64,000 bases of DNA from an uncultured Lachnospiraceae bacterium (lineage in GTDB: Bacteria; Bacillota; Clostridia; Lachnospirales; Lachnospiraceae), in assembly GCA_934352055.1 (NCBI GenBank), contig CAKRJY010000009.1, positions 34,207 to 98,206 on the forward strand. Reading direction: 5' to 3'. Shown one piece after another: positions 1-64,000 of the stretch (position 1 is the stretch's first letter; each line of letters opens with the position of its first letter). The notes beneath the pieces are model-generated. The model searched no databases. It was not told where the DNA came from and worked only from the letters and a program-made list of their open reading frames with translations. Position numbers and translations under genes: made by a program.

Positions 1-1943
1 TCATCTTTTCGAAGCAGTGATACGCTATTATCCCTCGCTACAACTTCTTTTCCATCCGGATTGTACATTGCAACATCCTCCGCATGCGAATAACAGGTAT
101 CACCAACAGCAAAATGCGGTCCTGTTTTTTCTGCAATTAAAATCGGAAGTTTATCTGCTATATCATAGTCCCTTGCCATGCGATATGCTGTTGTATTTGT
201 TCCAATTGCAAATTCTCCCAGCGGCAATGTCTTATGATGATATAACACGTTATCCTGAATATACTTTTTATTTTCTTCCTCTGTAGCAAAGTTTGCACAT
301 CGATATGCTGTGATTTTTCCATCGGTAAATGTGATTTCCAAATCCTTGTAGCAAAGTTCTCCCAGATAAACCTGGGTTACATGCAAGACGCCATTGGTAC
401 CCTCAAGCACCGGTGATGTAAATACTTCACCTACCGGAATATTCACATCGGCAACACAATTTTCAAAAATGGTCTCCTTAGACGGATCCTGTAATGGATG
501 CAGCTTTACCGTAATATCGGTATGGTTTGCACCACGTCCTGTCACATGGACACTTTCTCCCTTGTCTAAAGCATCAATGATATGCTGCTGTATGTTTTGA
601 TATTTTTCATAATCAAGTGTATTGAGTAATACCGTTTTTTCAAAAATCTCTTCGAACTGGTCTCCAATTGCGGGCACCGGATATGCGATAATGGTAAAAC
701 TGTAAGCTTCTCCCGGAATATACGTATTTGTGACTTTTCCGGATTCGATTGCACTATACACATTCAGTGAATTCTGCTTATCTGTATATTTTGCATTTGC
801 CTCTTTATTTTGGGGTGCAAATGGTTCTTCTCCAAAGACCTCAACGACTGCAGGACCTCCAAAAGCAAGTGCCTTATCCTTTTCTTTTTCAAAGGTATCG
901 CGCATGATTTCCAGACGTCTTTCCACAAATGATTTGTCAAAATAATACGCCTTGTCATCCTTATGATCATAATCAAACTGACGGTTCATAGAAACACTAT
1001 AATAGCCTCGCTTGCCGCCGCCTCTGCCATACAAAGAAATGGTAGCTTCCCGCAGAATAGTCGTCTGTAATCCCATCTCGGCAAACTGCTGTATTGCAGC
1101 TCTTACCATACGCTCCATACCAACAGGTGCCTCTATTTTTACTGTCTTTTTCGCCTTTAAGTCTTTTCCGGTAACTTCAAAGCCTTTGCGATAGCCCTCG
1201 GTAAAGGTGTGCGCCATGGCATCAATCTTCTCTTGTGGCATCTGTCGTAAATAATCTGCCATCAAAAGCTCATTACTTCCAATTGGTGCACCAATACGGT
1301 ATAAATAGCGATTATCCGACAAGTCTGCTTCTTCTATCCACTTTGTGAAAAAATCGTACGAAGCATCGATCATCGGATTTATGGTATCCGGCACAAAAAT
1401 CTCTGCATAATCATGGTAAAACCAATAAATCGCATCTTTTACATTGCCTGCAATCCACTGCTTTGAATCCTCGGAAAAGGCCACCAGCCCTTCTTCCTGC
1501 TCCTGTGTCTCTTCCACGAAAAATCCATGCATTTCTACAAATAATTCGCTCCAGATACAAAGCAGATCCAAGCGGCCTTCGTATGCATCCGGTATCGTCG
1601 ACAATAAATCGGCGTACAACATACTCAGCATGCCACCCAATTCTTTTCCCAAGATGCGCTGCGCATACGCCGGATTCAGATAACTTTTGTCGTATACTTC
1701 AGGTCGCAGGCGGTCATACAACGCATCATGCATCTGCTGACGCTGTTCTAATGCATATGTCTCATATGTTTTTTCTATGATACATGCATAACTTTTTTTC
1801 ACCAGACTAAGAAAGGCTGCCACTTCACGGAAATATGATGCAAATGGCTCTACAATCTCCGCATCCTGCTCCAATTGTTCTATTCGCTCACTCACAAGCG
1901 AAAAACGTTCTTCATATTCTTCCATCTGTTCCAACTGTCTCAT
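1..1943 (-). CDS. M29-like (aminopeptidase T/PepS-type) aminopeptidase, long form; 3' end runs off the left window edge
   Basis: Absent from the ORF track because it has no in-window stop. My reverse translation from ATG 1943-1941 (MRQLEQMEEYEERF...) stays open to base 1. The C-terminal half has NIPVGEVFTSP...LGEFAIGTN...GPHFAVGD, the pattern of M29 aminopeptidases. Confidence 0.6.
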   Translation of the reverse strand, partial: MRQLEQMEEYEERFSLVSERIEQLEQDAEIVEPFASYFREVAAFLSLVKKSYACIIEKTYETYALEQRQQMHDALYDRLRPEVYDKSYLNPAYAQRILGKELGGMLSMLYADLLSTIPDAYEGRLDLLCIWSELFVEMHGFFVEETQEQEEGLVAFSEDSKQWIAGNVKDAIYWFYHDYAEIFVPDTINPMIDASYDFFTKWIEEADLSDNRYLYRIGAPIGSNELLMADYLRQMPQEKIDAMAHTFTEGYRKGFEVTGKDLKAKKTVKIEAPVGMERMVRAAIQQFAEMGLQTTILREATISLYGRGGGKRGYYSVSMNRQFDYDHKDDKAYYFDKSFVERRLEIMRDTFEKEKDKALAFGGPAVVEVFGEEPFAPQNKEANAKYTDKQNSLNVYSAIESGKVTNTYIPGEAYSFTIIAYPVPAIGDQFEEIFEKTVLLNTLDYEKYQNIQQHIIDALDKGESVHVTGRGANHTDITVKLHPLQDPSKETIFENCVADVNIPVGEVFTSPVLEGTNGVLHVTQVYLGELCYKDLEITFTDGKITAYRCANFATEEENKKYIQDNVLYHHKTLPLGEFAIGTNTTAYRMARDYDIADKLPILIAEKTGPHFAVGDTCYSHAEDVAMYNPDGKEVVARDNSVSLLRKD

Positions 1944-1975
1944 TATTACTTCCTACTATTTTCTTTTTTGGATTC

Positions 1976-2302
1976 CTATCCGATTAAAATCCCAATGCAA
2001 TACAAGATAATCCAGCACGCTGTTGCAATAGCCGGTACAATCACGCCTACCATGCGGGATATTTTTTCAAAATTATCATTGCGCAGCATGCGCGTTCCTA
2101 CCACACATGCCGCAACAGAAAAAATCATAGCCAGCACGCAGATTCCACCTACGATATTTGCACTTGCTCCATCGGTACGTGAAGCTATTAACAGTGCCAA
2201 TGCCATAACAAGAAGCGATGCTACACCGCCAACAGCTGCGCCAATCGATGGTGTGGATAACGGTTTCTTTTGCCCGCTATATCTTCTATTTCTTCGATTC
2301 AT
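1976..2302 (-). CDS. small integral membrane protein (about 108 aa), unknown function
   Basis: Track ORF 1976..2350. The internal ATG at 2302 (MNRRNRRYSGQKKP...) is preceded by GGAGG. It has a basic N-terminus followed by three or four hydrophobic helices. Confidence 0.5.
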   Translation of the reverse strand: MNRRNRRYSGQKKPLSTPSIGAAVGGVASLLVMALALLIASRTDGASANIVGGICVLAMIFSVAACVVGTRMLRNDNFEKISRMVGVIVPAIATACWIILYCIGILIG

Positions 2303-2732
2303 GCTTATCTTTCCTCCAAATCCAGTAACACAAATAACCCAGCATGCCACCTAATGTATTTAAGATGACATCATCCACGTCACAACAGCCTACGCGCGTA
2401 ATTAGCTGAATCACTTCCACTGTAATCGAAAATTCCATGGAAAATAACGTCACTGCCCCAAAGTTTAATTTTCTGGTACTGATACAAGGTAAAAAGAACC
2501 CAAATGGTGCAAAACCAATGATATTGCCCAGCAAATTCAAGCATACTCTACCTATGCCAATCGAACGATAATAACGTAGGTAACGCATAATCTCCTGAAA
2601 CGGGATCAGATTATATCGATAATAATCCGGTGTACTTTCCCGAAATGACTCTGCAAAAAACAAAAAATATATTAATAATGCCAGATACAGTGCAAACAAC
2701 ACATGATATTTGCCCTTTTTTTCTTTTTTCAT
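2286..2732 (-). CDS. VanZ-family membrane protein
   Basis: LLGNIIGFAPFGFFLP...EVIQLITRVGCCDVDDVILNTLGGMLGY is the VanZ-like pattern. Start chosen at MKKEKKGKYHV (2732) to avoid overlapping pyrE; a start at 2759 is possible. Confidence 0.65.
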   Translation of the reverse strand: MKKEKKGKYHVLFALYLALLIYFLFFAESFRESTPDYYRYNLIPFQEIMRYLRYYRSIGIGRVCLNLLGNIIGFAPFGFFLPCISTRKLNFGAVTLFSMEFSITVEVIQLITRVGCCDVDDVILNTLGGMLGYLCYWIWRKDKHESKK

Positions 2733-2745
2733 ATAACCATCAGTT

Positions 2746-3432
2746 CTACTGTACGCCATATTCTGTGTAATATGCGTCAATAGACTCCTTCATAGAATCG
2801 TCAATAACTATTCTACCCTGATATTCGTGATTATATAAGTGCTCTACCACTTCATCCATAGATACAATGGCATTTGTTGCAAAACCATATGTCTCTGCCA
2901 CTTCATCCAATGCTGATTTGCTGCGATCTCCGGAAAGTCCGACTTCCTGACGATTCAGGCTAACCATAAGACCAACGATGGTAACATCTCCCTGTGCACG
3001 TACGATTGGAACGGTCTCTTCCATAGATTTGCCGGAAGTTGTCACATCTTCAATCATAACCACGCGGTCGCCATCTTTGATTTTATAGCCCAGAAGAGAA
3101 CCCATATCTGCGCCATGGTCTTTTGCTTCTTTACGGTCTGAGCAATATTTTACTTCCTTACCGTACAAACGATAGAATGCCTCTGCTGTAATAACAGCGA
3201 GCGGAATCCCCTTGTATGCCGGTCCAAACAGTACATCAAAATCCTCGCCATATGCATCGTGAATCGCGCGGGCATAATACTCACCCAGTCGCATCAGCTG
3301 TGAGCCACTAACATATGCACCGGCATTCATAAAAAATGGAGATTTACGACCACTCTTTAATGTGAAATCGCCAAATTTTAAAACATCACTCTCTACCATA
3401 AACTCAATGAATTCCTTCTTGTAACTTTCCAT
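2746..3432 (-). CDS. pyrE: orotate phosphoribosyltransferase
   Basis: 228 aa. Has FGDFTLKSGRKSPFFMNAG and the PRPP-binding loop VVMIEDVTTSGKS. AGGAGG RBS. Confidence 0.9.
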   Translation of the reverse strand: MESYKKEFIEFMVESDVLKFGDFTLKSGRKSPFFMNAGAYVSGSQLMRLGEYYARAIHDAYGEDFDVLFGPAYKGIPLAVITAEAFYRLYGKEVKYCSDRKEAKDHGADMGSLLGYKIKDGDRVVMIEDVTTSGKSMEETVPIVRAQGDVTIVGLMVSLNRQEVGLSGDRSKSALDEVAETYGFATNAIVSMDEVVEHLYNHEYQGRIVIDDSMKESIDAYYTEYGVQ

Positions 3433-3627
3433 ATAAATAAGACCTCCTGTTTATGCGGCTTTGCGCCGTTATTGTCATCACATTACTATACATCAAACCA
3501 CCTTTCTCCTATAGAGCAGAAAGGATTCCAAATTTCGTTCCCATTCTACCATAAAACCTCATGGGTTTCAATGTGTATTGGCATTAGCAGCAGCTTCTCC
3601 AGATATAAAAAACAGACATCATCACAG

Positions 3628-3666
3628 GCAAAAAGAACGCCCCCACAAGCGTTTCTGCCTGTGGGA
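3628..3666 (-). terminator. putative rho-independent terminator downstream of the GH78 gene
   Basis: On the minus strand, cccacagg/cttgtggg form an 8-bp stem (one G-U pair), followed by gcgttcttttt. Confidence 0.4.
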
Positions 3667-3812
3667 GCATTCTATCAAATCATCATGTATGGTTGTGGGT
3701 ATTTGGAACGTTTTTGATTGTGCCTTTACTTGTACTTGTATTATCAGTTGCTTTGGTATTTCTTTTTGATCAAGCCATTACAGAATAAGTGGTTGAATAA
3801 ATTCCCTACTTC

Positions 3813-6374
3813 CTACAAGTCATATTTTCCAGCGCATAAAACTCTTGTCTCCTCACCCGGTAAGGTAACCTCTGCCTCAGTATTCGCAGGAATAACAATA
3901 TGATATCTAACAGAACCATCCACTCGCTTCCAACCACTCACCACTTTACCATAAACAGAATCATATAACATTTCAATCTCATCTAGATCACTCACTAAAT
4001 GCGGTTTAATTATAAAATAATTTTTCTGTTCACTGAGTTTTATACCACATACAGTATCAAATATCCATTGGCAACAAGCTCCCTTAGAATAATGATTCAG
4101 TGATGCATCATCTGTCCAATTCTCCCAAACTGTAGTTGCTCCATTATTAATCTGTTGTACCCATCCCAATTCCGGATTTACAAGCATGCGATACGCATCG
4201 TCAGATTCACCTGCCTCAGATAAGCACTCAAATACAAATGGTGTCGTCAAAAATCCGGTACCAATCTTATAGTCACGCTCACGATTTAATTTTACGATTT
4301 TACTGAGTAATACGCTTCTAACCTTATCATCAACAAGTTTTAATCCGCATGGACGTACAAACTTGCACATTCTATTCGTCTCAATCTTTCCATCTTTTAC
4401 AAAATAATAGTTGTAGGATTCTTTTGTTTTTTCTGCAATCTTTTTATATTCATCCGCAAGATCATTCTCTTTCATATACATTGCCATCTCACTCATAAGA
4501 GCTGCATCATAGGAAAGATATGCCGTCGCCTCTTCCACCATAGGTATCATCATCTTATATTGTGACGGAGCGCAGTCCTCTGGTTCTGTCCATTCGCCAA
4601 AATCTCTTCCACAAGCACACAGATATTTGTCAAATTTAGTCCTTGGTGGATACAGCAATGAAAGAAGATTTCTCTTTCCCATTCTTCCCTTATAAAATTC
4701 AAAACACTTTTTCATTGGCTCCCAAAATTTTTTCATAAGAGAGTCATCTCCATATCGTTTCCAATAATAATATGGAATCATTATAAGAGCATCCCCCCAT
4801 CCGGCACCGCCTTCCACAGACAGCCACTCCAAAATCTGAGGATTATTTGGGTTTGATGGATTAATATTATAAATAAGTCCATTTTCTTTCTGTGAATCAA
4901 CTACATCCTGAAGCCATTTATGAAAAAAGCTTCTTTGATCCATCATATAATTTCCCGTATTAAAAAATAACTGTGCGTCTCCAGTCCATCCGGCACGTTC
5001 TCTGGTAGGGCAATCAGTTGGTACATCAAGAAAATTTCCCTTTACACTCCAGAATGTATTTTTTACAATTTGATTGAGCATATTATCAGATGATGCAAAT
5101 TCAAATGAAGTATCCATATCACTGTATACTGCAATTGCAGTAAAGTTTTCCGGTTTTATCTCTTCCGGCCATTCAAGCAACAATACGTATCTAAATCCCA
5201 TTACTGTAAATTTAGATTTATATACATGTTTATTACTATCACAGATTATGTCTACTGTCTGAAAATGGCACGTATCATACTCACCTTCCCAAGAGATGTT
5301 TTTATAAGTAAAGTTTCCATTTTCATCCAACTTCTCACCAAATACCATCTGGCACTTTTTACCATTTGCTCCACATAATGTCGTTTCCACATATCCAGCT
5401 ATATTCTGATGAAAATCCAGAACAGTATGACCATCCGGACATTTTATGATTGTCGGATTTGCAAACCTCTCCTGCTCTCTTACCGGGACATTATTAGATG
5501 CACAAAGTATTCCATCATATTGGGTCGTTCTTGCGTTCCCACTGTAGGATGGCGTACATGAATAATCTACAATTTCACCATCTTTCATATCCGCTAATCT
5601 GATTGGACCATCATTCGACCATTCAAATTTTTCATCCGTGCATACATCTTCCACAGTGCCATCTTCATATACAATTTCCAACTGCCCCATTACTTTTGGT
5701 TCATGCCCATAAGTCTTTGCCTTTCCAAATACCCCTGTCTTACTTGCATAAAACCCATCTGCAAGTTCTATTGTCCAAGAATTTGTCTTTTGTGAGAACA
5801 TTTCCGTCACGTCATACACCTGATAATGAGCCCTTTTCTGAAAAGCTGTCGCCCCCGGTGCAAAAACCTGATCACCAACCTTCTCTCCATTCAAATAGGT
5901 TTCATATAAGCCACATGCAGTCATGTACAATCGAGCGTGCTTTACTTTACCAGAAAGCGTAAATTTCTTTCTAAAGTAATCTACCGGATATCTTATTTTC
6001 GGATTTTTCTCATGGTCATAATCTCCCATGATAAACGTTGCTTTCCAATCAGATTTTTCCAATAAACCCATTTCAAATGTTGCGTACTCGCTCCACTCCC
6101 CCTGGATACCATTCTCGTTCGTAAGGCGAATGCAACAACGTACGATATCTCTACTTTTAAAATTATCCTCAAATCGAAACTCCATGATATCTGTATTTGC
6201 TCTGATAATCTTTGTTTCTCTGCATTCCGCTCCAAAACTTTGCACATTGTATTCAATCTCATATGCACTTTGCTTTATCGCATCTCGACATTTCCATGTC
6301 AATACTGGATTCTTTTCATCAATCCCTATCGGATTTTTCATATATGCGATTTTTAGATTTATTGCCTGAATCAT
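3813..6374 (-). CDS. alpha-L-rhamnosidase, glycoside hydrolase family 78
   Basis: 853 aa. DVPTDCPTRERAGWTGDAQLF is the GH78 six-hairpin catalytic-domain signature. Confidence 0.85.
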   Translation of the reverse strand: MIQAINLKIAYMKNPIGIDEKNPVLTWKCRDAIKQSAYEIEYNVQSFGAECRETKIIRANTDIMEFRFEDNFKSRDIVRCCIRLTNENGIQGEWSEYATFEMGLLEKSDWKATFIMGDYDHEKNPKIRYPVDYFRKKFTLSGKVKHARLYMTACGLYETYLNGEKVGDQVFAPGATAFQKRAHYQVYDVTEMFSQKTNSWTIELADGFYASKTGVFGKAKTYGHEPKVMGQLEIVYEDGTVEDVCTDEKFEWSNDGPIRLADMKDGEIVDYSCTPSYSGNARTTQYDGILCASNNVPVREQERFANPTIIKCPDGHTVLDFHQNIAGYVETTLCGANGKKCQMVFGEKLDENGNFTYKNISWEGEYDTCHFQTVDIICDSNKHVYKSKFTVMGFRYVLLLEWPEEIKPENFTAIAVYSDMDTSFEFASSDNMLNQIVKNTFWSVKGNFLDVPTDCPTRERAGWTGDAQLFFNTGNYMMDQRSFFHKWLQDVVDSQKENGLIYNINPSNPNNPQILEWLSVEGGAGWGDALIMIPYYYWKRYGDDSLMKKFWEPMKKCFEFYKGRMGKRNLLSLLYPPRTKFDKYLCACGRDFGEWTEPEDCAPSQYKMMIPMVEEATAYLSYDAALMSEMAMYMKENDLADEYKKIAEKTKESYNYYFVKDGKIETNRMCKFVRPCGLKLVDDKVRSVLLSKIVKLNRERDYKIGTGFLTTPFVFECLSEAGESDDAYRMLVNPELGWVQQINNGATTVWENWTDDASLNHYSKGACCQWIFDTVCGIKLSEQKNYFIIKPHLVSDLDEIEMLYDSVYGKVVSGWKRVDGSVRYHIVIPANTEAEVTLPGEETRVLCAGKYDL

Positions 6375-6523
6375 ATATTCTCCATTCCAAGTTCATTCGT
6401 CAATAACTCATATACCTGTCTGTATACCTTAAATGCCTCTGCATCCTTCAAAATCATTGCTTTTTTCGTTGCCCATGATTCCTGCTTCATAAAGTTTTCT
6501 CTGCCAGCACATACACGACTCAT
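6371..6523 (-). CDS. possible 50-aa ORF translationally coupled to the GH78 gene
   Basis: MSRVCAGRENFMKQESWATKKAMILKDAEAFKVYRQVYELLTNELGMENI. Its TGA overlaps the GH78 ATG (ATGA). Weak RBS and no recognisable family. Confidence 0.2.
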   Translation of the reverse strand: MSRVCAGRENFMKQESWATKKAMILKDAEAFKVYRQVYELLTNELGMENI

Positions 6524-6574
6524 CAAGTCATTATCCACTTTTCTCGTGCCTATTTATCCTCGAATTTTATACTC

Positions 6575-8062
6575 TTACCTCTTTTGACTTCCATCCTCAT
6601 TCAATCCATTCTCTACTCTAAGTTTCTTTAAATCTTTTTCAAGGTTAAAGAATGCAAATAAAATTACACATATTCCCAGAAAGATAAGTGGCATCCAGTT
6701 GAATGCAAAATTAATTCCCGCCATGGCAGAGTTTACAGTGTCCACTCCACCCTCAATATATTTATTAAATCCCGCTTCTCCAAGCGCTGCAAGTTCTGCC
6801 CAATCATCAAAACCATTGTCTACAACACCCTTCGTCAAATAATCAAAACTTGTCAGTGACAAAATAAGTCCGATGATTACTGAGCTCAATGAGGTAGCCA
6901 TCTTTTGTGCAAAACTTACAAATGAAGAATACATTGCCTCTGCTATAACACCAGTCTTATACCGTCCGTATTCCATACATTCATAATTTATCTGTGAGCC
7001 AACACATGCAACCAGAATATTAGGGAGACTCACAAATAAGTATCCTATCATCTGTATCGGAAGTAATGATGGCATAATTAGACGAAGTACCACCCCAATC
7101 ATCGCAAATACAATGGACATCTGTATCACTTTTGCAGTACCAAATTTCTTGCATAGCTTTGGTATAAAGAAAAATACCGGCATCTCTACCACAGACACAG
7201 CCATTACGATAGAAAACACACTCAAGTCTCCATATACATACTGGAAATAATACTGACCCGTTGTAAACGAACTCATCATAACAAGCATGTATAAGAAATT
7301 AATTACTGTGTACATCATAAGATATTTATTCTTAAGCACACTTTTTAAAAAGGTTCCAATAGGCACTTTCTCTATTGCTTCCTTCGCATCATATCCACCA
7401 AAAGAAGCGAGTTCTTCCTCTGTATATTCTTTGCATATCATAAACGAAATTAAAGATGTTACGATTCCAAATACTCCCACAATCAAAACAAGAATTACAA
7501 ATCCCTGTTGTGATCCGTGAAATGCATTGATAATTGCCGGAAGTGCCACTTGAAGCCCAAGTGAGCCAATAGCAAATACAACCCCTATAATCGTGAGTGT
7601 TTTAATTCTGTTTTCCTCTTTTACGATACTTCGTTTAATATTTGTTTCGTATGCAATATTGGTCATGGTAGAAAAGATTGCACTATGCAATGTTGCAAAC
7701 ACCGTAATATAAACTACCAACCCCATATCGCTCATCAACGCTCTTGGTGCCAGAAAAACGAGTATAAGTGTAATCCACATCGGGATTGACGCAAGTATCC
7801 ATGGCCTTGCCTTTCCCCATCTTGTATGTGTAGAGTCAACGATTGTTCCCATCACAAGATCCGTAAGCGCATCAATTGCTGTCTTAATAGCCACTCCAAT
7901 CGAAATCGCTGCTGCTGCAATGCCAAGACTATTGGTAGCGAAATACGTAACCTCTCCTATCATAAGTCCCGCTAAGATATTTCCTAATCTTAACAATGCA
8001 AATCCCAATGTCTTCTTTTTTGAAAATTTCTCATCTGCAATATTTAATTGCGTTGTCTCCAT
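6575..8062 (-). CDS. glycoside-pentoside-hexuronide (GPH):cation symporter, MFS superfamily
   Basis: 495 aa with about 12 TM segments. GPH signature DSTHTRWGKARPW. AGGAGG RBS. Confidence 0.8.
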   Translation of the reverse strand: METTQLNIADEKFSKKKTLGFALLRLGNILAGLMIGEVTYFATNSLGIAAAAISIGVAIKTAIDALTDLVMGTIVDSTHTRWGKARPWILASIPMWITLILVFLAPRALMSDMGLVVYITVFATLHSAIFSTMTNIAYETNIKRSIVKEENRIKTLTIIGVVFAIGSLGLQVALPAIINAFHGSQQGFVILVLIVGVFGIVTSLISFMICKEYTEEELASFGGYDAKEAIEKVPIGTFLKSVLKNKYLMMYTVINFLYMLVMMSSFTTGQYYFQYVYGDLSVFSIVMAVSVVEMPVFFFIPKLCKKFGTAKVIQMSIVFAMIGVVLRLIMPSLLPIQMIGYLFVSLPNILVACVGSQINYECMEYGRYKTGVIAEAMYSSFVSFAQKMATSLSSVIIGLILSLTSFDYLTKGVVDNGFDDWAELAALGEAGFNKYIEGGVDTVNSAMAGINFAFNWMPLIFLGICVILFAFFNLEKDLKKLRVENGLNEDGSQKR

Positions 8063-8346
8063 ATTTTCTCCTCCTAAATTCAGCGTTTTAATAGCATTGC
8101 CCTTAAAACTTTTTCCTTTGCGAGTTTAATCATACCTTCTGATTTCAAAATATAACATCTCACCGATTCATACATATTTCACTCCCATAAAAAAAACTTC
8201 CCACTTTTATCTGTGATGAAACTCATATTGAAATTTTCAAATTAACGTAATATAATTTCTATACTAACAGTTTCCACATGCCATTGTCATGTTTTACTGT
8301 ATTTTCAGCATTTCAAATGTTTTCATTTTCAAAGAGGAGTTTATCC

Positions 8347-9432
8347 ATGGAAATAAAAGGTACTGATCAGATTTATCATATTTTGCAAAACTTAAGTAAT
8401 CTGGAGATGGCATTTCTGGACTATTCGGATAATAATAAAGACTTCGTAGAGTATCATACTTATATCGAATACTTCAACAGCTATGCCATTAGAAATCATA
8501 ATCTTTCACGATTTTACTTTCCGATAGCTATTACTCCAGAACTCAATCTGCCAAAGTACATTACGGATATTGGCACTGTTCCAGAAAAGCTCAATATTCT
8601 ACCCGGATACGATTACGCTATGGCAAAACAGTTCAATTTTCCCGGCGGAGCACCTCACTCCTGCGAATACTACTCTTTATTCTATATCATTGAAGGCAAG
8701 GCGGAGGTTACGATCAAAAATTCACAGTTTGCCTTATTTCAGGGTGACTTTATTTTCATACCACCTCATGTTCAGTATATGATTACGTCTGTCCCTGAAA
8801 GTATTTGTATATGTTTTAACCTAAAACGCAGTTTTGTCACGGCACAGTACTCAGATATCTTTCATGACGACAAACGTCTAACCACATTTCTTATGGATAG
8901 TCTCAATGAAAATAATCAAATGAACTATTTGATTATCCGAACAAATGCCAACGAAATCATTAAAGATTTAGCACTTAACTGCTTTGCTGAATATATCAAT
9001 CAAAATAAATATGCAAATAATATTATGAAAAACTGTTTATCGCTTATTTTCACCTATGTGCTTAGAGACGAAAATACCCAGATAGAATCATCTATCCGGG
9101 TAAGTCAGAATGATCTCCAATATCAGAGAATCATCGATTATTTAAAACAAAATTATCAATTTGCATCTTTGAATTCCACAGCTGAATATGTCCATTACAC
9201 CAAGCAATATGTCTGCAAAATTGTAAAAGAAGCTACCGGAAAAACATTTAATACCGTTCTTATAGAAATACGTCTTGCCATCGTCTGCCAGTATCTAGAA
9301 AACAGTGATTTCTCTCTGGAATACATTTCAGAACTATGCGGTTTCTCTGTAAGTTCTCATCTTAGCCGCGTCTTCAAAGAACACTATGGCATGACACCTA
9401 GTGCTTACCGCAAAGCACACAATCCGCATTAA
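8347..9432 (+). CDS. AraC-family transcriptional regulator (cupin-like sensor plus C-terminal HTH)
   Basis: Start at MEIKGTDQ with a GAGGAG RBS. C-terminus is ...ISELCGFSVSSHLSRVFKEHYGMTPSAYRK. Divergent from the GPH/GH78 genes. Confidence 0.85.
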   Translation: MEIKGTDQIYHILQNLSNLEMAFLDYSDNNKDFVEYHTYIEYFNSYAIRNHNLSRFYFPIAITPELNLPKYITDIGTVPEKLNILPGYDYAMAKQFNFPGGAPHSCEYYSLFYIIEGKAEVTIKNSQFALFQGDFIFIPPHVQYMITSVPESICICFNLKRSFVTAQYSDIFHDDKRLTTFLMDSLNENNQMNYLIIRTNANEIIKDLALNCFAEYINQNKYANNIMKNCLSLIFTYVLRDENTQIESSIRVSQNDLQYQRIIDYLKQNYQFASLNSTAEYVHYTKQYVCKIVKEATGKTFNTVLIEIRLAIVCQYLENSDFSLEYISELCGFSVSSHLSRVFKEHYGMTPSAYRKAHNPH

Positions 9433-9540
9433 GTCCGCTATACGTTCCGCCATCCTATCTGCTCCAAGCGCATTCGGATGGATTCCATCTGCTACGAACC
9501 ATTCCGGGTGAGTAGCGGTAAATATATGTAGATCAAGCCA
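9433..9540 (-). pseudogene. relic of the C-terminus of an SGNH/GDSL esterase
   Basis: The minus-strand frame reads LDLHIFTATHPEWFVADGIHPNALGADRMAERIAD, i.e. SGNH block V (DGxHPN..G...MA). There is no start codon, an upstream in-frame stop, and only about 36 recognisable codons. Confidence 0.55.
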
Positions 9541-9565
9541 AAAATATATTTACCTTTCATGAACT

Positions 9566-11989
9566 CTAGCCTCTTTTCGTACAACATTGAATTTTTCTTA
9601 TTTCTACTGCATCTAGCCCCTCAGCAGATACTGAGATAATAGCTTCACCTTCTTCTCCTGTTGAGCGAACATAAAATCCCAGTGTTCCATTGGATGTAGT
9701 AAAACAATTTCCCGTATATCGTTCCTCAGTAATCGGTTCTCTGCTTCCAATTGCAATAATCTCGGCAGGACCTGTAACATCAACAATTACCTTTCTATCT
9801 TCCAACAGTTTTACGATACCATTATGATCAGTAAGTTTGACCAATACAAAAGTGACATCCTCTCCATCTGCATACAGTTCCGTCTTTTCAGGAATCACTC
9901 TGATTACATCCTCCTTGCCAGCTGTCTTAATTGTCTCTTCCGCAATTACATTCCCCAATTCATCGTAACTTACTGCTTTTAATTCTCCCTGCTTATAAAC
10001 TGTCTCAAAGCAGGCTTTTGTGTCAACCAATTCTTTTCTTCCTATCGATACTCCATCTTGAAACAGTTCTATGTACTTTCCAATGCTATATACCTCAATT
10101 TCAGCCTTTCGACCTTCACATCCTTTAAAACTCCAGCTTGATACAGCGTCTGTATCTCTCCACATTCCAAAAAAATGTTTTTCTCCCGAATGATTAACTG
10201 GACGAACCGCTATGTAAGGTTTCTTATACAATACCCATGCTATATTTGCAGCATATCCTTCCGTCTCCATCTCTCCAAGGAGGTTTATAACGCCACATCC
10301 GGCGCTGACGCAAGGATATGGTCTATTAAATCCTCCCCGTGTAGTGCCATAAATCGGCACACCTACTCCTGCCTCGCCCAGATAATCTATAGCGGTCCAC
10401 ATGAAATCTCCTATCAGATAAGAATTTTTTTCAATTAGCGGCCAGCGCTTTGCCATGGAATGAGGATATGTCTCCGACCCCACCATAATCCTCATCGGGT
10501 CGTGTTTGTGATGTGGTTCATAACAATCCTCAGCATAATTAAGTCCTACAATATCCAGTTCATCAAAACATGGCCTAAGAAGTTTCTCGACTTTTTCCGG
10601 TTTACCCATTATCTTTTTAATAAATGGAACCACTGTGACAATAATATTCGCTAGCAAACTTGCTGCTGCCTGAGAATTTTTCGTCTCTTCATAAGGATTC
10701 ACCTCATCCAGAGATGTACACTTTGACTTAGAGCCCCCCATACTGGATACAACCGGATTGATGCAATTCACAACAGGTCGCGTGTTATCCTCTTCATGAC
10801 ATATTCTAACCAATTCGCGGCTAATTTCTACACCACTTTGTTTTCCTGTGTCTCCAATCTCATTTCCAATAGAATACATAATTACAGATGGGTGACTTAT
10901 ATCCTTTCTAATCATAGCGCGAAGGTCAGCTTCATGCTGCTCATCAAAATAGATTGAATAATCATATTCTACCTTCATAAACTGCCATTGATCAAAAGCT
11001 TCATCCATCACATACATTCCATACTTATCACAAGCTGAAAGCAAAGCTTTGCTGGCAGGATTATGAGCCGAACGGATGGCATTGAACCCCGCATCTTTTA
11101 GAATTTTAACCTTCCTCTCTTCCGCATAATCAATGGCTCTACTTCCAAGTATTCCATTATCATGGTGAATACAACCACCGCGAAGCTTTACATACTTATT
11201 ATTTATTTTAAGTCCGTGCTCTGCACTCCATGCCAAAAGTCGAATACCGGTCTTAATCTCTTGCCTATCAATCACCTCTCCTACATTATTCACAAGATTG
11301 CACTCTACTCTATACAGATGTGGCGCTTCATCACTCCATAACTTTGCATCCTTGATCGTAAGTTTTGCATTTAATCCTACACTGCTCACCACAAGTGTAT
11401 CACCATCATAAACCTTGATTGTCACATCACATTCTTCCGTAGCTTCAATCTCTGTCTTAACACAAATTACAGCAGGGTCAATACTCTTTGTAGTAACATG
11501 AATCCCATCAACTGCAATATGGTTCTTATTGCCCACATATAGATTTACATTTCTGTAAATTCCACTTCCTGTATACCAACGGCTGTTAGGCGTCCTGGTA
11601 TTATCCGCTATGACTCTTATCTCGTTATCTTCGCCATAGTTCAATTGTTCTGACAGTTCAAGAACGAAGCCCGTATAGCCGTATATCCAGCCCCCAATGT
11701 ACTTTCCATTCACATAGACAGAGGAATTCTGATAAATTCCCTCGAACTCAATCAAAATACATTTACCATCCCACTCATGTGGTGCATAAAAATTTTTGAG
11801 ATATACATACCTTCCACCGGGAAAGAATCCCGCCGCTGCACCGTTCTTCATGTTTTGAAGGCGTTTCTCTGTCTGCATTGCGTCATGAGGAAGCGTCACT
11901 TTTATTTCATCTCCCCCCGTTATATCATTTTTAAATGTCCAGTCTTTGTTGAATCTAATCCTTTCCATATTTTTGTGTTTCTTGCTCAT
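9566..11989 (-). CDS. glycoside hydrolase family 2 (beta-galactosidase/beta-glucuronidase-like)
   Basis: 807 aa. GH2 TIM-barrel motifs NAIRSAHNP...CDKYGMYVMDE and VIMYSIGNE. Confidence 0.8.
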   Translation of the reverse strand: MSKKHKNMERIRFNKDWTFKNDITGGDEIKVTLPHDAMQTEKRLQNMKNGAAAGFFPGGRYVYLKNFYAPHEWDGKCILIEFEGIYQNSSVYVNGKYIGGWIYGYTGFVLELSEQLNYGEDNEIRVIADNTRTPNSRWYTGSGIYRNVNLYVGNKNHIAVDGIHVTTKSIDPAVICVKTEIEATEECDVTIKVYDGDTLVVSSVGLNAKLTIKDAKLWSDEAPHLYRVECNLVNNVGEVIDRQEIKTGIRLLAWSAEHGLKINNKYVKLRGGCIHHDNGILGSRAIDYAEERKVKILKDAGFNAIRSAHNPASKALLSACDKYGMYVMDEAFDQWQFMKVEYDYSIYFDEQHEADLRAMIRKDISHPSVIMYSIGNEIGDTGKQSGVEISRELVRICHEEDNTRPVVNCINPVVSSMGGSKSKCTSLDEVNPYEETKNSQAAASLLANIIVTVVPFIKKIMGKPEKVEKLLRPCFDELDIVGLNYAEDCYEPHHKHDPMRIMVGSETYPHSMAKRWPLIEKNSYLIGDFMWTAIDYLGEAGVGVPIYGTTRGGFNRPYPCVSAGCGVINLLGEMETEGYAANIAWVLYKKPYIAVRPVNHSGEKHFFGMWRDTDAVSSWSFKGCEGRKAEIEVYSIGKYIELFQDGVSIGRKELVDTKACFETVYKQGELKAVSYDELGNVIAEETIKTAGKEDVIRVIPEKTELYADGEDVTFVLVKLTDHNGIVKLLEDRKVIVDVTGPAEIIAIGSREPITEERYTGNCFTTSNGTLGFYVRSTGEEGEAIISVSAEGLDAVEIRKIQCCTKRG

Positions 11990-12318
11990 CTACATTCATT
12001 TTTCTTAGTTCTTGTAGATAAAGCAAGATATCATGTCCCCTTTCTAAAGTTGTATCTTTGCAGATTATAATTTGTAATTTAATTATAATAAGTCTCCTCG
12101 CTTTAGATAACTCACAGTATATTTTATTACTATGCATATTATGAAAATAAACTTATCTAATATATCTGTGATGAAACACTCTTTATCATCTACTCCAATC
12201 AACTCAAGACTCACTACTGTTGATTGGCTAAACCTTAAGCAGACCGGATTTCCACCTGTTAGATTAATTGGCTGGGCGCACAATTCAACTTTTCCAATAC
12301 GTTCTCCCCTATTGCCTC

Positions 12319-12350
12319 AAAAAACACTCTCGAGTATCTACCCGAGAGTG
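12319..12350 (-). terminator. rho-independent terminator after the 730-aa surface protein gene
   Basis: Minus strand: cactctcg-N10-cgagagtg (8-bp stem) followed by tttttt. Confidence 0.65.
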
Positions 12351-12429
12351 CCATTCTTTAATCACTATTCAATTACCCAAACAACCTTCCTCTTCTTCCG
12401 TTCTATATTGTTACAACCATATGTACTTT

Positions 12430-14622
12430 TTATTTCGTTTTCTTTTTTACGAGCGTTACTGCCATGCATCCGCAAAGACCGGCACCTAAAAGCAGAAGCC
12501 ATGCGATAGGTAATGAAGTATCGTTTGTCTTTGGCGATGTCGTCGCTGTAGTTGCAGCCACATCTTCATATACCAATGCATAGGTAGAAAATCCATCCGT
12601 TGCAAATGTAAATTGTTTTGTATTCGCATCAAACGTTCCGTCAATGACCGTTGCTTTTCCATCATGAATACGAACCATACGATAAACTCTCTTCACACTG
12701 GTATCTGTGTTAATAAATTTATCCGGAATTGTGATGGTAATACCGATTGCACCGCTTGGATCTGTGATATTCCGATCCGCTAAGCCTGCAATCTGAAGCA
12801 AAAGATTGATGTCATATGTTTCTGCCATCTTATTCTTACCAATGACACTTTCGATTAATTTTGCTTCTTTCTCTGTCAGCGTCTTAACATTTACATTTAA
12901 CACAACATTTGCATTGGCGCCATTTGCAATTGCTTTCTTTTCTGCCGCGGTCAGACCAATAGCATCTAACAGTTCCTTTGTCGTCTGCGAAAATGTTGTC
13001 TGTGGTGCACCTGCGCCGGCATTAGCCTGTGTACTATAAACCGGTGTCTTACTCTTTTCTTTCTTTACAATAACATAGGTAGAGAACTGATTGGTTGCAA
13101 AAGAAACCGTTCCGTTGATTGCTGTTGTATCAAGTGCTGTCAATTTTCCATTGTGGTTTCTCACTACCGTATAATCATAATTGGCATCATAATCCTTCAA
13201 TGCCAAAGATAATGTGATTGGTTTTTCAAATTCCGTAATTCTAGTTTCCCAATTGGTGCCATTTCCTTTGCTGACAACCTGGTTCAAAGAAAGGTCTACT
13301 GCCTCTGCTGCTACAGCATCAGAAACAAGAGCTGTGGCTGCTGCTGTGTTATACTCTGTGTTATCCGAAACCTTCAACTCCAGATTTCCACTGTTTGCAG
13401 CATTGGCACCATTTGCAATTGCTGCATTTTTGACTGTATTTCCAGTCGTTACTACGGCGTCTTCTGATTTTGTAAAAATACCTTTGAAGTGAACGCTCGT
13501 ATCCGGCATGGTAAATGTAAACGTAGATACATCTTTTTGTGCCTCTAACGTAGCGCCGCCATTTAACTGCACACCCGATAACTGATAACCATAATCCGGT
13601 GTCAGCTTAATGGTGATTTTAGCACCAGGGGCTGCTGCAAAATGTCCACCATCTTTATTTCCTGCATTTGCTGCAAAATTATCCGGATCCTTTGGAAGTT
13701 TTTCAACTGGTGTTCCATCTACTGCAATGATTTCCGCTGTTCCATGCTCCAAATAGGCATCTTTACCATAGCGCACATCGTCATACGCCCATGTAATCGT
13801 GTTGACCTTTTTATCAATCTGGATATGCTGTGAACTAGAGCCATCCAAAACAAGCGGTGCATTTTCGCTAAATCCCATGCCCGCTGCATTTGGCGTAAAC
13901 TGTACCATATAGTTCGCATCATATTTTACATAGAGAGAAACCTTTTTTACAGTATTTGCAAACTGATAACGTCCATCCGGTGATACGGTAACCAGAGGTG
14001 TGCTGCCTGTACTATCCTTTGTCAAATCACTGATTTTCTGATAAGGCGCTTCTTCATTCACCTTTACATAAATATTGTTGGCATCATTTCCTGTTGCAAT
14101 CAAGTTATCAAATTCATCTTTTGCATTGCCTTCTAAGACAAATCCAATCCCCTGTGATGCTGGAGGCTGCGGTTGCTGTTCTCCGCCGCCAGAACCACCT
14201 GCTGCGATAAAAGCAATATGTTGAAATTCATAATTCTTATCTGTTTCCAAGGTAAGTCCATTTTCTGATTCCAACGCTGTTTTGTTTGCTTCGTCTTTCA
14301 AAATATCTTTTCCATCCAGATACAGACCTGCTCCAGGTTCTAATTGTCCACCATGGTCATACTTTATTCTTACCGCAGTCGCTGTTACTGTGTCATTCTT
14401 TTGCTGCGTATGCCAAGTTCCCGCATTGTCTTTCCACTGTATATAACCAAATTCCAGTGCCGTATCTTCATATTGAAACGTCAGATTCCCCGTACTTTCC
14501 GCCGTACTTCCTGACGTACCATCTTCCGCCAATACTTTTTGTGCCGGAATCATCGTTACCGTCAAAAGCATCGCTAAGACCAGTGATAAAATTCCACGCA
14601 TCCTTCCTTTTGTTTTTTTCAT
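12430..14622 (-). CDS. secreted cell-surface protein with a degenerate sorting signal (SPKTN plus TM plus KKKTK)
   Basis: 730 aa. Signal peptide MKKTKGRMRGILSLVLAMLLTV...AEDG. Internal duplicated module ending ...F(A/S)T(N/D)(Q/G)FSTY(V/A)(I/L)V. C-terminal SPKTN-DTSLPIAWLLLLGAGLCGCMAVTLV-KKKTK. AGGAGG RBS. Confidence 0.75.
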   Translation of the reverse strand: MKKTKGRMRGILSLVLAMLLTVTMIPAQKVLAEDGTSGSTAESTGNLTFQYEDTALEFGYIQWKDNAGTWHTQQKNDTVTATAVRIKYDHGGQLEPGAGLYLDGKDILKDEANKTALESENGLTLETDKNYEFQHIAFIAAGGSGGGEQQPQPPASQGIGFVLEGNAKDEFDNLIATGNDANNIYVKVNEEAPYQKISDLTKDSTGSTPLVTVSPDGRYQFANTVKKVSLYVKYDANYMVQFTPNAAGMGFSENAPLVLDGSSSQHIQIDKKVNTITWAYDDVRYGKDAYLEHGTAEIIAVDGTPVEKLPKDPDNFAANAGNKDGGHFAAAPGAKITIKLTPDYGYQLSGVQLNGGATLEAQKDVSTFTFTMPDTSVHFKGIFTKSEDAVVTTGNTVKNAAIANGANAANSGNLELKVSDNTEYNTAAATALVSDAVAAEAVDLSLNQVVSKGNGTNWETRITEFEKPITLSLALKDYDANYDYTVVRNHNGKLTALDTTAINGTVSFATNQFSTYVIVKKEKSKTPVYSTQANAGAGAPQTTFSQTTKELLDAIGLTAAEKKAIANGANANVVLNVNVKTLTEKEAKLIESVIGKNKMAETYDINLLLQIAGLADRNITDPSGAIGITITIPDKFINTDTSVKRVYRMVRIHDGKATVIDGTFDANTKQFTFATDGFSTYALVYEDVAATTATTSPKTNDTSLPIAWLLLLGAGLCGCMAVTLVKKKTK

Positions 14623-14685
14623 GTTGTCTTCCTCCTTTTGTCGCTTTTTATCTATGTACTATTATCTTCTTACATACATCCCACT

Positions 14686-15519
14686 TTAAAGTGTACCGCT
14701 GCCACCACAGACAACGCACTTAAAACTGCCACCGCACACAGGACAATCCATCGCTGTGCCAACACCACCGCAATGTGTACAGGTGTGTGTCTTTGCGCCA
14801 CCGCAAAAAGTACATGTATTTCCATGATCCAATCCGGTACCAAAGCAGTTACCACACTCCTCAATACCATCACCGCCACAGGCAGGACACGTCATACGAC
14901 CGCCATCACAATCCGGACATTCTCCGGTGCCGTTACAGTTTGAACATACTTGTTTGATCAATCCCGCCTCTTTTTGTGCTGTCCTGACTTCTTCACTCAT
15001 ATCCATCGCTGTCGTGATTGTGATGTCCTGTTCCTTTGCCGCTTCCATTACGACGCTATCCATTTTGGTTTGTAACTCGGTAGCATTCAAATCAGTCGTA
15101 CATTCTGTGATGGTAAGTGCTACCGTCTGATCTTCTTTCATATAGCCTTCCTCTGCTGCAATAGAAACCACAGTCTGTAACGTCTCATCCAGTGATTTCC
15201 CGGCAAACGATTTCTTGCTATATGCATCCTTTGCATCTGCATTCAGGCATTCCAATGCCACGACATTTTCATCTTTATCAAGATAAATGTTAAATTCAGG
15301 ATTAATTTTTATATGAATCACAGCCACATACTTCGCATTTTTTAAAATTGCTGCTACATCATCTCCTGTTTCTTCCGGTTCAACCGTCTTTTCCGTTTTC
15401 TTTTCTGTCGAGCTCTTTTGTTCTTCCTGTTTGGTTTTGCCGCATCCAAACAACATGGTAGAACATGCCAGTACAAGGCAGAGTAAACAACAAAAAACTC
15501 CCACATTACGTCGTCGCAT
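14686..15519 (-). CDS. lipoprotein with a C-terminal cluster of eight CxxC (DnaJ-type CxxCxGxG-like) motifs
   Basis: Start at MRRRNVGVF (GGAGG RBS). Lipobox LFGC. The last 86 aa are CSNCNGTGECPDCDGGRMTCPACGGDG..CGNCFGTG..CTFCGG..CTHCGGVG..CPVCGG..CVVCGGSG. Confidence 0.7.
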   Translation of the reverse strand: MRRRNVGVFCCLLCLVLACSTMLFGCGKTKQEEQKSSTEKKTEKTVEPEETGDDVAAILKNAKYVAVIHIKINPEFNIYLDKDENVVALECLNADAKDAYSKKSFAGKSLDETLQTVVSIAAEEGYMKEDQTVALTITECTTDLNATELQTKMDSVVMEAAKEQDITITTAMDMSEEVRTAQKEAGLIKQVCSNCNGTGECPDCDGGRMTCPACGGDGIEECGNCFGTGLDHGNTCTFCGGAKTHTCTHCGGVGTAMDCPVCGGSFKCVVCGGSGTL

Positions 15520-15624
15520 ATGCTCACCCTCCAACATCGTATTTACTACTTAATGATGGGTAAAATTTTAACATATGCGGTCGTAATATGGGAGTTGACA
15601 TATGTCTCAAATCGTCAAAATCCT

Positions 15625-17061
15625 TTATTTTTCCTGCATCCAGGCATAATAAAATTGGAGCAAACCAATTCTTGCCTTGGTATTTGTTTTCTCATTCATA
15701 TTCGAAATATGACGGTACAATGCTGCTCGTGAAATAGCAAGCTGCGTCGCCATCTCTGTCACATTATCTTCAGAATGAAGCATGCACGCAAGTACTTCCA
15801 CTTCGCGTGGTGTTAAGGAAAACTCCTGTGCAAAAAGTGCAAGCCATTCCTCTTCGTTTTTCTTATGTGTTTCTAATATTTTTTCTGTTTTTTGTGCTTC
15901 CTGCGATAAAATTGCATTTTCCTGTTTCCATCGCATTTGATCCCCAGATCTCTGGTACACAAAAATCAAAACACTTGTAATGGCAAATAGCACAAGCGCA
16001 ATTACAATGGTGACATAACTTGGCGAATGTAACAGTGTCAGTGACATCGAAGCCGTTCCCACCACACACAGATTGTTGACAGCACGCCCCAATCCAGCCC
16101 ACAGCTTTCCCTCTTTCATTGCATACGAAAGACGCATAAAACTGCTGGCAAAATAGATAGAAAAGAAGCCGGCTGACAGATAAAATACAACAAGTCCCAA
16201 TAGAAATGGACCACCGCACGTGATTACAACCACGCAAATCGTTGAAAGCATCATCACACAATACATGATGATGTTCTGGTAAGCACCTTTTTTGATATCA
16301 TATAAAAATCCTGCAAGCAAACCACTGCACGCAAGTAAAAGTCTCGGCCATTGTCCGATATCCGCACCTCCACCAGCATGTATCAATGTCACCGCGTTAT
16401 CTAATGTTGCAAAAATAAATGTCATGAGCGCAACAATAAAAATCAACAGCATACCCGTCTTTCGCGCAGCACCATCAGCTTCTATGACCGGATGTGTTTC
16501 TCCTTGCGTTTCGATCTGCTGTGCTTTTACCATAAATAAGCCTTCCATAACAGCAAAAGCCAGACATAAGAAAACCACCTGTACTGCTACTGATGAAATA
16601 CAATTGTTATTGATAAACTGCAATAAAATCCCAAATGCATAGGCACAGCCTACCGTTCGCGCCAAATGTGATTGTTCTGTCTCGATTTCTGCCGCAAAAG
16701 TCTGCGCAACCAAATAATGCACACCACTTCCAAAATACCCAAGCAACAAAAATAAAAACAAACCGGCGCGCAATGTGTGTCCATATCCGCTATGAATCTT
16801 GATAAAAAAGAACATCAGAATCACGGCTGCACTGCTCACGCTCCAAAACAGCCGCTTTATCTTTGCCGGTAACATTTTTTCCATTGGTGCATACAGCAGA
16901 AAACCCAGCACACTACTACCTAAAACATAACTCTGTGCTAAGACCACGCCATCTGCATCTGTCACAAAGGCCATCATATTATCAAAATAATACTCTGCAC
17001 CGAGAAATACAAAGTAAAAAATTCCAAGCATTAAAATTGATCTCACAGTACCTTTTCTCAT
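15625..17061 (-). CDS. polytopic membrane protein fused to a C-terminal LuxR/GerE-type HTH
   Basis: About 11-12 predicted TM helices, then LTPREVEVLACMLHSEDNVTEMATQLAISRAALYRHISNMNEKT. Start moved to MRKGTVRS (17061) because the track's upstream extension lies inside the ALDH relic. Confidence 0.7.
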   Translation of the reverse strand: MRKGTVRSILMLGIFYFVFLGAEYYFDNMMAFVTDADGVVLAQSYVLGSSVLGFLLYAPMEKMLPAKIKRLFWSVSSAAVILMFFFIKIHSGYGHTLRAGLFLFLLLGYFGSGVHYLVAQTFAAEIETEQSHLARTVGCAYAFGILLQFINNNCISSVAVQVVFLCLAFAVMEGLFMVKAQQIETQGETHPVIEADGAARKTGMLLIFIVALMTFIFATLDNAVTLIHAGGGADIGQWPRLLLACSGLLAGFLYDIKKGAYQNIIMYCVMMLSTICVVVITCGGPFLLGLVVFYLSAGFFSIYFASSFMRLSYAMKEGKLWAGLGRAVNNLCVVGTASMSLTLLHSPSYVTIVIALVLFAITSVLIFVYQRSGDQMRWKQENAILSQEAQKTEKILETHKKNEEEWLALFAQEFSLTPREVEVLACMLHSEDNVTEMATQLAISRAALYRHISNMNEKTNTKARIGLLQFYYAWMQEK

Positions 17062-17270
17062 ATCTTTCTTCCTACTAGTGATCCTTTCTTTTCTGTATAT
17101 TTCTGATAACGAACCGGTAAATCCATCCATGTCTTCTTATCCACGATACTTCTGTTATGGCTGAAAGTCTCGAAACCTGCTTCTCCATGGTAACCGCCCA
17201 TACCACTCTCACCAATACCGCCAAATGGCATCTCACTTGTCGCAAGATGAATAATGGTATCATTGATACA
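17058..17270 (-). pseudogene. C-terminal relic (about 70 codons) of an NAD(P)-dependent aldehyde dehydrogenase
   Basis: The frame reads CINDTIIHLATSEMPFGGIGESGMGGYHGEAGFETFSHNRSIVDKKTWMDLPVRYQKY... (ALDH PFGG(V/I)GxSGxGxYHG motif). An in-frame stop lies immediately upstream and there is no N-terminal part. Its TGA overlaps the LuxR-gene ATG (ATGA). Confidence 0.7.
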
Positions 17271-17334
17271 TCATAACGCAGTTTCCAAAGATACTAAAGG
17301 GATTTTTTCTAAAGAAAAGTTTAGAATTATGAAA

Positions 17335-18114
17335 TTATGGTTCGAAATCATAGGCTTCGTAAGCTGTTGTATCGGAATAGTCCCACCATTCTCCTGCGTA
17401 ACCACGAAAGCCACATTCTGCCATCACGCTTTCCATCATTCTGGCGTTTTCTGCCGCCGTTTCCGATACATCACTGTAATCGCGATCTGCCATGAGCGAA
17501 AAATCATCAAATGCCGTCGGCATTTCTACTTCATTTCCATCAAACGTCACCAGTGTCATATCAATCGTTCCACCCAGATTATGTGCTTTCATACCATTCG
17601 CCGGGTTGGCAACATAGCGTGGATTTGGACATACCTGCCATAACTTTTCCTGTGCCGCAAATGGGCGATATGCATCCCAGATTTTTATGTAATATCCCAT
17701 AGATTTGAATTTTTCCTGCGCCACTGCAAGTTTTTTTACTGTTCCATAGCGCAAATAAGCATCCTTAAAATCATAGATAACGGTTCCGGTAAAATTATCT
17801 GTTGTCGCATACTTGAGGTCTATGACGATATCCGGAATATAATCTGTAATTTTCACAAAGTCTGTATCTGCAGGTTCTTCCACTGTCTGTTCTTTTTCTG
17901 TTGTCGCTGGTTCCTCTATATCGTCTTGATCTGCATTCTTTTCCGCTGCTTTTGCATTTTCTTTGTATTCCTGTGTTTCCTTTTCCTTCTCTATTTTTTC
18001 GGCTTCTTTCTTTTGGCTGGTGTAATACCTGCCATAGGAAACACCGCCGATTAAGAGCACCGCGAAAGCAATTATAATGATGATAGATAGAAGTTTTATT
18101 TTCTTTTTTTGCAT
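17335..18114 (-). CDS. membrane-anchored M15-family D-alanyl-D-alanine dipeptidase/carboxypeptidase (VanX/VanY-like)
   Basis: N-terminal TM helix, an E/K-rich linker, then YRPFAAQ...AHNLGGTIDMTL...GEWWDY (VanX-type SxHxxGxAxD and EWW[H] motifs, with D in place of the final H). Confidence 0.7.
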   Translation of the reverse strand: MQKKKIKLLSIIIIIAFAVLLIGGVSYGRYYTSQKKEAEKIEKEKETQEYKENAKAAEKNADQDDIEEPATTEKEQTVEEPADTDFVKITDYIPDIVIDLKYATTDNFTGTVIYDFKDAYLRYGTVKKLAVAQEKFKSMGYYIKIWDAYRPFAAQEKLWQVCPNPRYVANPANGMKAHNLGGTIDMTLVTFDGNEVEMPTAFDDFSLMADRDYSDVSETAAENARMMESVMAECGFRGYAGEWWDYSDTTAYEAYDFEP

Positions 18115-18116
18115 AC

Positions 18117-19361
18117 TCAATATCCTTTCACCCCATCTGCCGTATCAATAACAATCAAACATCCCGGCTGTATTGTCTGCATGATCTGCACCATCGCACT
18201 CTGTGGAACTGACACACAACCTGCCGTCGGTCTTCCATTAAAAAATGCTGATCCGTTTCCCGGCACACATGCCGCGTTATAATCCAATGCCAGAACATAA
18301 TTATAAACACTTCCGCAAGCACTGATATGTTCTGCCGAATTCCAATCCGGCACCACCTCATTGGTACTTACAAATTGATTATAATAAACCGAATTCACAT
18401 CATCAACCCAATAATAAGAATCGTCGACCTGTGTATAGACTAGGGCAGTTCCCGGATTTGGCATATTGCCAAAAGCACGGCTAAAACCCCAAACACCTCT
18501 TGGCGAGCAGGATGCGTATTCTGATGCCTGCCCCACACCGCCACTTCCCACCAAACCGGATGTTTCCAAATTCTGCTGCCAAATACCATTTACATCCTTT
18601 GTATGCATAGAGATGGTTGCTGAGGTTCCACGAGCTGCAACTACGATCAATTGGTTTGTCTGTTGTGCCACGGATAACTCTGCAACCCAATCTCCGGCAT
18701 TTGTCTTCTGACTAATGCTACTATTATTCTCTGCTTGCCTTTTTTGTTGTTCTTCTGACAATCTTTGCGCCTCCTCTGCCGCCTTTTGTGCCTGACTTTT
18801 CTCCACGTTCACCGTAAAACTATATTCCTTTTTATTCCCCTGGGCATCGTTTACTGTCAGACTTTCCTCATATGTCCCCTCGGTATCAAATTGCAACACT
18901 TCTGCCTGCACAAATACACCGGATATTTTCTTCTTTTCATTTTTTATCACATGCTCTTGGTCTGAATATTTTACATTTACCTCTTTGCTTTTTTCTGTTA
19001 CCTTGGCGATAACATCTGTGATTTCCAGTGCCTCTCCCGCCTGTATCTGAATATCCTTTTTCAATGTTATCTTTGGTGCTGTCGTATCTTTTACCTCTAG
19101 CATAAATTCCTTTGACTTTTTCTTTAACTTAGCAGTTGCCTGATACTCTCCAACCTTATCTGTATTTACTTTTGAAAAATCAAAGTTTACATCCTCTAAA
19201 TCCGCACCTTTGACTGATACATATTGGCTTTCATAGTCTGCCGGATCTTCTCCTAACTCTAAGGTAAAACGGTCTGCCTTTAAGTCCATCTTTGCACAGC
19301 CGGTAAAAATACTGGCACAAGCAAGTAATAGACTTAACATTGTCTTTCTCTGTAATTTCAT
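18117..19361 (-). CDS. lipoprotein L,D-transpeptidase (YkuD-like)
   Basis: Start at MKLQRKTMLSLLLACASIFTGC (lipobox). C-terminus GSAFFNGRPTAGCVSVPQSAMVQIM resembles the LDT catalytic-Cys loop. Its stop lies 2 nt before the M15 gene ATG. Confidence 0.65.
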   Translation of the reverse strand: MKLQRKTMLSLLLACASIFTGCAKMDLKADRFTLELGEDPADYESQYVSVKGADLEDVNFDFSKVNTDKVGEYQATAKLKKKSKEFMLEVKDTTAPKITLKKDIQIQAGEALEITDVIAKVTEKSKEVNVKYSDQEHVIKNEKKKISGVFVQAEVLQFDTEGTYEESLTVNDAQGNKKEYSFTVNVEKSQAQKAAEEAQRLSEEQQKRQAENNSSISQKTNAGDWVAELSVAQQTNQLIVVAARGTSATISMHTKDVNGIWQQNLETSGLVGSGGVGQASEYASCSPRGVWGFSRAFGNMPNPGTALVYTQVDDSYYWVDDVNSVYYNQFVSTNEVVPDWNSAEHISACGSVYNYVLALDYNAACVPGNGSAFFNGRPTAGCVSVPQSAMVQIMQTIQPGCLIVIDTADGVKGY

Positions 19362-19447
19362 GCTATTTATCCTTTTCTTCTTTTGTTTTTGCCAAAATAA
19401 AAGGGCATGTACTACTGCACACACCCTTTCTCTTGATTTATTCGTTT

Positions 19448-21019
19448 CTAATTTTTCTTTTCTCTTACTACCCCATAGGTAACTATGCCAAATGCTACTG
19501 CACCCACCATAAACATCATCAATAAGAAATAATTCATTCCGAATTCCCCTGTCTTTGGAGAAGAAAGACTTTGTGCATCTTCTTCTACAATAACATAGGT
19601 TGAGAAATGATTTGTAATAAAGGAAATGTTTCCCTCATTTACAGTTGTTTGACACTTCACTAATTGATCGCCATCTACACGATAAACCTGCAATGTCTTA
19701 CCGGATGTTTTCAAATTCTCTGGGATGGGCATCGTAATCTGAACATTTCCATTCAATTCATGAATACTGGTTCCTGCTGCATCCAACAGATCAAACTCAT
19801 ATACCGCATAATTTCCGGTAAAAGCAGATACTGTCTTGCTAATCAAGGATTTTACGCTGTTCAGTGTCGTCTTATTATCAATCTTTGCTACTTTCAGCGT
19901 ATTGTCCTTTGCTAAAACAGCATCCGTTCCGCTCAAGGAAACATTTGCCTCACCCGTGGCAGAAATAATGATCTGCTTTGTAGTTTCTGTAGCAGGCGTA
20001 GTATTCTTATCACTTGCTCCTGTGTTGGTGCCTGTAGATACATTGTCCTCTGTCTTCTTTGGATATACATCCGACGGCTTGATATTACCATTTGCACTTA
20101 CATAATAATCTGCCGCACTCAAATCTGCTTTTTCACATTTTTCATAAGTGTTGTCTTCAACGAGTTCATAATAACTACTTACCTTAATATCACTGACAGA
20201 TGCATTGGCATTGTAGACAATGGTTCTGTTCAACTGATTATCATATGCTTCTACCCAGAGTAATTGATAGAGTCCCTTTTCTGTTTCTGATGTAATCTGA
20301 CCGCTTGTCTGTGACCATTCCCGCATAAGTTCTGTATATACACCATCACCATCATAGTCAGACATTTCGATATATTCATCACCATCTGGTGTCTTATATA
20401 CCATGACCATGTGACTAATTCTACTTTCCCTGTCTGTTGCAGATGCTTGAACCAATCTCTCATCCCCTGGTTTCAGATTCTGTTTCTTTACTTTTACAGA
20501 AGAAACCGTAATTATTGGCGCATTGTACTCGCGCTCCACTCCGCCTTGCGTTGTGATCGTATATTTATCCTTATGTTGCTCCAAATACCCTGCATCATCG
20601 TCTGTTGAATTTCCTGCTTTGTCACTTGCATATACATATAACAAATAATGCTGTGTGTTGTATGTTTCCTTGCTAACAGAACTTGACGTTCCCTCCCAAT
20701 ATCCAGTCTGTTCATTATAGGCTAATTCCGTCATAAAAGTTTCCTGCCCAATGATCCACTCAAAATCTTTTGGCCAGTATCGTATATAAACACGTTCCAC
20801 TCCGCTTTGATCATCCGTAACCTTTACCTTGATATGAACACGATCTCCAACATTGATCGTCGTTCCACCCTCTGCAACTTCCAGCGAGTCATAGTCTATG
20901 ACCGGACCTGTTGTGTCCGCGCTTTCTTCCGCATGAACCAAATTCACCGATCCAAGTGATACAAATGCCATCACAGCACATGTCATTCCACAAAGAATTT
21001 TCTTACCAATACCTCTCAT
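19448..21019 (-). CDS. SPKTG-anchored cell-wall surface protein with Ig-like repeats
   Basis: Start at the second ATG, 7 nt after AAGGAGG. Signal peptide ...LVHAEE. C-terminal SPKTG (19547-19561) plus hydrophobic helix plus REKKN. Confidence 0.8.
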   Translation of the reverse strand: MRGIGKKILCGMTCAVMAFVSLGSVNLVHAEESADTTGPVIDYDSLEVAEGGTTINVGDRVHIKVKVTDDQSGVERVYIRYWPKDFEWIIGQETFMTELAYNEQTGYWEGTSSSVSKETYNTQHYLLYVYASDKAGNSTDDDAGYLEQHKDKYTITTQGGVEREYNAPIITVSSVKVKKQNLKPGDERLVQASATDRESRISHMVMVYKTPDGDEYIEMSDYDGDGVYTELMREWSQTSGQITSETEKGLYQLLWVEAYDNQLNRTIVYNANASVSDIKVSSYYELVEDNTYEKCEKADLSAADYYVSANGNIKPSDVYPKKTEDNVSTGTNTGASDKNTTPATETTKQIIISATGEANVSLSGTDAVLAKDNTLKVAKIDNKTTLNSVKSLISKTVSAFTGNYAVYEFDLLDAAGTSIHELNGNVQITMPIPENLKTSGKTLQVYRVDGDQLVKCQTTVNEGNISFITNHFSTYVIVEEDAQSLSSPKTGEFGMNYFLLMMFMVGAVAFGIVTYGVVREKKN

Positions 21020-21039
21020 GTTTTTCCTCCTTATCATAT

Positions 21040-23682
21040 TTACTTAGCACTTGTTCTATCCTTCATAAGACCATATACAAGCATCGCAAACATTGCAGTT
21101 CCTGCTAACATCATCATAATATACAGGTAGTTTACAGAAGTATCTCCCGTCTTCGGTGATGAAAGATTCTGTCCTGTTTGGGCGTGTCCATCACTCTGAT
21201 TTTGTGATGCCGGAACATCTGTAATGACAATGGCATACTCAGATGCATGGCTAAATCCTAAGGTCACATTTCCATCCTTATCAATAGTTCCCGCATTCAT
21301 CAGTACCATCTTGCCATCACTGTCATAGTAATAAAGATTGCCATATTTTCCGTAATACTGTTTTCCAACATTGATTGTAAGCTCTGCCTTGAAGCCAAAG
21401 TTTCCATTGTAAGTCAGCGAAATCTGCTCTACAGGATTATTGCCTGCAATAGCTGATACGATGCCGCTTGGAATATAATTTGTATTACGTGTCACCTCAA
21501 GGTTGATGTCCTGTAAATCAGATGCTGCAATATTTTTGCCGTTAATCGTCCATGTATAACCGTTCATTTCCAGCACAACATTAACATCTTTGCCCTGTGC
21601 CTGTTTTAAAATTTCTTTTGGAACCACAGTCGCATCATCCATATCAACTTTAATGGTCACACCTGTTTTTGCTGATTTAATCTCAGTAACAGTTTCTGCG
21701 ATCTTTGTTTCCGGTAACGTTACGGCTGGTTTTGCCGGTGTTATCGCACTATCACTACCATTACCATTTGAGCCGCTGTTGTTTGTATTATTGTTGTTTC
21801 CACTGTTATTTGTGTTGCCAGAATTGCTACCATTGGTATTTCCATTATTACCAGTGTTATTGTTGTCTCCGGTATTATCCTTGTTATCCGTGGAAATGTT
21901 AGCATCTGTTACCTTCGCGTAATACTCATTCCACGTATTCGGTCCATAATTCTCTGGTGTTTTCTTAATGATAATGGAGTCTGTTCCTGCAAACTCTTCT
22001 GCTGCAATATCTCCTTTCGGATCCATCTCTCCCCAATACCATTGTAAATTTTTATATCCATCAAAAATTGGTGTTTTCAGTGTTTCTCCTGCTGTTCCCC
22101 ACATACCTTTTGTTGCAATAATATTAGTACCACTCTCATCTTCACTATATATAGTAAATAAGACTCTTTCTTTATCATATTGCGCTTCGCAATTTCCCTC
22201 ACCTAATACTAATTTTCCAGATGATGAACCGTAACCCCAAAATGTCCATCCGTCCAAATTGACACCATGTATTTCCGGCAATGAGAAGTTATTCTTGACA
22301 TAATCTGCGAGTTCACTTACCTTCGTTCTTCGAGGAATCTGGATTGTTTCTACCTGCATAGTTGCATCTGGCTGACAATAAAAAAGCCTGACACTATAAG
22401 ACGGCAACACAAAGTTTCCGTTTTGATTAACATTAACGTAATATTTTTCCTCCAGCGAAAATCCACTGTCTAATACACTGTTCAAAGAATTCGTATAGGC
22501 TTTTCCATCAAAACCACGGGCTGAAAGGAAATTGTTTGATGTATCAGATACTTCGACACTATCCATATACCATTCTGTAGCATACCATGATGAATCCACT
22601 TTTATCGTCGTTGTATACACATCAGAATTTCCATTCTTACTCAAATAAAGAGTCTTCCTATCGAAATAATTTGCACTTTTTGCCGGACAAAGTGCTACTG
22701 TAACAGAAGACACACCGACATTATCTGTTGCTTCTACAGAAAATGTAATCTCATCACCTACACCAACCGTTTCTCCTACATGTGTCATACTGATATTCTT
22801 TATTACCGGCGCTTTTATATCAGCATTTGGATTATCTACTGTAAACCATGCATTTGGGAAATCAGTAACAGTACTAGAATTCACATTGCCTGACGTATCA
22901 TATATATCATCGACCCATCCACAATGATAAGTCCCTTGGGCTGTTTTATTTGTAATAGTTATTTCACCATAGAAACCTTGTCTGCTGTCATCCCAATGCA
23001 AGTATGTATTAATTTGTTTATATGCAGATGTATCATTACAGAATTGAATACTAGGATTTCTTTTCTTATCAATTGCAACATCGTCTGATGCCTTTACTAG
23101 AATCTCCACCTTATCACCTACTGTAACAGTACCTCCTGCAGGTGTAACTTCTATAGAATCTATCGTAGGCTTTACCATGTCATCCGTCTGATAATTGAAC
23201 CAATATAAAGCATCATCCTTATCCGATGCGTATATTCCTGATCCTACCGTACCATATACACTATTTCCATTAGCATCCGTTACACATACGCTTTGAAGGT
23301 AGGTCTTCCCATTAAATGCACAAGAATTTATCTGCGCATTCAAGATAGTGTACTCATAACATTTAGTAACGTCATTATAAGATGCACTTACCTGATAAGA
23401 TGTATTAGACGCTTCAGATGCCACACCTATCTTCACATTCTTAATCCCGCTTCCCAGATCATACGCCTTCACTGAAATCTTTACCGGGGTATCTTTGCTT
23501 ATGGTCTGTCCCTGCTTATCAATCGAAATGGATTCGATTACAGGTTTATCAACATCATACCCACTCTCTTGCTCACTGGTCGCTTCTTCCGCATATACAC
23601 TATTCAATCCACCCACGCCACTCAGTAGAAGCGAACATGCCATTGCACCTACCAGCAATCTTTTACATAACTTGCTTTTCAT
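21040..23682 (-). CDS. SPKTG-anchored cell-wall surface protein with repeated Ig-like modules and an Asn-rich linker
   Basis: The track ORF starts with GTG at 23748; MKSKLCKRLLVGAMACSLLL...VYAEE is the likely signal peptide, so the start is uncertain (23682-23748). Three P(V/T)I(E/D/K)S/N-I...GD...D..G modules. C-terminal SPKTG (21145-21159) plus TM plus KDRTSAK. Confidence 0.8.
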   Translation of the reverse strand: MKSKLCKRLLVGAMACSLLLSGVGGLNSVYAEEATSEQESGYDVDKPVIESISIDKQGQTISKDTPVKISVKAYDLGSGIKNVKIGVASEASNTSYQVSASYNDVTKCYEYTILNAQINSCAFNGKTYLQSVCVTDANGNSVYGTVGSGIYASDKDDALYWFNYQTDDMVKPTIDSIEVTPAGGTVTVGDKVEILVKASDDVAIDKKRNPSIQFCNDTSAYKQINTYLHWDDSRQGFYGEITITNKTAQGTYHCGWVDDIYDTSGNVNSSTVTDFPNAWFTVDNPNADIKAPVIKNISMTHVGETVGVGDEITFSVEATDNVGVSSVTVALCPAKSANYFDRKTLYLSKNGNSDVYTTTIKVDSSWYATEWYMDSVEVSDTSNNFLSARGFDGKAYTNSLNSVLDSGFSLEEKYYVNVNQNGNFVLPSYSVRLFYCQPDATMQVETIQIPRRTKVSELADYVKNNFSLPEIHGVNLDGWTFWGYGSSSGKLVLGEGNCEAQYDKERVLFTIYSEDESGTNIIATKGMWGTAGETLKTPIFDGYKNLQWYWGEMDPKGDIAAEEFAGTDSIIIKKTPENYGPNTWNEYYAKVTDANISTDNKDNTGDNNNTGNNGNTNGSNSGNTNNSGNNNNTNNSGSNGNGSDSAITPAKPAVTLPETKIAETVTEIKSAKTGVTIKVDMDDATVVPKEILKQAQGKDVNVVLEMNGYTWTINGKNIAASDLQDINLEVTRNTNYIPSGIVSAIAGNNPVEQISLTYNGNFGFKAELTINVGKQYYGKYGNLYYYDSDGKMVLMNAGTIDKDGNVTLGFSHASEYAIVITDVPASQNQSDGHAQTGQNLSSPKTGDTSVNYLYIMMMLAGTAMFAMLVYGLMKDRTSAK
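21750..21905 (-). repeat. in-frame Asn/Gly/Thr/Ser-rich low-complexity linker
   Basis: Translates to DNKDNTGDNNNTGNNGNTNGSNSGNTNNSGNNNNTNNSGSNGNGS. It produces spurious antisense ORFs in the track. Confidence 0.7.
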
Positions 23683-23996
23683 GCCTCTCATCCTCTGTTT
23701 CTCGAAAACTACATATCTTCCTACTTGGTATCGTTTCCGTTTTTTCACACATCATCCTATTTGTGTAATTGCGTTATATACAGTTTAGTACATATATTTA
23801 CTAAAGTCAACGAAAACTACACATATGCCTGATAAAAGATAACCGTACAGATAATCATGCCGCAACACATCAAGCCTTGCTTTCCGTCAACAATTATTAT
23901 AAGAATACCACCTGATCTGATTACCGACATATACATCAGTTTCATACCACATAAGAATGATGTGCAACATCCACCCCCTTCTATCATTACAAATTT

Positions 23997-25130
23997 CTAT
24001 ATTTCTAAATATCCTATCTTGCGAAAATAATCTATATATCCACTAATATACTTTATATCTGTTTCATTCCATTCAAAACCAACTTTTCTTAGGAACCACA
24101 GTGTAAATTTATTTTCTATACGGATATTACTGTCATATACCAACCTGCCTTGTTCATCCATATCATTCTGAAATGCTTCAAAGATATACTCTGTATTACT
24201 TTGTTTCATCGTCTCCTGAAGTGCGCAATTGAACTCTGCTCCACTTACCACTTTCATAGGTATTCCAAGTTCGTGCACCACCTCTAGGAATCGGTTAAAA
24301 TGTATGACTTTATCACTATTCAGATGAAATACACATTGCTTATCTGCATACTGCGCAATCTTAACGATACCCTCTGCTGTCTTATCAATCGGTGAAAATT
24401 CTGCATACAATGGTATCAGATAATTAGGGAATAAAGAAAATTCCAAGATTGCTTTTACTCTGGTAAGAAAGGCATTCGATGTATAGTTTGGTTGGAACTT
24501 ATAATCACTTGCACGATTCGTCAAATTTCCTACACGAATGACCTTTGCATTTAAACCATCTAACATGGCATCATATACTTTTCGTTCCGCTTCAAATTTG
24601 CTACGAATATATACATTATCCAAAGGCTGCCCAATATAAAATGATGTCTCACAAAAGAATTTTTCCTCATCAGAACGATAGACGGTAAAATCATCTGCCA
24701 TACTATTTCCACTCACACTAAGTGTTGAAATATGTATCAGTTTTGCTCTCATCTTTTTGGCATACTCTATGACATGTGATGTTCCCTCTGTATTTACTCT
24801 GTGAAAATAACTATATGATCCATAATGCTTTACACTGGCTGCTGTATGTATTACAGTCTGCACATCTGAAGGCATTTCATCAGATAATCCTTCTTTTTCA
24901 ATATCACCAATGATAGGAATAATCCTCTTATTTATCTCAGATACATACCTATCTCCAAAATAATATTGAAGAATTTCTTTTAAACGCCCGCGTCTGTCAT
25001 CCGCCTGATCACCTCTGATAAGACAATATATCTTTCCGTTTTCCTTCTGCATCAACTCATTAAGCACATGTGCCCCAAGAAATCCTGTTGCCCCTGTAAG
25101 AAGTACATTTCCCAAACTTTGCTTCTCAAA
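23997..25130 (-). other. NRPS domain R (NAD(P)H-dependent thioester reductase), approximate bounds
   Basis: Rossmann motif TGATGFLG and YxxxK (YIRSK). It is the last domain of the protein. Confidence 0.7.
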
Positions 25131-28100
25131 GATAGCATCTTCTTCCACAACATTCTTATGAAAGAAATCTTTGTATTTATCAAAATCTGATTCTTTATAT
25201 CGTACTTTTTCTTTCTTTTCTCCTTTCAAGAAATTGCATAAAGTTCTGACTGTCGGATAATCAAAAACGTTCTGCAATGACATTTCGATGCCTTTTCCAT
25301 GTGCCTTAGCAACATACTCGATCGCAGCTAGGCTATCTCCGCCATATGCAAAGAAATCATCCTCCACACCGACTTTTTCTATATGCAGGATTTCACCTAG
25401 TAATTGACATAAATCACGCTCCATTTCTGTCTCGGGTGCCACATATTCATTTGCTAAAAATGTAAAATCAGGAACTGGCAGATTCTTCCTATCTGTTTTT
25501 CCACTGGCTGTCATAGGCATGGCATCCAAATGCATAAAATAATTTGGCACCATATACTTTGGCAGTTTAGATGACAGATGACTTCTCAATTCCTTTTCAT
25601 CAATCTCGTTTTGCGCTGTATAATATCCAACCAGATACTGTCGGTTATTCTCATCACGCTTATCTGCGACTGCTGTAAGTTGGATTCCCGAAAAAGCACT
25701 CATCACATTTTCGATCTCTCCCAGTTCAATGCGCAGTCCTCTTATCTTTACCTGCGTATCTATTCTTCCCAGATAGGCAATCTCTCCATCCGCTCTCCAG
25801 CAAGCCAGATCCCCCGTGTGATACATGATTTTTCCATGATGATTTTCCGGTGTCGCAAATGAATTTGGCACAAACTTTTCCGCTGTGAGTTCCGGTCGGT
25901 TTAGATACCCCTTACCAACTCCTGCTCCTGCAATGCAAAGTTCTCCCGCAACACCTATTGGCAGTGGTTTGTTGTCCCTATCGAGAATGTAGATTTGTGT
26001 GTTGGCTATTGGGGAACCGATGGTGATGTCAGACTTGAAATCACCTCCTACATTCCAGACACTACATTCACTTGGTCCTAGTGGATTAAAGACTTTCGCG
26101 CTACTAATGCCCCTTATCTTCTGGAAAAGTACGTCTGTAAGTGCTTCTCCAGAAGATACGACTAGTTGTATCTGTTGAAAATAACTATCCGTTCCTGCTT
26201 CATCTTTTATGTATAGTTCTAACCTGGTCGGCGTTGTCTCGATAATATTTACCTTATTATCCACGACCAATTTTCGAAACAACTCCTTATTATTACTTGC
26301 CTCCTCACTTGCAAGAACTACAGTCCATCCATGTACCAATGGCAGAAGGGTTTCTGCAATAAAAAAATCAAACGATATTGTGTTTACACTAACAACTATC
26401 TGATTTTCTAAAGATTGTGCATCTGAAACAATATTGTTATTTAAACAGAAATTCGCTATACCTTTATGCTTCAACACACATCCTTTGGGTCTTCCCGTAC
26501 TACCGGACGTATAGATAATGTAGCAAGAATCCTCTGATAAATATCTTACATTTGTATGTAGTGTATCCCTAAAATCATATTCTCTCAAATTAAGATACTT
26601 AACGTGCCACCCATCTGTTAATTCTCTATCTGTAAGAATCAATGAGACATTGCAATCATTTAGCATATAATCTATTCGGTCTTTAGGATATCTGTGATCG
26701 ATTGGTAAAAATATGCCGCCTACTTTCAATACTGCCAACTGACTGATAACTGTTAATTCTGTTCTATCCAGATATGCACCTACAATATTACCTATCTTAA
26801 TTCCAACATCAATCATCTTTTGCGCCAATGCATCTGACATTTCATCTAATTGTTTATATGTAAACTTCTTATCCTCAAATACCAATGCCACCTTTTCCGG
26901 TGTCTTTTTTGACTGCTCCGTAAAGAGTTCGTGAACGCACTTTTCCCTTGGATATTCCACATAGGTATCATTAAATCCTTCTATAACCTGATGATACTCC
27001 TCAGGCGACATTACCTCTATTTCTGATACATCCTCTTTATCCAACTGTTCTAAAATTCTTGTATATGCAATTATCAGCCTATCTATTAAGTTTTCATCAT
27101 ACTTTGCACCATTAAATTCCATTCTGGCTTTCAATCCATCTTTGACAGGAGTCAACTCCATCATGAGGTCGAACTTTGATGTATTCGTAGGTATCGGCTC
27201 CGGCACAACTATTTCTTCTCCAAGAGCAAACCTCTTATCACCCTCTGCCTGATATACAAAGGATGTATTGATCACCCTCTTATCCTCCATGCCTACAGCA
27301 TCTGCCATCCATGCAAATGGTAATTCCTGATGTTCAAATAACCCCAAGACCTGTTGCTTTACCCTCTGCATATATTCCTTTACAGCACCAGAAACATCCA
27401 TATGTGCAGGGAGTGTATTTACAAACATTCCTGCCATATCCTTTGTATCTGCATAGATACGGTTTTTAAGAACAATACTACTCAATACACTGCTGTTTCC
27501 GCTATATTTCGATAAAAGGATTCCATATGCTCCCCAGCATACCATGGTATCTGTCATATTATACTTTCTTGCATAATTTCTAACTGCAAGACTCGCACCT
27601 TCCGGTATCTGATATACTTTTGAGTAGCCTCCTTCTACCGGTTTCTTTGTCGCAGGAAGTATCACCGGTTCAAAATCACACTTTAATTGTTCAACAAAAT
27701 AATCTTGATGCCTTGTCATATCCTGCTTGTAGAAAAAGTCCGCATAATCTCCATATGTTATCGGCTCATCACACATCATTTTTCCCTCATATTCTCCGAG
27801 TATATCTCTTAAAAGAATATGCAGTGTCTCTCCATCTGAAACAATATGGTGCATATCAAAAAGTATGTCATGTTCCGTCATTCCCACCCTGACTAAAGGA
27901 GTTTTTGCCAGATCAAAAGGTCTTACAAATTGGCTAGCGTCCTTTTCCTCATATTGTTCAAATACCAGTTCCACGTTATTATCATATACGCCGACTAATT
28001 CCTGCCCGTCTGATTCTATGTGGCTCAATAAAATTTTATGATGTCGGATTGCCCGAATCATACTTTCTTTCAACCTATTTCTATCAATTCCACTTGGTAT

Positions 28101-31100
28101 GCGTATTCTTGCCGGCATATTATATACTAGGGATTTTGGTTCTCTACTATAGGCAGCATAAATTGCTTTTTGCTGCGGTAAAAGTTTATATGTATTTTTC
28201 TTATTGGCTTTTATCCTCACAATATGATCAGCACCTTCAATACACTTTGCAAGATTTTCCAGAACTGAATTTTCCATGATATCTTTTATTGATATTTGCA
28301 CGTCAAATTCTTTTTCTATCTCAGTGATCATCGAAATAGCAATCAAACTATCACCGCCACATGCGAAGAAATCATCCGTTTTACCAATTTGATCTAACTG
28401 CAAATATTGTTGCCATATATTTGCAAGTTTTTTCTCGATCAAACTTTCAGGTTCCACATATTCTCTTTCCGACATTGTAAAATCCGGAACCGGAAGATTC
28501 TTTCTATCCGTTTTACCACTGGCTGTCATAGGCATAGCATCCAAACGCATAAAATAATTTGGCACCATATACTTTGGCAGTTTAGATGACAGATGACTTC
28601 TCAATTCCTTTTCATCAATCTCGTTTTGCGCTGTATAATATCCAACCAGATACTGTCGGTTATTCTCATCACGCTTATCTGCGACTGCTGTAAGTTGGAT
28701 TCCCGAAAAAGCACTCATCACATTTTCGATCTCTCCCAGTTCAATGCGCAGTCCTCTTATCTTTACCTGCGTATCTATTCTTCCCAGATAGGCAATCTCT
28801 CCATCCGCTCTCCAGCAAGCCAGATCCCCCGTGTGATACATGATTTTTCCATGATGATTTTCCGGTGTCGCAAATGAATTTGGCACAAACTTTTCCGCTG
28901 TGAGTTCCGGTCGGTTTAGATACCCCTTACCAACTCCTGCTCCTGCAATGCAAAGTTCTCCCGCAACACCTATTGGCAGTGGTTTGTTGTCCCTATCGAG
29001 AATGTAGATTTGTGTGTTGGCTATTGGGGAACCGATGGTGATGTCAGACTTGAAATCACCTCCTACATTCCAGACACTACATTCACTTGGTCCAAGTGGA
29101 TTAAATACTTTTGCTCTGCTAATTCCCCTAATCTTCTGGAGAAGTACTTCCGAAAGTGCTTCTCCAGAAGATACAATTAATTGCATCTGCTGGAAATAAC
29201 TATCTTCTTCCTCGTCTTTTGTATACAGTTCAAGCCGAGTTGGCGTTGTTTCTATAATATTTACATTATTATCTTCTACCAATTTACGGAATAATTCCTT
29301 ATTGTTACTTTCCTCCTCACTTGCCATAACTACTGTCCACCCCTGTACCAAAGGGAGTAATGTCTCCGCAATAAAGAAGTCAAAGGAGATTGTATTTACA
29401 CTAATGACTATCTGGTTTTCTAAAGATTGTGCATACGGAACAATATTGTTATTTAAACAGAAGTTGCTTAATCCCTTGTGTTTTAACATACATCCCTTAG
29501 GCTTGCCCGTGCTTCCGGATGTGTAAATAATATAGCAGGGATCGTCCGCTTCAACTGTTACTGTCTTATTCCATATATCATCAAACTGATAATGGCTCAG
29601 ATTTAGATAATTTGCATCCCACTCGTCGGGAAGTTCCTTATCTGTTATTACCAATCGTACTGTACAATCCATCAGCATATAATCTATTCGGTCTTTTGGA
29701 TAACGATGATCGATCGGCAGGAAAATACCACCTGCCTTTAAAACAGCAAGTTGTGAAATCACAGTATAACTTGTTCTATCCAAATATGCTCCAACTACTT
29801 CTCCTTTGCTCACTCCTAATGCGTGCAATCGTTGTGCCAATGCACTTGATCTTTCATCCAGCACTTTATAAGTCAAATATTCTTCTCCCGACACCAATGC
29901 CACCTTTTCCGGGGTCTTTTTTGCCTGCTTCATAAAGAGTTCGTGAACACACTTTTCCCTTGGATATTCCACATAGGTATCATTAAAGTTTTCTAGCAGT
30001 ATTGTTCTTTCTTCATAAGGAACAATTTCTATGTCCTTGAGCATCGTTACCTTTTCTTCCGAGATCTGCCACAATACATATTCTATACGTTTCAAAATAT
30101 ATGCAATTTCTGCCGCATCCTGAAAGACCGAGGTCTGATAATCTATGGTTATGGTATGTGTACCATTACCATCCCGGTTATCCACGTGCATAACAAAAGG
30201 CACTTCACTATATCCATTGGAATACCATTCTGTTCTGGCATCTATATCTGTTGTTGCGTTTTGATAACTCATCATCACATCATATAGATTATCTGAAAAT
30301 TGATATTTTTTCCGCAGAGATTCCACAATTTCAGCATATGGATATTTCTGATGGCGAAAAATTTCCATATGTCCTTTCGTGATCTGTTTACTGATATCCA
30401 AAATACTTACATCATTTTCTATATCAATCGTGAAGGGCATTGTGGATATAAACATTCCAGCAATTTTCTTTTCCTTCGCATTACAGCGATTTAGGATAGG
30501 TACACCTATAGTAATGCGCCGATTTTCCGGGTTGATCTTTGCCAGATAGATCATCAGGGCTGTTTCAAATAACACAGCAGGGGTTATTTGATACTTCTTT
30601 CCATAATTGATGATTGCATGATCTAATTCCACAGGTAACTGCCTGATGTATCTGCTTGCCTCAATAGCATGATTTTGCCTGATACCTGTTTTCATAACCG
30701 TTTTTTCGGGTTGCTGCATATATTTATTATTCCAATATAGAGCATCCTTCTGATATTTGTCCGATGTCAGATACGTCTTTTCATTTTCTATATAGTCTCT
30801 ATAATCCACCTCCTCACACATGTCCTTCTGACCTGTTTTTAAGGCATTATATATCTGCTCTACCTGCTTTGCCATAATACTGAAGGTCCATGCATCAGAA
30901 ATCAAATGACTCAAATTTACAAGGATTCCACTGTGATTTTCCACCTCGATTACCATAAATCTATACATTGCTTTCTCGGTAAGACCAATAGGTTCTTTTG
31001 CAAATTGCTTAGCATAAGTTTCATATTCTTGCATGGTAGCAAAAGACAAATCCGGTATTTCTTCTACGATATCAGAAACATATTGCATAGGCTGTGTTTT

Positions 31101-31289
31101 TTCCACAAAGCGAAGGCGCATACCACTCTGACTCTTTACAAACTCATATAGTGCCTGTTTCAATAATGCACAATCTCTTTTTTCCTCATAAAAAATTGCT
31201 CCGCATTGATTGCTAATCGCGGTATCTGAATAATATTTCTGCAAATTCCATATATTACGCTGTGGTGTTGTCAGTTTAAAATAGTCCAT
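23997..31289 (-). CDS. bimodular non-ribosomal peptide synthetase, C-A-T-C-A-T-R (terminal thioester reductase)
   Basis: 2430 aa. Contains SHLISDAW (C1), YIIYTSGSTGKPKG/...RPKG (A3, twice), GGDSL (twice), MHHIVSDGE (C2), LLTGATGFLGAHVL plus YIRSK (SDR-type R domain). AAGGAG RBS. Confidence 0.9.
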   Translation of the reverse strand: MDYFKLTTPQRNIWNLQKYYSDTAISNQCGAIFYEEKRDCALLKQALYEFVKSQSGMRLRFVEKTQPMQYVSDIVEEIPDLSFATMQEYETYAKQFAKEPIGLTEKAMYRFMVIEVENHSGILVNLSHLISDAWTFSIMAKQVEQIYNALKTGQKDMCEEVDYRDYIENEKTYLTSDKYQKDALYWNNKYMQQPEKTVMKTGIRQNHAIEASRYIRQLPVELDHAIINYGKKYQITPAVLFETALMIYLAKINPENRRITIGVPILNRCNAKEKKIAGMFISTMPFTIDIENDVSILDISKQITKGHMEIFRHQKYPYAEIVESLRKKYQFSDNLYDVMMSYQNATTDIDARTEWYSNGYSEVPFVMHVDNRDGNGTHTITIDYQTSVFQDAAEIAYILKRIEYVLWQISEEKVTMLKDIEIVPYEERTILLENFNDTYVEYPREKCVHELFMKQAKKTPEKVALVSGEEYLTYKVLDERSSALAQRLHALGVSKGEVVGAYLDRTSYTVISQLAVLKAGGIFLPIDHRYPKDRIDYMLMDCTVRLVITDKELPDEWDANYLNLSHYQFDDIWNKTVTVEADDPCYIIYTSGSTGKPKGCMLKHKGLSNFCLNNNIVPYAQSLENQIVISVNTISFDFFIAETLLPLVQGWTVVMASEEESNNKELFRKLVEDNNVNIIETTPTRLELYTKDEEEDSYFQQMQLIVSSGEALSEVLLQKIRGISRAKVFNPLGPSECSVWNVGGDFKSDITIGSPIANTQIYILDRDNKPLPIGVAGELCIAGAGVGKGYLNRPELTAEKFVPNSFATPENHHGKIMYHTGDLACWRADGEIAYLGRIDTQVKIRGLRIELGEIENVMSAFSGIQLTAVADKRDENNRQYLVGYYTAQNEIDEKELRSHLSSKLPKYMVPNYFMRLDAMPMTASGKTDRKNLPVPDFTMSEREYVEPESLIEKKLANIWQQYLQLDQIGKTDDFFACGGDSLIAISMITEIEKEFDVQISIKDIMENSVLENLAKCIEGADHIVRIKANKKNTYKLLPQQKAIYAAYSREPKSLVYNMPARIRIPSGIDRNRLKESMIRAIRHHKILLSHIESDGQELVGVYDNNVELVFEQYEEKDASQFVRPFDLAKTPLVRVGMTEHDILFDMHHIVSDGETLHILLRDILGEYEGKMMCDEPITYGDYADFFYKQDMTRHQDYFVEQLKCDFEPVILPATKKPVEGGYSKVYQIPEGASLAVRNYARKYNMTDTMVCWGAYGILLSKYSGNSSVLSSIVLKNRIYADTKDMAGMFVNTLPAHMDVSGAVKEYMQRVKQQVLGLFEHQELPFAWMADAVGMEDKRVINTSFVYQAEGDKRFALGEEIVVPEPIPTNTSKFDLMMELTPVKDGLKARMEFNGAKYDENLIDRLIIAYTRILEQLDKEDVSEIEVMSPEEYHQVIEGFNDTYVEYPREKCVHELFTEQSKKTPEKVALVFEDKKFTYKQLDEMSDALAQKMIDVGIKIGNIVGAYLDRTELTVISQLAVLKVGGIFLPIDHRYPKDRIDYMLNDCNVSLILTDRELTDGWHVKYLNLREYDFRDTLHTNVRYLSEDSCYIIYTSGSTGRPKGCVLKHKGIANFCLNNNIVSDAQSLENQIVVSVNTISFDFFIAETLLPLVHGWTVVLASEEASNNKELFRKLVVDNKVNIIETTPTRLELYIKDEAGTDSYFQQIQLVVSSGEALTDVLFQKIRGISSAKVFNPLGPSECSVWNVGGDFKSDITIGSPIANTQIYILDRDNKPLPIGVAGELCIAGAGVGKGYLNRPELTAEKFVPNSFATPENHHGKIMYHTGDLACWRADGEIAYLGRIDTQVKIRGLRIELGEIENVMSAFSGIQLTAVADKRDENNRQYLVGYYTAQNEIDEKELRSHLSSKLPKYMVPNYFMHLDAMPMTASGKTDRKNLPVPDFTFLANEYVAPETEMERDLCQLLGEILHIEKVGVEDDFFAYGGDSLAAIEYVAKAHGKGIEMSLQNVFDYPTVRTLCNFLKGEKKEKVRYKESDFDKYKDFFHKNVVEEDAIFEKQSLGNVLLTGATGFLGAHVLNELMQKENGKIYCLIRGDQADDRRGRLKEILQYYFGDRYVSEINKRIIPIIGDIEKEGLSDEMPSDVQTVIHTAASVKHYGSYSYFHRVNTEGTSHVIEYAKKMRAKLIHISTLSVSGNSMADDFTVYRSDEEKFFCETSFYIGQPLDNVYIRSKFEAERKVYDAMLDGLNAKVIRVGNLTNRASDYKFQPNYTSNAFLTRVKAILEFSLFPNYLIPLYAEFSPIDKTAEGIVKIAQYADKQCVFHLNSDKVIHFNRFLEVVHELGIPMKVVSGAEFNCALQETMKQSNTEYIFEAFQNDMDEQGRLVYDSNIRIENKFTLWFLRKVGFEWNETDIKYISGYIDYFRKIGYLEI
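25230..25440 (-). other. NRPS domain T2 (peptidyl carrier), approximate bounds
   Basis: DDFFAYGGDSLAAIEY, with the Ser codon at 25332-25334. Confidence 0.7.
25465..26975 (-). other. NRPS domain A2 (adenylation), approximate bounds
   Basis: Second copy of NDTYVEYPREKCVHELF ... GKTDRKNLPVPDF. Confidence 0.7.
25532..26078. repeat. 547-bp tract identical to 28547..29093 (direct repeat inside the NRPS gene, A2 copy)
   Basis: I compared the two stretches base by base and found no mismatches. The offset is 3015 nt. Flanking A-domain DNA is only about 80-90% identical by eye. Confidence 0.85.
27010..28230 (-). other. NRPS domain C2 (condensation), approximate bounds
   Basis: Canonical MHHIVSDGETL near 27,846. 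Confidence 0.7.
28250..28450 (-). other. NRPS domain T1 (peptidyl carrier), approximate bounds
   Basis: DDFFACGGDSLIAISM, with the Ser codon at 28347-28349. Confidence 0.7.
28480..29990 (-). other. NRPS domain A1 (adenylation), approximate bounds
   Basis: Runs from NDTYVEYPREKCVHELF to GKTDRKNLPVPDF. Core motifs SGSTGKPKG, NPLGPSEC, YHTGDL, GRIDTQVKIRG. Confidence 0.7.
28547..29093. repeat. 547-bp tract identical to 25532..26078 (A1 copy)
   Basis: As above. Also reflected in the identical antisense track ORFs 25578..25862 and 28593..28877. Confidence 0.85.
30020..31289 (-). other. NRPS domain C1 (N-terminal, starter-type condensation domain), approximate bounds
   Basis: The active-site region reads LSHLISDAWTF (second His and Asp of HHxxxDG retained). 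It sits before any A/T domain. Confidence 0.6.
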
Positions 31290-31328
31290 TTTCTTCTCCT
31301 TTATCCTGCCTGATCCTCAAAAATTATT

Positions 31329-31348
31329 TTGCAATGAATACATTGCAA
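31329..31348. promoter_or_regulatory. perfect palindrome TTGCAATG-aata-CATTGCAA (candidate XRE operator)
   Basis: 8-bp arms. It abuts the NRPS -10 element and contains the -35 (TTGCAA) of a plus-strand TTGCAA-17-TATGAT promoter facing the XRE genes. Confidence 0.45.
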
Positions 31349-31376
31349 TTATATGATGAAAAAATTCTAAAATCAA
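31348..31376 (-). promoter_or_regulatory. putative sigma-A promoter of the NRPS gene
   Basis: Minus strand: TTGATT, 17 nt spacer, TATAAT. About 60 nt upstream of the NRPS ATG. Confidence 0.45.
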
Positions 31377-31379
31377 TGC

Positions 31380-31403
31380 AAATGCAACTCATATATTGCA
31401 TTT
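31380..31403. promoter_or_regulatory. second palindrome AAATGCAA-N8-TTGCATTT with a related half-site
   Basis: 8-bp arms, just upstream of the NRPS -35. Shares the TTGCA(A/T)T half-site with the first palindrome. Confidence 0.4.
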
Positions 31404-31424
31404 ATTGGATTGGAGTTTTATTAC

Positions 31425-31661
31425 ATGGCGCAAAAAATCAAACAAGATATTTCTATCGGAAATAACATTCGCGCATTGCGAAAACAATCTCATTTGACCC
31501 AAGAACAGATCGTTGCCCGCTTGCAACTGGAAGGATTGGAAATTTCCAGGAGCAGTTATTCCCAGATTGAATGTGGTACTTATAACATTCGTGTATCCGA
31601 ACTGATCGCTCTTGCCAAGATTTTTAACGTTGATTACAACGCCTTTTTTGAGAATTTATAA
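31425..31661 (+). CDS. XRE-family HTH transcriptional regulator (78 aa)
   Basis: IGNNIRALRKQSHLTQEQIVARL...SSYSQIECGTYNIRVSELIALAKIF is a Cro/C1-type HTH. Divergent from the NRPS gene. Confidence 0.8.
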   Translation: MAQKIKQDISIGNNIRALRKQSHLTQEQIVARLQLEGLEISRSSYSQIECGTYNIRVSELIALAKIFNVDYNAFFENL

Positions 31662-31686
31662 ATTTTCCAGATATGGAGTATCTACT

Positions 31687-31896
31687 ATGACAAAGCCATA
31701 CTACACAAAGACAATCAAAGAATTACGTGAAAACCGGGGAATGACCCAACAAGAAGTTGCAGACTATCTTGGCACATCGCAGACCATGTATGCAAGATAT
31801 GAACGCGGTGCAAATGAAATGCCGATCCGCCATCTCATTGCGTTATGCCATCTATACAAAGTTTCCGCCGATAGTATTCTGGGCATTAACCTATAA
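31687..31896 (+). CDS. XRE-family HTH transcriptional regulator (69 aa)
   Basis: IKELRENRGMTQQEVADYLGTSQTMYARYERGANEMPIRHLIALCHLY. Start at MTKPYY after GGAG. Confidence 0.8.
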   Translation: MTKPYYTKTIKELRENRGMTQQEVADYLGTSQTMYARYERGANEMPIRHLIALCHLYKVSADSILGINL

Positions 31897-31971
31897 AAAT
31901 GCCAATCATTTCTCACCTGTCCCTTTAACTGTTCCACATAATAATCCACTCTCATCACCGCCTTTTCAGTT

Positions 31972-32005
31972 CGTTCTTTAACTTCAACATTTTAAAGAAC
32001 GTTTG
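31972..32005 (+). terminator. possible terminator after the XRE pair
   Basis: cgttctttaa-N10-ttaaagaacg (10-bp AT-rich stem) followed by tttg. The T-run is weak. Confidence 0.35.
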
Positions 32006-32041
32006 TAAATATGATTCATCCATATTCTAGTGGTAAGTAAT

Positions 32042-32085
32042 AAAAAAGACATCTGCATCTGGTATTTCTACCAAACACAGATGTC
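32042..32085 (-). terminator. rho-independent terminator after the GNAT gene
   Basis: Minus strand: gacatctg...cagatgtc stem followed by tttttt. Confidence 0.5.
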
Positions 32086-32165
32086 ATATCATCCACACCT
32101 TCAACGTCCATAACACGCGCGTTCTCCCCATACTTTTCGCTGGAAACCGGTGCATTGTACTCCGG

Positions 32166-32738
32166 TTATCTGACCGCCTTATAAGGCTTGATGGCTTCCA
32201 TTTTGGATCCATGATCGCCCAAAAATTTTTCCAGCGTTGTCATATGATACCAACGGTTAAACTTATAACCGCTAAAACGAAGCGTACCAGCAGCGGTATA
32301 CCCCATTTTTTCATGGAAACGAATACTATCCCGCGTCAGATACTCATCTTCCTGCTCCGGTTCTGCCACAAGGGCATAACAATTTACAACGCCTTGCTTT
32401 TTTAATGCAGTTTCGAGTGCTTCGTACAAAAGGTTTCCCAAGCCTGCTCTTTTTTTATCCTGGCGGACATAAATCGTGGTCTCCACATCCCAGCCAAACG
32501 CAGCTCTTTCGTGATACCGATGCGCATATGCATATCCTAAAATTTCACCCTGGCATTCTGCCACAAAATAAGGATACCACTCCTGAATCTGACAGATGCG
32601 CTCCGTAAATTCTGCTACCGAAGGCGCCTGCGTTTCAAATGTGATTGCTGTATGTTCCACATAATATGCATAGATTTCACAGAGAGTCTCTGCATCTGCA
32701 ACGGTTGCTTCCCGTATTATGATTTCCTGTTGTTTCAT
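32166..32738 (-). CDS. GNAT N-acetyltransferase, phosphinothricin/methionine-sulfoximine acetyltransferase-like
   Basis: 190 aa. IREATVADAETLCEIYAYYVEHTAITFE...RQDKKRAGLGNLLYEALE (acetyl-CoA loop R/Q-x-x-G-x-G). Confidence 0.7.
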   Translation of the reverse strand: MKQQEIIIREATVADAETLCEIYAYYVEHTAITFETQAPSVAEFTERICQIQEWYPYFVAECQGEILGYAYAHRYHERAAFGWDVETTIYVRQDKKRAGLGNLLYEALETALKKQGVVNCYALVAEPEQEDEYLTRDSIRFHEKMGYTAAGTLRFSGYKFNRWYHMTTLEKFLGDHGSKMEAIKPYKAVR

Positions 32739-33766
32739 TATCGTACCACCTGATTTCCACCATTATATTTTGCAAGGTGTAATTTTTGTTCTGCAGATTC
32801 GATAAACTGTTCTAATTCCATGCCGTCTTCATACGTTGCCACACCACCGGATATCTGTAGTGAAGCATCTACTATCAGTTCTTTGACATGAATTTTTTGC
32901 ATGGCATCCATAAGTCTCAATTCCTGATTTTGCTCATTCTGCAGATTTCTTCCCGCCAGCACAAATACATTACTATCCCATCTGGCGCACCGGCAATTTG
33001 GCATTTCCTTTTGCAGGCAGTTTGCCATTTCAATCAATGCCTGATCGGAAGCCACATGACCATAGGTTTCCCGGATTTCCTCATAATTATCCAATGTAAG
33101 TAACAAAATCCAACGCCCTGCTGCATGCTTCTCTCTGATTTCTGTCCGAAGATGATCCTGCATACCATACCGATCCATAAGCCCTGTCAATGCATCTGTC
33201 TGCGCGAGTTCCCGCAGATTCTTTTCCATGGTATACGCATATCTGGTCATAACATAAGCTAATAATATCGCACTTGCAAATGTCATAATAAGTACAGATA
33301 ATCTGGTGTAAAAATTAACCCATTCCGGCAACTGATAAATCGGCATATGATATCTCGCAAAAAGTTCAATGCAGATATAACTTATCATATAAATGATGCT
33401 ATATACTGTACCATGCGCTCCTCGTGCGCGCAATTTCAGTGAAAAATAATCTGTATAAAAAAATACAATTGGCATACCTAACAACGTAAATTGCAGCCCG
33501 CACTCGATGCCTATATAATACGTCGAAATCAACATGTGCACCAGAACTTCCGTTCCAACAATACCGATAAACCAGTCAATTTTTTCTCTCCGAATAATCC
33601 AAAAGCAACAGGTATAAACCAGCACACTTATAACGTTTAAATCACGCATCTGCCATACACCAAGTGCACCAAAGTAAAAAAAAAACCACGCATGCACTAT
33701 CAAGAGAACTATACTAAGGATTCTTGCAGATTGCACCGCTACTTTTATGTTAAAAAAACGATCCAT
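32738..33766 (-). CDS. membrane-anchored GGDEF-domain protein with a degenerate active site
   Basis: About 6 TM helices, then QTDALTGLMDRYG. The GGDEF position reads R-W-DSNVF (32963-32977). Confidence 0.7.
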   Translation of the reverse strand: MDRFFNIKVAVQSARILSIVLLIVHAWFFFYFGALGVWQMRDLNVISVLVYTCCFWIIRREKIDWFIGIVGTEVLVHMLISTYYIGIECGLQFTLLGMPIVFFYTDYFSLKLRARGAHGTVYSIIYMISYICIELFARYHMPIYQLPEWVNFYTRLSVLIMTFASAILLAYVMTRYAYTMEKNLRELAQTDALTGLMDRYGMQDHLRTEIREKHAAGRWILLLTLDNYEEIRETYGHVASDQALIEMANCLQKEMPNCRCARWDSNVFVLAGRNLQNEQNQELRLMDAMQKIHVKELIVDASLQISGGVATYEDGMELEQFIESAEQKLHLAKYNGGNQVVR

Positions 33767-33781
33767 AAATACTCTGGCTCC

Positions 33782-34687
33782 CTAATGCACTGCTCCAATC
33801 AAATCGGTGATTTCTGCAACGTGCATACGCTCCATATACTTTTCAATGCCTTTTGCAATGTCCATTGTTGCTGTCGGATGGTAGAAGTTTGCCGTACCAA
33901 CAGAAACAGCGCTTGCTCCTGCCAAAATCATCTCAATTGCATCTTCTGCGGTCTCAATACCACCCATACCAATCAATGGTACTTTTACTGCCTGTGCCAC
34001 CTGATACACCATGCGCACAGCAATCGGATGTACTGCCGGACCAGACATACCGCCAGTCTTATTTGCAAGAGCAAATGTCTGGCGATTGATATCAATTTTC
34101 ATTCCTGTCAACGTATTAATCAAAGATAACACGTCCGCGCCACCTTGTTCTGCCGCGCGCGCCATCTCCGTAATATCCGTCACATTTGGACTGAGTTTCA
34201 TGATTACCGGCTGTTTTGCAACCTTTTTTATCTCGCGTGTAATAGTCTCTACTGCTTTTGGATCCTGACCAAAAGCAATTCCGCCTTCTTTTACATTCGG
34301 GCAGGAAATATTGATTTCAAGCATATCAACACGCTTTTCGTCTGAAAGACGTTCCACAACATCAAGGTAATCTGCTGTTGTTTTTCCACAGACATTGACA
34401 ATTACCTTTGTATCGTATTGTTCCAGAAATGGCAGATCGCGCTCGCAAAATACATCAATTCCCGGATTCTGCAGACCAATGGCATTTAACATACCACTTC
34501 TTACTTCTGCTACACGTGGCGTAGGATTTCCCGGCCATGGCACATTTGCCACACCTTTCGTTACAACTGCGCCCAAACGGTTCAAATCTACGAATTCGCT
34601 ATATTCTTCCCCGGAACCGAATGTACCAGAGGCTACCATCACTGGATTTTTTAATGTAACGCCTGCTAATGTTACCTGTGTATTCAT
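33782..34687 (-). CDS. pyrD: dihydroorotate dehydrogenase B, catalytic subunit
   Basis: 301 aa. LKNPVMVASGTFG...NISCPNVK..GG. Class 1B, adjacent to pyrK. Confidence 0.9.
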   Translation of the reverse strand: MNTQVTLAGVTLKNPVMVASGTFGSGEEYSEFVDLNRLGAVVTKGVANVPWPGNPTPRVAEVRSGMLNAIGLQNPGIDVFCERDLPFLEQYDTKVIVNVCGKTTADYLDVVERLSDEKRVDMLEINISCPNVKEGGIAFGQDPKAVETITREIKKVAKQPVIMKLSPNVTDITEMARAAEQGGADVLSLINTLTGMKIDINRQTFALANKTGGMSGPAVHPIAVRMVYQVAQAVKVPLIGMGGIETAEDAIEMILAGASAVSVGTANFYHPTATMDIAKGIEKYMERMHVAEITDLIGAVH

Positions 34688-35451
34688 TAGAGTTCCACCT
34701 CCTCTGCCAAAAAGACCGGACCGTCCTTACATACTCTTGTGTTGTGCACATGGGAATGCGCATCTTCCTTTTTTGTCTGGCATACACATCCAAGACATGC
34801 CCCAATACCGCATGCCATGCGTTCTTCCATAGAAACATAGCATTTGATGTCATGTTCCATTGCATAGCGCTTCACTGCTGCAAGCATCGGTTTCGGTCCA
34901 CAAGCATAAATCACATCACCAGTAATCTGCTTCTGCTCTAAAACATCCACTACCGTTCCATGCACACCAACAGCCCCATTATCTGTGGCGATTTCCACCT
35001 GACCATAATCTTCAAACTGTTCCTTTAAAAATAGTTGCTCATCACGATAGCCTAAAACAATCGTTGCCTTTGCAGATAAAGATTTTGCCAATTCTAACAT
35101 TGGAGGCACGCCAATACCACCTCCAATGACAATTGGGTGTTCTCCCTCTAACGGAAAGCCATTTCCCAAAGGTCCTAAAACCTTCACCTCATCATCTGTC
35201 TGTAAAGCAGAAAATTCCTTTGTTCCCTCTCCTGCCAAACGATATACCAGACGAATTGCACTACGTTCTTTATCAATCTCACAAATACTGATTGGTCTTG
35301 GAAGCAGACGACTATGTTCTTCACAATAAAGTGATACAAATTGTCCCGGAACTGCTTCCTTTGCGATGCTCGTTGACAGCCACATGCTGTAAACGCCTTC
35401 TGCCAAAATTCTTTGTTCTAATACAATTGCCATTTCCTGCACTTTTGCCAT
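34687..35451 (-). CDS. pyrK: dihydroorotate dehydrogenase B, electron-transfer (FAD/2Fe-2S) subunit
   Basis: 254 aa. C-terminal CGIGACLGCVC cluster motif. Its stop overlaps the pyrD start. Confidence 0.9.
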   Translation of the reverse strand: MAKVQEMAIVLEQRILAEGVYSMWLSTSIAKEAVPGQFVSLYCEEHSRLLPRPISICEIDKERSAIRLVYRLAGEGTKEFSALQTDDEVKVLGPLGNGFPLEGEHPIVIGGGIGVPPMLELAKSLSAKATIVLGYRDEQLFLKEQFEDYGQVEIATDNGAVGVHGTVVDVLEQKQITGDVIYACGPKPMLAAVKRYAMEHDIKCYVSMEERMACGIGACLGCVCQTKKEDAHSHVHNTRVCKDGPVFLAEEVEL

Positions 35452-35466
35452 CGTTTCATCCCCTTG

Positions 35467-36408
35467 TTAGTTTAATGCTGTTTTAATATCTTCAATCATT
35501 GCTTCAACTGCCATACGGCTTGCATCCGCAAAGTTTTCTTCTGTGATACCCTTTGCCTGATATTGTTCCTGCTTATATGCTGCAATAATGCCGCGTGAAG
35601 AATTCACGATTGCACCTAAACCATCCTTGTCAAAGAAGTGTACCAAATCAGCGCCCTTACCACCTTGTGCGCCATAACCCGGTACTAAAATGTATGATTT
35701 TGGCATCAATTCACGTAAAACTTTACCCATTTTTGGATATGTTGCACCTACAACGGCACCTACATAGCTGTAGTCATCACCCATGCAATCACTACCCCAT
35801 TTATCCACCATCTGACCTACGAATTCATACAGTGGTCTTTGCTTTCCATTGTCATCTGTAATGACGCGATCCTGGAATTCTCCACTTGATGGATTTGATG
35901 TCTTAACAAGTACAAAAATACCCTTCTTTTCTTCCTTACAAACCTTAACAAACGGGTCAATTCCGTCACTGCCAAGGTATGGGTTTACGGTCGCAAAGTC
36001 CTCATCAAATGGTGTGAGCATTTTGCTTCCCACAGCTACCTTTCCAAGATGTGCGGTAGCGTATGCTGCGGATGTTGAACCAATATCTCCACGCTTCACA
36101 TCGCCAATAACCACAAGGTCTTTTTCATGACAGTAATCTACGGTCTTTTTGAATGCTTCCAATCCCGGCAAGCCAAACTGTTCATACATAGCAATCTGTG
36201 GCTTTACTGCTGGAATCAGATCATAAGTAGCATCTACGATTGCCTTGTTATATGCAAAAATAGCATCTGCAACAGCTTCCAGGCTTTCTCCTTTTTCTGC
36301 AACAGCAGCACTAAGAAGCTGGCTTGGCAAATAAGAAAGCATCGGGTCTAATCCTACAACAATCGGTGCTCCTGTTTTTTTGATTTTTTCATTTAACTTG
36401 TTAATCAT
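35467..36408 (-). CDS. pyrF: orotidine-5'-phosphate decarboxylase (long, type 2)
   Basis: 313 aa. PIVVGLDP...GDVKRGDIGST motifs. Confidence 0.85.
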   Translation of the reverse strand: MINKLNEKIKKTGAPIVVGLDPMLSYLPSQLLSAAVAEKGESLEAVADAIFAYNKAIVDATYDLIPAVKPQIAMYEQFGLPGLEAFKKTVDYCHEKDLVVIGDVKRGDIGSTSAAYATAHLGKVAVGSKMLTPFDEDFATVNPYLGSDGIDPFVKVCKEEKKGIFVLVKTSNPSSGEFQDRVITDDNGKQRPLYEFVGQMVDKWGSDCMGDDYSYVGAVVGATYPKMGKVLRELMPKSYILVPGYGAQGGKGADLVHFFDKDGLGAIVNSSRGIIAAYKQEQYQAKGITEENFADASRMAVEAMIEDIKTALN

Positions 36409-36452
36409 ATCGTTACCCTCACTCGTTTTTTTCTTTTTTTATCATAAACTAC

Positions 36453-37730
36453 CTACGCGCGATATACAACCTGTCCGTCTAAAATTGTTGTCACAACACG
36501 TCCGGTAACTTTTCTGCCCTCAAATGGCATATTTTTTCCCTTGCTTGCAAAATCTTTTGCATGAATCTCATAAGATGCTCTCGGATCAAAAATTACGATA
36601 TCTGCAATATGACCTTCGCTGATATCTCCCTTATCAATACCAAGAATCCGCGCTGGATTCGTACTCATTTTTTCAGCCATTCCCATCGGATCGAGATATC
36701 CTTTTTGCACCAGTTCTGTATACGTAAGTGCTGCTGCTGTTTCCGTTCCCACAATACCAAATGGCGCATGGTTTAAATCTTTTTTCTTTTCCTCTGCCGT
36801 ATGTGGTGCATGGTCTGTGGAAATCACTTCCATAATACCATCGCGCAATCCTATTTTTAATGCTTCCACATCTTCTTTAGCGCGAAGTGGTGGATTCATC
36901 TTATAATTTGCATCTCCTGCAACAATATCGTCTTCTGTCAAAGTAAAATGATGCGGACATACTTCGCCACTGACTTTGATTCCTTTTTTCTTTGCATCAC
37001 GAACCAGCTCAACCGATTCTTTTGTCGAACAATGGCACAAATGAAGCGTAGCACCTGTCTCTTCCGCTAACATAATATCTCTGGCAACAATCACGTTTTC
37101 CACAGCGTTAGAGATACCATTTACACCCAATTCTTTCGAACGATTTCCCTGATTGATAACGCCGCCCTGCACAAGATTGATGTCTTCACAATGCGCAAGC
37201 ACCGGAATTCCTGCTTTTGCTACAATTTTCATAGCCTCACGATATAAACCGGAATCCATGACACTCTTTCCATCTTCTGAAATAGCCGGAATTCCTGCCT
37301 CAATCATACCGGTAAGATCAGAGAGTTCTTTTCCCTCCATTCCTTTTGTGACACTTCCCACCTGCAGCACATGCGTCAATCCAACTTCTTTTGCTTTATC
37401 GTGTACATAGCGAATCACTTCCGGACGGTCTGCTACCGGTTTTGTATTCGGCATGGCAACAATCGTCGTATAGCCGCCATGTGCAGCTGCGCGTGAGCCC
37501 GTCTCAATATCCTCTTTTTCCGTCAGTCCCGGATCACGCAGATGCACGTGTAAGTCAATAAATCCCGGAAATACATAACATCCTGTCGCATCAATCACCT
37601 GATCTTCTGCAGCTGCTGTCAGTTCTTTTCCTATTTTTTCTATACGATCCTCTTTTACATACAAATCCATGACTTCATCCGTCTTTGTCGGCGGATTTAC
37701 AAGATGTCCATTTTTAATTAAAATTCCCAT
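36453..37730 (-). CDS. pyrC: dihydroorotase
   Basis: 425 aa. PGFIDLHVHLRDPG metal-binding motif and ...VISTDHAPH. Confidence 0.9.
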   Translation of the reverse strand: MGILIKNGHLVNPPTKTDEVMDLYVKEDRIEKIGKELTAAAEDQVIDATGCYVFPGFIDLHVHLRDPGLTEKEDIETGSRAAAHGGYTTIVAMPNTKPVADRPEVIRYVHDKAKEVGLTHVLQVGSVTKGMEGKELSDLTGMIEAGIPAISEDGKSVMDSGLYREAMKIVAKAGIPVLAHCEDINLVQGGVINQGNRSKELGVNGISNAVENVIVARDIMLAEETGATLHLCHCSTKESVELVRDAKKKGIKVSGEVCPHHFTLTEDDIVAGDANYKMNPPLRAKEDVEALKIGLRDGIMEVISTDHAPHTAEEKKKDLNHAPFGIVGTETAAALTYTELVQKGYLDPMGMAEKMSTNPARILGIDKGDISEGHIADIVIFDPRASYEIHAKDFASKGKNMPFEGRKVTGRVVTTILDGQVVYRA

Positions 37731-37851
37731 TCTCGTCTCCTTTTCCTATATACATACAGAAACGTTGCTTCCATCCAAAGCAATGTCTCTCTGTCATAAA
37801 TCCCATGACAGGGGCACTCCTTATGACAAAAGCAACGTCCCTAATGCACGA

Positions 37852-38151
37852 TTATTTTACCAGTGCATCATTCACAAATTTTTGAATATTCGATGCATTC
37901 ACATATTTTTTCGTGTGATCGCCATCTACTACAACCAGCGTTGGTGCCTGCATAACACCATACTGTCTTGTTAACTCTTCATTTTCTTCTGCGTCAATTA
38001 CAATATATTCCTGTCCCTTTAAGATTTCTTTTGCCATAGCACAATTTGGACATGTTTTTGTTGTAAACAGATACTTTACGCTATGAAGTGGTTCAATCTT
38101 TACATCATCTTCTGTGATGGTCACAAGACTCTTTGCAGGTTTTTTCAAAAC
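37852..38151 (-). other. redoxin (CPNC) domain fused to the NrdD C-terminus
   Basis: The CPNC codons are at 38041-38052. beta-alpha-beta thioredoxin-fold pattern (YLFTTKTCPNC...VMQAPTLVV). Confidence 0.65.
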
Positions 38152-40224
38152 AGAATGCTTGATATCATACAGCTTTCTGTTCTTATATTCCTGTGTTTTA
38201 CCTTCGTTCCAGTTCTGTACCGGACGATAGTAACCGGTAATTCTGGAGTAAACTTCTGCCTTAGCGCCACAATGTGGACAGGTGAAATGTTCTCCTGCAA
38301 TATATCCATGTTCCTTACATACAGAATATGTCGGAGATAATGTGTAGTAAGGTAATTTGTAATTCTGAGCAATGGTACGAACCAGTTTTGCTGCTGATTC
38401 CCAACCATCCAGCTTCTCACCTAAGAACGCATGGAATACCGTTCCTGATGTATATAATGTCTGTAAATCATCCTGAATATCCAAAGCATCAAAAATATCT
38501 GATGTATATTCCACTGGCAGATGTGAGCTATTGGTATAAAATGGGGTATCACCTTCATATCCGGCAGTCTTGATATCCGGGAACTGTGCCACATCATGTT
38601 TTGCCAGACGATATGTGGTAGACTCTGCAGGTGTTGCCTCAAGGTTATACAAATCACCATATGCTTCCTGATAATCAGAAAGACGTTCACGCATATGATT
38701 TAAGACATCCTTTGTAAACTGCTGTGTCTCTTCGTGTGTCAAATCCATGCCAAGCCATTTTGCATTTAATCCCACTTCATTCATACCAATCAGACCGATG
38801 GTTGAGAAATGGTTATCAAAGGTTCCAAGATAACGCTTTGTGTATGGGTACAAACCTTCATCCAAAAGCTTTGTAATAACGCCACGCTTGATTTTTAAGG
38901 ATCTTGCTGCAATATCCATCATGCGGTCCAGACGTGCATAAAAGTCTGCTTCATCTTTTGCAAGATATGCAATACGTGGCATATTGATAGTAACAACACC
39001 CACAGATCCTGTGCTTTCACCGGCGCCAAAGAATCCACCGGATTTCTTACGGAGTTCACGTAAGTCAAGACGCAATCTACAGCACATAGAACGTACATCA
39101 CTTGGCTCCATATCACTATTGATATAGTTAGAGAAATATGGCGTACCATATTTTGCTGTCATTTCAAAGAGCAGACGGTTGTTTTCTGTATCTGACCAGT
39201 CAAAGTCTCTTGTAATCGAATAGGTAGGAATCGGATACTGGAATCCACGGCCATTGGCATCGCCCTCAATCATGATCTCTAAGAATGCACGATTGACCAT
39301 ATCCATCTCTTTCTTACAATCTTTATATTTGAAATCCATTTCCTTACCGCCAACGATAGCAGGAAGTTCTGCAAGATCGGCAGGTACGGTCCAATCCAAA
39401 GTGATATTAGAAAATGGTGCCTGTGTTCCCCAACGGCTTGGTGTATTGACACCATAGATAAATGCTTCGATGCACTTCTTCACTTCACGATAAGATAAGT
39501 TATCTACCTTTACAAAAGGTGCTAAATATGTGTCAAATGATGAAAATGCCTGTGCACCAGCCCATTCATTCTGCATAATACCGAGGAAGTTTACCATCTG
39601 GTTGCAAAGAACTGACAAATGTGCTGCCGGAGCAGATGTAATCTTTCCTGCGATACCACCAAGTCCTTCTTTGATCAACTGTTTCAAAGACCATCCTGCA
39701 CAATATCCGGTCAACATAGACAAATCATGAATATGAATATCTGCGTTGCGATGTGCTTCTGCAATTTCTTCATCGTAAATTTCAGACAACCAGTAATTTG
39801 CTGTCACTGCACCGGAATTGCTAAGAATCAGACCACCAACAGAATACGTTACCGTAGAGTTCTCCTTCACACGCCAGTCTTCTACCTTTACATAACTATT
39901 GATTACATCCTTATAATCTAAGATTGTAGATTTCATATTACGCATTTTTTCGCGCTGCTTACGATATAAAATATAAGCCTTGGCAACTTCTGTATAACCT
40001 GTCTGTTCCAAAACAGTCTCCACGCTATCCTGAATTGCTTCTACTGATATTTTGCCATCTTTAATTTTTTCCTGAAAATGTGCTGATACACGCAAAGATA
40101 ACAATCCAATAATGTCATCATTATAAGCCATCTGTGTCGCATCAAATGCCTTAGCGATTGCATCATTAATTTTCCCCAAATTGAACTCTGTTACTTGTCC
40201 ATCCCTTTTCACAACTTCAAACAT
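37852..40224 (-). CDS. nrdD: anaerobic ribonucleoside-triphosphate reductase (class III) with a C-terminal thioredoxin/glutaredoxin-like domain
   Basis: 790 aa. Zn ribbon CPHCG and glycyl-radical motif SRITGYYRPV..WNEGK. About 99 extra residues follow, containing TKTCPNCAMAKEIL...MQAPTLVV. Confidence 0.9.
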   Translation of the reverse strand: MFEVVKRDGQVTEFNLGKINDAIAKAFDATQMAYNDDIIGLLSLRVSAHFQEKIKDGKISVEAIQDSVETVLEQTGYTEVAKAYILYRKQREKMRNMKSTILDYKDVINSYVKVEDWRVKENSTVTYSVGGLILSNSGAVTANYWLSEIYDEEIAEAHRNADIHIHDLSMLTGYCAGWSLKQLIKEGLGGIAGKITSAPAAHLSVLCNQMVNFLGIMQNEWAGAQAFSSFDTYLAPFVKVDNLSYREVKKCIEAFIYGVNTPSRWGTQAPFSNITLDWTVPADLAELPAIVGGKEMDFKYKDCKKEMDMVNRAFLEIMIEGDANGRGFQYPIPTYSITRDFDWSDTENNRLLFEMTAKYGTPYFSNYINSDMEPSDVRSMCCRLRLDLRELRKKSGGFFGAGESTGSVGVVTINMPRIAYLAKDEADFYARLDRMMDIAARSLKIKRGVITKLLDEGLYPYTKRYLGTFDNHFSTIGLIGMNEVGLNAKWLGMDLTHEETQQFTKDVLNHMRERLSDYQEAYGDLYNLEATPAESTTYRLAKHDVAQFPDIKTAGYEGDTPFYTNSSHLPVEYTSDIFDALDIQDDLQTLYTSGTVFHAFLGEKLDGWESAAKLVRTIAQNYKLPYYTLSPTYSVCKEHGYIAGEHFTCPHCGAKAEVYSRITGYYRPVQNWNEGKTQEYKNRKLYDIKHSVLKKPAKSLVTITEDDVKIEPLHSVKYLFTTKTCPNCAMAKEILKGQEYIVIDAEENEELTRQYGVMQAPTLVVVDGDHTKKYVNASNIQKFVNDALVK

Positions 40225-40310
40225 TTCAAATCCACCTTTCCCAAAAACCTAACGATAAAAACTCTTATGTATAGCGACACATACTCCGTTCAAACGCCAT
40301 TTATGAACAA

Positions 40311-40339
40311 ATTGTATCAAAATATGGTGCATAGGTCAA
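40311..40339 (-). promoter_or_regulatory. putative sigma-A promoter of nrdD
   Basis: Minus strand: TTGACC, 17 nt spacer, TACAAT. About 85 nt upstream of the ATG. Confidence 0.5.
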
Positions 40340-40361
40340 TGTCATTTCACTATATATAGTA
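40316..40361. promoter_or_regulatory. tandem NrdR-box-like palindromes
   Basis: CACCATATTTTGAT (40316-40329, inside the promoter spacer) and CACTATATATAGTA (40348-40361). The centres are 32 bp apart. Both resemble the acaCwAtATaTwGtgt NrdR box. Confidence 0.5.
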
Positions 40362-40386
40362 TTTTCGTCATTTTTACCACAAACAT

Positions 40387-40423
40387 AAAAAAATCCCCTT
40401 GGAACGCCGATTCCATGGGGATT
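40387..40423 (-). terminator. rho-independent terminator after the TPR lipoprotein gene
   Basis: Minus strand: aatccccatgg-N10-ccaaggggatt (11-bp stem, one mismatch) followed by ttttttt. Confidence 0.6.
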
Positions 40424-40465
40424 CTATTACTTATTCAGTTTACATTTAATAAATCCTATGTCTTT

Positions 40466-41425
40466 TTATCTGGTTTGTAAAAAAATCTGTTCCCGGAGTG
40501 CTGCCTGGTCTGTCGGATATTTTGCCAGATATTCTGCCATTTTTTCCTTTGCTGTGGCAAAATCACCGGTATATTCAAGAGCAACAATTTCTCCTTTTAA
40601 CAAATCCTGCATAGAAGCCTCATCCGCCTTCTCGATTCCCTTCTGGTAATAGGTCAGGGCTTTGTCGTAATTGCCGGATTTCACTTCCATATTACCGAGC
40701 AATGCCATTGCTTCTGCGGATGGTTTTTCTTCTTTCACATAATCTGCTAATAAAGACGATGCCTTATCACCATCTCCTGAAACTTCATAAGCTTCTGCCA
40801 GATATACCTTTGCCTCACTTGCTTTTTTGTCTACCGCTGTCTGTAATGTCTCGATTGCCTGCTTATAGTCGCCTCGCTCCAGATAAATGCGTCCTTTTCC
40901 CAGATAGTCTTCTGCTGCATCACCTTTTAACACCAATGCTTCGTCCAAAAACGTATTTCCATCTTCTTCCATACCCGATGCTTTCAAATTTTCATAAATC
41001 AGAATATACAGCTCATATTGTTTGCCGGCACGACTGACAGCTTCCTGATAATCTTTTAACGCCTTTTCTTTTTCGCCTTCATTCAGATAAACACTGCCTC
41101 GTAAAAAGCATGGGCGATAATCTGTCTCATCATAGTCAACGATGGAATCATAAACAGCAATTGCTTCTTTTAAATTCCCTTGTGCATATTCTGCTGCAGC
41201 TTTGTAGAAACATATATCAACTACATTGGCATTGACTTTTCCACCGGATAAAGACAATGCTGCATCAAATGATTCCACTGCTGTCTTATAATCTGCTGAC
41301 TGCATTGCTGTGATGCCGGCTTCTTTTTTTTCTGCCATCTGCTGCGCTGCTTTATTACCACATCCTGTCAATAGACTCATACAAAGAAGGATGCTAAGTG
41401 TGATCGATACTACTCTTTTTTTCAT
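40466..41425 (-). CDS. TPR-repeat lipoprotein
   Basis: 319 aa. Signal plus lipobox LLTGC. Repeated A..Y..G.Y..A...F..A TPR-like units. Confidence 0.7.
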   Translation of the reverse strand: MKKRVVSITLSILLCMSLLTGCGNKAAQQMAEKKEAGITAMQSADYKTAVESFDAALSLSGGKVNANVVDICFYKAAAEYAQGNLKEAIAVYDSIVDYDETDYRPCFLRGSVYLNEGEKEKALKDYQEAVSRAGKQYELYILIYENLKASGMEEDGNTFLDEALVLKGDAAEDYLGKGRIYLERGDYKQAIETLQTAVDKKASEAKVYLAEAYEVSGDGDKASSLLADYVKEEKPSAEAMALLGNMEVKSGNYDKALTYYQKGIEKADEASMQDLLKGEIVALEYTGDFATAKEKMAEYLAKYPTDQAALREQIFLQTR

Positions 41426-41565
41426 TACAATTTCTTCTTTCTTTTTTGTTTCCTATTCATTTTCGCAACTTTAATCATACCAAAAATCTCATTCTTTGTA
41501 TAGAAGCGGTTCACATTTATGCATGCTTTGCATAGGCTATTAAAAACATGTGCAAAGGATTTCTC

Positions 41566-42630
41566 ATGTCAAAAACCATCATTATAGATCCTGGTCACGG
41601 CGGTTTTGACCCCGGTGCCGTCTATGAAAACCGAAAAGAAAAAGACGATAACTTGAGATTAGCCCTGGCTGTCGGTCAGGAATTACAAAACGCAGGATAC
41701 CAGATTATCTACACACGTACCGATGACCGCTATGATTCGCCTTACGATAAAGCGCAGATTGCAAATTCTGCCGGTGGAGACCTGTTCCTATCCTTCCACC
41801 GTAACTTTGCAGAGACGCCAGATCTTTATCGGGGCGTGCAGGCTCTTGTGTATGACAAGAATCCATTGGCGCTGCGCGTTGCTAAAAATGTCAACGAAGA
41901 ATTGGAATCCATCGGTTTTAAAAATCTTGGCATCGAATCCCGCAAAGAACTTGTCGTATTGCGCCGTACATCCATGCCCGCTGTTTTACTGGAAGTAAGT
42001 TTTATTAATTCCGTGGATGACAACCGGTTGTTTGACGAAAAATTTGATGCAATTGCAAATGCCATCGCCACAGGCGTAGAACGTGCACTTCCTATTACCA
42101 AATCCAAAGAGACATCTGCATCTTCTATGCCACCAGACGATACCATGGCTTCTACGCCTATGCAGCAAAATGATACCACGGCTTCTATGTCCATGCAGCA
42201 AAACGATGCCACGGCTTCTATGTCCATGCAGCAAATTGATGCCACGGCTTCTATGTCCATGCAACCGGACGATACCATGGAATCTATGCGCACATCGCAA
42301 AGTTCTGATGCAAACCCTCTCGCTTCTATGCGCCGCTGCTTAACCGATCATCCATGCGATCTGGATCCGCTGCCAAAACCGGAAGACGCTCCACGTTTCT
42401 TATATTATGTACAGGTTGGTCTGTTCCGTTATCCTGAAAATGCCGTTTATCTTATGCAACAGCTTAACGCCCAGGGATACTCTACTGTCTGGAAACGCAT
42501 AGGCGGTCTGATTGCCATCTGGGTCGGTCCGGTTGACAATTTGGATGAAGCGGTTCGTTTACAACGCAAACTGCAAAACGACGGTTACGAGACCTTAATC
42601 GTAACCGATGACTATATTGCACGTAAATAA
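41566..42630 (+). CDS. N-acetylmuramoyl-L-alanine amidase (Amidase_3) with an 11-aa tandem-repeat linker and a C-terminal SPOR domain
   Basis: IIIDPGHGGFDPGA...LSFHRN...AVLLEVSFINS, then a repeat linker, then YYVQVGLFRYPENAVYLMQQLNAQGY...IWVGP...EAVRLQRKLQNDGY (SPOR-like). Confidence 0.8.
   Translation: MSKTIIIDPGHGGFDPGAVYENRKEKDDNLRLALAVGQELQNAGYQIIYTRTDDRYDSPYDKAQIANSAGGDLFLSFHRNFAETPDLYRGVQALVYDKNPLALRVAKNVNEELESIGFKNLGIESRKELVVLRRTSMPAVLLEVSFINSVDDNRLFDEKFDAIANAIATGVERALPITKSKETSASSMPPDDTMASTPMQQNDTTASMSMQQNDATASMSMQQIDATASMSMQPDDTMESMRTSQSSDANPLASMRRCLTDHPCDLDPLPKPEDAPRFLYYVQVGLFRYPENAVYLMQQLNAQGYSTVWKRIGGLIAIWVGPVDNLDEAVRLQRKLQNDGYETLIVTDDYIARK
42118..42279 (+). repeat. five tandem 30-33-bp units encoding A-S-M-S-M-Q-Q-N-D-A-T-like repeats
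   Basis: Units fall at 42118, 42148, 42181, 42214 and 42247. Units 2-4 are nearly identical (gcttctatgtccatgcagcaaaacgatgccacg). Confidence 0.85.
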
Positions 42631-42675
42631 AAAAGAAAGCCGGTACACCACTTATTCGTACCGGCCTTCTCCTTT
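42631..42675. terminator. bidirectional terminator between the amidase and CNNM genes
   Basis: gccggtac-N11-gtaccggc, flanked by an A-run on the left and a T-rich run on the right. Confidence 0.6.
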
Positions 42676-43952
42676 TATTCTGTTTCTGTCATTTCTTCTG
42701 CCTTTGGCAATTTGATGTGCACTTTCGTAATTCTCTTTTTATCTACCTGTTCTACCCGAAGCATAATACCATCTCCGGTGACATAGACTTCCCCTTCCTG
42801 CGGAAAATGGTCAAATAGTCCTGTCAAATATCCGCCAATGGTATCATAATCTTCTGATATAAAGTCCAGATGCAGTGCATCACATAAATCTTCTAAATTC
42901 ATGGAACCCAAAACGTCATATTCCCGGTCACTCACCTGGATCAGATCGTCTTCTTCGTTTCCATCAAATTCATCACGAATTTCACCCACAAGCTCTTCCA
43001 ACAAGTCTTCTAACGTCACCAAACCGGCAACTGCACCATACTCATCCAAAACAATGGCAAGACTTAATCTCTCTTTTCGCATTTCCTCAAATAATTCAGA
43101 AGTGTTTTTCTGTTCGTAAGTAAAATAAACCTTGCGCAGGTAATCGCGAATCGAAAACGCCTCATTCTTTGGCGCTAAAATCATATCTTTCATATTGATC
43201 AGACCGATAATATTGTCTGTATCATCCTCATACACCGGCAATCTGGTAAACATATCCTCTTTAAATGTCTCCACCAGCTTTTCATAGGACCAATTGACGT
43301 TGACCATCGTCATATCAATACGTGGAATCATAATCTCTTTTGCCGTTGCATCTGTAAAATCAAAGATGTTATGGATATACTCTCGCTCTTCTCCTTCGAT
43401 TTCGCCGCTTTCATGACTGGCGTCCACCATAATACGCAATTCTTCTTCTGTAATCGCACCCTCATTCTGATTCGGGTCTACACGAAGCAAGCGTAAAAAT
43501 ACCAAAGATAATTTATTTACCAAAAAGATAGCCGGCGTCAGAATAACCATCAATGCCCAAATACACTTTGCATATGACAAAGAAATTTTTGTTGCATTTA
43601 ACGTTGCAAGTGTCTTTGGCGAAATCTCACCAAATATCAGGATCAATAAAGTCAGCACACCCGTCGCAATTCCCGCTCCTACACTGCCAAGCAATCGTAT
43701 CGCAAGTGTCGTTGCAAGAGAAGACGCGGATAGATTCACCACATTATTCCCAATCAATATCGCAGACAGCATTTTTGCTGAATCATCTGTCACACGAAGA
43801 ACGCACTGTGCACGCGTATCGCCCTCATCTGCCATCGTTTTCATCTTAATCTTATTAACTGTTGTAAGCGCCGTTTCCGCTGACGAAAAGAATGCTGACA
43901 AAAGCAATAAAACCACCAAAATCACTACCTGAAGTATCGAGACCGTATCCAA
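42675..43952 (-). CDS. CNNM/HlyC-CorC-family transporter (DUF21, CBS pair, CorC_HlyC)
   Basis: 425 aa. N-terminal 4-TM DUF21, then a CBS pair, then a C-terminal ...GDGIMLRVEQVDKKRITKVHI transporter-associated domain. Confidence 0.8.
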   Translation of the reverse strand: MDTVSILQVVILVVLLLLSAFFSSAETALTTVNKIKMKTMADEGDTRAQCVLRVTDDSAKMLSAILIGNNVVNLSASSLATTLAIRLLGSVGAGIATGVLTLLILIFGEISPKTLATLNATKISLSYAKCIWALMVILTPAIFLVNKLSLVFLRLLRVDPNQNEGAITEEELRIMVDASHESGEIEGEEREYIHNIFDFTDATAKEIMIPRIDMTMVNVNWSYEKLVETFKEDMFTRLPVYEDDTDNIIGLINMKDMILAPKNEAFSIRDYLRKVYFTYEQKNTSELFEEMRKERLSLAIVLDEYGAVAGLVTLEDLLEELVGEIRDEFDGNEEDDLIQVSDREYDVLGSMNLEDLCDALHLDFISEDYDTIGGYLTGLFDHFPQEGEVYVTGDGIMLRVEQVDKKRITKVHIKLPKAEEMTETE

Positions 43953-44105
43953 AAAAACATCACTCCTTTATTATTTTATATCTCGCTATTTCATATTATT
44001 ATATAATTTTTCCCATAGAAATCAAGCATTCTTATCATAGCTTTTCTCTGCGTTGCATCATAATTTTTCTCTGCGTGGCATGTAATTCTAAATTTTACTT
44101 TTGAT

Positions 44106-46970
44106 TTATAGGGTAAATTTATCGATAAAGACTGCTTTTTCCTGTTTTATATTGTTAAAAGTCTGTTGTATTTTCTGCCGACAGATAGGCTCTTCATACC
44201 AAAGAGACTGTTCCATCAAACCACCTTCCTGCTCCGTTTTTTTGTGATAATTTTCCTCGTCAATGCGCCGGATCACAATTGCGTTGGTATCACAATACTT
44301 TCCCTGGTAGATGCCGCCTTCTGTAATGCCAATCTTAATCAAACGCTCTGTGCGATTTCCAACACCATCTTGTGCAATGTAACGCGCCGTAATATACCCC
44401 ATATCACCCAATTGCAGAAGTACCTCTTTTGCAGGAAGTTCCACCTTCTTTATAAGCGATTCCCCATCTTCTGCATCTGTCATTTTTGCTGTTCGAAGCA
44501 ATTCTTCCTCCATCACACAACCATTTTCTACTTCTTCCTTGGAAAAATAGCGATTATGTGCTTCTATCTGCGGCGGCGCATCCCAGACACTGTAAAAGAC
44601 TACATCTGCGAACTTTCCATTACTGCCGACTTCTTCTTTTCCTTCCCGAAGTAAAGTCATTTCCCACTGCGTAAGGTCAAAAGCTGCGCCGCAGCCTCGT
44701 ACATCTGCATCCCGATAAATTGCATCCGGGCGCATTGCCCAACCCGTATGCGTATATATCTTTTTCTGCTGTTCTTCTTTTTCAAAATTAGCATCGTAGA
44801 CCGTATTTACTTCCTGCCGTTCAAACGTATTTTGCGGCAAAATAACACTTCCCACGCAATCACGCAGCACATAATCCTCGCCTGCACTTTGTGCGTTACC
44901 ACAGATTTGCACATCGCCAACCACCTCATATTGTGCATAGAAACGGTAGTCCCGCACACTTTCTGCGCCTGTAAATGTCCGTTCTGTTCCCACATTCCAC
45001 TCACTTGGATGCGCAAGTGCTTCTCTACTCCATCCCACTTGTCGCAGGGCATAAAAATCCTTGCCGTCATAATAGACTTTTACCGCCGGTGCATACAGTG
45101 CCTGCGTTTCTTTCCAGAATAGCTGCTGTACCTCCGGCAAAGAAAAGGTCACGTGCGCATTGACGATATTCCCATCAAATGTCACATTATAATATTCCGA
45201 TGCTACAATCTGACCAACCGGTGCATTTTCTCCCGTTCCTGCACGCAGAACTGCCGCACGATATCCCTGCCCTTGATTCGTTACCGTCGTTGTATACGCA
45301 TTGGTTAGTCGAAATCTGCTTTTCATCTGATCTGCAGCGTCGCGCGTCGGATGATAAGCACACCATACCACCAATCGCCCCGGCTGCGGTTTTTCTTCTT
45401 CTAACGTAATGGGAATTGCCGTATAATTTCCAGTCAATTCTCCTACCAGTGTCAACTGACGGTCTTTTGCCAGCCAGATTCCACTTCCTGAAATATTAAC
45501 ATCTCCGCTGCATTGATACTCGCCTTTTTGTTCCACATCATACTTTGTGTTTTTCCGGATAACGCCTCCTTTTTGTATTATGCACGCGCCGTCCCCATTT
45601 TCAATGCCTACTTCATTATCCAAAACCTCATTCTCTGACATTGTAATGGTACCGCTATTTATAATCCCGGTTTTGTTGTTTCGAATGTGTGATGTGCGCA
45701 CTTCTCCCACTGGTCGATTAAAAAATCCATTACTGATTCCTGTCGTATTTTCATAAATATCACAATCCTCGAGCAGATAAGCCTTTGCTGCCTGCCCTGT
45801 TGTCACAAATACACCTGCTAAACTCTTCATTAACTTTGTATTTTTTATCTCAATACAATTATTTGCATTTGCCCACAGACCACAGTTTGCTCCCTGACTC
45901 ACACAATCCGCAGCGCTTCCACTTGCACTTCCCATATAGGATATGCCTGCGCCTCCGTACATAAATTTATTTTGATCGTATCGATTGGCATTCGCATCAC
46001 AATGATTCAGATACATAGCCGCATCTATTGTCATAAATCCCCAGGAAGAGTCATACGCCTTGCAATTATCGCAGGAAATCGTAGCTCCGCATCCATCCGT
46101 GTTGCGTACAAAAAAAGCTGCGCCATCGCAATTAAAAGCCACACAATTTCGAAAAACGCCCTTGGCAGAACGTCCCGAGCCATCTTCAGAAACTATATTA
46201 AATCCAGTTCCACCACCTAAATGATCTACACCACTATATCCCACATTCCAGTTATTGCATACGGTCGTATCCGTTCCATACCATGTGGAGTTGATACAAT
46301 CCACCACAGAAGAGCCACCCTCCTGCGCTGTACCATTGTTTCTATGACAGTTTCCATTCAATGTAAGGTTTCCTTCGGTAATTAACGTCGAACCATTTTG
46401 TACCACAATCATAGGTCCGGGATTTTCCATGTCATTGATGAGCTGATGTCCGTTCCCACGGATTGTATAGCTTCCCCCATCTGTAATCATCCAATTCGAT
46501 TTCATCGCAACATCACTTACAAGGATCAACTTTCTTGCGTGATATTGAAACACACCGATAATCATATCCCATTGGGAAGCACATCTCCAGTAGTCTCCAT
46601 CCCAGCCACCACCAGATCGTGCCGCTTGTCTGCTGAGTAAAGCATTCTCTTCTACTTCCAACATACATGCTTCTATCTCTGATTCGCTGTCTTCTTCCTT
46701 TTCTGTCTCATCTTCTCCCAAAGTCACCTTCTCCGACTCATTTTTCTCGGTTTCTGTGTTTTCATTGTTTCCCTTCTCTTTTTCTTGCTTCTTTTCTTCT
46801 ATCTTTTTCTCTTCTTTTTCCTGCACCTCTTCTATGTCTGCATGCCCGCTTTCCTCTATATTATCTATATTCTCAACAGCATTGACCGTAACTGTCTGCC
46901 CTAAAATCATGATGATCATGAAAATTGCTGTTGTCATCTTCTTTATTTTATTTATGTAGTTTCTCTTCAT
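44106..46970 (-). CDS. secreted 954-aa Cys-rich protein with a predicted right-handed beta-helix and C-terminal Ig-like (DUF5011-type) domain; last gene of the filament operon
   Basis: Sec signal (...TVNA/VEN) and an E/K-rich acidic tract. Repetitive N/G/C-rich turns (NGNCHRNNG, NCVAFNCDGAAFFVRNTDGCGATISCDNCKAYD, CDANANRY, ANANNCIEIKNT). C-terminal DAPPQIEAHNRYF...TDAEDG...IAQDGVGN. No sorting signal. GGAGGG RBS. Confidence 0.6.
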   Translation of the reverse strand: MKRNYINKIKKMTTAIFMIIMILGQTVTVNAVENIDNIEESGHADIEEVQEKEEKKIEEKKQEKEKGNNENTETEKNESEKVTLGEDETEKEEDSESEIEACMLEVEENALLSRQAARSGGGWDGDYWRCASQWDMIIGVFQYHARKLILVSDVAMKSNWMITDGGSYTIRGNGHQLINDMENPGPMIVVQNGSTLITEGNLTLNGNCHRNNGTAQEGGSSVVDCINSTWYGTDTTVCNNWNVGYSGVDHLGGGTGFNIVSEDGSGRSAKGVFRNCVAFNCDGAAFFVRNTDGCGATISCDNCKAYDSSWGFMTIDAAMYLNHCDANANRYDQNKFMYGGAGISYMGSASGSAADCVSQGANCGLWANANNCIEIKNTKLMKSLAGVFVTTGQAAKAYLLEDCDIYENTTGISNGFFNRPVGEVRTSHIRNNKTGIINSGTITMSENEVLDNEVGIENGDGACIIQKGGVIRKNTKYDVEQKGEYQCSGDVNISGSGIWLAKDRQLTLVGELTGNYTAIPITLEEEKPQPGRLVVWCAYHPTRDAADQMKSRFRLTNAYTTTVTNQGQGYRAAVLRAGTGENAPVGQIVASEYYNVTFDGNIVNAHVTFSLPEVQQLFWKETQALYAPAVKVYYDGKDFYALRQVGWSREALAHPSEWNVGTERTFTGAESVRDYRFYAQYEVVGDVQICGNAQSAGEDYVLRDCVGSVILPQNTFERQEVNTVYDANFEKEEQQKKIYTHTGWAMRPDAIYRDADVRGCGAAFDLTQWEMTLLREGKEEVGSNGKFADVVFYSVWDAPPQIEAHNRYFSKEEVENGCVMEEELLRTAKMTDAEDGESLIKKVELPAKEVLLQLGDMGYITARYIAQDGVGNRTERLIKIGITEGGIYQGKYCDTNAIVIRRIDEENYHKKTEQEGGLMEQSLWYEEPICRQKIQQTFNNIKQEKAVFIDKFTL

Positions 46971-46985
46971 ATGCCCTCCCCTCGT

Positions 46986-47579
46986 TTACTTAAAAAAAGC
47001 ATAGTAATCTTGTGTCGTCACAACATTTTTGGGAAAAGCTGCCTCTTTCCATTCCGCTTCTGTCATCGACCATCCCACAAACGTCTGACCTTGTTTCACC
47101 GGTGTATCCGGAAGCAAAAAGGAGCTTCCCTCTGCCACCTCATATGCCTGCCATAGCTTTCCATCCACAAAAAAGGATACGGTACAATTCTCTTTTTCCT
47201 TTTTTTGATCAATCACTGCCGTCTGTGTCACACTGCAGGTTCCCTTTTTCCCATTCGGATGTAAAAAGGTCTCCGTCACACGCACGGACAACAGACCTTT
47301 TTCCATATCCATTCCGTAAATCTCCACCTGAATACCTCCAGATGTTTTCATTCCCTTTAGCTGTTTCTTCAAACGTGCACAAAATTGTTTTTGCCATTTG
47401 GCTTCATCCACGTTTTCCTGTCCCTTTTCCCATGTTTCTTTCATCGTTGCATCTACTGCCAATGTCACTGCTTCTCTAAGCGTATGCTCCCTGTCAACAC
47501 GCCCTTCCACCGTCAAAACCATCACAACAGACAATACCAGCAGCGCACAACTTACGATTCCATAGATAATGTATTTCAT
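46986..47579 (-). CDS. pilin-like protein (197 aa) with an N-terminal hydrophobic helix and a C-terminal Listeria-Bacteroides (Flg_new) repeat
   Basis: MKYIIYG-IVSCALLVLSVVMVLTV. C-terminal VSFFVDGKLWQAYEVAEGSSFLLPDTPVKQGQTFVGWS...DYYAFF. Confidence 0.55.
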   Translation of the reverse strand: MKYIIYGIVSCALLVLSVVMVLTVEGRVDREHTLREAVTLAVDATMKETWEKGQENVDEAKWQKQFCARLKKQLKGMKTSGGIQVEIYGMDMEKGLLSVRVTETFLHPNGKKGTCSVTQTAVIDQKKEKENCTVSFFVDGKLWQAYEVAEGSSFLLPDTPVKQGQTFVGWSMTEAEWKEAAFPKNVVTTQDYYAFFK

Positions 47580-47596
47580 AGCTCATTTTCCTCCCC

Positions 47597-48076
47597 TCAG
47601 TCTTCGACGCGTATGTATAAATAGCCGTATTCTGTCGCCCCAGACGCATCCCACAGTTCTACCTTAGCGCGATACACACCGCTATGTGAAAACACATACA
47701 TTTCCTGTTGTTCTTCTGTTATAATCTTATCCACACTGGTGCCGTCTTTCCTATCCTCCATGTCAAGAATCCTGACAAACGCTTCTTGTCCGTCTGCGTC
47801 CGTCACCACAAGCATATCTTTTATGCTGTATGCTTTGTTCGTATGCAGCGTATGACTGCACACCGTTGGAACGGCACGCCGCTTAATTGCATGTAATACA
47901 TCTGTAGACTGCAACACAGGTTCTGTTACATCCATCTGCTGTTTTATGTGTCTGCTTAATACTTCCCGCATTTCTCGTGCATCTGCATGTTGCATGTAGT
48001 AAAATGCTGCAAGCAGCATGCCACAAATCATAACTGCCAGACATGTTTTCCCATAGTTTCTGATAACCTCCGTCAT
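47597..48076 (-). CDS. pilin-like protein (159 aa)
   Basis: MTEVIRNYG-KTCLAVMICGMLLAAFYY shares the N-terminal signature of the small ORFs. It is followed by a soluble domain. Confidence 0.55.
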   Translation of the reverse strand: MTEVIRNYGKTCLAVMICGMLLAAFYYMQHADAREMREVLSRHIKQQMDVTEPVLQSTDVLHAIKRRAVPTVCSHTLHTNKAYSIKDMLVVTDADGQEAFVRILDMEDRKDGTSVDKIITEEQQEMYVFSHSGVYRAKVELWDASGATEYGYLYIRVED

Positions 48077-48085
48077 GTATCCCCC

Positions 48086-48226
48086 TTATCCCATCATCTG
48101 TAATAGTGCCAACATTAAACTTTCTCCCATCAGCCCCCGCAAATCCCCCCAGAACAAACCCACCAAAAGAACGGCTGTTACAACTGCAAATAACATTTCT
48201 CCATATTCTTCCAACACATCTTTCAT
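48086..48226 (-). CDS. small Flp-like pilin candidate P3 (46 aa), not in the ORF track
   Basis: MKDVLEEYGEMLFAVVTAVLLVGLFWGDLRGLMGESLMLALLQMMG. AAGGGGG RBS. 9-nt gap to the next gene. Confidence 0.55.
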   Translation of the reverse strand: MKDVLEEYGEMLFAVVTAVLLVGLFWGDLRGLMGESLMLALLQMMG

Positions 48227-48247
48227 GTCTTTTCTGCCCCCTTTTTC

Positions 48248-48352
48248 TTATATACTAAGCATCCCAATAGTTCTCAAAAAGATGCCACAGATTCCGCCGC
48301 CAACCACGGCATAAAATAATGCCATTCCATAATCCTGCATAATTTCCTTCAT
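48248..48352 (-). CDS. small Flp-like pilin candidate P2 (34 aa)
   Basis: MKEIMQDYGMALFYAVVGGGICGIFLRTIGMLSI. These are the last 34 codons of track ORF 48248..48520. An AAAGGAA RBS follows directly after the stop of the 111-aa gene. Confidence 0.5.
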   Translation of the reverse strand: MKEIMQDYGMALFYAVVGGGICGIFLRTIGMLSI

Positions 48353-48365
48353 AACATTTCCTTTC

Positions 48366-48701
48366 TCACCATAATTCTGCATGGAGCACTCTCGTATTTT
48401 CCAAATCAAAAAATGGCATTCCATATACATACGTGAGCGCAACATTTCCGTATGCAGCCCTCTCTTTTCCTGCAGGTGTACTCCATTCCACCTGCAAATC
48501 ATAATTTTGTGTTTTTGCATCCGCCTGACACGCCTCTACCACATTCTTGGCATAATGCGATGCTTCCATGCGTTCCACACAGGAAGATAAAAAAGAATCT
48601 GCATTACGCGATGCAACCGATGCCGACGTAATTCCAATCCCGGTTACCGTCAAAAGCAGCAAACAAAATATTCCAATAAAAGACTTTACAATAACTTCCA
48701 T
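48366..48701 (-). CDS. pilin-like / TadE-like protein (111 aa)
   Basis: MEVIVKSFIG-IFCLLLLTVTGIGI, then a soluble domain. GGGAGG RBS. Confidence 0.5.
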   Translation of the reverse strand: MEVIVKSFIGIFCLLLLTVTGIGITSASVASRNADSFLSSCVERMEASHYAKNVVEACQADAKTQNYDLQVEWSTPAGKERAAYGNVALTYVYGMPFFDLENTRVLHAELW

Positions 48702-48713
48702 AATCCTCCCTTT

Positions 48714-50051
48714 CTATACACCAAGCGCACTTGTTGCCATCATGGCATAAAAGAGCATTCCCATATCCACAAGCATCTTCGCGCCACCCGTCAGCTGCGG
48801 TGCTAAAAACAGCGCATAGAGTCCTCCGAGCGCATCCTCATTTTTCATCTTTTGCGCCTGGTCTAACAGTAATTGATTTCGCCGTATAATGTCACTGATC
48901 TGATTATTCGCATTTCCTCCCGTTCCTTCTGATAATGCATAAAGCATTTTCATCGACGATTGCACCTCCGGCAAAGCATATTCCTGTAAAAATTCCAGAT
49001 ATGGCTCCATATCGGTAGGTCGCAGCTGCAGCTTTTGTATCAATTCACGCAAAGCCGGCTTCATCAATACCGGTGCCTCATCATAGGATTCCATAATCGC
49101 CACCTGTACATTTTCACTCTGTAACAGTAAAGACACTTCCAGTAACCACTGTGGAAACATCTTTTGCAGAGCACGCGATACATTTTTCTTTGCAATTCGC
49201 GTACCTAACTCTGCATGTTTTTTCTCTTCACTACGTTTTACTTTTTCATATTGGCGCAGCAGTTCTTTTTCATCGTATGTTTCATCCATACTTTCCATAG
49301 AAAGTTTGCGATCAGCTACATAAAAAATCCAAATATCTAATAGCAACGTTAAAAGCGTCACCACCTTTACAATCGTAAATCCAGTAATCGATAATGATAC
49401 GCGTTCTGCCACATAGACAAAGACGGAACACAGCAAAAGCGAAACCAGCACAGAAATCAAAATCTGTGTTCGTTTTCGTTTCTTTTCTTTTAACAGCTCA
49501 TACGAGCGGTCTGCCCACATTCGTCTGGCATCTAGCATCAAGCGGATTGCCTCTCCATATTCGCCACCTTTCTCCTCTACCTGCAGCGCAAAACGATGTA
49601 TCATTGCCACATGATGTATCGGATATTCCTGCTCAATCATTGCCAATGCCTTTTTCTCAACATGATCTTCATCATAGGTATCCTCAATATAGGCAATGGC
49701 TTCCTGAATGCGCGTATGCATCATACCGTCTGCAAACAATTTCTCTACATCTTTTAATGTCACAAGAATTTTTCCTGATTTCTGAAAAGAATATAAAAAT
49801 TGTTCCATGTAACTATTGATTTCCACAAACTGTCTCTGCCCATAGCGATTGCGGTACAAATTGCGCAGAAAAAACGGAAATAAACATGCGCACCACAGAC
49901 AAAGAATGAGCAGATACATGCGTTCTAATCGGAAAAACTTTCCGCACAATAAGGCAAATGCTACCGCCATCCCATACATCAAAATGCTTCTTTTTACCGA
50001 AAAGACATAGCCATATCTTTTCAATTCATCCCACAGCAACTTTGGTTTCAT
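48714..50051 (-). CDS. polytopic platform protein with two T2SSF-like halves (TadB-TadC-fusion / FlaJ-like)
   Basis: 445 aa. Two repeats of a cytoplasmic helical bundle plus TM pair. The second half reads FPQWLLEVSLLLQSENVQVAIMES, like the T2SSF LPxxLxxLxxxLxAG..L..A motif. The start overlaps the ATPase gene by 26 nt. Confidence 0.55.
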   Translation of the reverse strand: MKPKLLWDELKRYGYVFSVKRSILMYGMAVAFALLCGKFFRLERMYLLILCLWCACLFPFFLRNLYRNRYGQRQFVEINSYMEQFLYSFQKSGKILVTLKDVEKLFADGMMHTRIQEAIAYIEDTYDEDHVEKKALAMIEQEYPIHHVAMIHRFALQVEEKGGEYGEAIRLMLDARRMWADRSYELLKEKKRKRTQILISVLVSLLLCSVFVYVAERVSLSITGFTIVKVVTLLTLLLDIWIFYVADRKLSMESMDETYDEKELLRQYEKVKRSEEKKHAELGTRIAKKNVSRALQKMFPQWLLEVSLLLQSENVQVAIMESYDEAPVLMKPALRELIQKLQLRPTDMEPYLEFLQEYALPEVQSSMKMLYALSEGTGGNANNQISDIIRRNQLLLDQAQKMKNEDALGGLYALFLAPQLTGGAKMLVDMGMLFYAMMATSALGV

Positions 50052-51063
50052 AATACGTTCCCCTCCTTTGCTCCAAATTATCTCCGATCAGTTCTCCGTC
50101 CTCGACAATACTCTCTACACGGTTAATGCCATCTTCTCGCGTAAAGAAACACACCTGATCAATAAAACGACGTATGTGCTGTCGTCCCGCAGTATCCGTT
50201 TCACTCCGCCGCCTCACCATAATCCCCACATCAATAAAGGAATAAATATCATTTTCCATGCGTCCGGCATCTCGTTCCGAGCCTGCCATATTAAGCATCC
50301 GATCTGGAATTTTTCTCACATCCGAAGTATGCAGTGTCGTGATACCATGTACGCCTGTACTTAGACATTCCATCAGATAAACTACTTCTTTCGAACGTGT
50401 CTCCGACAGCATAATCCACTTTGGATTCAAACGCAGACACGTCTTAATTGCCTGTGTGTAATCCATCTGCCGATTCACACGCAATTCTAAGCAATCATGC
50501 GACGGATGTAAGCTTTTAAAATGCCATTCCATCGTATCTTCAATCGTAATCACACGTTCGTCCCTAGGAATAAATCCGGACAAGAACTTGCATAATTCGG
50601 TTTTGCCCGCTCCCGGTTCTCCCACTACAACGATATTTTTGTGTTCTTCTACGCAATGCAATAACAGGTCTAACACTTCTTTACTGCAATAGGCATCTGC
50701 AATCATCTGTCTTTCATCCAGTCGCACATATGGAAGCGATTTACGGATACAAATGCTGCGCCCACTCATACAGACAGACTCATGTACAATCGTAATACGC
50801 AGACTTGCTGTCTCCGCTTCTAATATGGGATTCTGGCGGTTAAATGCTTTACTGACACCATTTGCTACACGTCCTGTAAACTGATCAATAAAACTTTCCG
50901 TCAACTGTAAATCCGGACATACATGGCGACAATTGTTACTATCTGTAAGCCACACCTCCCGCCCGTTATAATCCACATCTGTAATATCATCATCAATGAT
51001 GTACGGATATAATGGCCCGAAAAAATCACCTGTTTTATCTAAAAAAAGCATCTGTTCTGCCAT
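50026..51063 (-). CDS. TadA/CpaF/VirB11-type secretion ATPase (T2SSE superfamily), short form
   Basis: 345 aa. Walker A VVGEPGAGKT. Also ERVITIEDTMEW, LRLNPKWIMLSETRSKE (Walker B/Asp box region) and STGVHGITTLHTSD (His box). Confidence 0.75.
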   Translation of the reverse strand: MAEQMLFLDKTGDFFGPLYPYIIDDDITDVDYNGREVWLTDSNNCRHVCPDLQLTESFIDQFTGRVANGVSKAFNRQNPILEAETASLRITIVHESVCMSGRSICIRKSLPYVRLDERQMIADAYCSKEVLDLLLHCVEEHKNIVVVGEPGAGKTELCKFLSGFIPRDERVITIEDTMEWHFKSLHPSHDCLELRVNRQMDYTQAIKTCLRLNPKWIMLSETRSKEVVYLMECLSTGVHGITTLHTSDVRKIPDRMLNMAGSERDAGRMENDIYSFIDVGIMVRRRSETDTAGRQHIRRFIDQVCFFTREDGINRVESIVEDGELIGDNLEQRRGTYYETKVAVG

Positions 51064-51072
51064 ATTTCCCCC

Positions 51073-51237
51073 TTATAGTGCATTTTTTGTAAAGAAATAC
51101 GTTAGTAACTGTGCAAATGCCTTTCCCACAACACTGTTTTGATCACTACCAATCAGTGTCGAAACCAAAATCAACATCGCTCCAATCACAACGACGGTAA
51201 TCATTGCCGGTCCATATTCTTTTATAATATCTTGCAT
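51073..51237 (-). CDS. small Flp-like pilin candidate P1 (54 aa), first gene of the operon; not in the ORF track
   Basis: MQDIIKEYGPAMITVVVIGAMLILVSTLIGSDQNSVVGKAFAQLLTYFFTKNAL. Its stop lies 9 nt before the ATPase ATG, inside that gene's GGGGGA RBS. Confidence 0.55.
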   Translation of the reverse strand: MQDIIKEYGPAMITVVVIGAMLILVSTLIGSDQNSVVGKAFAQLLTYFFTKNAL

Positions 51238-51345
51238 AATTTGTTATCCTTTCTTTTCCTGCAAAAGGACATAAAGCAAATATCTGCGGAATAAGTAGGC
51301 GAATCGCCTTTGAAAAAAGATGCCATCCAAAAGATGGTGAGATTG

Positions 51346-51374
51346 ATACTAACAGCACTGCTAACATTTTGCAA
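51346..51374 (-). promoter_or_regulatory. possible promoter of the filament operon
   Basis: Minus strand: TTGCAA, 17 nt spacer, TAGTAT. About 110 nt upstream of P1. Confidence 0.3.
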
Positions 51375-51425
51375 GTACTTTTTGAATTGTTTTAAAAGTT
51401 CGAAAACTATGAATTTTTATTTCCC

Positions 51426-51454
51426 TTTACAGAGCTTAGCATATCGCCTATAAT
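51426..51454 (+). promoter_or_regulatory. sigma-A promoter of ppiB
   Basis: TTTACA, 17 nt spacer, TATAAT. About 40 nt upstream of the ATG. Confidence 0.55.
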
Positions 51455-51495
51455 ACGTTTCACAGAGATTTTTTAGAAAGACGAGGTATTTTCAT

Positions 51496-52017
51496 ATGGC
51501 ACAGAATCCAATTGTAACCATAGAAATGGAAAACGGCGACATCATGAAGGCAGAATTATATCCTGAAATTGCGCCAAACACAGTAAACAACTTTATTTCA
51601 TTGATTCAGAAGGGCTACTACGATGGCATCATCTTCCATCGTGTTATCCGCGGTTTTATGTTACAGGGCGGTGATCCAACCGGTACAGGCACAGGCGGTC
51701 CTGGTTACTCTATCGCAGGTGAATTTTCACACAATGGTTTCCAGAATGATTTAAAGCACACACCGGGTGTTCTTTCCATGGCACGTACCATGATTCCTGA
51801 CTCTGCGGGAAGCCAGTTCTTTATTATGCACCAGACAAGCCCACATCTTGACGGCGAATATGCAGCTTTCGGTCAGGTAATCGAAGGCATGGATGTGGTA
51901 AACAAGATTGCCGAGACACCAACCGATTATTCGGATCGTCCGGTTGCAGAACAGAAAATGAAAAAAGTTACCGTTGATACTTTCGGTGTAGATTATCCAG
52001 AACCAGAAAAGTGTTAA
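51496..52017 (+). CDS. ppiB: peptidyl-prolyl cis-trans isomerase, cyclophilin type
   Basis: 173 aa. FHRVIRGFMLQGGDP..GTGTGGPGY...GVLSMAR....SAGSQFFI. Confidence 0.9.
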   Translation: MAQNPIVTIEMENGDIMKAELYPEIAPNTVNNFISLIQKGYYDGIIFHRVIRGFMLQGGDPTGTGTGGPGYSIAGEFSHNGFQNDLKHTPGVLSMARTMIPDSAGSQFFIMHQTSPHLDGEYAAFGQVIEGMDVVNKIAETPTDYSDRPVAEQKMKKVTVDTFGVDYPEPEKC

Positions 52018-52023
52018 CATGTA

Positions 52024-52090
52024 AAAAGAGAGCGTATCGCTGCATAGAACTGAGGCAAACCCTCAAGTCTTCAACGATACCCTCTCTTTT
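52024..52090. terminator. bidirectional terminator
   Basis: agagagcgtatcg...cgataccctctct long stem with T-runs on both strands, between convergent genes. Confidence 0.5.
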
Positions 52091-53275
52091 TTAATCATCC
52101 ATAAATACAGAAAATGATGTCTTCCCTAATACTTCGTTGACAAATCCTTCCGTATCATCACGCACGGTTTTCCAGTCAATCTCTTCTAAGTTGTGTATGT
52201 AATCTGTCTTTTCTCCAAATAAATCCGGCAATGGTTCTTTGACTTTCTTTACCTCGCCCTTAAAGTAGCCCTTTGCCAGCTGATCCATATCGCAGCTCAT
52301 ACGCATATCGGTCGCCTTCAGACTAAATCCGTCTTCCGTTTCCTGCCAGCTTAAATGCGTTGTCATCCTATATGTTTTGCTATTATTGGCAAAATAATCC
52401 ACTTCCACATCCATCCAACGGGAATACTTTGGATTTCGCGTCATGGTCATTTCTACGCGTTCATTCTCCGGCAGTTCATAATAAAAATATGCGGTACCGA
52501 TATCTTCACCATCAATTGTCAAAGAAGCACCTTCTAACACATCCGACAAATCAATCGACAAACGACGCAAATGGTTCTGTTTGGTCAAATACACGGAATA
52601 GACAACATCATAATCCGGCGGCTCCATACCGATCAAATCCCAAAGAAACTGGCCTGTTCCTTGCGGAATGGTGACAACAAACTCTTCACTTACCGTACCA
52701 TCCTCATCCTTTAGTGTCTTTCCCGTCTTTTCTATGTCGATCTGCTTCGTCAGTTCTGCAATGTCTCCCAGATGATCTTTGAACCATTCCTTATCAATAT
52801 CCGATGTCGGATCCGGCATTTTCAGAAAAAGATTCTGACCTGTTGGAAAGGCATACCCGATATCTTCACCCAACAACGGCGCATCCATATATACCGTCTG
52901 ATCTTCCGCATAAAAATCCAGTTCTCCCATCTCTATCCACACCAGATTCATATCTGTTTTTGCAGAGATTCGTTTTTGTGCAAAAGAACGCTTTGCATCC
53001 ACATCAAAATAAATGGATGATTTTGCCTGCTGCATGCCGGATAAACCGACTTTTCCTGTCAATGTTGTATCACCATTTCCATATTCCCGGCACATCTCCA
53101 TAATGTCGATATTATGGAGCAGATACCCCGGATTTTTTAATGTTACTTCCATGAAATAAATGGTAGATAACAACATACGTGAGCTTGGCTTCTGTGCCCA
53201 TGCATAAAACATCCCACCAAAAACAGCAAGAAGGATCACCAGCACACTACATACAATTTTGCCTCTTTTTTTCAT
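52091..53275 (-). CDS. membrane-anchored hypothetical protein (394 aa)
   Basis: N-terminal TM helix (IVCSVLVILLAVFGGMFYAWA), then a large extracytoplasmic domain with no family I recognise. ATG at 53275 after AAGGTGGG. Confidence 0.5.
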   Translation of the reverse strand: MKKRGKIVCSVLVILLAVFGGMFYAWAQKPSSRMLLSTIYFMEVTLKNPGYLLHNIDIMEMCREYGNGDTTLTGKVGLSGMQQAKSSIYFDVDAKRSFAQKRISAKTDMNLVWIEMGELDFYAEDQTVYMDAPLLGEDIGYAFPTGQNLFLKMPDPTSDIDKEWFKDHLGDIAELTKQIDIEKTGKTLKDEDGTVSEEFVVTIPQGTGQFLWDLIGMEPPDYDVVYSVYLTKQNHLRRLSIDLSDVLEGASLTIDGEDIGTAYFYYELPENERVEMTMTRNPKYSRWMDVEVDYFANNSKTYRMTTHLSWQETEDGFSLKATDMRMSCDMDQLAKGYFKGEVKKVKEPLPDLFGEKTDYIHNLEEIDWKTVRDDTEGFVNEVLGKTSFSVFMDD

Positions 53276-53293
53276 AGGCTTACCCACCTTGTC

Positions 53294-54121
53294 TTAAATA
53301 AATGGATTATAAAATCTACTTCCATCATGATATGTAATCACAAGTGCTATTATCATAAAAATCACCGTAACAGCCATCACCACATAATCCGCTGCAGCCA
53401 GCTTACGTCCCATATACCAGGTCCGTTTTTTGTGTTTTCCATAGCCCCGCAACTCCATGGCATTACTAACCGTATCAATACGATCCATACTCGTAAATAC
53501 CAATGGGAAAATAATCGCTGTCACACTCTTGATACGATCCATCAGTTTTGCTTTCCCTGACATCTCAATACCTCGTGCTTCCTGCGCGTTTTTAATCTTA
53601 TGGTAATCGTCCTGCACATCCGGAATATAACGGAGGGCAAGTGAGATTGCATATCCAATATTATAGCTTATACCAAGCTGATTCAAAGATGCCGCAAGTT
53701 CTGACGGATTTGTCGTAATGATAAACATAAAAACTGACGGTACAATTGTAAAGTACTTGATTACCACATTCAGTTCATAAAAAAGCTGCTCCTGGGTAAT
53801 CACCCATCTGCCACCAAAGTCATAAAGGATATGCTCCGTGCCATAAATTTGTGCGCCCTGATATGGTGCAAAAATAAAAATAGCAAAAACGTTAATCAGC
53901 ATAAATACCATAATCACTTTAAAGACAGAGCCAATCTGTTTCCAGCTGGTCTTGGAAAGTTTAAATAGGATCAGACTGATCACGAGCATCGTCGCAAGCA
54001 CTCTGGTATCATAAGTCAGCATACAGGTAATCGTCCAGGCAAGGAAAAAGATCATCTTTGTCACACCGCAAAGTTGTTCCATCCATGTGCCTTTTTCTTC
54101 ATAACTAAGTAATTTTGCCAT
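53294..54121 (-). CDS. ecfT: ECF transporter transmembrane (T) component
   Basis: 275 aa, multi-TM. Conserved IKNAQEARGIE (Ala-Arg-Gly coupling motif). Confidence 0.8.
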   Translation of the reverse strand: MAKLLSYEEKGTWMEQLCGVTKMIFFLAWTITCMLTYDTRVLATMLVISLILFKLSKTSWKQIGSVFKVIMVFMLINVFAIFIFAPYQGAQIYGTEHILYDFGGRWVITQEQLFYELNVVIKYFTIVPSVFMFIITTNPSELAASLNQLGISYNIGYAISLALRYIPDVQDDYHKIKNAQEARGIEMSGKAKLMDRIKSVTAIIFPLVFTSMDRIDTVSNAMELRGYGKHKKRTWYMGRKLAAADYVVMAVTVIFMIIALVITYHDGSRFYNPFI

Positions 54122-55827
54122 TAGCGCACCGTCCTTTCATAGTTGATAAAACATTCAACAAACTCAGAAGGTGCCAAAATGCCGCATTTTTCCGCCATAT
54201 CATAAAGTGATGTCTGCTTCAGATATGCGCGGTCTGAAATCTCACGATTCGTTAAAATATTTGCCGGTGTATCGTCTGAAATCATATGACCATCTGCAAT
54301 AACAATCGCACGATCTGTATATTCTAACATCAGGTGCATATCATGTGTAATCATGATAATTGTCGTACCATACTCTTCATTGACACGTTTCAAAAATTCC
54401 ATAATCTCCGTATAATGATGATAGTCCTGTCCCGCTGTCGGTTCATCTAAAATCATAATTTCTGGATTCATGACAAGAATAGACGCAATGGAAACACGTT
54501 TCTTCTGTCCAAAACTGAGTGCAGAAATCGGCCAGTTACGGAATGGATATAATCCGCAAATCTTTAACGTCTCATACACACGTTCTTTGATTTCTTCTTC
54601 CGGAACATCACGAACCGTCAAGCCTAACGCTACTTCTTCATAAATCATAGCCTTAGAAATCATCTGGTTTGGATTTTGCATCACAAGCCCAATGCGCTCT
54701 CCACGCTCCTTAATGGAAAGTGGCGAAATATCCTGCCCATCCAGTAAAATCCGTCCCTCACTCGGCTCATAGAATCCACAAATCAAGTTGGAAAGTGTTG
54801 TTTTTCCAGCACCATTTTTACCAACGATACTTAGCATTTCTCCTTTTTGCACTGAAAAATCAATATCATGCAAAATCGGATGCTTATCATCATATGCAAA
54901 ACTCAGATGCTCTACTGCGAGCACCTGCTCTTTTCTTTTTTCTTTCAAAGGATGTGCCGCACTTGCAAACCAATCCTGTACTTTTGCCTGATATGGTGCA
55001 AAATCCATCGTCTCCACATGCGCCGGGCGATCTTTTGCAGCAATCTCACAGCCTGCATGCTTCAGCGCTGTCACATAAAGCGGTTCTCGAATTCCCTGCT
55101 GCTTTAAAATATCACTGGAAAGCAGCTCATCCGGGGTCATATCTGCCACAATCGTGCCATCACCAACAACCACGATACGATCTACGTCTTTGTACAGTGC
55201 ATCTTCCAAACGATGTTCAATGATTAAGATGGTCTTATTCTGTTCTTTTTGGATGGAATCAATCAATGCAATGGCACGCTTTCCCGTTGCCGGATCCAAA
55301 TTGGCAAGTGGCTCGTCAAAAAGCAGAATATCCACGTCATCAATCATGACGCCTGCCATGGACACACGTTGCTTCTGTCCACCTGACAACTCTCCCGGTG
55401 CATGATGAAGTAAATTCTTCACATCCACAATCTCAGCTATGGCATCTACACGTTTGCGCATCTTTTCTTCTTCCATACAGTCATTTTCCAGGACAAAAGC
55501 GATATCTTCTGCCACAGTCAGACCGATAAACTGTCCGTCGGTATCCTGCAATACCGTACCGACCGTTTTGGAAAGACCAAAAATGCCCAAATCTTCTGGT
55601 TTTTTTCCTCCAATATATAATTCACCGGTACTATCTCCTGCATATGAAAAAGGAACCAGTCCGTTGATGCAGTTAGCAAGTGTTGACTTTCCTGATCCGG
55701 ATGGTCCTATGATGAGAATTTTTTCTCCGGGATAGACGGTAAGGTCAATATCCCGGAGTGTTGGTTCTACCTGTGAATTGTACTTAAACGAATAATTTTT
55801 AAACTCGATAATAGGTTCCACAATCAC
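54121..55827 (-). CDS. fused ECF-transporter ATPase (two ABC domains, EcfA1-EcfA2 type)
   Basis: 568 aa. Two Walker A motifs (GPSGSGKST, GKNGAGKTT), two LSGGQ-type signatures (LSGGQKQR, LSFGQKKR) and two Walker B motifs (LLFDEP, MILDEP). GTG start. Confidence 0.85.
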   Translation of the reverse strand: MIVEPIIEFKNYSFKYNSQVEPTLRDIDLTVYPGEKILIIGPSGSGKSTLANCINGLVPFSYAGDSTGELYIGGKKPEDLGIFGLSKTVGTVLQDTDGQFIGLTVAEDIAFVLENDCMEEEKMRKRVDAIAEIVDVKNLLHHAPGELSGGQKQRVSMAGVMIDDVDILLFDEPLANLDPATGKRAIALIDSIQKEQNKTILIIEHRLEDALYKDVDRIVVVGDGTIVADMTPDELLSSDILKQQGIREPLYVTALKHAGCEIAAKDRPAHVETMDFAPYQAKVQDWFASAAHPLKEKRKEQVLAVEHLSFAYDDKHPILHDIDFSVQKGEMLSIVGKNGAGKTTLSNLICGFYEPSEGRILLDGQDISPLSIKERGERIGLVMQNPNQMISKAMIYEEVALGLTVRDVPEEEIKERVYETLKICGLYPFRNWPISALSFGQKKRVSIASILVMNPEIMILDEPTAGQDYHHYTEIMEFLKRVNEEYGTTIIMITHDMHLMLEYTDRAIVIADGHMISDDTPANILTNREISDRAYLKQTSLYDMAEKCGILAPSEFVECFINYERTVR

Positions 55828-55842
55828 ATTTCCTTTAAATAA

Positions 55843-56394
55843 TTAGTCTTCTTTTGTAAGGCTTGATGACTTCGCGCCAATCTTAGTATAACCCATGCCA
55901 AGCAGAGTTCCAAGAATTGCTGTAATAATAATATTTGCTACAAATGCACATGCACCCTGTGCAAATACCTTATCAGTAGGTTCTGAATAGATAACGATGT
56001 CCAGTACCGGAGCAACCAGAATCCATGCAACCGCATTTGTTACAATCTGTACTATATTAAAAAGTACAATTGCTTTGCGGTCAAATCCGCCTTCTTTAAT
56101 CTGATACTTCTTAGCGAAAAGACCAACACCGATACCAATCACAGCTTCCGGAATAACCCAGCTCCACCAGATACTTCCATAAAACATAGCATCGCCAAGT
56201 GCATGACCAAGAATACCTACAATACCACCAACAACCGGTCCAAATACTGCTGCTAAGAATGCAAGGACTGCTGCTCTTGGCTGTAAGGAAGTGTTAGGAA
56301 TAATTCCCAATGGAATCTGCACCTCTGTAAGCACGATAAAAAGCGCTGTACCGATTGCTGTTGCAACGACTTCTTTAATACCAAACTTTTTCAT
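55843..56394 (-). CDS. ECF transporter substrate-specific (S) component, substrate unknown
   Basis: 183 aa, about 6 TM helices. First gene of an S-A-T unit. AAGGAGG RBS. Confidence 0.7.
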   Translation of the reverse strand: MKKFGIKEVVATAIGTALFIVLTEVQIPLGIIPNTSLQPRAAVLAFLAAVFGPVVGGIVGILGHALGDAMFYGSIWWSWVIPEAVIGIGVGLFAKKYQIKEGGFDRKAIVLFNIVQIVTNAVAWILVAPVLDIVIYSEPTDKVFAQGACAFVANIIITAILGTLLGMGYTKIGAKSSSLTKED

Positions 56395-56428
56395 TGTTTT
56401 TTCCTCCTTGTTTGTATAATACTGCCTT

Positions 56429-56457
56429 ATTATATGTTATCTTGACATTTTTCTCAA
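56429..56457 (-). promoter_or_regulatory. sigma-A promoter of the ECF operon
   Basis: Minus strand: TTGAGA, 17 nt spacer, TATAAT. The leader is short (about 30 nt), so there is no room for a riboswitch. Confidence 0.5.
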
Positions 56458-56470
56458 TGTCCATTTACAC

Positions 56471-56506
56471 AAAAAATGCCGCAAATCCGTTGGATTTTTG
56501 GCATTT
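56471..56506 (-). terminator. rho-independent terminator
   Basis: Minus strand: aatgcc..aaatcc-aac-ggattt..ggcatt composite stem followed by tttttt. Confidence 0.55.
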
Positions 56507-56523
56507 TATGTGGTTCTGTTTTC

Positions 56524-56916
56524 TTATGAATACAATTCCTTATAAATAGCATCCAGATCATAGTCTGGTGCATATTTCTTGCCAACATCATAAACTCTTT
56601 GGACTTCGGCAACATCCATATCAAAGAAATCTGCTATCTGACTCGTACTTTTTCCTCGGTTCATCTGTTGCATGATTACAGAAATCACATTCTGTCTGCG
56701 CCCTGCTTTGAGTCCCTCTGCTCGTCCTTCTTCGCGTCCTTCCGCACGTCCTTCTTCCAGACCCTGATTATGGTATATTCTCTTCAGTAGTTCTTTTTCT
56801 TCATATGCTCTCATATAACTCAGCCCTACCTTTCTGTTATCCTTTATCTGAGATACCATGCTCTGTAATTCCCGCAAGTCTTCCGTCACTGCGTTTTCGT
56901 CTGTGGATTCTTCAAA
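56524..56916 (-). pseudogene. 5'-truncated tandem duplicate of the adjacent Rpn-like gene (C-terminal third only)
   Basis: Encodes FEESTDENAVTEDLRELQSMVSQIKDNRKV...YDLDAIYKELYS, near-identical to residues about 200-321 of the 56945..57910 product, plus an extra EGRAEGREEGRAEG insertion. No upstream coding sequence. Confidence 0.7.
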
Positions 56917-56944
56917 TCCCTACGGCATCTACTTACTGCATGTC

Positions 56945-57910
56945 TTATGAATACAATTCCTTATAAATGGCATCCAGATCATAGTCTGGTGCATATTTCT
57001 TGCCAACATCATAAACTCTTTGGACTTCAGCAACATCCATATCAAAGAATTCCGCTATCTGACTCGTACTTTTTCCTCGGTTCATCTGTTGCATAATCAC
57101 AGAAATCATCTGCTGTCTGCGTCCTGCTTTGAGTCCTGCTTCGCGTCCTTCTTCCAGACCCTGATTATGGTATATTCTCTTCAGTAGTTCTTTTTCTTCA
57201 TATGCTCTCATATAACTCAGCCCTACCTTTCTATTATCCTTTATCTGAGATACCATGCTCTGTAATTCCCGCAAGTCTTCCGTCACTGCGTTCTCGTCTG
57301 TGGACTCTTCAAAATATGTAAGAAATTTCCGTAAATCTTCAGAGTAATTCCCAACACTACCCTTCGTATATAAGAAAATCGTCATTGCTCCATCCTCATA
57401 TTCCATATCCGGTTGCTCGACACAGTAATTCTTAATTGTGTAAACCATCCGGTTATATCCAAAGGGATCAAATGGGGTAATGAAAATCACATATACTTTT
57501 TTTAGTTTCCGATAATCCTCTCCACTGGGAAGCGCTGCATTATCAATCTTCGCATGGTAAAATCGAACTCGCTTTGGGAGTCCTTCTACTGATATTGTAT
57601 CATGATTTTTCTCAGGTTCAATATCAAAAATCGAAGAATCATCCTCGATAATCTGCGCCATTTCTTCTGTTTTTCCATCTGGGCTCACCGTCTCTTCAAT
57701 ATACACATCCAATCTGGCGCCGTGCATATCGGTGTCCACTCCATAAAACACCTTTTGCGGTGTGATCTGAATGTCTGCTATTTCTTTTCCTAAAATAAGT
57801 TTAATCAACTTCCTTGAAAAAGGAATACCTACGTCTGGGTCCGTCATCATTGCACCAAATAAAAAGTTGTCAATCAGACTTAAGTCCTGCAAAGTTTTCT
57901 TTTGCTTCAT
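56945..57910 (-). CDS. Rpn-family (PD-(D/E)xK, TIGR01784-like) recombination-promoting nuclease / putative transposase
   Basis: 321 aa. N-terminus LIDNFLFGAMM... and GARLDVYIEE...IFDIEPEK nuclease-like motif. C-terminal EEGREAG repeats typical of this family. Confidence 0.65.
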   Translation of the reverse strand: MKQKKTLQDLSLIDNFLFGAMMTDPDVGIPFSRKLIKLILGKEIADIQITPQKVFYGVDTDMHGARLDVYIEETVSPDGKTEEMAQIIEDDSSIFDIEPEKNHDTISVEGLPKRVRFYHAKIDNAALPSGEDYRKLKKVYVIFITPFDPFGYNRMVYTIKNYCVEQPDMEYEDGAMTIFLYTKGSVGNYSEDLRKFLTYFEESTDENAVTEDLRELQSMVSQIKDNRKVGLSYMRAYEEKELLKRIYHNQGLEEGREAGLKAGRRQQMISVIMQQMNRGKSTSQIAEFFDMDVAEVQRVYDVGKKYAPDYDLDAIYKELYS

Positions 57911-58085
57911 AATGCCTCTCTTTCCGGCAGTACAAGATAATAGAATCGACCTGTCTGCCTAAATATAAAATTGTGTGTATACATTCATGGAAACATTGGT
58001 CGAACTGACCGGAGAATTCCTAGAAAGTGCATCTAGCATAACAAAGTGGCTCGTAAATTGCAAGTCACCTGAAAAAAAATCTCAA

Positions 58086-58131
58086 CAAAAAGAGGTCGCA
58101 GGGAAATGATTTCTCAATTCCCTACGACCTC
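58086..58131 (-). terminator. terminator of the left flagellin gene (member of the GAGGTCGCAGGGA hairpin family)
   Basis: Minus strand: gaggtcgtaggga-N14-tccctgcgacctc followed by tttttgtt. Confidence 0.65.
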
Positions 58132-58200
58132 ATAAGTTTGTGCTCATTTATTACAAATCAGCATCGCAAATCATCAATAGATATTTACGAAAAACCTAGA

Positions 58201-59586
58201 TTACTGAAGTAATGAAAGAACACCCTGTGTAGACTGGTTAGCCTGAGCAAGCATTGACTGTCCTGCCTGTGTAAGAATGTTATTCTTAGAGTACTTAACC
58301 ATTTCATCAGCCATATCTGTATCGCGGATACGTGATTCAGCAGATGTTGTGTTTTCAACAACGTTATCCAAGTTGTCGATTGTGTGCTCAAGACGGTTCT
58401 GGATAGCACCAAGGCTAGATCTCTGATCTGAAACCTTCTGTAATGCATCGCTGATAGCATCGATTGCATATGTTGCAGCCTTACCTGAATCATCAGATAC
58501 GTTTAATCCCTGAATTCCTAAGTATGCAGAATTCATTGTCTCGATATTTACATTAATCTTATTTGTCATGTCTGCATCAGAACCTACATGAAGATTGAAG
58601 GACAACTGCTGTGCTGCATCTGCTTTTCCTTTAGTGATTTCAAATGTTACACCCGTATCCTTTGCATAAGTTCCAGCTTGAATTGTTGCTGCTGTTTTTG
58701 TTGCACCAATGTTGTTAGCTGCTGTCAGCTCAGCTGTCATAAGTCCAACTGCCTTCGCTGCAGAAATAACAGATGAATCTGACTTATCAACACCTGTTGC
58801 ATCAAAATCTGCTACTGTCATAGATTTTCCGCCAACTTCTACTGTTGCACCAGCTTTAACAAGCTTTTCTAATTCAGATTTTTTATACTTGAAATCAGCT
58901 TCGCTATGATTAGCATCTTCCACCAAGGTGTATTCTTGTCCATTAATCTTTGCTTTTACTGTTCCATCATAAGTATTTCCAAGTAATGCCTTTGCATCTG
59001 CTTCTGTTGCACCAATTGTATAGTTCTTTCCACCAATTGTAACAGCTTTTCCTGGATCAAGTGCACCAGCAGCAACCTTGAATGTTCCTGTTGTTTCGCC
59101 ATCTGTTAAAGTTCCCTTTAATCCAGCATCATGAGCCTTCATGTACACTTCTTTTGTTGCAGCATTATCATCACCCTTCAACAAGTATGTCTCGTTGAAC
59201 TTTGTTGTTTCAGCAACACGATCGATTTCTGTTGTTAACTGCTCAATCTCTGACTGGATAGCATCTCTATCTGTCTGTGAGTTTGTTCCGTTAGAAGCCT
59301 GTACTGAAAGTTCGTTCATTCTCTGAAGCATTGAGTGAACTTCTGTCAAAGCACCTTCAGCTGTCTGTACTGCAGATACACCATCCTGTGCGTTTGTAGA
59401 AGCCTGATCAAGACCACGAATCTGCTTACGCATCTTTTCAGAAATAGAAAGACCTGCTGCATCATCTGCTGCGCGGTTAATTCTATAACCTGAAGAAAGT
59501 TTCTCTGTTGACTTAGCCTGCTGACCTGCTGTAATGTTAAGCATTCTTGAGGCATTTGCTGCCTGCATATTGTGTTGAACAACCAT
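58201..59586 (-). CDS. flagellin (461 aa)
   Basis: MVVQHNMQAANASRMLNITAGQQAKSTEKLSSGYRINRAADDAAGLSISEKMR... N-terminal D0/D1 region and C-terminal ...LGAIQNRLEHTIDNL...SMLAQANQSTQGVLSLLQ. Confidence 0.95.
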   Translation of the reverse strand: MVVQHNMQAANASRMLNITAGQQAKSTEKLSSGYRINRAADDAAGLSISEKMRKQIRGLDQASTNAQDGVSAVQTAEGALTEVHSMLQRMNELSVQASNGTNSQTDRDAIQSEIEQLTTEIDRVAETTKFNETYLLKGDDNAATKEVYMKAHDAGLKGTLTDGETTGTFKVAAGALDPGKAVTIGGKNYTIGATEADAKALLGNTYDGTVKAKINGQEYTLVEDANHSEADFKYKKSELEKLVKAGATVEVGGKSMTVADFDATGVDKSDSSVISAAKAVGLMTAELTAANNIGATKTAATIQAGTYAKDTGVTFEITKGKADAAQQLSFNLHVGSDADMTNKINVNIETMNSAYLGIQGLNVSDDSGKAATYAIDAISDALQKVSDQRSSLGAIQNRLEHTIDNLDNVVENTTSAESRIRDTDMADEMVKYSKNNILTQAGQSMLAQANQSTQGVLSLLQ

Positions 59587-59594
59587 AATATTTA

Positions 59595-59644
59595 CCTCCG
59601 TGTGTTTGTTTGGTTTGTCCCCATGAAAAATCCTTTTTTCATGG
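59595..59644 (-). promoter_or_regulatory. flagellin 5' leader: 10-bp hairpin with a GGA loop plus a GGA-containing SD (CsrA-type sites)
   Basis: Minus strand: ccatgaaaaa-AGGA-tttttcatgg (59621-59644) and acaCGGAGGt SD (59595-59600). Confidence 0.45.
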
Positions 59645-59695
59645 TTTTGATTAATAGTTCCTTTATAATCAACCCGCGCCTAGGTTCGCAGGTAA

Positions 59696-59725
59696 ATTAT
59701 CTTTTTTGTTGGGGATTGTTGTGAA
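59696..59725 (-). promoter_or_regulatory. candidate promoter inside the left repeat arm
   Basis: Minus strand: TTCACA, 18 nt spacer, GATAAT. The base before the -10 is A here and C in the right copy (aaaAGATAAT vs aaaCGATAAT). Confidence 0.25.
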
Positions 59726-59729
59726 CCAC

Positions 59730-59753
59730 GTAACAAAATAGATATTGTGTTTC
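59730..59753. promoter_or_regulatory. degenerate 24-bp palindrome at the inner end of the left arm (candidate recombinase site)
   Basis: gtaacaaaata-ga-tattgtgtttc. Nine of eleven arm positions are complementary. Homologous to the perfect site at 60758-60781. Confidence 0.4.
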
Positions 59754-59920
59754 ATCCCTTACACCATATATTTCGGACATTACTCTAAATACTTAACCCC
59801 CAAAATATAAATATTTTTCCAAAAGTTGAATGTATTTCTAAATGCTGCTTCTAAATTTTACTTTTTCACTCAACCGTTAATTATGCAAACAAATATATAC
59901 CTGCTATCTAGGATTCCTTA

Positions 59921-59929
59921 ATTATAGCA
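59921..59929 (-). promoter_or_regulatory. extended -10 promoter element (TGCTATAAT) in the unique core, facing the left flagellin gene
   Basis: Minus strand reads catGcTATAAT. No good -35, which is usual for TGn promoters. The surrounding DNA is AT-rich, so a chance match is possible. Confidence 0.3.
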
Positions 59930-60169
59930 TGATATTTGAATTTGAATATCCATTATTAGGGCTTTATTTGACCTCAGAACAGAATCTTGATTGTTAGACG
60001 TATTTTCAGTTGGATTTTAGTTTTTCATTCAATGATTCGGGCATGCGAACGAAATCTTGCGAACATTCCGTTTCTATTTTCTGAAATACTTTGCAAGAGC
60101 ATGTGGCAGAAGCGCGGGGAACCGCCATGGTGGAGTATAATAGCCTGCAAAAACCAGGAGGTTATTACC

Positions 60170-60748
60170 ATGAATAAAGCACAACCCATAAAAAATGCTA
60201 TGCAATTAGAAACTTTTAAAAATTATTACTATAGAGTGCATTATCATCCCAGAAATCACATGTTTATCACGATGGGATTAAATACAGCACTGCGCGTATC
60301 AGACTTGCTTCGCCTCAAATGGTGTGATGTGTTCGATTATGACAATGTATGTTATCGAGAGCATGTGTTTTTGGTTGAACAAAAGACGCAGAAGAAATCC
60401 TATATTTATATAAATGAAAGGGTGGCAGAGACACTTCTATGGTATCAAAATACTTATGCGTATATGCCGCAACCGCAGGAATACTTGTTTTCAAACGAAA
60501 ACGGGACTGCTATTTCGCGTGTAAGCGCATACCGCATTGTGCGTCTGGCAGCAGAAAACTGTCATATTGAGGGCGTAATCAGTCCACATTCTCTTCGTAA
60601 AACTTTTGGCTATCAAGCCTGGATAAAAGGCGTTTCGCCGGTTCTATTAATGGATATTTATCAACATTCCTCATTTGAAATCACAAAACGATACCTAGGT
60701 ATTGAGCAGGATGAACGAGATTCTGTTTTCCGTGAAGTCATTATCTAG
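60170..60748 (+). CDS. small (192 aa) tyrosine site-specific recombinase, catalytic domain only (FimB/FimE-sized)
   Basis: Start at MNKAQPIK, 7 nt after AGGAGG. Catalytic set present: LRVSDLLRL (Arg I), EQKTQKK (Lys), HSLRKTF (His-x-x-Arg), HSSFEITKRYL (His...Tyr). Confidence 0.85.
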   Translation: MNKAQPIKNAMQLETFKNYYYRVHYHPRNHMFITMGLNTALRVSDLLRLKWCDVFDYDNVCYREHVFLVEQKTQKKSYIYINERVAETLLWYQNTYAYMPQPQEYLFSNENGTAISRVSAYRIVRLAAENCHIEGVISPHSLRKTFGYQAWIKGVSPVLLMDIYQHSSFEITKRYLGIEQDERDSVFREVII

Positions 60749-60757
60749 CAGACATGT

Positions 60758-60781
60758 GTAACACAATATCTATTGTGTTAC
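60758..60781. promoter_or_regulatory. perfect 24-bp palindrome at the inner end of the right arm (candidate recombinase site)
   Basis: GTAACACAATA-tc-TATTGTGTTAC, with 11-bp perfect arms. It begins 10 nt after the recombinase stop codon. Confidence 0.45.
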
Positions 60782-60785
60782 GCGG

Positions 60786-60815
60786 TTCACAGCAATTCCC
60801 TACAAAAACGATAAT
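60786..60815 (+). promoter_or_regulatory. candidate promoter inside the right repeat arm
   Basis: TTCACA, 18 nt spacer, GATAAT. The extended sequence aaaCGATAAt also resembles a sigma-28 -10 (CGATAA), but I see no TAAA -35. Confidence 0.25.
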
Positions 60816-60868
60816 TTACCTGCGAACCTAGGCGCAGGCTAATTATAAAGACACTTTATTAATCAAAA

Positions 60869-60919
60869 CCATGAAAAACGGATTTTTCATGGGGACAAAC
60901 CAAAACAAACACACGGAGG
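60869..60919 (+). promoter_or_regulatory. flagellin 5' leader: 10-bp hairpin with a GGA loop plus a GGA-containing SD (CsrA-type sites)
   Basis: ccatgaaaaa-CGGA-tttttcatgg (60869-60892) and acaCGGAGGt (60914-60919). Confidence 0.45.
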
Positions 60920-60927
60920 TAAATATT

Positions 60928-62439
60928 ATGGTTGTTCAACACAATATGCAGGCAGCAAATGCCTCAAGAATGCTTAACATTACAGCAGGTCAGCAGGCTA
61001 AGTCAACAGAGAAACTTTCTTCAGGTTATAGAATTAACCGCGCAGCAGATGATGCAGCAGGTCTTTCTATTTCTGAAAAGATGCGTAAGCAGATTCGTGG
61101 TCTTGATCAGGCTTCTACAAACGCACAGGATGGTGTATCTGCAGTACAGACAGCTGAAGGTGCTTTGACAGAAGTTCACTCAATGCTTCAGAGAATGAAC
61201 GAACTTTCAGTACAGGCTTCTAATGGAACAAACTCAAAGACAGATAGAGATGCTATCCAGTCAGAAATTGAACAGTTAACAACAGAAATCGATCGTGTTG
61301 CTGAAACAACAAAGTTCAACGAAACATACCTTTTGAAGGGTGATGCTGATGGCAAAAAGTCTTCTACAACAATCAATGCACATGATGCCGGCTTAAAGGG
61401 AACTTTAACAAATGTTGGTACAGGAACAGCTACTTTCAAGCTTGATAAAGAATTAGCAAATGATGACAAGGTAACGATTGGTGGTAAGGAATATACGATT
61501 GATACTACTAAGGCAGATACAGCTGTTGTAAAGCAGCCAACAAGTGCTGCAATCACACAAGAAACTGCAGGTGCAGCTGGCGCTAAAGCCAAATACAAAC
61601 TTGATTTGGCTGGTATGACAAGTACAGCCGGTGATGTAACCTTTAATATTGGCGGCAAAGATTATAAAGTAACTGTTGCTGCCGGAGATGATGCTGCTGC
61701 AATCGCAGGAAAATTAAAAGCAGCATATGCCGCTGATGAAATTACCGCTAATGCAACTGCCGGCAAATACAAGGCAACTGCTACTGGCACTGCTATCACA
61801 TTTGAAGCGGAAAATAATGGTGTCATTGCAGCTGGTGAAGCATTAACAGGAACAGCTACAATCGCTGCAGTAGAAAATGGCACAAATGAAATCAGTATAA
61901 ATGATGCTTACAACATGATGGCTAAAGAGTTGGAAACAGCTAGCAGCCTTGGAGCAGATACTGGTGCTACCGTAACTAATAACGGCAATGGTTCTTTCAC
62001 CATCGCTGAAGGAAGTGCTGCTATCACAGCTTCCTTGTCTTTCAACTTGCATGTTGGTTCTGATGCAGATATGACAAACAAGATTAATGTTGATATCAAC
62101 ACAATGAATTCTTCATATCTTGGAATCAAAGGATTAGATGTTTCTGATAAGACAGGTACAGCTGCAACATATGCAATTGATGCTATTGCTGATGCTTTAC
62201 AGAAGGTTTCTGATCAGAGATCTAGTCTTGGTGCTATCCAGAACCGTCTTGAGCACACAATCGACAACTTGGATAACGTTGTTGAAAACACAACCTCTGC
62301 TGAATCACGTATCCGCGATACAGATATGGCTGATGAAATGGTTAAGTACTCTAAGAATAACATTCTTCAGCAGGCAGGACAGTCAATGCTTGCTCAGGCT
62401 AACCAGTCTACACAGGGTGTTCTTTCATTACTTCAGTAA
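60928..62439 (+). CDS. flagellin (503 aa)
   Basis: True start is MVVQHNMQ at 60928; the track ORF begins upstream at 60871. The first ~120 and last ~95 residues are near-identical to the left flagellin. The central ~290 residues are unrelated and A/T/G-rich. Confidence 0.95.
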   Translation: MVVQHNMQAANASRMLNITAGQQAKSTEKLSSGYRINRAADDAAGLSISEKMRKQIRGLDQASTNAQDGVSAVQTAEGALTEVHSMLQRMNELSVQASNGTNSKTDRDAIQSEIEQLTTEIDRVAETTKFNETYLLKGDADGKKSSTTINAHDAGLKGTLTNVGTGTATFKLDKELANDDKVTIGGKEYTIDTTKADTAVVKQPTSAAITQETAGAAGAKAKYKLDLAGMTSTAGDVTFNIGGKDYKVTVAAGDDAAAIAGKLKAAYAADEITANATAGKYKATATGTAITFEAENNGVIAAGEALTGTATIAAVENGTNEISINDAYNMMAKELETASSLGADTGATVTNNGNGSFTIAEGSAAITASLSFNLHVGSDADMTNKINVDINTMNSSYLGIKGLDVSDKTGTAATYAIDAIADALQKVSDQRSSLGAIQNRLEHTIDNLDNVVENTTSAESRIRDTDMADEMVKYSKNNILQQAGQSMLAQANQSTQGVLSLLQ

Positions 62440-62507
62440 TCTAGGTTTTTCGTAAATATCTTTTGATGATTTGCGATGCTGATTTGTAATAAATGAGCAC
62501 AAAACAA

Positions 62508-62550
62508 GAGGTCGCAGGGATTTAAAAATCAAATCCCTGCGACCTCTTTT
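62508..62550 (+). terminator. terminator of the right flagellin gene (GAGGTCGCAGGGATTT hairpin family)
   Basis: gaggtcgcagggattt-N7-aaatccctgcgacctc followed by tttt. Confidence 0.7.
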
Positions 62551-62564
62551 AATTGGTATGAAAG

Positions 62565-62664
62565 CAAGTTGGTATGGGTATGAAGTCAAGAAAAACAAGC
62601 CTAATACCCATAGAATCAAGTTGGCATGGGTATGAAGTTAAGAAAACCAAGTCTAATACCCATA
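62565..62664 (+). repeat. two tandem 52-bp-period units, each a hairpin (tatgggtat-N21-atacccata)
   Basis: caagttggtatgggtatgaagtcaagaaaaacaagcctaatacccata / caagttggcatgggtatgaagttaagaaaaccaagtctaatacccata. Present only in the right arm. Confidence 0.75.
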
Positions 62665-62843
62665 CAAACATATTTTTCTCCAAGTGACTTGCAATTTACA
62701 AGCCATTTTGTTATGCTAGATGCACTTTCTAGGAATTCTCCGGTCAGTTCGACCAATGTTTCCATGAATGTATACATACAAATTTATATTTTTAGGCAGA
62801 CAGGTCGATTTTACTATCTGGTACTGCCGGAAAGAGAGGCATT

Positions 62844-63797
62844 ATGAAGCAAAAGAAAACTTTGCAGGACTTAAGTCTGATTGACAACTTTTTATTTGGT
62901 GCCATGATGACGGACCCAGATGTTGGCATTCCCTTTTCAAGGAAGTTGATTAAACTTATTTTAGGGAAAGAAATAGCAGACATTCAGATCACACCGCAAA
63001 AGGTATTTTATGGAGTGGACACCGATATGCACGGCGCCAGATTAGATGTGTATATTGAAGAGACGGTGAACCCGGATGGGCAAACAGAGGAAATGGCGCA
63101 GATTATCGAGGATGATTCTTCGATTTTTGATATTGAACCTGAGAAAAATCATGATACAATATCAATAGAAGGACTTCCTAAGCGAGTCCGGTTTTACCAT
63201 GCGAAGATAGATAATGCAGCACTTCCTAGCGGAGAGGATTATCGGAAACTCAAAAAGGTATATGTGATTTTCATCACACCATTTGATCCCTTTGGATATA
63301 ATCGGATGGTTTACACAATCAAAAATTATTGTGTCGAGCAACCGGATATGGAATATGAGGATGGAGCAATGACAATTTTTTTATATACGAAGGGAAGCGT
63401 TGGGAATTATTCTGAGGATTTACAGAAATTTCTCACATACTTTGAAGAGTCCACAGACGAAAACGCAGTGACAGATGACTTGCGGGAATTACAGAGCATG
63501 GTATCTCAGATAAAAGATAACAGAAAGGTAGGACTGAGTTATATGAGAGCATATGAAGAAAAAGAACTACTGAAGAGAATATACCATAATCAAGGACTGG
63601 AAGAAGGACTCGAAGCAGGGCGCAGACAGCAGATGATTTCTGTGATCATGCAACAGATAAACCGAGGAAAAAGTACGGGTCAGATAGCAGAACTCTTTGA
63701 TATGGATGTTGCTGAAGTTCAAAGAGTTTATGATGTTGGCAAGAAATATGCACCGGATTATGATTTAGATGCCATTTATAAGGAATTGTGTTCATAA
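62844..63797 (+). CDS. Rpn-family (PD-(D/E)xK, TIGR01784-like) recombination-promoting nuclease / putative transposase
   Basis: 317 aa. More than 95% identical by eye to the 56945..57910 product. Confidence 0.65.
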   Translation: MKQKKTLQDLSLIDNFLFGAMMTDPDVGIPFSRKLIKLILGKEIADIQITPQKVFYGVDTDMHGARLDVYIEETVNPDGQTEEMAQIIEDDSSIFDIEPEKNHDTISIEGLPKRVRFYHAKIDNAALPSGEDYRKLKKVYVIFITPFDPFGYNRMVYTIKNYCVEQPDMEYEDGAMTIFLYTKGSVGNYSEDLQKFLTYFEESTDENAVTDDLRELQSMVSQIKDNRKVGLSYMRAYEEKELLKRIYHNQGLEEGLEAGRRQQMISVIMQQINRGKSTGQIAELFDMDVAEVQRVYDVGKKYAPDYDLDAIYKELCS

Positions 63798-63813
63798 GAC
63801 ATGCAATAAATTA

Positions 63814-63862
63814 GAGGTCGCAGGGATTTACAAATCCCCACGACCTCTTTCTTTCTCTTTTT
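63814..63862 (+). terminator. terminator (third full copy of the GAGGTCGCAGGGATTT hairpin)
   Basis: gaggtcgcagggattt-ac-aaatccccacgacctc followed by tttctttctcttttt. Confidence 0.6.
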
Positions 63863-63913
63863 CTTTATACGCTTATGCCCTATACTGGCTTATTCTTAGC
63901 ACCCACGACCATC

Positions 63914-64000
63914 CTACATATCCCAGTCTGCCTGTCTTGTATGTAAGAGTTCGTGCGATTTATGAGACAATGGTTCTCCTAAGAATTTATCATAAATCTG
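63914..64000 (-). CDS. possible 3' end of a minus-strand gene entering from the right edge
   Basis: Only one reverse frame is open to base 64000 (...QIYDKFLGEPLSHKSHELLHTRQADWDM*). Too short to identify. Confidence 0.25.
   Translation of the reverse strand, partial: QIYDKFLGEPLSHKSHELLHTRQADWDM

Follow-up and report, generated by a model that had tools for sequence, protein, structure and literature searches.

Two 24-bp palindromes lie at the inner ends of a pair of inverted arms, each carrying a flagellin gene, on a contig of an uncultured Lachnospiraceae bacterium, and they raise the question of whether the roughly 1 kb of DNA between them is turned around by site-specific recombination and what such a rearrangement would serve. 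We examined the whole 64-kb stretch of this contig (hereafter, the window; features in Table 1) together with homologous loci. In all probability the palindromes serve as the recombination sites for a flip cassette of 1 kb, which contains a recombinase gene and a single flagellar promoter; we consider it likely, on balance, that the segment from 59754 to 60757 is an invertible promoter cassette toggling expression between the two flagellin genes.

Table 1 Features of the flagellin locus, in positions of the window
Feature	Position	Strand	Details and basis
Rpn-family recombination-promoting nuclease gene	56945..57910	-	TIGR01784, 74.7 bits (cut-off 52.1); outer part of left large arm
flaL, 461-aa flagellin	58201..59586	-	Flagellin_N and Flagellin_C; now downstream of the putative core promoter
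321-nt exact inverted repeat, left copy	59291..59611	-	End of leader and first 296 nt of flagellin gene
Left 5' leader	59587..59729	-	GATAAT 59701-59696; covarying hairpin with loop AACCTAGG, 59692-59673; CsrA-type hairpin with GGA loop, 59644-59621; Shine-Dalgarno GGAGG
Left recombination site (probable)	59730..59753	.	Imperfect palindrome GTAACAAAA-TAGATA-TTGTGTTTC; sequence; homologous to left sites of L143, L153 and L001; family geometry 24-25 bp
Candidate invertible core, 1,004 bp	59754..60757	.	Lies between the two sites; its edges mark the end of arm homology
Putative sigma-28 (FliA/SigD)-type promoter motif	59769..59796	-	-35 TTAAGTAT, 59796-59789; -10 CCGAAATA, 59776-59769
Conserved -10 box GTATAAT, putative promoter of the recombinase gene	60135..60141	+	Counterpart in L035 and L143 by alignment
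Tyrosine recombinase, 192 aa, catalytic domain only	60170..60748	+	PF00589
Right recombination site (probable)	60758..60781	.	Perfect palindrome GTAACACAA-TATCTA-TTGTGTTAC; 10 nt 3' of recombinase stop codon
Right 5' leader, mirror of left	60782..60927	+	GATAAT 60810-60815; hairpin 60819-60838; CsrA-type hairpin 60869-60892
321-nt exact inverted repeat, right copy	60903..61223	+	Repeat comparison
flaR, 503-aa flagellin	60928..62439	+	Flagellin domains; now on promoter-distal side
Rpn-family gene	62844..63797	+	Outer part of right large arm; family by 93% arm homology (I1) to left copy

Read directly from the sequence, the left site is GTAACAAAATAGATATTGTGTTTC and the right site GTAACACAATATCTATTGTGTTAC. 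In agreement with the initial annotation, the 11-nt arms of the right site are flawless and flank a central TC, and the recombinase stop codon (TAG) occupies 60746-60748, so that the site begins 10 nt downstream of it. The left site had been described as the same element with two arm mismatches; these indeed fall one in each arm, around a central GA, and the two sites differ at 59736 and 59752. Because TC and GA are reverse complements, the sites stand in inverted orientation to each other. They are separated by 1,004 bp and are the only two occurrences of the palindrome in the 64 kb when up to three mismatches are allowed (0.00 expected from 100 dinucleotide shuffles). The earlier statement that arm homology ends at the inner edges of the palindromes also stands, to within 1 nt: an inverted-repeat scan placed the innermost arm pair (99 nt, 88% identical) at 59656-59754 and 60757-60855. 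The large arms, I1, cover 852 nt at 93% identity.

The internal layout of the sites could be refined using their homologues. All of 95 homologous sites measured 24 or 25 bp, with the outer ~10 nt of each half conserved (G-Y-A-A-C-A-N-W-N-T). Inverted half-sites around a short spacer, as originally proposed, are thus retained, but half-sites of 9-10 bp around an AT-rich, asymmetric centre of 4-6 bp (TAGATA / TATCTA here) fit this conservation better than 11-bp arms around a 2-bp spacer. The left site of a strain with 97% identity (L153, L154) carries a single mismatch (GTAACACAATAGATATTGTGTTTC), making the A at 59736 a strain-level SNP. That the left site is mismatched in each half counts against a toggle. 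The suggestion that the asymmetry of the sites biases switching in a fim-like manner is pure conjecture; a single inversion with central crossover would leave one mismatch in each site, and the contrast between a perfect and a degenerate site therefore belongs to the present orientation alone. The predicted junctions of the inverted state are the left arm followed by GTAACA(A/C)AATA..TATTGTGTTAC and ACATGTCTGCTAG, and CGAAATATATGGTGTAAGGGAT followed by GAAACACAATA.. and the right arm.

The recombinase encoded between the sites matched a single Pfam family, Phage_integrase (69.6 bits against a cut-off of 27.1, residues 28-176). Its catalytic residues R42, K72, H140, R143, H166 and Y175 are invariant across 20 homologues and, as judged from its sequence, the enzyme is catalytically intact. 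Its score lies under the curated cut-off of every NCBIfam family. XerA was the best PDB match, and the best NCBIfam match, XerA_Arch (73.4 bits, cut-off 220), covers the catalytic half only (profile positions 111-260); with just 27 residues preceding the catalytic domain, the protein has neither the score nor the N-terminal core-binding domain of XerC, XerD or XerA. It is the same size as FimB and FimE and colinear with their profiles over almost its full length, but scores of 36.6 and 35.3 bits (PRK09870 and PRK09871; cut-offs 221 and 222) are far too low to make it a member of that family.

The core also holds a sigma-28 motif that the initial annotation had overlooked and that supplies a purpose for inversion. 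Located 16 bp inside the left palindrome, it points outward through the left site towards flaL, and agrees with the published sigma-28 consensus TAAA-N15-CCGATAT (PMC3720852). It is the sole match to the sigma-28 family motif in the 64 kb (0.2 expected), both arms being devoid of one in the same search of the window; a second sigma-28-like match, at 16336-16361, lies within a gene on the opposite strand and was set aside as a chance match. The outward motif is likewise kept in L001, L035 and L143. Of the 58 short-repeat elements in GTDB genomes, 52 have it just inside one repeat and facing outward, and 46 of these adjoin a flagellin gene. The motif at 59769-59796 is presumably a functional flagellin promoter. 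Family elements measure 725-1,040 bp from outer edge to outer edge of the repeats, and the core of this species includes a species-specific non-coding insert of ~285 nt at about 59815-60110. A search of 59400-61100 against Rfam gave no match at E <= 1.

From these features we propose the following mechanism. Dimers of the small tyrosine recombinase encoded by the cassette would bind both 24-bp palindromes through half-sites GTAACACAA placed around the mutually inverted centres; the recombinase would synapse the two sites, and strand exchange within the centre would flip the core. The lone sigma-28 promoter would fire outward across whichever palindrome it adjoins, its transcript, predicted to start at about 59762 (minus strand) in the sequenced form, entering a leader with CsrA-type GGA hairpins and continuing into flaL in the sequenced orientation and into flaR in the inverted one. 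The two flagellins are identical over their first 100 aa and 20-40% identical over a middle part of ~250 aa, their difference being confined to the central domain. With identical filament-core ends and a differing exposed middle, flipping would change the flagellar antigen while motility is kept. We infer that the copy of this species still flips and that the arms have no sufficient promoters of their own.

Homologous loci provide the evidence for inversion. An initial search of GTDB genomes with peptides of this recombinase returned no genome of this species, the best match being 67% identical. More than 588 homologues were found in Lachnospiraceae genomes of GTDB, of which 80 were examined. 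In most of these, the recombinase is flanked by palindromic inverted repeats of 24-25 bp with the same half-site, including in relatives that lack long arms; a csrA-flagellin pair lies directly beyond the repeats and an outward sigma-28 motif within. In the species designated P0058, whose recombinase is 54% identical, seven metagenome contigs carry one orientation and three the other. The core is 100% identical in both, and the flanks are exchanged within AGGTAACACAAGTATAATTGTGTTACCT, a 28-bp palindromic repeat. A 308-aa ORF beside this switch is not a flagellin; it has no Pfam domain, and its C-terminus resembles Rpn by eye only. P0003, the closest two-flagellin relative (recombinase 78% identical, same synteny), yielded four complete and two partial contigs in one state and three complete and one partial in the other. 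The exact repeat shared there is ~21 nt, shorter than assembler k-mers and thus too short to produce these states as an assembly artefact. The half-site GTAACACAA is present at the inversion junctions of both species. Inversion exactly at the repeats was also seen between species (L100 versus L112 and L094; L055 versus L060). Counting against a toggle, a single orientation was found throughout the contigs of P0017, P0023, P0111 and P0041, four of six further species examined, and the long contigs of the two relatives at 76% and 78% whose outer flanks are conserved have the same orientation.

At the locus itself, none of at least 13 contigs, a small sample, is inverted at the palindromes. Sixteen arm-specific SNPs close to the sites report the orientation of the core, and by these no contig of this species or of the 97% strain has an inverted core. 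Samples carrying the species include ERZ27287355, ERZ28614768 and ERZ27287018. The right end of the core, when looked for by exact matching in the JGI metagenome collection, was not found, the species being absent from that collection. The original claim that the palindromes bound an invertible core of ~1 kb is accordingly borne out at homologous sites (P0058, P0003 and between species) but not by the contigs of this species. In terms of the features that define an inverton, the locus has a short segment between two inverted repeats and, encoded inside it, a cognate recombinase of predicted activity. Both orientations with junctions in the repeats occur at the homologous loci (7:3 in P0058, about 6:4 in P0003) and were not found at the locus itself, while a promoter reading out across the repeat is represented by motif evidence, the family-conserved outward sigma-28 motif on the minus strand.

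The palindromes might instead be used rarely or never in this species, with the promoter re-paired with the other flagellin by homologous (RecA-type) exchange between the identical 5' repeats of 321 bp, which would invert ~1.9 kb (the core and both leaders), as at the Campylobacter fetus sap locus. This reading, itself compatible with a toggle, appears to us somewhat unlikely. It draws on four to five contigs (L012, L013, L014 from two samples, and L016), found in ERZ4561226, ERZ4561697, ERZ27287071 and ERZ28614262, in which the right arm is joined to the flaL variable region: an R-type leader (16 of 16 SNPs) stands at the recombinase stop codon and leads into the variable region of flaL and then into L-type sequence downstream, up to 784 nt. 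These L-type tails rule out gene conversion of the variable region only. The switch point always falls within the 321-nt exact repeat, which points either to homologous recombination or to assembly ambiguity. Perfect identity over 321 nt beside neighbours that are 88-95% identical argues for ongoing exchange between the copies, the right arm of L011 is a mosaic, and inversion at the level of the palindromes was not seen in this species. On the other hand, the repeat exceeds assembler k-mers, and short-read contigs cannot phase it; the SPAdes contigs have a coverage of just 2.7-3.4x; the reciprocal junction (L-type leader with flaR variable region, on the left side) was never found; and the six short contigs all enter flaL and none flaR, which resembles an assembler preferring the branch with more coverage. 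The long contigs (53-116 kb) all match the arrangement of the window. Junctions within the flagellin 5' repeats, named at the outset as the outcome that would speak for RecA-type rather than palindrome-centred inversion, may thus exist in the four to five contigs, but their reading is ambiguous for the same reason of repeat length.

A second alternative accepts inversion and denies it any effect on the choice of flagellin: each arm would have its own promoter, formed by TTCACA-18-GATAAT or by GATAAT and the 5' hairpin, and the core motif would be irrelevant or have another role. The sigma-70-like sequence, a 10/12 match, is found in both arms just outside the palindromes and, with the GATAAT conserved in both, means that the flagellins might own promoters. 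GATAAT followed by the covarying hairpin (loop AACCTAGG) is kept in the window, L001, L002, L011 and L035. Moreover, the sigma-28 promoter is directed away from the flagellin in 43 of the 46 classifiable genomes, which would leave that flagellin silent unless another promoter exists. We nevertheless hold this alternative to be improbable. The TTCACA -35 element is not conserved, differing in L011, L153 and L035; the arms lack a sigma-28 motif; no other purpose is obvious for a strictly conserved outward sigma-28 motif in an invertible cassette beside flagellins; and in P0003, a toggle relative, contigs of either orientation occur in about equal numbers, which is what two productive states would lead one to expect. 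It is very unlikely indeed that the palindromes, instead of being recombination sites, serve a dimeric regulator as operators or end transcription of the recombinase gene, and were duplicated with the arms: they are palindromic, each arm has a -35-like hexamer directly downstream of its palindrome and the right one follows the recombinase stop codon, but the right site has no T-run, an AT-rich stem with a 2-4-nt loop makes a poor terminator, and the homologous palindromes both flank the recombinase where long arms are missing and form the exact junctions of the observed inversions.

The two-flagellin toggle layout is also found in L143 (76%), L035 (78%) and Eubacterium xylanophilum ATCC 35991 (L109). 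We tentatively suggest, at somewhat less than even confidence, that gut Lachnospiraceae possess a large, undescribed family of self-contained flagellin switches, each with a catalytic-domain-only tyrosine recombinase, palindromic sites of 24-25 bp and an outward sigma-28 promoter, convergent with Hin and mostly assembled with the promoter facing away from csrA-flagellin and hence with a silent, immune-evasive flagellin; that several lineages, including the present one and E. xylanophilum, acquired another flagellin gene at the unused end, giving a true antigenic toggle; and that homologous recombination between the 321-bp repeats is a second route of re-pairing here. Our literature search found no description of such a switch, although bulk inverton catalogues may list these loci undescribed. 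Lachnospiraceae flagellins are major TLR5 and antibody targets in the human gut, and the dominant anti-flagellin responses of Crohn's disease are among these (for example PMC10441350, PMC11285207). A heritable and reversible switch that silences or swaps flagellin would, if confirmed, explain how commensals vary their flagellin exposure, and also why some fliC genes seem promoterless and why assemblies break upstream of them (PMC3720852). The orientation of the cassette (~0.8-1 kb) would be a simple sequence marker that can be scored in any metagenome, and the module a compact pairing of a recombinase with its two sites.

The proposed switch follows the logic of Hin but would be driven by a tyrosine recombinase. 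In the H-segment of Salmonella enterica (Hin, hixL/hixR, fljBA), imperfect palindromes of ~26 bp enclose a segment of ~1 kb whose promoter reads outward into a flagellin operon, such that two antigens alternate. Shared with that system are the palindrome-bounded segment of ~1 kb with its own recombinase and, here, a putative outward promoter, and the two flagellin antigens; the csrA gene preceding the flagellin in most relatives is loosely parallel to fljA. The enzyme, in contrast, is a PF00589 tyrosine recombinase and not a serine invertase, its only Pfam match placing it outside the Hin/Gin/Cin group, and a Fis-type enhancer is not evident here. Since the second flagellin lies directly across the cassette and one promoter would serve both genes, no repressor of the other flagellin is needed, unlike in the Hin system. 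Like FimB and FimE at Escherichia coli fimS, the recombinase is a small tyrosine recombinase (~200 aa) that has no large N-terminal DNA-binding domain and would invert a promoter; unlike at fimS, its gene is inside the segment, the sites are palindromes of 24-25 bp as opposed to 9-bp repeats with flanking half-sites, and the target is flagellin rather than fimbriae, in a toggle rather than an ON/OFF switch. Site-specific inversion by Piv in Moraxella bovis and Moraxella lacunata also alternates two variants of a filament subunit, but Piv is a DEDD transposase-like enzyme that swaps coding segments, whereas here the promoter would be swapped. At Campylobacter fetus sapA, one invertible promoter stands between two opposed surface-protein genes whose 5' ends are long inverted repeats, a mode that would accommodate both the exact 5' repeats of 321 bp and the contigs with the alternative junctions described above; the C. 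fetus system is RecA-dependent and has no dedicated recombinase or short core sites, while both are present here and are used in relatives. Finally, at the Clostridioides difficile RecV switch upstream of flgB (PMC5386303, PMC7446863), tyrosine-recombinase inversion likewise governs flagellar expression in a member of the gut Clostridia. That switch is 154 bp long, belongs to the leader region of the early flagellar operon, takes effect post-initiation (Rho) and depends on a recombinase encoded elsewhere, whereas the present element is 1 kb long, encodes its own recombinase, bears the putative promoter on the cassette and would act on flagellin genes only.

The flagellin locus is built as a ~6.9-kb inverted duplication about a unique 1,004-bp core, and runs, from left to right, Rpn gene, flaL, leader, left site, core, right site, leader, flaR and Rpn gene (see table). 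The two flagellins are identical over their first 100 residues and nearly so over the last ~110, the middle ~250 being only 20–40% identical, a profile of the kind that would be expected of antigenic variants of one filament. The recombinase has a complete catalytic set (R42, K72, H140, R143, H166 and Y175), preceded by just 27 residues N-terminal to the catalytic domain, and scored well under the curated cut-offs of the XerA/C/D and FimB/FimE "tyrosine-type DNA invertase" models. The core also holds a ~285-nt non-coding insert (~59815–60110), flanked by the sigma-28 promoter on one side and that of the recombinase on the other, in which no ORF was found, which has no other copy in the window and which is missing from the related loci L035, L143 and L001. 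The Rpn genes are of the "recombination-promoting nuclease / putative transposase" family; an ORF with an Rpn-like C-terminus was seen beside the switch in the species carrying recombinase P0058 (L134, 1065–1991, minus strand). In contig L021, the sequence downstream of flaL is joined straight to sequence like 63813–64000 of the window (1594–1780), and the left Rpn gene is therefore missing in that strain. One and the same GC-rich terminator-like hairpin (GAGGTCGCAGGGA...) occurs after each flagellin gene and after the right Rpn gene (58083–58121, 62506–62548 and 63813–63854).

Features of the flagellin locus, in window coordinates
Feature	Position	Strand	Remarks
Partial third Rpn copy	56524-56889	-	Adjoins left Rpn gene
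Rpn-family nuclease gene	56945-57910	-	Outer left large arm; TIGR01784, 74.7 bits
flaL flagellin	58201-59586	-	461 aa; left of core
Left leader (flaL to left site)			143 nt
GATAAT + hairpin element, left	59660-59701		Mirror of right copy
Left site	59730-59753		GTAACAAAATAGATATTGTGTTTC; 1 mismatch per arm; read directly
Sigma-28 (FliA/SigD)-type motif	59796-59769	-	TTAAGTAT-N12-CCGAAATA; 16 bp inside left palindrome
Recombinase	60170-60748		192 aa; inside core; Pfam Phage_integrase, 69.6 bits
Recombinase stop codon	60746-60748
Right site	60758-60781		GTAACACAATATCTATTGTGTTAC; perfect palindrome; read directly
Right leader (right site to flaR)			146 nt
GATAAT + hairpin element, right	60810-60850		Also in L001, L002, L011, L035
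flaR flagellin	60928-62439	+	503 aa; right of core
Second Rpn gene	62844-63797	+	Outer right large arm

Both palindromes proposed in the initial annotation were seen on direct reading, the right one perfect and the left one with two mismatches, and a search allowing up to 3 mismatches returned these two matches alone in 64 kb and none in 100 shuffles. The innermost block of the inverted repeat spans 59656–59754 and 60757–60855; arm homology thus extends no further inward than the palindromes' inner edges, as had been claimed. The inverted orientation of the sites held as well, since their centres, TC (right) and GA (left), are reverse complements of each other. Strand exchange by tyrosine recombinases needs matching centres, which exact reverse complementarity provides here. 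The mismatch at 59736 is a recent SNP, because it is missing in a 97%-identical strain; that at 59752 (GTTTC) is common to the window, L035, L143 and L153 and falls on the family's variable position 2. Inversion with crossover in the centre would split the two mismatches, one per site, so that the asymmetry between a perfect and a degenerate site would be a feature of one orientation only. In the lineage of L035, a 78% relative, the left site is duplicated (2215–2238 and 2256–2279, in direct orientation and 17 nt apart) and it is the outer copy that is used: the inner one travels with the core, and the observed inversions are at the outer. The single left site of L143 and of the window looks like a fusion of L035's two.

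The consensus for Lachnospiraceae flagellin genes is TAAA-N15-CCGATAT (PMC3720852), with which the sigma-28 motif of the core agrees. This motif, not noticed in the initial annotation, is the only sequence in the window that fits the family motif (0.2 matches expected), and the predicted promoter points out of the core, across the left palindrome, toward flaL. The leader downstream of it carries a hairpin with GGA in its loop and a GGAGG ribosome-binding site, the arrangement that CsrA binds on flagellin mRNAs in Firmicutes. A less likely alternative is that the flagellins have promoters of their own in the arms: TTCACA-18-GATAAT is present in both arms, and GATAAT, a hairpin and then ATTATAAAG make up a conserved element upstream of the flagellin leader, although the -35 part has been swapped for unrelated sequence in L011, L153 and L035. 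The hairpin stem of this element covaries (CCTGCG/CGCAGG in the window, CTCACG/CGTGGG in L011 and CATGTG/CACATG in L001), the loop sequence AACCTAGG never changes, and the element had no match in Rfam; its possible roles are those of a proximal promoter whose transcript is stabilised by a 5′ stem-loop, or of a site for protein binding.

Relatives of the recombinase in the protein collection numbered 2,838 at E ≤ 1e-20, with more than 588 in GTDB representative genomes, nearly all of these being Lachnospiraceae, among them Roseburia, Eubacterium, Lachnospira and Anaerocolumna. Among 80 family loci examined (L044–L123), a clear pair of short inverted repeats surrounded the recombinase in 58, two had long arms instead and 20 had no clear pair; site length was always 24 or 25 bp over 95 sites, with the half-site G-Y-A-A-C-A-N-W-N-T. 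Family loci have the sigma-28 motif just within one repeat, facing outward, and immediately outside one repeat come a csrA paralogue and then a flagellin gene. The position of the promoter relative to the recombinase gene varies (upstream in the window, downstream in L004, L067 and L109), its outward orientation beside a repeat being constant. In the assembled sequences it shows a strong bias, being directed away from csrA-flagellin in 43 of the 46 classifiable loci and toward it in three; by eye, L079 and L111 also have it toward csrA-flagellin. In the species carrying P0017, P0023, P0111 and P0041, all contigs of each have the promoter turned from csrA-flagellin. A DUF2442 gene lies between recombinase and csrA-flagellin in the P0111 species (L124–L132; 3146–3415, minus strand). 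The two-flagellin layout recurs in Eubacterium xylanophilum ATCC 35991 and in L143, whose recombinase is 76% identical and whose right flank holds the same hydrogenase gene as the window. csrA, present between site and flagellin in nearly all relatives, has been lost from the window's arms; the remnant between site and GATAAT (59701–59729 and 60782–60809) is hypervariable among strains, with ~65–105-nt insertions in L011 and L153.

In relatives, the cassette inverts at the palindromes. Comparison of L100 with L112 (or L094) revealed the element forward and both flanks reversed, with the repeat arms as breakpoints, and L055 and L060 differed by the same pattern. Among contigs of the P0058 species, whose recombinase shares 54% identity with that of the window, seven, from different gut metagenomes, had one orientation and three the other; their cores were 100% identical, the outside flanks were exchanged base-for-base at AGGTAACACAAGTATAATTGTGTTACCT, and the promoter in the minority state was toward csrA-flagellin. 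The P0003 loci (recombinase 78% identical), which of all relatives sharing the window's two-armed layout and synteny are the closest, occurred in two states differing solely in the side of the core taken by each csrA-flagellin arm (four complete and two partial contigs versus three and one). The P0003 junctions have only ~21 nt (GTAACACACTATCTATTAAGT) in common; every final assembler k-mer is longer than this, so that the two states must each exist as real molecules. We are all but certain that the family is a real invertible sigma-28 promoter switch.

The claim that the paired inverted palindromes give inversion was borne out in relatives, with junctions at the repeats, but not among this species' own contigs. 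Exact-protein look-ups of the recombinase and both flagellins yielded 13 or more distinct contigs, and the 97%-identical strain contributed another two. In all of them, the 16 SNPs that tell the two leaders apart were L-type next to the promoter and R-type next to the stop codon (L-type and R-type being arm-specific variants), so that these contigs gave no direct sign of this copy flipping at the palindromes. The initial annotation had named junctions within the flagellin 5′ coding repeats, and hence RecA-type recombination, as the outcome that would speak against it, and such type changes are seen in some contigs: L012, L013, L014 (two samples) and L016 pass from an R-type leader into the variable region of flaL and on into L-type sequence downstream of it, the change always lying inside a 321-nt stretch exactly identical in both arms (59291–59611 and 60903–61223). 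This repeat, however, exceeds assembler k-mers, SPAdes contig coverage was 2.7–3.4x, the reciprocal junction was never seen, and the six short contigs without exception run into flaL, never into flaR, which looks like coverage-driven branch choice; assembly ambiguity may thus account for the type change, RecA-type exchange is not acceptable as shown, and we regard it as somewhat less likely than not that it really lies behind these contigs. If true, it would also place the other flagellin under the one promoter, as a complement to the site-specific mechanism and not a contradiction of it. The arms do exchange sequence, since the perfect stretch has neighbours only 88–95% identical between arms and L011 has a mosaic arm; the 321-nt identity is suggestive of a gene conversion that has recently involved the 5′ ends of the two flagellin genes. 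With site-specific inversion as the preferred reading, we consider it likely that the window's palindromes are the recombination sites of the cassette, which would then act as a toggle between the flagellins, and marginally favor the view that this copy still flips at a measurable rate.

Full-text literature searches and look-ups of papers found no description of this Lachnospiraceae switch; bulk inverton surveys name flagellar genes as predicted targets and give no detail on them (PMC11602134). The closest system in logic and size is the Salmonella Hin/hix H-segment, with which the cassette shares a recombinase encoded within the segment, a flagellin promoter facing outward (a predicted one in the cassette) and palindromic sites (~26 bp in Hin/hix), and from which it differs in that its enzyme is a tyrosine recombinase. 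That enzyme is similar to FimB/FimE in size and domain make-up, yet falls under the thresholds of that family. The RecV flagellar switch of C. difficile has another size, another position and another mode of action than the cassette, and does not encode its own recombinase. As a probable toggle of two genes with long 5′ repeats, the locus is reminiscent of the sap inversion of C. fetus.
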